Notes: generated by a model from the letters alone, not told the origin. Counted from the first letter of the stretch, positions 1 through 24,000 are shown. The stretch: DNA of 24,000 nucleotides from Candidatus Methylomicrobium oryzae (GCF_016745425.1 NZ_JAERVK010000004.1:221721-245720); one strand, 5' to 3'. A program made the numbers and translations.

Positions 1-74
1 TTAATACGGAAAAGAGTATGATCTTTTTTCACCTGATTTTCGAATATAACTAAAAAAATTCATGAGGAGGCGAT

Positions 75-281
75 ATGGGTGAAGTTACCGAACTTTTTCT
101 GGTCATGCTGGTACTCGCGGCGGGCGCGTTTGCGCCACTCGGCTATTTTATCTATAAATTTTCGCAAACCAATGCGAAACCCTTCGGCGAAACCGAACCG
201 CATGGCGATAGCCCTTCGGTGATCAACGATTTTGCCGAAAAGGCCATCGGCCTGATCAAAGGCCTTGTCCGAGGAAAATAA
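75..281 (+). CDS. small hypothetical membrane protein (68 aa)
   Basis: ATG at 75 is preceded by GAGGAGG at 64-70. There is one hydrophobic helix (LFLVMLVLAAGAFAPLGYFIY). Codon usage resembles neighbouring genes. No family recognised. Confidence 0.4.
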   Translation: MGEVTELFLVMLVLAAGAFAPLGYFIYKFSQTNAKPFGETEPHGDSPSVINDFAEKAIGLIKGLVRGK

Positions 282-336
282 CAGCCGCCACTGCCTTAAC
301 GGCATTTTCAACAATCGTAACCTGCTTGCGAACCAA

Positions 337-366
337 ACCCGCCGGGTGTTTCGCTACCCGGCGGGT
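337..366. terminator. GC-rich stem-loop, possible terminator between convergent units
   Basis: Perfect 11-bp stem ACCCGCCGGGT (337-347) / ACCCGGCGGGT (356-366) with an 8-nt loop. There is no U-tract on the plus strand and only TTGGTT on the minus strand, so terminator function is uncertain. Confidence 0.3.
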
Positions 367-523
367 ACCGTACGGCAAGTTTACGGAAAAAGCGGCTTAG
401 GATGTGGCTAAAAATAACCTCCCGGCATGCCGCCTGATCCGTTCCCATACGCGGCACGCGTCATGAGACACCTCGTAGGACGGCCCCGGGGTAGAGACGT
501 TCTTTAAATACATAACCACCCGT

Positions 524-613
524 TGTAGGGTACGCTGTGCGTACCATGGGAGGGGGTGAAAAGGTACGCACTCGGCAACTGCTCCCTGCGTTGCTCTAAC
601 TCCTGCCTCCCTG
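524..613. repeat. left arm of perfect 90-bp inverted repeat
   Basis: TGTAGGGTACGCTGTGCGTACCATGGGAGGGGGTGAAAAGGTACGCACTCGGCAACTGCTCCCTGCGTTGCTCTAACTCCTGCCTCCCTG. Contains a sub-terminal hairpin GGTACGC-TGT-GCGTACC at 529-545. Confidence 0.9.
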
Positions 614-665
614 TAGTCGTCGGCAATGGCTCTGTCCATAGACCCCCCTTGTGGTGGCATTGCTC

Positions 666-809
666 TCGATCGCGTGTTCCCGACGCGATCTATCTTCCCC
701 CTCCGTGGGGTCGTCGATCGCGTGTTCCCGACGCGATCTATCTTTCCCCTCCGTGGGGTCGTCGATCGCGTGTTCCCGACGCGCTCTACCTTGTCTTCCC
801 TTGGGCTCG
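666..809 (+). repeat. tandem repeat family A, 3 x 48 bp
   Basis: The unit is TCGATCGCGTGTTCCCGACGCGATCTATCTTCCCCCTCCGTGGGGTCG at 666-713. Copy 714-761 differs at 1 nt and copy 762-809 is diverged in its 3' half. Each unit carries an 8-bp stem GATCGCGT/ACGCGATC with loop GTTCCCG. Confidence 0.9.
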
Positions 810-852
810 TACCGCCTGCATGAATGCCATGGAGGGCGCGAATGCAGCGATT

Positions 853-996
853 GCACGACGGCTGGGATGCAGGAGGGAGGACAACGCAGGGAGCAGTTGT
901 CGACGACGGCAGGGAGGCAGGAGGTAGGGCAACGCAGGGAGCAGTTGCCGACGACGGCAGGGAGGCAGGAGTTAGAGCAACGCAGGGAGCAGTTGC
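853..996 (+). repeat. tandem repeat family B, 3 x 48 bp
   Basis: The unit is CGACGACGGCAGGGAGGCAGGAGGTAGGGCAACGCAGGGAGCAGTTGC at 901-948. Copy 949-996 differs at 2 nt and copy 853-900 at about 7 nt. The last copy lies inside the right inverted-repeat arm, and its reverse complement recurs at 575-622. Confidence 0.85.
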
Positions 997-1047
997 CGAG
1001 TGCGTACCTTTTCACCCCCTCCCATGGTACGCACAGCGTACCCTACA
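958..1047. repeat. right arm of perfect 90-bp inverted repeat
   Basis: Exact reverse complement of 524-613. The mirrored sub-terminal hairpin lies at 1026-1042. Confidence 0.9.
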
Positions 1048-1143
1048 GCTTAGCTCCCGACGGCATTTCCTCGTCCTCGCCGGAAACTCCATCAAGTATG
1101 CCGAACCGAAATCGCCCGGCAGGCGGCAGCCCTTCATTCCGAT

Positions 1144-2349
1144 TCAGGAAATCCCGAAGCTTCCGCAGAACTCGAGCAGGGACTCCAGATTCATCGGCTT
1201 GGCGATAAAATAGCCTTGCGCCAGATCGCACCTCATCGCCTTGAGCGCACTCCAGTCCCGCTCGGTCTCGACGCCCTCGGCGGTGCACTTGATGCGGAGC
1301 TTGTGCGCCAGATCGATGCTCGATTGCACTATGATGCGTAGCGACTCATTATCGGAAAAGCTCCTCACGAAGGTCTGATCGATTTTCAGCTCGCTGAAAG
1401 CGATGCGCGAAATCTGCTGCATGCTCGAATAACCGGTGCCGTAATCGTCTATCGACAGCCCGAACCCGCGCATGCGCAGCCGCGCCAGATTTTCCAGCGC
1501 GTGTGCCACATCGGTCATAGCCGCGGTTTCGGTCACCTCCAGAATAAAGTAACGGGGATCGACAGCCGCCTCGTGCATGACCTGGGTAATCCGGTTCGCC
1601 AGCGCCGTATCGGTCAACGAAGTCAGGGAAATATTGACAGCCATACTCAGCTTATGGCCGCTTTCATGCAATTGCCGACAAGCGGATGCGGCTTTTTTCA
1701 AGATAGTGAAGGTCAAGTCGTCGAGTTTGCCGTTACGCTCGAGTACTGCGATAAACGCATAGGGCCCGATCACGCCATGCTCCGGATGGATCCAGCGGGC
1801 CAGTGCCTCCACACCTTTGATTTGGCCGCTGGCGATGTTTACTTTCGGCTGGTAAAACGGCTCGAACTGATTTTTCCGCAGACCGTCCAGAATATCTTCC
1901 AAAGTAAAACTTGCCGGCCCAGAGGGCGCCACCCTCTCCTGTTTCGGCCAGACGGCCTCATGCTGGGCTATCAGCGTTTGCAGGCGAGACCGGGTTACTG
2001 GTTTTTCTATCGCGCCCAGCAATCGGATTCCGTAGGCACGCGCCATTTCCTCCACCGAAGCGATTAAGGCGGAATCCAAGGCGCTCATGATGATCAGCGA
2101 AATATCGGCGTAATGACTCCCCATATGTCGGAAATATTCCATCCCATCCATTTCCGGCATTTCCAGGTCGCTGAGCACAATGTCGACCGCAGGCGCGGAT
2201 TGCGCCTGCAAAATCTCCAGCGCCTGTTTACCGTCTCCCGCCTGCCGTACCGACTTCGCCCCCATGGACAACAGCATGTCGGCCAGCGTTTCGCGTTGGA
2301 AGTCGTCATCCTCGACTACGAGAAAATGCAATTCATCCGGCTTCATCAT
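1144..2349 (-). CDS. response regulator with EAL-domain c-di-GMP phosphodiesterase output (REC-EAL)
   Basis: N-terminal receiver domain (LVVEDDDF, VLSDLEMPEMDG). The EAL domain has intact EALARW, EVTE, DDYGTGYSS, KIDQTFV, EGVET and QGYFIAKP motifs. AAGGAAAG lies upstream of ATGATG. The gene starts 18 nt after the kinase stop. Confidence 0.9.
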   Translation of the reverse strand: MMKPDELHFLVVEDDDFQRETLADMLLSMGAKSVRQAGDGKQALEILQAQSAPAVDIVLSDLEMPEMDGMEYFRHMGSHYADISLIIMSALDSALIASVEEMARAYGIRLLGAIEKPVTRSRLQTLIAQHEAVWPKQERVAPSGPASFTLEDILDGLRKNQFEPFYQPKVNIASGQIKGVEALARWIHPEHGVIGPYAFIAVLERNGKLDDLTFTILKKAASACRQLHESGHKLSMAVNISLTSLTDTALANRITQVMHEAAVDPRYFILEVTETAAMTDVAHALENLARLRMRGFGLSIDDYGTGYSSMQQISRIAFSELKIDQTFVRSFSDNESLRIIVQSSIDLAHKLRIKCTAEGVETERDWSALKAMRCDLAQGYFIAKPMNLESLLEFCGSFGIS

Positions 2350-2367
2350 CTTTCCTTAAAAACATGT

Positions 2368-5300
2368 TCATTCGGCATCGATCAATCCCGCGACATAACT
2401 TTCAATCTTGCCCGCCGCATCCGTCAGGATGTGAATCCCAAGGCCAGCGGCATCGAAATCGTTCCGCTTCGCGGCTTGCTCGATGACGGCGCAGGCATTC
2501 GCGAGTTCGAGCGCCCCCACCATTCGACTGGCGCCTTTGATACGGTGCGCCATGAGCGCCACCCCGGCCATATTCCCTTCCCTAAAATGCACCTGCAATT
2601 GCTCGCGATCATGGCGCTGATGAAGCTCGAATTTGCGCAGCAGGGCGATCTGCCCTGCCCTATTCGGGACGGTATCGGCAAGCGCGGAAAAATCGACAGG
2701 CGTATCGCCCTCTTGCGGGGCGTCTTCAAAAGATGCCGTTCCTTCGGCCAGGGTATGCCCTTGAAGCCTCTGCAAGAGCATCTCCCGTAACGCACGCAGA
2801 TTGGTCGGCTTGACCATGACTTCATCCATGCCGGCGGCACGGCAGCGTTCGCTCTCCTCGCCCAGGGCATTTGCCGTACAGGCTATAATCGGTATGCGTG
2901 GACGCGACTCCCGAAATTCGGCCTTACGGACGGCACGTGCAAGCTCATAGCCGTCCATGTTCGGCATATGGCAGTCGGTGATAATCGCGTCGATCTGGCG
3001 GCTCCGCCAAATCGCCAAGGCGGCTTCTCCGTCTTGAGCTGCTTCGGCGCGCAACCCCAAAATTTCGATCTGCCGAACCAGGAGCGCAAGATTAACGGGA
3101 TGGTCATCGACGGCCAGCACGACCGGGGCACTGGCCGCATCCGCAGCCAGCGGTTCGACGGCCAACCCCCCAGCCTCCTGGGCGAGTTGTTGTACCGGCA
3201 GGCTCTCGGTCAAAGGCAGGATCAGCGTCAGACTGAAAGTCGAGCCTTGTCCCGGCTCGCTTTCCAGGTCGAGATGGGCATTCATCATTTCGGCGAGGCG
3301 CTTACAGATCGCCAGACCGAGCCCGGTACCCCCGTACATCCGGGCCGTACTCTCCCCTGCCTGAGCATAAAGCTGAAACAGGCGGGCCTTTTGCGCCTGA
3401 TCGATGCCGATGCCGGTATCCCTGACCGAAAAACGTATTTTTTGAGCGCCGTCGAATTGTTCGAGCAATTCGGCGCGTATTTGAACCGAGCCATCCGTGG
3501 TGAACTTGATTGCGTTACTGAGCAGATTGTTCAGGATTTGCGAGAGCCTCAGGGAATCGACAAGATGCGCCGGACCGATCCGCTCATCGACGTCATGTTG
3601 CAGGATCAGTTTCTTCGCGCTGGCCACATGCGCATAGGTATTCACCACATCCTGCGCGAGCTGAGCGATTGAAGTCGCCTGCACCGAGAGCCCAAGCTTA
3701 CCGGCTTCGATTTTCGACCAGTCGAGAATGTCGCTCAGAATCCGCAACAGGCTGTGCCCGGAATCGCGGGCCGATTGCAACGTTTTTTTCTGCTCCTTGT
3801 CGAGCGGCGTAAGAGCGAGCAGCTCCAGCATGCCCAACAGGCCGCTAAGCGGCGTGCGGATTTCATGGCTCATGGTCGCCAGGAACGAGTCTTTTGCGCG
3901 GTTGGCGAATTCGGCTTTTTCCTTCGCCTGCTGCAGCTGCGCTTCGGTTTCTTTGCGTTGGGTAATGTCGCGCACGATGCCGATGAACCGGCGCCCGACA
4001 TCCAGCCACATTTCGCTGACTTTCAGGTCGAGCGGAAAGACGCCGCCATTTTTACGGTGCCCGTGGACTTCGCGAACTCGCTCTATGATACGCACTTCCC
4101 CGGTAGCGAGATAGCGCTGCAAATAGGTGTCGTGTTCATTACGGTAGGGCGGCGGCATCAACATTTTGATGTTTCGTCCGATGAGTTCGTCGCGCGCGTA
4201 TCCGAACATGCGCTCGACGGCAGGATTTACCGTTTCGACGATGCCCCTTTCATCGATCGTAATAATGCCGTCAGCCATATTGTTGAGAATGGTCTGAATA
4301 TGGATAGCACTGTCGCGCAAGGCCTTCTGCGTAGCATATTCTTCAGTGACATCACGAAAAACCAGCACGGCACCGATTACCTCGCCGTCCCGGCTGCGAA
4401 TCGGTGCGCAATTGTCGGCAATCGAACGCTCGGTACCGTCACGGGCAATCAGCACCGTATGATTCGCCAATCCCCGAACCGCACCCTTCGCCAAGACTTC
4501 GATTACCGGAATCGCCATCCGCTGGCGCGTTTCCTGATTGACAATATGAAAGATCTCGGCAACCGGACGGCCTATGGCTTCCCTACGCTGCCAGCCCGTC
4601 AGCTGCTCGGCTCTAGGATTCAAACGCGTCACCCGCCCCGCCGCATCGGTCGTCAATACGGCGTCGCCGATCGAGTTCAACGTAACAAAGAGGTTTTCCT
4701 CGCTAATACGCAGACTTTCGTTCGCCCTGGCCGTCTCCTGCGCACGCAGGTAGACTTCAGCCTCCATTTTTTTCATCCGCTCGCGCAGTTCTTCGGTGAG
4801 CTCGCTTTGTTCAATACCCTGCTGCTTCAGCCGGACAAACTCGGTCACATCTTCGACCCGGTGAATAATATAGGCAAGCGTGCCGTCGGCATCGAAAACG
4901 GGAGAATTCAGCGGACTCCAGTAACGTTCCTCGAACTCGCCGCCTTCCGCTTCCGGCTTGCGAATGTCGTATTTTTGAATGGCCATCGCATGGGCTTTTC
5001 CGGTATGCCGCACGGATAGCAAGGAAGCCTGAAGATTGCGCACGCCATCGGCGGACGGATCGTTAGGATTATCGGGAAAAACGTCGAAAATGCCGCAGCC
5101 GATAATTTCTTCCCGCCGGGTCATGGTGGCGTGCGCATAGTCATCACTGACCGCAACGATATTGAAATCGTAATCCAGCACAAGATACAAGCCTGGCAGG
5201 GATTCGAAGAGCACTCGAAAATCCGGTTCCTGCGCCACTTTGGCGTTCCGTTGAATCGAAAGTTCTCCGTCCCCGATCTTAATCATGAGCGCCGGCTCCG

Positions 5301-5376
5301 CAAACCGAATCCTGACAACGGACTCCCGGTACTTTCTACAACCATATTCGCCCCCCGGCGGGCAAATGCCCGGCAT
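2368..5376 (-). CDS. soluble multi-PAS hybrid sensor histidine kinase (PAS x3, HisKA, HATPase_c, REC, HPt)
   Basis: H-box SHEIRTPL, N-box NLLSNAIKFT, G-boxes DTGIGI and GGTGLGLAICKRL. The receiver has VLAVDDHPVN and ITDCHMPNMDG. The HPt motif is HRIKGASRMVG. No transmembrane segment is seen. The start is ambiguous: ATG at 5376, or ATG at 5286 (MIKIGDG) with GGAG upstream. Confidence 0.9.
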   Translation of the reverse strand: MPGICPPGGEYGCRKYRESVVRIRFAEPALMIKIGDGELSIQRNAKVAQEPDFRVLFESLPGLYLVLDYDFNIVAVSDDYAHATMTRREEIIGCGIFDVFPDNPNDPSADGVRNLQASLLSVRHTGKAHAMAIQKYDIRKPEAEGGEFEERYWSPLNSPVFDADGTLAYIIHRVEDVTEFVRLKQQGIEQSELTEELRERMKKMEAEVYLRAQETARANESLRISEENLFVTLNSIGDAVLTTDAAGRVTRLNPRAEQLTGWQRREAIGRPVAEIFHIVNQETRQRMAIPVIEVLAKGAVRGLANHTVLIARDGTERSIADNCAPIRSRDGEVIGAVLVFRDVTEEYATQKALRDSAIHIQTILNNMADGIITIDERGIVETVNPAVERMFGYARDELIGRNIKMLMPPPYRNEHDTYLQRYLATGEVRIIERVREVHGHRKNGGVFPLDLKVSEMWLDVGRRFIGIVRDITQRKETEAQLQQAKEKAEFANRAKDSFLATMSHEIRTPLSGLLGMLELLALTPLDKEQKKTLQSARDSGHSLLRILSDILDWSKIEAGKLGLSVQATSIAQLAQDVVNTYAHVASAKKLILQHDVDERIGPAHLVDSLRLSQILNNLLSNAIKFTTDGSVQIRAELLEQFDGAQKIRFSVRDTGIGIDQAQKARLFQLYAQAGESTARMYGGTGLGLAICKRLAEMMNAHLDLESEPGQGSTFSLTLILPLTESLPVQQLAQEAGGLAVEPLAADAASAPVVLAVDDHPVNLALLVRQIEILGLRAEAAQDGEAALAIWRSRQIDAIITDCHMPNMDGYELARAVRKAEFRESRPRIPIIACTANALGEESERCRAAGMDEVMVKPTNLRALREMLLQRLQGHTLAEGTASFEDAPQEGDTPVDFSALADTVPNRAGQIALLRKFELHQRHDREQLQVHFREGNMAGVALMAHRIKGASRMVGALELANACAVIEQAAKRNDFDAAGLGIHILTDAAGKIESYVAGLIDAE

Positions 5377-5948
5377 GAATCGGGAAAACTAAACGAAAGT
5401 GATGAGGAAACTCTATCATTGAGGCAGAGGAGCAGGCAGACCTGCCGCCGATTTTCAAAAATAATTATCCATATGAGATCATACCGGAACCATAGTATTT
5501 ACAAGCGTATGAGAGCGGCCGACAAAAACTTCGATTTAACGTCTTGCATTCTACCGAAAATATCTTCAATAGCGCAGCAGACATTCGGAACTTCCACAAG
5601 AATTCCGTCGTGTCTGTCGCCGGGATGCAGGCGACTCTTTTTAAACATTTTTCTTTTATCCCGGCCACTTGCCGAGCATCTTTAATTTAAAAAACCATCA
5701 CAGATAATAATGCCCGTCCAGATTGCCCATGTGCTGCCCCGCCGCCTCTTTATGGGGTAGCGTCAGTCAATTCGCTAGTTCTATTAGTATCCCATGCTCA
5801 ATACCGTGTCAAGTCGTCTTTTTTGAAGCGCCGAAAAAATCCGGTAAATACATGACTTCTACCCCTTATTCGGCCAGCAAATTCGAACACCGCTGGTTTT
5901 TCCCCGTTAGTCTCAGCCTCGCGAAACCTGTCCGCATCGTTCAAAATA

Positions 5949-6704
5949 TCAACTCGAAGCGCCTCTGCCGCAAGCAGGACATTTCGGATTTTTCCTGAAT
6001 CGCATCGTGTTGAACTCCATCGTCAGCCCGTCCAGCAATAGCAGCCGACCGGTCAATGTTTCGCCAATGTCTGTGATCAACTTCATCGTCTCCATCGCCT
6101 GGATGGCGCCGATGATTCCCGTTACCGGCGCTATGACGCCGTTTGTTGCACAATTGAGCGGTTCGTCGCCGTCCATCCGGTAGAGGCAGTTATAACAAGG
6201 GCTGTCGCCTTTGCCCGGCGTAAATACCGCGACCTGTCCCTCGAAACGGATTGCGGCTCCCGACACCAGCGGCGTTTGATGTTTGACGCATGCCCGATTG
6301 ATCGCAAAACGCGTCGCGAAATTGTCGCTGCAGTCGAGCACCACATCCGCAGCTTCGACTTCCTCATCCAGTTCCTCACCGGCGAGCCGCCGCTTGATCG
6401 CCCGGACATCCACATCGGGATTCAGGCGGCTCAAAGTCTGCCGGGTTGAAATGACTTTCGCGATCCCTATATCGTCGGTGTAATGCGCAATTTGCCTTTG
6501 CAAATTGGACAAGTCGACATCGTCATGATCAAAAATCGCCAGATGACCGACGCCCGCCGCCGCCAGATAAATCGAAGCGGGCGAGCCGAGCCCGCCGGCG
6601 CCGACGATCAGCACCTTGGCGGCAAGCAGCTTCTGCTGACCTTCAATGTCGACCTGCGGCAGCATGATTTGCCGGCTGTAGCGGAGGAGTTGGTTGTCAT
6701 TCAT
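5949..6704 (-). CDS. moeB: molybdopterin-synthase adenylyltransferase (ThiF/MoeB/HesA family)
   Basis: LRYSRQI, the nucleotide loop GAGGLGS, LSNLQRQ, and the zinc motifs CYNC and CPACG. Length of 251 aa and collinearity with my recollection of E. coli MoeB. Confidence 0.8.
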   Translation of the reverse strand: MNDNQLLRYSRQIMLPQVDIEGQQKLLAAKVLIVGAGGLGSPASIYLAAAGVGHLAIFDHDDVDLSNLQRQIAHYTDDIGIAKVISTRQTLSRLNPDVDVRAIKRRLAGEELDEEVEAADVVLDCSDNFATRFAINRACVKHQTPLVSGAAIRFEGQVAVFTPGKGDSPCYNCLYRMDGDEPLNCATNGVIAPVTGIIGAIQAMETMKLITDIGETLTGRLLLLDGLTMEFNTMRFRKNPKCPACGRGASS

Positions 6705-6748
6705 GAGTCATACGAATCGGCTAAGGTAAGGGGATAATGCCAAAGAAC

Positions 6749-6776
6749 TTGACAGACTGCAAAACCTGTTTATTAT
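6749..6776 (+). promoter_or_regulatory. sigma70-type groESL promoter
   Basis: TTGACA at 6749-6754, a 16-nt spacer, and TATTAT at 6771-6776. It sits directly upstream of, and abuts, the CIRCE operator. Confidence 0.5.
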
Positions 6777-6802
6777 TAGCACTCATTAAACGCGAGTGCT
6801 AA
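6776..6802 (+). promoter_or_regulatory. CIRCE operator (HrcA binding site)
   Basis: TTAGCACTC-ATTAAACGC-GAGTGCTAA is a perfect match to the CIRCE consensus TTAGCACTC-N9-GAGTGCTAA. It lies 36 nt upstream of the groES ATG. Confidence 0.9.
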
Positions 6803-6837
6803 TAAATTTTTTACCTTTAATTTTTCAGGAGAGATTA

Positions 6838-7125
6838 ATGAAAATACGTCCGTTACACGACAGAGTGATAGTCAAACGCGTTGAAGAAGAAACCAAAACC
6901 GCAGGCGGCATCGTGCTGCCGGGTTCTGCCGCCGAAAAGCCGAGCCAAGGCGTCATCCTGGCGGTCGGCACCGGCAAAGCGCTCGACAATGGTGAAGTGC
7001 GTCCGCTGGAAGTCAAGGTCGGCGACAAAGTCTTGTTCGGTAAATATTCCGGCAATGAAGTCAAGATCGACGGCGAGGAACTTATCGTGATGCGCGAAGA
7101 CGACATCATGGGTGTGCTGGGCTAA
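6838..7125 (+). CDS. groES: co-chaperonin GroES
   Basis: [31 protein letters not shown] is canonical GroES. CAGGAGAG lies upstream of the ATG at 6838. The ORF-track start at 6796 is an upstream extension. Confidence 0.97.
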
Positions 7126-8835
<1,710 letters not shown>

Positions 8836-8873
8836 TTGCCCTGCCTGAATAAAGCCTTTTCGCTTTAAATCCT

Positions 8874-8912
8874 AAGCCCCGACTGAATATGAATTCAGCC
8901 GGGGCTTTTTTC
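8874..8912 (+). terminator. rho-independent terminator of groESL
   Basis: 15-bp stem (8874-8888 / 8893-8907, one mismatch) with a 4-nt loop, followed by TTTTTT. Confidence 0.85.
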
Positions 8913-8960
8913 TTTGCAATAGCATGCAATGCGCTAGGCTGGATTGAATGGACCAACGAA

Positions 8961-9420
8961 ATGCTGCTTCAGGTAAAGGCTAAGCATGATGGTCGAGCCG
9001 AACGCCGCCTGATCGAATGGCAAAACTTGCTACGTTCCGCTAAAAATCTGTCCAAGAAGGACAATCTTAAAAATTAATGATTTTTTAGTCTGAATTCGTT
9101 GTTTGTTGACGATATAATACATGGGAAAGAGGGAGATATAGTGAAGACGCCTTTAGAGTTTCTCGCGGCGGGCGACGGCGATTGCTGGGGATTTCGCGAT
9201 CGCCAAATTCTTTACACTAAAAGAACTCGGCGTCGATGAAAATATAATGCGCATCACATATTGTTAAAGCGTTACGACTGAATCAGGCCTATATGGTCTT
9301 AATATTTCAAAACGCCAGACGGTTTCGGAAGTGCTCGATAACTTGATCCCCGACATCAGACCGGCGACGCAATTTTCGGACTTATTGCCGGTTTACAGCT
9401 TTAACGGTATGGGTTTATGA
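8961..9420 (+). pseudogene. decayed LapG-like transglutaminase-like cysteine peptidase (BTLCP, peptidase C93 / COG3672)
   Basis: Family-like segments are spread over three frames. They are RLIEWQNLL, FFSLNSLFVDD, DIVKTPLEFLAAGDGDC, then a shifted DFAIAKFFTLKELGVDENIMRITY. A further shift gives VKALRLNQAYMVLIF, and another gives VLDNLIPDIRPATQFSDLLPVYSFNG. In-frame TAA TGA occurs at 9075-9080. The 5' boundary is uncertain and no signal peptide is present. The family consensus is recalled from memory. Confidence 0.6.
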
Positions 9421-9522
9421 ATTGTCAAATCCCGGAATGCCGGCAAATACGTAGGCAATTCGGATCGGCTAAACGTGTAAACGATCTCAAACTCAGAATG
9501 CTTAAGAATCCTTTTTAGTCCG

Positions 9523-10236
9523 ATGGAACCCCTGCCGTACCAGATCAAGCGTACGCTGAGAGCGTCTAGAACCCGAATCGTCGTCACCGCCGAAAAAATT
9601 GAAGTGATCGCACCGCCTGATGTTTCGGACGAGGCCCTGCACCAGTTCGTTAAAGAAAAGTGGCATTGGATTACTGCCACGATGCAAAGGCTAAAAGCCC
9701 GTAAGGCGCATATTCAAAGCCTCGCGCCCGAAACTTATCATCATGGTGCTCCCGTTCCTTATCAAGGAAAAACCTATCCTTTGTCTTTGGCGCCGACAAA
9801 ATTGAAAAGCATCAAGATCGAGTATACCGATGTATTCAAGGCACACATCCCTCATACACAATGGGAGACAGTCAACAGCGAGGAAATCCGCTCCGCCATT
9901 ATCGGGTGGATGAAGCAGAACGTCAAAATCACCGTAGAACAGCTGGTACTTCAGCACGGCCCCAAACATCGGCTTTTCCCGAAATCGATTACCATCAAAT
10001 CCCAAAGATCGCGCTGGGGCAGCTGCGGCATTCATAACGACATCACCATTAACTGGCTTCTGGCGCTAGCTCCGCTCGAGATTCTGGAATATGTCGTTGT
10101 CCACGAACTATGTCACATCAAAGAAAAAAATCATTCGAAGCATTTTTGGTCACTCGTCGCCCAACATCTTCCAAATTATCGCAGCGCGCGGTTATGGCTT
10201 AAACAGCATGGCCAAGTGCTGATGCTTGGCTTATAA
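9523..10236 (+). CDS. YgjP-like M48-family metal-dependent hydrolase (DUF45)
   Basis: C-terminal WGSCGIHNDITINWLL and the zinc motif HELCHIKEKNHSKHFW are typical of the YgjP/DUF45 family. Length is 237 aa. Confidence 0.8.
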   Translation: MEPLPYQIKRTLRASRTRIVVTAEKIEVIAPPDVSDEALHQFVKEKWHWITATMQRLKARKAHIQSLAPETYHHGAPVPYQGKTYPLSLAPTKLKSIKIEYTDVFKAHIPHTQWETVNSEEIRSAIIGWMKQNVKITVEQLVLQHGPKHRLFPKSITIKSQRSRWGSCGIHNDITINWLLALAPLEILEYVVVHELCHIKEKNHSKHFWSLVAQHLPNYRSARLWLKQHGQVLMLGL

Positions 10237-10343
10237 AGTATCGCGGATCATTTTGCTACCGTCCCGCGATCGCGGCATGATTTTACTCAGAAGCTGTTCG
10301 GAAATTCCTTCTTCAAACCTGTAAATACAACCTCACATGTCAT

Positions 10344-10518
10344 GGCGATGTAAATCCAAATCTCGTCTGTGTGGGTGAGACGCTCACTGCTTTTGCTGAG
10401 GCGACGCGAATTATTTAGCTGAAGGCGCGTCTGACCATCCCTGGGCGCACTGCTAGATGAGATTCAGGCCGAGGAATGCCAAAACTATTTCAAAAATGCG
10501 AGCTATGCTTCTCATTAA
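10344..10518 (+). pseudogene. C-terminal remnant of an IS630-family DDE transposase
   Basis: One frame reads GDVNPNLV..TAFAEATRII*LKARLTIPGRTAR. A shifted frame then reads LGALLDEIQAEECQNYFKNASYASH*. This resembles the IS630 C-terminus (DLNPIE..FAKLK.LLR..RT...IG.LL....ECANYF.N.GYA, recalled from memory). No catalytic core or inverted repeats remain. Confidence 0.5.
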
Positions 10519-10581
10519 TAGAGAATTGCTCTAATAAATGTTCTAGCCTTTCCTATAGCCCAATTCTGTATTTTTTCCCAT

Positions 10582-10618
10582 AAAAAAACCCCCGCAACTG
10601 CATGAATTGCGGGGGTTT
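10582..10618 (-). terminator. rho-independent terminator of pmoCAB
   Basis: The minus strand reads CCCCCGCAA-ttcatgcag-TTGCGGGGG followed by TTTTTTT, 46 nt after the pmoB stop. Confidence 0.85.
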
Positions 10619-10663
10619 AATTTGTTAACGATTTATTATTGTTATTGGATCAACAATCTTCGA

Positions 10664-11908
10664 TTAGATGAAGGTTGGGATCAGAGGACCGTCGATTTGG
10701 ACCAGTTGCTTGTTGCCATTTTCGTCGTGGAAGAACAGCAAGCCAGCGAAACGGCTATCTGGGTCATAGATCAAGTCAGCCAGACGATATACTTCCCAAG
10801 CTGCGTCAGACGCAGTAACTTGGATAGTTCTGGTTTGGCCTGGAGCCAGTGGGCTGTTGTCGCTGACAGTCAGACCTTCTGGAGCCAACAAGTCATCTGG
10901 GTAGCCAGTGGTGTCTTCAGTTACGTTAGCATCCAAGAAACGAACGCCAGCAGTGTTGAATTCACCCAAACGGATCGCAGAGTCACCGTTGTTGGTTACA
11001 GTCAGAGTCATGTTCATTGAACGGCCTGGTACACGGTAGGTAGCGTCGTCAATTTTAACGCTAACAGTTGGTGTAGGCAGATCAAGAGGCTTCATACCAC
11101 GCAACAAACCTGCTTGCAGAGGAGTGGTGATAGGATACTCAGAGTTGGTTTGTGCCATAGTGAAAGCAACGATACCGATCGCGCCAGCACCGAAAGCCAA
11201 AGCAACCTTTCTGTCAGTTGCAGTGATCAGAGTGTCACCTTTACCAGCGTCCATAGCGATTTGACGTGGAACGAACATTGGCTTCTTCATCCAGTAAACC
11301 ATCCAAGCCACACCGAAAGCATACCAGAAAGCATGCCAGAAGTAGGTGTTGCTCAGGTTATAGGTTTCCAGATCAACAGTTTGGCCAGTCAAAGTGGTGA
11401 TTGGGTTGGTGAATTGGCTCATAGAACCTTCAACAGTTACCCATTTGCCAGGACCGATGATTGGACCACCGCCTTCAACGTTCATCATAGTGTGAACGTG
11501 CCAGTCGCCTGGACGGCGTGCTTTCAACAGAACTTTGAACTCATAGGTTTCGCCCAGTTCCAGAGAAACCGAACGTGGAACCAATTGACCACCGATCCAA
11601 GATCCAGCACGGATAAATACTGGGCCTGGAATACCGATGTTCAAGAAAGCGCTTTCTGGCTTGTCAACAGTTTCCGGCCAACCTGAGAATACCAGGAATT
11701 TACCAGAAATCGTCATCGTGTCGTTGACTTTAACAACTTCTTTTGACCAGTTCAGATCGTACCAGTGAATAGTACGCATACGCATGAAAGCCGCTTGAGA
11801 CTTTTCACCGTGTGCGGATGCCGCTGGCGTATAGAACATGGCTGCTGCAACTGTCAGCAACAGTGCGACAAAGGACAACTTTGCTACCTTGTCTTTAATT
11901 AACTTCAT
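10664..11908 (-). CDS. pmoB: particulate methane monooxygenase subunit B
   Basis: A signal peptide is followed by HGEKSQAAFMRMRTIHWYD (the N-terminal His ligand) and GDWHVHTMMNVEGGGP (the HxH ligands). The start is set at the ATG at 11908 (MKLIKDK), which has GAGGAGGA upstream and gives 414 aa. The ORF-track start at 11971 is an extension. Confidence 0.95.
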   Translation of the reverse strand: MKLIKDKVAKLSFVALLLTVAAAMFYTPAASAHGEKSQAAFMRMRTIHWYDLNWSKEVVKVNDTMTISGKFLVFSGWPETVDKPESAFLNIGIPGPVFIRAGSWIGGQLVPRSVSLELGETYEFKVLLKARRPGDWHVHTMMNVEGGGPIIGPGKWVTVEGSMSQFTNPITTLTGQTVDLETYNLSNTYFWHAFWYAFGVAWMVYWMKKPMFVPRQIAMDAGKGDTLITATDRKVALAFGAGAIGIVAFTMAQTNSEYPITTPLQAGLLRGMKPLDLPTPTVSVKIDDATYRVPGRSMNMTLTVTNNGDSAIRLGEFNTAGVRFLDANVTEDTTGYPDDLLAPEGLTVSDNSPLAPGQTRTIQVTASDAAWEVYRLADLIYDPDSRFAGLLFFHDENGNKQLVQIDGPLIPTFI

Positions 11909-12022
11909 ATATCCTCCTCTAATAATAGAGAATCTATTTATTCTTGAGTATCCAGTCGATAAATTGTTCATTTATCTACTAGCCATTTATTTATTGTGTT
12001 ACTAGCTCAGAATCCAAAAGGA

Positions 12023-12766
12023 TTAGGTGCTTTGGGTAAATGCGGTGCTGCCGAACCATTTACCGAAGAAGTGCCACAAGAAGTAGATGATGATACTCAC
12101 GAAACCAGAGAAGAATGCAGATACTGGAGCTACGTCCTTACCGAAAGTTCTCAGAGTACCTTTTTCAACCATCCGGATGTATTCTGGAGTACCAGTTCTT
12201 ACGTAGTGGTAACCTTGCAAGTCAGCCAGGGTCATTACCATGCCGTTGTATTCAACTGGCACGTGCAATGGTGCGATGACAGGCCAGTTGCCAGGATAGA
12301 ACAACAGACCGTAAGCCAAGCCGCCCAGAACAGCAGTCAACTGCATGCTGTTAGACAGCATCAGAATGACGTCCAGAACGATTGCGCCTGGAACGAACTG
12401 TGATGGGAATACAAAGTTAACTGGGAAGTAAGTCCATCCCCAGAAGTTGAAGTATCTGTTAACCCATTCGCCGAACAACAGACCGAGAACGGCCAGCATT
12501 GCACCGAATGGCAGTTTCCAGCGATACCAAAGAACTGCTTGAACAGCAGCTGGGAATGTAATACCGACGATTGGCAATACAGTAACCCACAGACGACGGT
12601 CTTTCCAGTCAGTCCAGAAATCCCAGTCACCACCAGTCAACATGAAGTGAACGTGGTAGCCACCAAGAATGATGAAAAACAAAGTGAAGCAGATCATCCA
12701 GTCGAACGTGCGTGAAACTTTTACAGCTTCGGCACGTGAACGTACAGCTGATTGAGATGCGCTCAT
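12023..12766 (-). CDS. pmoA: particulate methane monooxygenase subunit A
   Basis: 247 aa, collinear with my recollection of Methylococcus capsulatus PmoA (GDWDFWTDWKDRRLWVTV, YFNFWGWTYFP, LHVPVEYNG, VRTGTPEYIRMVEKGTLRTFGKDVAPVSAFFS). TAGGAGGT lies upstream. Confidence 0.95.
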   Translation of the reverse strand: MSASQSAVRSRAEAVKVSRTFDWMICFTLFFIILGGYHVHFMLTGGDWDFWTDWKDRRLWVTVLPIVGITFPAAVQAVLWYRWKLPFGAMLAVLGLLFGEWVNRYFNFWGWTYFPVNFVFPSQFVPGAIVLDVILMLSNSMQLTAVLGGLAYGLLFYPGNWPVIAPLHVPVEYNGMVMTLADLQGYHYVRTGTPEYIRMVEKGTLRTFGKDVAPVSAFFSGFVSIIIYFLWHFFGKWFGSTAFTQST

Positions 12767-12888
12767 TAGCTTACCTCCTAAAGGGTTTAAAATTATTTTT
12801 ATTTCTATCTTCTCTTTGCCGTTTCGCCCATTTGGAACATGAGCGAAACAGCCAGGAGATAGTTATTTAAGGCTTTTAACCTAAGCGA

Positions 12889-13641
12889 TTAAGCCAGGTC
12901 TTTCTTCAGCAATTTTGTAATTGCTTGAACTTCGATGCTCAGAACGCCCAGTGCACCCAGAGCGGCCCATCCGAAGAATACGAAGCCGTAGTGCAGAGGA
13001 GCAACGAACAACTCTTCCATGAACCAGAAAGTGTGACCCCACTCGTTCAAACCAACGTTTGGCAGAATCATGAATGGACCAACAACAGATACCATGTATT
13101 GAATGGAGAAACCATTGGCATAAGTAGGCAGTCTGGTTTTTGCGTACAGCAAAGAAGCACCACCGGTGATGATGTAGATTGGGTAGCTCAGATAGAACTC
13201 GATAATGTGACTTGGAGTGAAGTCAGTATCGCGAACGATCGTTTGGTGCCAAGTGCCATCTTGCTCGGTGAAGTAGCTAGCGCCGAAGTAAATTGCAACA
13301 GAGTAGCAAACCAACCAAGTCCAGTGAGTGAAGTGTCTTCTCAGCTCTTCTCTTGGAGTGATTGACATGACTTTACGGTCACGGGTCTTCCAGATGTAGC
13401 CCCACAGGATACCTGCAGTGGATACTTCCAATACGAATTCGATATACAGGAAGTTCATCCAGTATGTTTCGAACTCAGGCGCGAAAGAGTCAAGACCAGC
13501 GGACCAGCCATAAACACCTTCGTACCAACGAACCCAAGCGTAGAACACGTTGTACAGTGCGACGCCCAGGAACAGATTTCTTTTATTTAACAGCGGTGCT
13601 TCCGCAGCATCAGCTTTCACTGATTCAGTTGTAGCTGCCAT
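12889..13641 (-). CDS. pmoC: particulate methane monooxygenase subunit C
   Basis: 250 aa with RDTDFTPSHIIEFYLSYPIY and NEWGHTFWFMEELFVAPLHYGF, which are conserved PmoC metal-site regions. TAGGAGGT lies upstream. It is the first gene in the C-A-B order. Confidence 0.95.
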   Translation of the reverse strand: MAATTESVKADAAEAPLLNKRNLFLGVALYNVFYAWVRWYEGVYGWSAGLDSFAPEFETYWMNFLYIEFVLEVSTAGILWGYIWKTRDRKVMSITPREELRRHFTHWTWLVCYSVAIYFGASYFTEQDGTWHQTIVRDTDFTPSHIIEFYLSYPIYIITGGASLLYAKTRLPTYANGFSIQYMVSVVGPFMILPNVGLNEWGHTFWFMEELFVAPLHYGFVFFGWAALGALGVLSIEVQAITKLLKKDLA

Positions 13642-13763
13642 TTCTACCTCCTAAAAATTTAACAATCCCCAGCTATTCGGCCGGGAGTTTCTTGTTCAAC
13701 TCCATTTCCACATTCACTGGCTTTTGACCAGGAATCGCACCGAGTCCAGTTCGGTGAGCGGTC

Positions 13764-13791
13764 AGTTTACCAGCTCGAAGCACCTTGTCAA
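13764..13791 (-). promoter_or_regulatory. putative sigma70 promoter of pmoCAB with A/T-rich UP-like tract
   Basis: The minus strand reads TTGACA (13791-13786), a 16-nt spacer, and TAAACT (13769-13764). It is preceded by GATTTTTTTGACGAAAATATTTTTTGTC. This implies a 5' UTR of roughly 115 nt before the pmoC ATG. Confidence 0.45.
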
Positions 13792-13916
13792 GACAAAAAA
13801 TATTTTCGTCAAAAAAATCGCTCCGAGCTCAAACCGGCCGGTATACTAGCGTACGCTTAATGTATTGATTTCTGATACAATTGCGATGATTAAACTAACC
13901 ATTGGCACTTCCATTC

Positions 13917-14366
13917 ATGAACAATTTTTTTAAAAAACATCCTTTCATTCTACTCTTAGGCGGTCTTGGCTTATTGATTGTATTTCAAAGAGAAGCGGTC
14001 ATGCCTCTCGTAACCGAAGTCATCAAATCCGATGCCTTTTTAGTCGACAGCAAAGACCAGGGCAGCCAGCTCCCCATCTCCACAGAGATGACAGCGATTG
14101 CATTTAACCATTGTAATAATTACATCAAGTCGGAGCTCGATTCCGACATTTCCGTGACATTTACGAACAAGCCGATCAAGGCCTGGAGCTTGGGCAATTA
14201 CCAATTTCTGATTAACGCCGACATTAATATCGCTGACGAATCGGGCAATATGGCCACGAAAAGATATGTTTGCCGGATCACCTATGACAAGGGGGACGAC
14301 CAGGAAGGCGTCCTCGACTTTGACAATTGGACGATGGTAGGCCTCTCCGGTATTGATGAGATCTAA
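13917..14366 (+). CDS. hypothetical membrane-anchored protein, divergent from pmoC
   Basis: ATG at 13917 (MNNFFKKHPFILLLGGLGLLIVF) gives one N-terminal TM helix followed by a soluble domain of about 115 aa. No family recognised. The ORF-track start at 13902 is a TTG. Confidence 0.55.
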   Translation: MNNFFKKHPFILLLGGLGLLIVFQREAVMPLVTEVIKSDAFLVDSKDQGSQLPISTEMTAIAFNHCNNYIKSELDSDISVTFTNKPIKAWSLGNYQFLINADINIADESGNMATKRYVCRITYDKGDDQEGVLDFDNWTMVGLSGIDEI

Positions 14367-14533
14367 CAGGACAGCCATTCATATTTTTAGCGGCGATTGC
14401 CAATTGAATCGGCAATTGGTGGTATGGATTGCCGCCCAGAGCCAGCCCAGCTACCGGGCGTAAAAAGAAACGAATGCAGGTCAGATAAGTGAGCGCCAGG
14501 GAAGGCAGCTCAACTAGCCATCCACAGACTCCT

Positions 14534-15148
14534 TCACGGCTTATCGCCGGACTTCTGCCTCGTTTGATTCAATTGATAAGCCTTTATCAAAGCCAAAAAT
14601 GCCCAGAAATCATACAGTGCATGAATCACTACCGGCGTGAGCAGATTCCGCTCCGCCCCGTAATCCATCGATAAACTCAGATAGATCCCTATCAAAAACG
14701 CGAGCAAGGTATAAAGCGGTGTAACCGCGTGCGCCAGACCGAACAAAACGTTGCAGCCGACCAAACCCGCACGCATTCCCAAGACTGCCTCCAGCCACGG
14801 TTGAATCAGACCTCGGAAAAGAATTTCCTCCGACAACCCCGCTATCGCGGCGAGCATCAGCAAATCGGCCCAGTGCCGCCGATGCAGGCTGGGTCCCAGC
14901 GTTTCGAGCAATAACCGCCTGATTTTTTGAAACGCCTCTTCCTGCCTCAGTTCCGCCAGATGAAACAACACTATCATCGGCGCTGTGCCGATAATTCCGT
15001 ATAAAATCGCGGCCTCGGACAAAAACAACTTTGCAAACGGGTTGATGTCGGCTATCCAGCCCAGAATAAGAGCGACCAGGATGAGCGAAGCCTCGAAACA
15101 GCAGGCCTTGAGAAAAAAATCCCGAGATTTGAAAGCGGATTGATTCAT
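14534..15148 (-). CDS. CPBP-family intramembrane glutamic endopeptidase (CAAX protease-like)
   Basis: Motifs EEILFRG, FGLAHAV and HALYDF within a polytopic membrane protein. The start is uncertain: ATG at 15148 (MNQSAF) is preferred over 15211, and no clear SD precedes either. Confidence 0.75.
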   Translation of the reverse strand: MNQSAFKSRDFFLKACCFEASLILVALILGWIADINPFAKLFLSEAAILYGIIGTAPMIVLFHLAELRQEEAFQKIRRLLLETLGPSLHRRHWADLLMLAAIAGLSEEILFRGLIQPWLEAVLGMRAGLVGCNVLFGLAHAVTPLYTLLAFLIGIYLSLSMDYGAERNLLTPVVIHALYDFWAFLALIKAYQLNQTRQKSGDKP

Positions 15149-15263
15149 CGAAGGAGAGAAGGAATAATAGTGGGCCAACTTCCAGCTATCGCTTGCTTCG
15201 GCTCGACGCAACCGAGCCGTAAACTTCGCTGCATACCTTTCGCATCCTTACTTTACTTTAAAT

Positions 15264-15518
15264 ATGCACTGTTTTATCTATAAAAGCCTCCAAAAACAAG
15301 ACCTTTATTTGTTTCTCCGAAACCAGGACGATTTCTCCTGCCTGCCGGAAGCCTTAAAAGCCTCCTTGGGCAGAATGGAATTCGTTTTCAGCTTGGAAAT
15401 CACGTCGGAACGGAAACTTGCAAACGCCGATCCGGTTTCGGTGATCAACAATCTGAATGAGCGGGGCTATTTCCTGCAATTGCCACCGGTACTGGCCGCG
15501 CCCACAACTTTACAGTAA
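15264..15518 (+). CDS. ycgL: YcgL domain-containing protein
   Basis: 84 aa. MHCFIYKSLQKQDLYLFL..DDFSCLPEAL...LANADPVSVINNLNERGYFLQLPP is collinear with my recollection of E. coli YcgL. Confidence 0.8.
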   Translation: MHCFIYKSLQKQDLYLFLRNQDDFSCLPEALKASLGRMEFVFSLEITSERKLANADPVSVINNLNERGYFLQLPPVLAAPTTLQ

Positions 15519-15525
15519 CCACCTG

Positions 15526-16092
15526 TCACGCGCGCGGCAAAGTCACTCCGGTTTGCCCCTGGTATTTGCCGCCGCGGTCTTTATAAGACGTTTCGCAAAC
15601 TTCGTCGCTGCCGAAAAACAGCATCTGCGCGACGCCTTCGTTCGCATAGATTTTCGCGGGCAGATTCGTCGTATTCGAAAACTCCAGCGTTACATGCCCT
15701 TCCCATTCGGGTTCGAGCGGCGTTACATTCACGATGATGCCGCAGCGCGCATAAGTCGACTTGCCCAGGCAAACGGTCAATACATCCCGCGGAATACGGA
15801 AATACTCCACCGTCCGCGCCAGGGCGAACGAGTTCGGCGGGATGATGCAAACATCGGACTTCACGTCGACGAAACTGTTCGAATCGAAATCCTTCGGATC
15901 GACGATCGCGGAATTGATATTGGTGAATATCTTGAACTCGTCCGAACAACGCACATCGTAACCGTAGCTCGATGTCCCGAACGAGATGACCCGCCCCTTT
16001 TCGGAATCTCTGACCTGACCGCTTTCAAACGGCGTAATCATGCCGTATTCGGCCGCCATACGGCGAATCCATCTATCCGATTTAATGCTCAT
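15526..16092 (-). CDS. dcd: dCTP deaminase
   Basis: 188 aa from the ATG at 16092 ([13 protein letters not shown]). Contains [35 protein letters not shown] and [12 protein letters not shown]. The longer ORF-track start at 16344 adds a Cys/Arg-rich non-homologous extension. Confidence 0.93.
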
Positions 16093-16156
16093 CGCAGCTT
16101 TAAAACCTTGAAAAATACAAACATAAAGCGCGCATTGTAACAAATAACCGTGAAAA

Positions 16157-16849
16157 TCACCGGTCGTTTGAAAAAACGATCTCGATCTGATCGAAATCCT
16201 GCACCTGAAGATGCTCCGCATCGGAATCCGGTTTGCCCTCCCGGACCAGCCAGATGGTGTGGAATCCGGCCTGCCTCGCCGCATCGAGCTCCTCTTTGAT
16301 ATCGGACAAAAACAGCAAAGACTCGGGCAACAACTGCAGTTCATCCTTAATGCGCCGGTACGAATCGACTTCCCGCTTGCCGCCGATCCGGGTGTCGAAA
16401 TAGCCTGAAAACCAGGGCGTCAAATCACCGTAATCCGTATGCGAGAACAGCAGTTTTTGGGCATGCACCGAACCGGAAGAGTAAATGTAAAGACCCAGTC
16501 CGCAAGCCTTCCACGCCTTTAGATTTCTTTCGGCGTCTTCATATACGTGACCGGTGAAGGCGCCTTTCCGGTAGCCTTCTTCCCAAATCAGCCCCTGCAG
16601 TGCCTTCAGCGGCGTGATCTTTTTATCCTGATCGATCCATTCGACCAATTGCTCAATAGCCTGCCCGGCATCCAATTCTCTTCCTGCCTCCCGGGAAACA
16701 TCGCGCAGCAATTGCCGCACTTCGGGATCGCCCGCATGATCCCGAACAAACTCGGCAATATGAGCCCGCGCATAGGGGAACAGCACGTCTTTAACGAAAG
16801 ACAGCGACGAAGTCGTGCCCTCAATATCGGTAACGATCGCTTTGATCAT
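16157..16849 (-). CDS. mtnC: acireductone synthase (enolase-phosphatase E1)
   Basis: 230 aa from the ATG at 16849 ([27 protein letters not shown]), a HAD motif I. Also contains [11 protein letters not shown] and IYSSGSV. Its ATG overlaps the mtnD stop as ATGA. Confidence 0.9.
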
Positions 16850-17406
16850 GACAAGCCGGCAACATATTGATCGAATGTCGGAAACGACTGGGCGATGTCG
16901 CTGCCGGTGAACGTGGCTACCCAGCCTTCCGGGGTGGTGAACAGTCGGATGCATTTGAAGCAAGGATTCCCGCCCATATCGAACCAGTGCGTCGTGTTGG
17001 CCGGCACACTGATCAGATCGCCTTTTTCGCAAAGCACCGCATAGACCTTATCGCCGACATGCAGATAAAAAAGCCCTTTGCCGTCGACGAAAAAACGGAC
17101 CTCGAAATCCTCATGAATATGCTCGGCCAGAAATTTTTCCCGAAACGCCGCCTTTTGCGGATGATCGGGCTGCAGACTGACTACATCGGCGGACTGGAAG
17201 CCGTACTGCAGCATCAGCCGCTCGACCGAATCCCGGTAGGCTTCGATGACGGTTTCCTGATCGGCATCGTCCGTCAGTTCGCGATTCGCGGTCCAGCGCT
17301 CGAACTGCACGCCGATCCGGCTCAACTCGGCCGCAATATCGGAGCAGTCGGTATACAAGACTCCTGATTGCGGCTGGTTATCGGGATACACGGTTAATGC
17401 GCTCAT
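16846..17406 (-). CDS. mtnD: acireductone dioxygenase
   Basis: 186 aa cupin with EHIHEDFEVRFFVDGKGLFYLH and PANTTHWFD. Sits between mtnB and mtnC with 4-nt overlaps at both ends. Confidence 0.9.
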   Translation of the reverse strand: MSALTVYPDNQPQSGVLYTDCSDIAAELSRIGVQFERWTANRELTDDADQETVIEAYRDSVERLMLQYGFQSADVVSLQPDHPQKAAFREKFLAEHIHEDFEVRFFVDGKGLFYLHVGDKVYAVLCEKGDLISVPANTTHWFDMGGNPCFKCIRLFTTPEGWVATFTGSDIAQSFPTFDQYVAGLS

Positions 17407-18023
17407 GCTCTGTTTACTCCGTACAAACGTAATTCACACTCAAACAAATAATCGAGGGCCTCAAGATGCCGTAAGGTTTCGGCAACCGAATCGCCCCAGG
17501 TATAAAATCCGTGCCCGGCAATCACGTAACCGTAACAGTCCCGACGCCGGTCCAGATAGCGTTCGACTTCGGCGGCAAGGCGCGGAATATCCTGGTCATT
17601 GGCAAAGACCGGTATGACCAGACGGGCTTCGTGAGTGGCAATCCCCTTGAACGCCTTCAGCAGTTCATAATTTTCAAGCGCGATTTCGTTCTTGAAAATT
17701 CTGGAAACCAGCACCGAATGAATCGTATGCGGATGCAATACGCAATTGACGGCGGGAAAACGCTTATAGAGGGAAGTATGCAGTAAGGTCTCCGCGGACG
17801 GTTTTTTATCGTCGAGCGGATTGGCATCCGCGTCGATCAGCATGATATCCTCGATTTGCAGACGGCCTTTGTGTTTACCCGAAACGGTGATCGCAATCGT
17901 GCCGTCCGGCAGTCGAACCGAAAAATTGCCGCTGGTTGCCGGAACCCAGCCTTTACCGTCGATAAATCGCCCCGCTTCGCAAAGATCGGCGGCGGCGTTT
18001 AAAAATGCTTCGCTGTATTTCAT
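17403..18023 (-). CDS. mtnB: methylthioribulose-1-phosphate dehydratase
   Basis: 206 aa class II aldolase fold with GWVPATSGNFSVR, KPSAETLLH, VLHPHT and GHGFYTWG. Confidence 0.9.
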   Translation of the reverse strand: MKYSEAFLNAAADLCEAGRFIDGKGWVPATSGNFSVRLPDGTIAITVSGKHKGRLQIEDIMLIDADANPLDDKKPSAETLLHTSLYKRFPAVNCVLHPHTIHSVLVSRIFKNEIALENYELLKAFKGIATHEARLVIPVFANDQDIPRLAAEVERYLDRRRDCYGYVIAGHGFYTWGDSVAETLRHLEALDYLFECELRLYGVNRA

Positions 18024-18191
18024 GGGATCATGATAAAAAATGCCTGTCGGCGAATCCGATAAGATTATAAGTTGAGATCGTTAAAGAATGTAAACTTAAT
18101 AGCGTAAAATAGCCACGTCGGCAGACTTGCAGCCTTTTCTCTACGGCCAGGTTCTTTCCCATACTTGTCTCATCATCCCACTGAAGCTTCG

Positions 18192-19324
18192 ATGCGCAAA
18201 AAAACGCTGACCACTTTGGCAATCCTCGCCATCGCCTTCGCACTAACGGTTTATTATAAACGTCCCAAGCCGGTGGAGGTGGAAATCGTCAGCATTGAAG
18301 AGGGGGAGGTCCGGTCCACCGTCTCGAATACTCGCGTCGGCACCGTCAAAGCCTGCCGGCGCGCTTACCTGGCGCCGGCTGCCGGCGGCCAGGTTGCCCA
18401 ACTGAATGTCAAGGAAGGCGATAAAGTCCGGAAAAACGAGTTATTGATGGAAGTCTGGAATCACGATCTTAAGGCGCAACTCGCACTGCAGGAAGCGCAA
18501 ATACGCGCAAACCATGCCGCCGCCGAACAGGCCTGCCAGTTGAAAGGCGGCGCAATCCGTGAAGCCGAGCGCATCTCCCGCCTGCAAAAGTATAACCACA
18601 TCGTTTCGGAAGAGCAGGTCGACACGAAAGTCACCAACGCCAAAGCACAAAGCGCCGCCTGCCTTTCGGCCAAAGCAGCCGTCGATGTCAGCCAGGCCAG
18701 CCGGGACGCGGCCAAGGCCGCCATCGAGCGAACCTATGTCGAGGCCCCGTTCGACGGCACGGTCGCCGAAATCAACGTCGAACTCGGCGAATACGTGACG
18801 CCTTCGCCGCCCGGCATTCCTACCCTCCCCGCCATCGATCTGCTCGACATCAGCTGCCTGTACGTATCCGCGCCGATCGACGAAGTCGATGCTCCACAGA
18901 TTAAGACCGGCATGACGGCCTATGTATCGCTGGATGCCTTTCCCGGCAGGCGCTCGCTAGGCACCGTCTCGCGCATCGCACCCTATGTGCTGGAAAAGGA
19001 AAAACAGGCGCGCACTGTCGAAGTTGAGGTCAAGCTGACCGATCCGAAAGACCTGCAGGAATTATTGCCCGGCTACAGCGCCGATATCGAAGTCCTATTG
19101 GCCGGCAAGCCGAAGGCGTTGCGCATACCCGCCGAAGCGGTGATCGAAAATCATAAAGTCCTTTTGCTGAATGAAGACGGCGTGCTAGAAGAACGCACGT
19201 TCAAACCCGGCCTCGCCAACTGGAATTATGTCGAGGTGCTGGCAGGATTGCAGCACGGCGACAAGGTCGTGCTGTCAGTTGGCCAGGAGGGCGTAACCGC
19301 AGGCGCGCGGGCGCAGGCGAAACC

Positions 19325-19328
<4 letters not shown>
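18192..19328 (+). CDS. periplasmic adaptor subunit (HlyD/MacA-type membrane fusion protein)
   Basis: N-terminal anchor MRKKTLTTLAILAIAFAL, lipoyl-like halves (GGQVAQLNVKEGDKVRKNELL and APFDGTVAEINVELGEYV), and a coiled-coil hairpin between them. The ATG at 18192 is preferred over the TTG at 18165. Confidence 0.85.
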
Positions 19329-19984
<656 letters not shown>

Positions 19985-20099
19985 TCAAATAAAAGTCCAG
20001 TACTTCTATTGACATATTAGCGTAAGGCAGAAAATAAATTTGCCGCTTGCCGACCCTTAATTACTCGGTACAAGTAATACGTATAAAATTTCCGCCCTT

Positions 20100-23000
20100 T
20101 TATCGGGCTTCAAATCTTCCAAACTTTAACAACATCCCCGGCAATAACAACAAGTTCAGCACGGTCGATGACACCAGCCCGCCAATGATGATCGCCGCCA
20201 TCGGCCCCATGATTTCGCGGCCGGGATTATCGCTGTTGAAGGCGATCGGGAACATCGCCAGCGCGGTCACCAGTGCGGTCATCAAAATCGAAGGCAACCG
20301 CTCCTGTGCGCCCAGCACGGCCGAGTCGAAGTTCCAGGCTTTTTTCTCGATCTCGATCAGCTGCCGGTAGTGCGAAATCAGCATGATGCTGTTGCGGACG
20401 GTGATCCCGAACAGGGTCACGAAGCCGACCACCGAGCCGACCGACAGCGTCGCGCCGGTAATCAGCACGGCCGCGATTCCGCCGATCAGCGCGAACGGCA
20501 GATTGCATAAGGTCAATAGGACATGCCGGAGGCTGCCGATCGCCAAATAGATGAAAATCAGCACACCCATGCCGGCCAATGCCGAGTGTACGATCAAATC
20601 CTCGCGCGCCTTCGCCTGCTCGACCGCCGAGCCGGCGAATTCGATATAGCTGTCGCCGGTTTCGGGCAGGTCTTTCGCAATCCGGGCTTTAAGGTCGGCC
20701 ATGAAGGCATCCAGATCCCTATCCTGCACGTTGCAGGTGACCGTCTGCCGCCGCTGTGCGCCCTCGTGCAGAACATTGTACCGGGTCAGCCCGTAGCGTA
20801 TATCCGCGACCTGTGCCAATGTGATCAGCTTGCCGTCCAGCGTCCGAATCGGCAATTCCGCGAGCGCTTCGGACCGCTCGCGCAGCCCCGGGGAAAGGGC
20901 CACCGCAATGTTGAAAATCCGGTTGCCTTCGAGCTTGCGGCCGGTGATCTGGGTTTCATAGGCAATCCTTAACGTATCGAGCACGATCTTCGGCGTGACG
21001 CCCCAGAGGGTGAGTCGATCAAGATTCATCTCGACCCGGATCTGCGGCGCGCCGGGCGGCGAACGCACCTGCACGTCGGCGGCGCCTTCGATCTCCTGCA
21101 GCAAGGCGGCCAGCCGACTGGCCTTTTCGTCGAGCCCGTTCAGGTCGTTGCCGTAGATATTCACCGCGACCGGCGCGGTGTAGCCGGAAATCGTCTCGTC
21201 GATCCGCTCGGTCAGGAAAGTATTCGCCTCATACGAAATACCAGGAAATTCGTCCAGGGCCCCGCGGATGCGTTCCAGTACCTCGCCTTGTTCGGAGCCG
21301 GACATCGGTTTCAGACGAACTTCATACTCGCTGTAATGGCTGCCGTAGGTATCGGCGCCGCGCTCGGCGCGCCCCGCCCACTGCGACATCGATTCGACGC
21401 CGGGGATCTGCAGGATTTGCCGAGTCAACTGCGTGCCGATCCGGATCGATTCCTGCAAGGACGTACCCGGCAGACTGCTGGTATGCACGATGAAGTGGCC
21501 TTCGCGCAGTTCCGGCAGAAATTGGCTTTTCAGCATCGTGAAGGCCAAAAAGCCCGTCAGGCAGATTCCCAGTCCGCAGCCGATCACCCAATTGAAGCGG
21601 CGGTAGATCGCGCGAAGCAACGCCTGATACCAGGGCTTCAGACGCCTGATCAGCGGCGGGTCGCCCATCATTTCGGACAACCCGCCGAGCAGCAGATAAC
21701 AGAGCGCCGGCGTCAGCGTCAACGCGACCAAGAGCGAGGCCAGAATCGCCAGGATATAGGAATAACCGAGCGGCGCGAACAGGCGCCCGGCCACCCCCGG
21801 CAAGGTCAACAGCGGCACGAATACCAGCGCCACGATGAAACTTGCATAGACCACCGAGCCGCGTACTTCCAGCGAAGCACTATAAACGATCTCGGCCGCC
21901 TGCTTCGGCTCGGGCGACAGGCGGTTTTCGCGCAGGCGGCGGAAAATGTTTTCGGTGTCGATGATCGCGTCGTCGACCACTTCGCCGAGCGCGATCGCGA
22001 GCCCGCCGAGCACCATGATGTTCAAGTTCACACCCGCTTCGAGCAGTACGATCACCGCGCCGACCAGCGACACCGGAATCGCCAGCGCCGAAATGAAGGC
22101 GGTGCGGAAATTGTACAGAAACAGGTAAAGAATCAGCACCACGAACAGCCCGCCGACCAACAGATGGCCTGACAGGTTCGAAACCGAGCGTTCGATATAA
22201 TCGGCTGGCCGGAACAGATGCGGATAAAAAGTGAGCCCCTGTTGTTTGAACAGGCGGCCGAATTCGGTCAGGACCTGCTCGACCTGCCGGGACACCGACA
22301 GCGTGTTCGCGCCGTATTGTCCGATCACCATCATCACGATGCCAGCCTTGCCTCCGATCTGCGCCGCGCCAATCGGCGGCTCCGGCGCATAAGTGATCGT
22401 CGCCGCATCGCCGAGGGTGACGTTCATGCCCTTGTCGCGTTTCACGATGATTTTCGCGAGCTGCTCCGGCGTGGCGGCGCTCCCCGCCGTCTGCAGGGTG
22501 AAACGCTGGTTCCGGTTTTCGATGAAGCCGCCGCCCTGGATCACCCCCGCCTGGGAAGCCGCCAACGTGATGTCTTCGAGCGCGAGATGGAATTTGCGCA
22601 GCCGGAGCGGATCAACCTGAACCTGCAATTGCTTGACGTCGCCGCCGAACACATTCACGTCCGCGACGCCGGGCACCGCGAGCAAGCGCGGCACGATCGT
22701 CCAGTCGACCAGACTGCGGAGCGCCATCAGGTCCTTACTGTCCGACGTCAGGCCCAGCGTCAGCACGGTCGCCGAGGACGACGACAGCGGCACCGCGACC
22801 GGAATCACGCCGGACGGCAACCGGGAAGGCAATTCGGCCAGACGTTCCCCAACCAGCTGCCGGTTGCGGTAGATGTCGGTCTCTTCGGCGAAATTGACCG
22901 TCACGATCGATAAGCCCTGGATCGACTCGGAACGAACCGTTTCGAGCCCGATCAGGCCGCTGACCGCCATCTCGATCGGCTGCGTGACTAGGATTTCGAC

Positions 23001-23180
23001 CTGTTCGGCCGACAGGCCCGGCGCTTCGGTTTGAATGATGACCCGCTTCGGCGAAAATTCGGGAAAGATGTCGAGCCCGGCGGTCGCAAAGCGGTAGCCG
23101 CCGTAGCCAAGGAGCATCACGGCAATCGCAAGCACGACGCCGTGAAAACGGATCGAAAAGCGGACGAGCGCTGCCAGCAT
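20100..23180 (-). CDS. RND-family efflux transporter permease subunit (subfamily uncertain, CusA/CzcA-like N-terminus)
   Basis: 1026 aa with a 12-TM, two-large-loop architecture. Contains FPEFSPKRVIIQTEAPGLSAEQVE and the TM4 proton-relay region ALGEVVDDAIIDTENIFRRL. Confidence 0.9.
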   Translation of the reverse strand: MLAALVRFSIRFHGVVLAIAVMLLGYGGYRFATAGLDIFPEFSPKRVIIQTEAPGLSAEQVEILVTQPIEMAVSGLIGLETVRSESIQGLSIVTVNFAEETDIYRNRQLVGERLAELPSRLPSGVIPVAVPLSSSSATVLTLGLTSDSKDLMALRSLVDWTIVPRLLAVPGVADVNVFGGDVKQLQVQVDPLRLRKFHLALEDITLAASQAGVIQGGGFIENRNQRFTLQTAGSAATPEQLAKIIVKRDKGMNVTLGDAATITYAPEPPIGAAQIGGKAGIVMMVIGQYGANTLSVSRQVEQVLTEFGRLFKQQGLTFYPHLFRPADYIERSVSNLSGHLLVGGLFVVLILYLFLYNFRTAFISALAIPVSLVGAVIVLLEAGVNLNIMVLGGLAIALGEVVDDAIIDTENIFRRLRENRLSPEPKQAAEIVYSASLEVRGSVVYASFIVALVFVPLLTLPGVAGRLFAPLGYSYILAILASLLVALTLTPALCYLLLGGLSEMMGDPPLIRRLKPWYQALLRAIYRRFNWVIGCGLGICLTGFLAFTMLKSQFLPELREGHFIVHTSSLPGTSLQESIRIGTQLTRQILQIPGVESMSQWAGRAERGADTYGSHYSEYEVRLKPMSGSEQGEVLERIRGALDEFPGISYEANTFLTERIDETISGYTAPVAVNIYGNDLNGLDEKASRLAALLQEIEGAADVQVRSPPGAPQIRVEMNLDRLTLWGVTPKIVLDTLRIAYETQITGRKLEGNRIFNIAVALSPGLRERSEALAELPIRTLDGKLITLAQVADIRYGLTRYNVLHEGAQRRQTVTCNVQDRDLDAFMADLKARIAKDLPETGDSYIEFAGSAVEQAKAREDLIVHSALAGMGVLIFIYLAIGSLRHVLLTLCNLPFALIGGIAAVLITGATLSVGSVVGFVTLFGITVRNSIMLISHYRQLIEIEKKAWNFDSAVLGAQERLPSILMTALVTALAMFPIAFNSDNPGREIMGPMAAIIIGGLVSSTVLNLLLLPGMLLKFGRFEAR

Positions 23181-23215
23181 GCGTTATCCGCCCTGCTTAA
23201 TGATTGTGATCGCGC

Positions 23216-23878
23216 CTAAACCGGCGCGTTTGCGGAGGCTTTGTTACGGAAATTCTTCCAGACCTGGTGCACGATCGGCAGCAGCGAAATCGCGACGATG
23301 CTTAAAATCACCAGTTCGAAATTCTTCTGCACGATTTCCAGATTGCCGAACTGGTAACCCAGCGTTGTTAGGCCGCCGACCCAGAGCATCGCGCCGCCGA
23401 TGCAAAAGCCGATATAACGCGCATAGCGCATATTGCCGGCGCCTGCCACGAACGGCGCCACGGTCCGGATCAGCGGCACAAAGCGCGCGATGATCACGGT
23501 GCGACCGCCGTATTGGTCGTAGTAGGCTTCGGTCCGCTCGATATATTCACGCTTGAAGAAACCGATTTTTTCCCGCGCCTTGATTCTTTTACCGAGAAAC
23601 CGGCCCACTACGTAATTCACGTTGTCGCCGGTCAACGCGGCCGCGATCAACAGCGCGATCAGCACGTAAATGTCCAGCTGACCGGTGCTGGCGGTCAGCG
23701 CGCCGGCCGCGAACAGCAGCGAGTCGCCCGGCAGCCAGGGCATCACGACCAGACCGGTTTCGCAGAATACGATCAGGAACAGAATCGTATAGGTCAGCGT
23801 CCCGTATCGGGCGAAAATGTCGGCCAGATGCGCATTGATGTGCAGGAAGAAATCGAGAACGTGGGTCAATATGTCCAT
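23216..23878 (-). CDS. DedA-family (VTT domain) inner-membrane protein
   Basis: 220 aa with FLIVFCETGLVVMPWLPGDSLLFAAGAL and VIIARFVPLIRTVAPFVAGAGNM, typical of DedA/YqjA/YghB. Ends 35 nt upstream of the RND start. Confidence 0.85.
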   Translation of the reverse strand: MDILTHVLDFFLHINAHLADIFARYGTLTYTILFLIVFCETGLVVMPWLPGDSLLFAAGALTASTGQLDIYVLIALLIAAALTGDNVNYVVGRFLGKRIKAREKIGFFKREYIERTEAYYDQYGGRTVIIARFVPLIRTVAPFVAGAGNMRYARYIGFCIGGAMLWVGGLTTLGYQFGNLEIVQKNFELVILSIVAISLLPIVHQVWKNFRNKASANAPV

Positions 23879-24000
23879 AAGTATGAGAATCGCGTAGTAA
23901 ATGCAAACAGTTCGGGTGCCGAACGCTCGACTTCGAAAAAAAGTGTATTGATGAAGCTAGAACACATTATATAGAATAACCCGCCCGCACCCGAATCCAT

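Follow-up and report, generated by a model that had tools for sequence, protein, structure and literature searches.

For the BIMEs of E. coli, binding of IHF, gyrase and Pol I has been described, and RAYTs are HUH/Y1 enzymes that act on single-stranded hairpin DNA. REPINs are said, in the 2011 work of Bertels and Rainey, to be inverted doublets of GTAG-type REPs mobilised by RAYTs. According to Di Nocera et al. (2013, PMC3733652), GTAG REPs occur as head-head dimers and in clusters, are located mainly between genes that are convergent or co-directional, and are linked with RAYTs. They are also found inside genes, notably uvrA and RNA helicases, and a second REP super-family (CGTC) has no dedicated transposase (PMC3733652). 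The features of the locus described below fit this picture, and we therefore file it among the known REP-type repeats.

The locus occupies positions 524-1047 of a 24-kb stretch of DNA, which we call the window. It is very probably a REPIN/BIME-like mosaic of two short palindromic repeat families, lying between convergent genes and presumably served by a RAYT acting in trans. An earlier, sequence-only reading of the window had drawn attention to it as a long palindrome, and several explanations offered there are weighed below against this one.

Anatomy and genomic setting of the locus

Over 90 nt, the sequence at 524-613 matches the reverse complement of 958-1047 without a mismatch, and a repeat search extends imperfect arms to 524-649 and 922-1047 (126 nt, 90%). 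Both termini carry the hairpin GGTACGC-TGT-GCGTACC, at 529-545 and 1026-1042, and the element has no target-site duplication, the sequences on either side being ...ACCCGT and GCTTAG.... Folded as RNA, either strand is predicted to form one giant hairpin (-381 and -356 kcal/mol, z = -22 and -21). The exact 90-bp inverted repeat, the inward continuation of pairing with mismatches, the terminal hairpins and the missing target-site duplication had all been reported in the sequence-only reading, which had also proposed RNA folding of both strands as a check. Its palindrome was thus correctly drawn, but it overlooked the make-up of the locus from 48-nt units and the fact that only part of the population has the perfect inverted repeat.

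The locus is built of modules that recur roughly every 48 nt. The interior (572-998) holds seven to eight copies of a 48-nt unit composed of two hairpins, H1 and H2, and the 90-nt perfect repeat consists of the terminal block plus most of one such unit, present at both ends. The left terminal block (524-571) opens with a REP that we call REP3 (524-545, plus strand), formed by T-GTAG-G with a 7-bp stem GGTACGC/GCGTACC and a TGT loop. It continues with a 17-nt REPIN spacer, ATGGGAGGGGGTGAAAA (546-562, plus strand), and ends with GGTACGCAC (563-571, plus strand), the 5' half of an inner REP3 hairpin that pairs with 1000-1008. In REP doublets from metagenomes the complete second REP reads GGTACGCACAGCGTACCCTACA. 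The unit arrays start directly after GGTACGCAC, and its junction with TCGG is identical in all haplotypes and in a second element, L084, which is taken up below.

The first unit (572-619, plus strand) is canonical, with an H1 stem GCAAC/GTTGC, a degenerate H2 and the C-rich strand up. It scores 67 bits (E = 4.5e-16) against R1, a covariance model of the unit, contains the exact 18-mer core of the family, and is a D2-type unit in inverted orientation, namely an inverted copy of the unit at 951-998. An aberrant unit follows (620-665, plus strand), with an H1-type stem GCAATG/CATTGC and extra sequence in its loop (CTGTCCATAGACCCCCCTTGTGGTGG), resembling an insert in L077. The D1 block comprises three tandem 48-nt variant units (666-809, plus strand; R1 scores of 21, 15.6 and 12.5 bits), numbering two to four copies among haplotypes, in which H1 reads GATCGCGT-GTTCCCG-ACGCGATC and H2 reads CCCC-TCCG-TGGGG. 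Unit orientation switches in a 45-nt centre (810-854), where an H2-type stem CTGCAT/ATGCAG has an inverted GGA hairpin (GCCATGGAGGGC) in its loop; this centre is homologous to that of the L084 element. The D2 block is made of three tandem canonical units (855-998, minus strand; 54, 39 and 65 bits), present as two copies in the alternative haplotypes; read on the plus strand, the block is rich in G and its hairpin loops carry GGA. The inverted terminal block (999-1047) begins with an inner half-hairpin, GTGCGTACC, and a spacer (999-1025, minus strand), together an inverted copy of 546-571 that is exchanged for GAGGAGCAAATCTCTGCCCATGCAGTC in haplotypes L002, L004, L006 and L007, and closes with the right terminal REP3 (1026-1047, minus strand), the exact inverted copy of 524-545. 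Model R1 finds four strong and three weak units in the 24 kb, all inside the locus and none outside it, and about 34 kb of contiguous sequence holds this one cluster only.

Several modules sit within the loops of other hairpins: the GGA hairpin in the H2 stem at 810-854, the arrays in the REP3 loop (563-571/999-1008), an extra stretch of about 96 nt in L001, and an unrelated insert inside the REP3 loop of L222. This nesting suggests that hairpin loops are preferred sites of insertion or rearrangement. Two simpler descriptions of the locus were rejected. ORFs at 556-927 (plus strand), 596-1015 (minus strand) and 651-1208 (plus strand) span it, only as five of the six unit frames lack stop codons, and the length differences between haplotypes (8, 48 and 58 nt) are not all multiples of three, which disposes of a coding tandem repeat; a CRISPR-like array would have spacers, and here the units abut.

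The locus lies between a 68-aa ORF (76-282, plus strand) and a REC-EAL gene (1144-2349, minus strand) that converge upon it. The REC-EAL ORF ends at 1144, 96 nt from position 1047, so both the distance and the convergent setting given in the sequence-only reading hold. The 68-aa ORF has no Pfam hit; its size and its position convergent with REC-EAL are kept in all syntenic relatives examined, and it probably encodes a genuine small protein of partly hydrophobic character. A consensus scan picks out, immediately downstream of the REC-EAL stop codon and ahead of the element, a terminator-like hairpin followed by a T-rich tail (1113-1125, minus strand), which may limit read-through of REC-EAL into the palindrome. 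Pfam scans and contig annotation revealed no mobility gene in the window, and a RAYT probe had no match there, in agreement with the earlier claim; the ORFs scanned are all housekeeping genes (PAS kinase, ThiF, GroES/EL, pmoCAB, methionine-salvage enzymes and efflux pumps). The pmoCAB-type particulate methane monooxygenase operon (10664-13641, minus strand; annotated as AMO and Monooxygenase_B in L006) fits the match of the EAL protein, which is 100% identical to a protein of Methylomicrobium sp. RS1.

In syntenic relatives, whose EAL protein is 73-85% identical, the gene order ThiF / PAS-kinase / REC-EAL / 68-aa ORF / lactamase-B / TENA is kept. Their spacer at this point measures only 129-229 nt, contains neither REP nor unit, and is too diverged to align across the insertion point. 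These repeat-free spacers indicate that the element is a lineage-specific gain, not a conserved functional region.

The 48-nt unit family

The unit has the consensus cTCGG-CAACTGCTCCCTGCGTTG-CTCTACCTCC-TGCATCCATGCA-GTCGT, and in its many copies the flanks are unrelated right up to the consensus edges. Its 18-nt core, CAACTGCTCCCTGCGTTG, occurs in at least 118 stretches of one-genome-per-species contigs, where about 17 would be expected by chance. The matches listed are nearly all gammaproteobacterial, with several different contigs per genome, and come from Methylobacter, Methylovulum and Methylomicrobium, from Lysobacterales including Rhodanobacter and Dokdonella, from Acidiferrobacterales, and from Ectothiorhodospiraceae and Chromatiales. 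The unit is therefore spread over several gammaproteobacterial orders, at about 90% identity. On phage carriage, only 3 and 5 viral contigs were matched. Among searchable papers, no match by sequence string was obtained for the unit or for the terminal REP.

Both hairpin stems covary. In the stem of the H2 hairpin (CUGCAUGGAUGCAG), compensatory changes are seen as CG, GC and AU at one pair and as UA, CG and GC at the next, with almost no unpaired cells. A wider model-based alignment, which was fitted to the model and so leans towards structure, has changes on both sides at 14 of 15 pairs. The loops keep TCC on the consensus strand, that is, GGA on the other. The unit is bipartite, and elsewhere its H1 and H2 modules also repeat apart from one another, as 29-nt and 19-nt modules with the corresponding periods.

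Copies outside the window enter coding sequences in frame. Units lie at two different positions inside HrpA (L124:7169-7219 and L075:703-753) and inside UvrA (L111:4775-4825), and two tandem units lie in frame in the linker of a hybrid sensor kinase (L118:3716-3814). Compared with solved homologues, the insertions in HrpA (L124) and UvrA (L111) are clean 17-residue indels. The usual reading frame of the unit encodes DDCMDAGGRATQGAVAE, and five of the six consensus frames are free of stop codons. Such RPE-like in-frame insertion characterises the family elsewhere; the copies in the window are all intergenic.

No RAYT was detected near the units in the 118 loci listed; the probe matched only in L011, where an unrelated IS200-like gene lies at a distance of 3 kb from a unit. 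Likewise, all-against-all clustering of 2,622 ORFs from these loci yielded no gene family enriched beside the units, and returned common paralogue families only (sensor kinases, ABC transporters, NRPS, CheW and ParA).

Two further sites deserve mention. At L047:3880-5919, a pabC-like gene for a class IV aminotransferase and a YceG/MltG gene are joined by intervening stop-free unit arrays into a single 680-aa ORF, and this fused ORF is likely to be a source of annotation errors. At an orthologous Methylobacter locus, the unit is found at two positions within another palindromic repeat, cccctcacccaaccctctccctctggagaggg (L026:4538-4588 and L102:6417-6467; also L012, L061, L089 and L125). Each insertion into cccctcacccaaccctctccctctggagaggg falls at a TC dinucleotide and adds exactly 48 nt, which is evidence for independent insertions of the unit and for TC as a possible target.

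Taken at its boldest, the family could be a RAYT-independent, multi-order element that inserts preferentially in hairpin loops (that of REP3, that of H2 in the centre, and the point between H1 and H2) and enters essential genes in frame, with GGA in both loops while the stems covary. It would spread by an unrecognised mechanism targeting hairpins in single-stranded DNA, or would owe its retention to GGA hairpins that interact with some universal host factor, for instance CsrA. We put this forward tentatively, as a doubtful proposition.

The GGA loops also raise the question of a regulatory RNA: transcription of the G-rich strands would produce GGA-loop hairpins that bind CsrA as in CsrB or RsmZ, so that the locus would titrate CsrA/RsmA or serve as some other structured regulator. 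GGA is enriched and strand-asymmetric, occurring 12 times per half on the G-rich strand and once on the other, with about 3.4 expected, and it is found in the loops of H1 and H2 alike, whose stems covary. The GGA loops at 855-998 (plus strand) and 572-809 (minus strand) are constant, including CAGGGAGC, (C)ATGGA(T)G and CGGGAAC, and the loop contexts CAUGGAUG, ACAGGGAUGU and CAGGGAGC appear to resemble the published CsrA/RsmE binding consensus. However, the G-rich halves are on different strands and point away from the 45-nt centre, where there is no promoter-like site, and the locus has no Rfam match at the gathering threshold or at E <= 10. The orientation of units relative to co-directional flanking genes is unbiased (13:8, on crude gene calls in which many 'intragenic' assignments are spurious short ORFs), and units are found inside coding sequences and at hundreds of unrelated sites. 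Furthermore, the orthologous loci of relatives lack the element, and its module content varies freely in the population. We consider an RNA sponge quite unlikely on these grounds. The sequence-only reading had allowed for a structured or dsRNA-forming 3' region or a terminator, a suggestion left without support by the lack of an Rfam match and of a promoter, the presence of both unit orientations in one locus, and the absence of conservation in relatives; the Rfam search proposed there returned nothing relevant even at E = 10.

Terminal REPs, RAYTs and the haplotypes of the locus

The REPIN/BIME-like reading starts from the ends of the element. The termini, TGTAGGGTACGCTG[T/C]GCGTACC, combine a GTAG head with a short stem, which is the definition of GTAG-type REPs: each is a short imperfect palindrome, within the 20-40 nt of this type, with an unpaired 5' GTAG head, reading TGTAGGGTACGCTGTGCGTACC at 524-545 with its inverted copy at 1026-1047. 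None of 100 shuffled sequences contained even two copies of this 22-mer, which excludes chance. In a metagenome scan the 22-mer was found in at least 120 stretches with unrelated flanks, and most of the matches listed are inverted doublets in which a REP, a spacer of 9-90 nt and an inverted REP follow one another, the REPIN arrangement.

The same 22-mer flanks RAYT genes. A probe consisting of the E. coli YafM sequence detected RAYT homologues in 13 of the 120 REP loci listed. All six that were scanned belong to NCBIfam NF047646, 'REP-associated tyrosine transposase', with scores of 180-211 bits against a cutoff of 80, and in four contigs (L175, L151, L224 and L253) the REP lies on both sides of the RAYT gene. 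Contigs bearing both a RAYT and the exact 22-mer of the window are present in four JGI samples that also hold the locus (3300078517, 3300078759, 3300072892 and 3300073104), and the RAYTs of these samples are closely related; none of the best 120 homologues carries the name of RS1. We infer from these associations that the REP ends of the present copy are moved by a RAYT encoded elsewhere and acting in trans. A tandem 'REPtron' cluster is seen in both L169 and L203, with two to three RAYT paralogues packed into about 3 kb and copies of REP3 beside each of them.

Seven metagenome contigs encode an identical EAL protein and, together with the window, provide eight sequences of the locus in four haplotypes of 513-571 nt. 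The haplotype of the window (524 nt) has a perfect terminal inverted repeat of 90 nt and three D1 units. That of L001, L003 and L005 (571 nt) has a perfect repeat of 103 nt and two D1 units; that of L002, L006 and L007 (513 nt) has 14 nt and two D1 units; and that of L004 (515 nt) has 14 nt and four D1 units. A long perfect inverted repeat, of 90 or 103 nt, is accordingly present in four of the eight sequences, and a 14-nt repeat in the other four. The haplotypes differ further in a left insert of about 96 nt and in which right end they carry. Left and right variants occur in all four possible combinations, which implies recombination or recurrent events. The run of G in the spacer of L004 is also altered (equivalent to 546-562; GGGAGGGGGGGGAAAA versus GGGAGGGGGTGAAAA), which could be homopolymer slippage or an assembly error.

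In L002, L004, L006 and L007 the arrays end with ...GCAGTC followed directly by AGCGTACCCTACA, the second half of the inner REP. Since the arrays start after GGTACGCAC and end at AGCGTACCCTACA, they lie inside the loop of the inner REP. The L084 element, from a Methylomicrobium MAG, has the same architecture, including the homologous centre, the junction of GGTACGCAC with TCGG and the 'alternative' right end. It occupies a non-orthologous site between riboflavin-synthesis-like genes, as judged from flanks read by eye. Because the alternative right end is common to L084, which we treated as another genus, it is the older state, in which TGTAGGGTACGCT and CTCGGCAACTGCTCCCTGCGTTG are already found at both ends as inverted blocks. 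As half of the sequences have an inverted repeat of only 14 bp, the perfect palindrome of 90-103 bp is a recent, derived state. Judging by the haplotypes, the perfect arms are best explained by gene conversion between the inverted ends, with the left end as the putative template; converting the stretch between the two blocks in this way would give precisely the perfect repeat of the window. The recent homogenisation envisaged in the sequence-only reading is supported by the existence of haplotypes whose right end is non-palindromic, and with the occurrence of that right end in L084.

These data bear equally on a classical IS-derived MITE, in which the 524 bp would form one unit moved by a DDE transposase recognising terminal inverted repeats. 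Every haplotype has such repeats, of at least 14 nt, a similar composite occupies the non-orthologous L084 site, and the element is absent from relatives. Against this, no target-site duplication is seen, and the termini are GTAG hairpins that occur alone as short REPINs and flank RAYT genes, not genes for DDE transposases. Copies differ in their interior by modules, and no IS with these ends was noticed in about 1.7 Mb of fetched sequence during the non-systematic inspection afforded by the RAYT probe and by ORF clustering of unit loci. An IS-derived MITE, which we rank next after the RNA sponge, is very unlikely. The proposal of a MITE-like non-autonomous element comes nearest among the four made in the sequence-only reading, in that the element is non-autonomous, repeated and absent from the orthologous site of relatives, but its GTAG hairpin ends make it a REP/REPIN mosaic and not an IS-derived MITE with target-site duplications.

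An inverton, switching expression of the flanking genes by homology-driven inversion, is highly improbable. The perfect inverted repeats of 90-103 bp that flank an interior of 344-365 bp in four of the eight sequences are long enough for RecA-dependent inversion. However, all eight sequences, taken as assembled consensus, are collinear with a single interior orientation, and no flipped interior is found among the four palindromic copies. Half of the population has no long inverted repeat, the element contains no internal promoter-like site and has no recombinase gene nearby, and it lies downstream of both flanking genes rather than upstream. The invertible segment suggested earlier is left without support by the common orientation of the four palindromic copies and the lack of a nearby recombinase.

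Finally, an assembly or amplification foldback artefact, also raised in the sequence-only reading, has a negligible probability: perfect long palindromes are a known signature of such artefacts and contig L006 ends near the left edge of the intergenic region, but the palindromic class was assembled independently in three JGI metagenomes (L001, L003 and L005) and a related non-palindromic haplotype in four more assemblies, with identical flanks in all.

A probable mosaic of two repeat families compared with described systems

We propose a general course of events for the REPIN/BIME-like mosaic. Its outer ends are an inverted pair of 22-nt GTAG-type REP hairpins, DNA that RAYTs are thought to mobilise. 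Within the inner REP, the arrays of 48-nt units occupy the loop, bounded by GGTACGCAC and AGCGTACC, and their size changes by whole units, probably through slipped-strand mispairing or unequal recombination. Part of the population would have had its right end overwritten by an inverted copy of the left end, giving rise to the perfect palindrome; the inverted homologous blocks probably served here for gene conversion or a template switch. No product is encoded by the element, for which a dedicated cellular role is improbable; at most, it would exert the generic REP effect of placing stable hairpins at the 3' ends of flanking transcripts.

The palindrome is therefore an ordinary, if unusually elaborate, selfish-repeat feature. 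Recognising this conspicuous 524-bp palindrome as selfish repeats of a known kind guards annotation against reading too much into it, be it an inverton, a regulatory RNA or a CRISPR-like array. The locus also provides a natural example of REP cluster evolution, in which nesting in a hairpin loop, copy-number steps of 48 nt and formation of a palindrome by putative conversion are visible as haplotypes co-existing in one methanotroph population. More generally, the 48-nt unit family may merit a description of its own, being widespread in Gammaproteobacteria, in frame in HrpA and UvrA, and without an associated transposase.

Among described systems, CsrB, RsmY and RsmZ share with the locus many tandem hairpins with GGA loops, GGA being present here in multiple copies in each half. 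In contrast to these RNAs, the locus lacks its own promoter or terminator, an Rfam match and conservation at the orthologous locus; it combines both orientations, and its units have hundreds of dispersed copies, some of them in coding sequences.

The 48-nt family is closer to RPE and to the intragenic GTAG and CGTC REPs (PMC3733652), which are likewise short palindromic repeats lying in frame in conserved genes, including uvrA and an RNA helicase gene, and it resembles the CGTC REPs in having no dedicated transposase nearby. It differs from RPE and intragenic REPs in its bipartite unit and in the intergenic position of every copy in the window, and peptides encoded by the unit (e.g. DDCMDAGGRATQGAVAE) are absent from the list in PMC3733652. 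The locus as a whole resembles the BIMEs of E. coli, which are likewise clusters of REP hairpins that alternate in orientation and are accompanied by further short conserved motifs, vary in module number and lie extragenically at the 3' ends of genes. The sequences are unrelated, however, and the locus has as its modules 48-nt units of two hairpins whose loops are GGA/UCC.

The closest counterparts are the REPINs. The locus shares with them a 5' GTAG head preceding a short hairpin, inverted head-head doublets around a spacer of variable length, many copies amid unrelated flanks, REP-flanked RAYT genes and a site between convergent genes. It departs from them in that about 430 nt from a second repeat family interrupt the loop of the inner REP, and in that the whole left half is duplicated in inverted orientation in some haplotypes, leading to three REP hairpins and a perfect palindrome of 90-103 bp.
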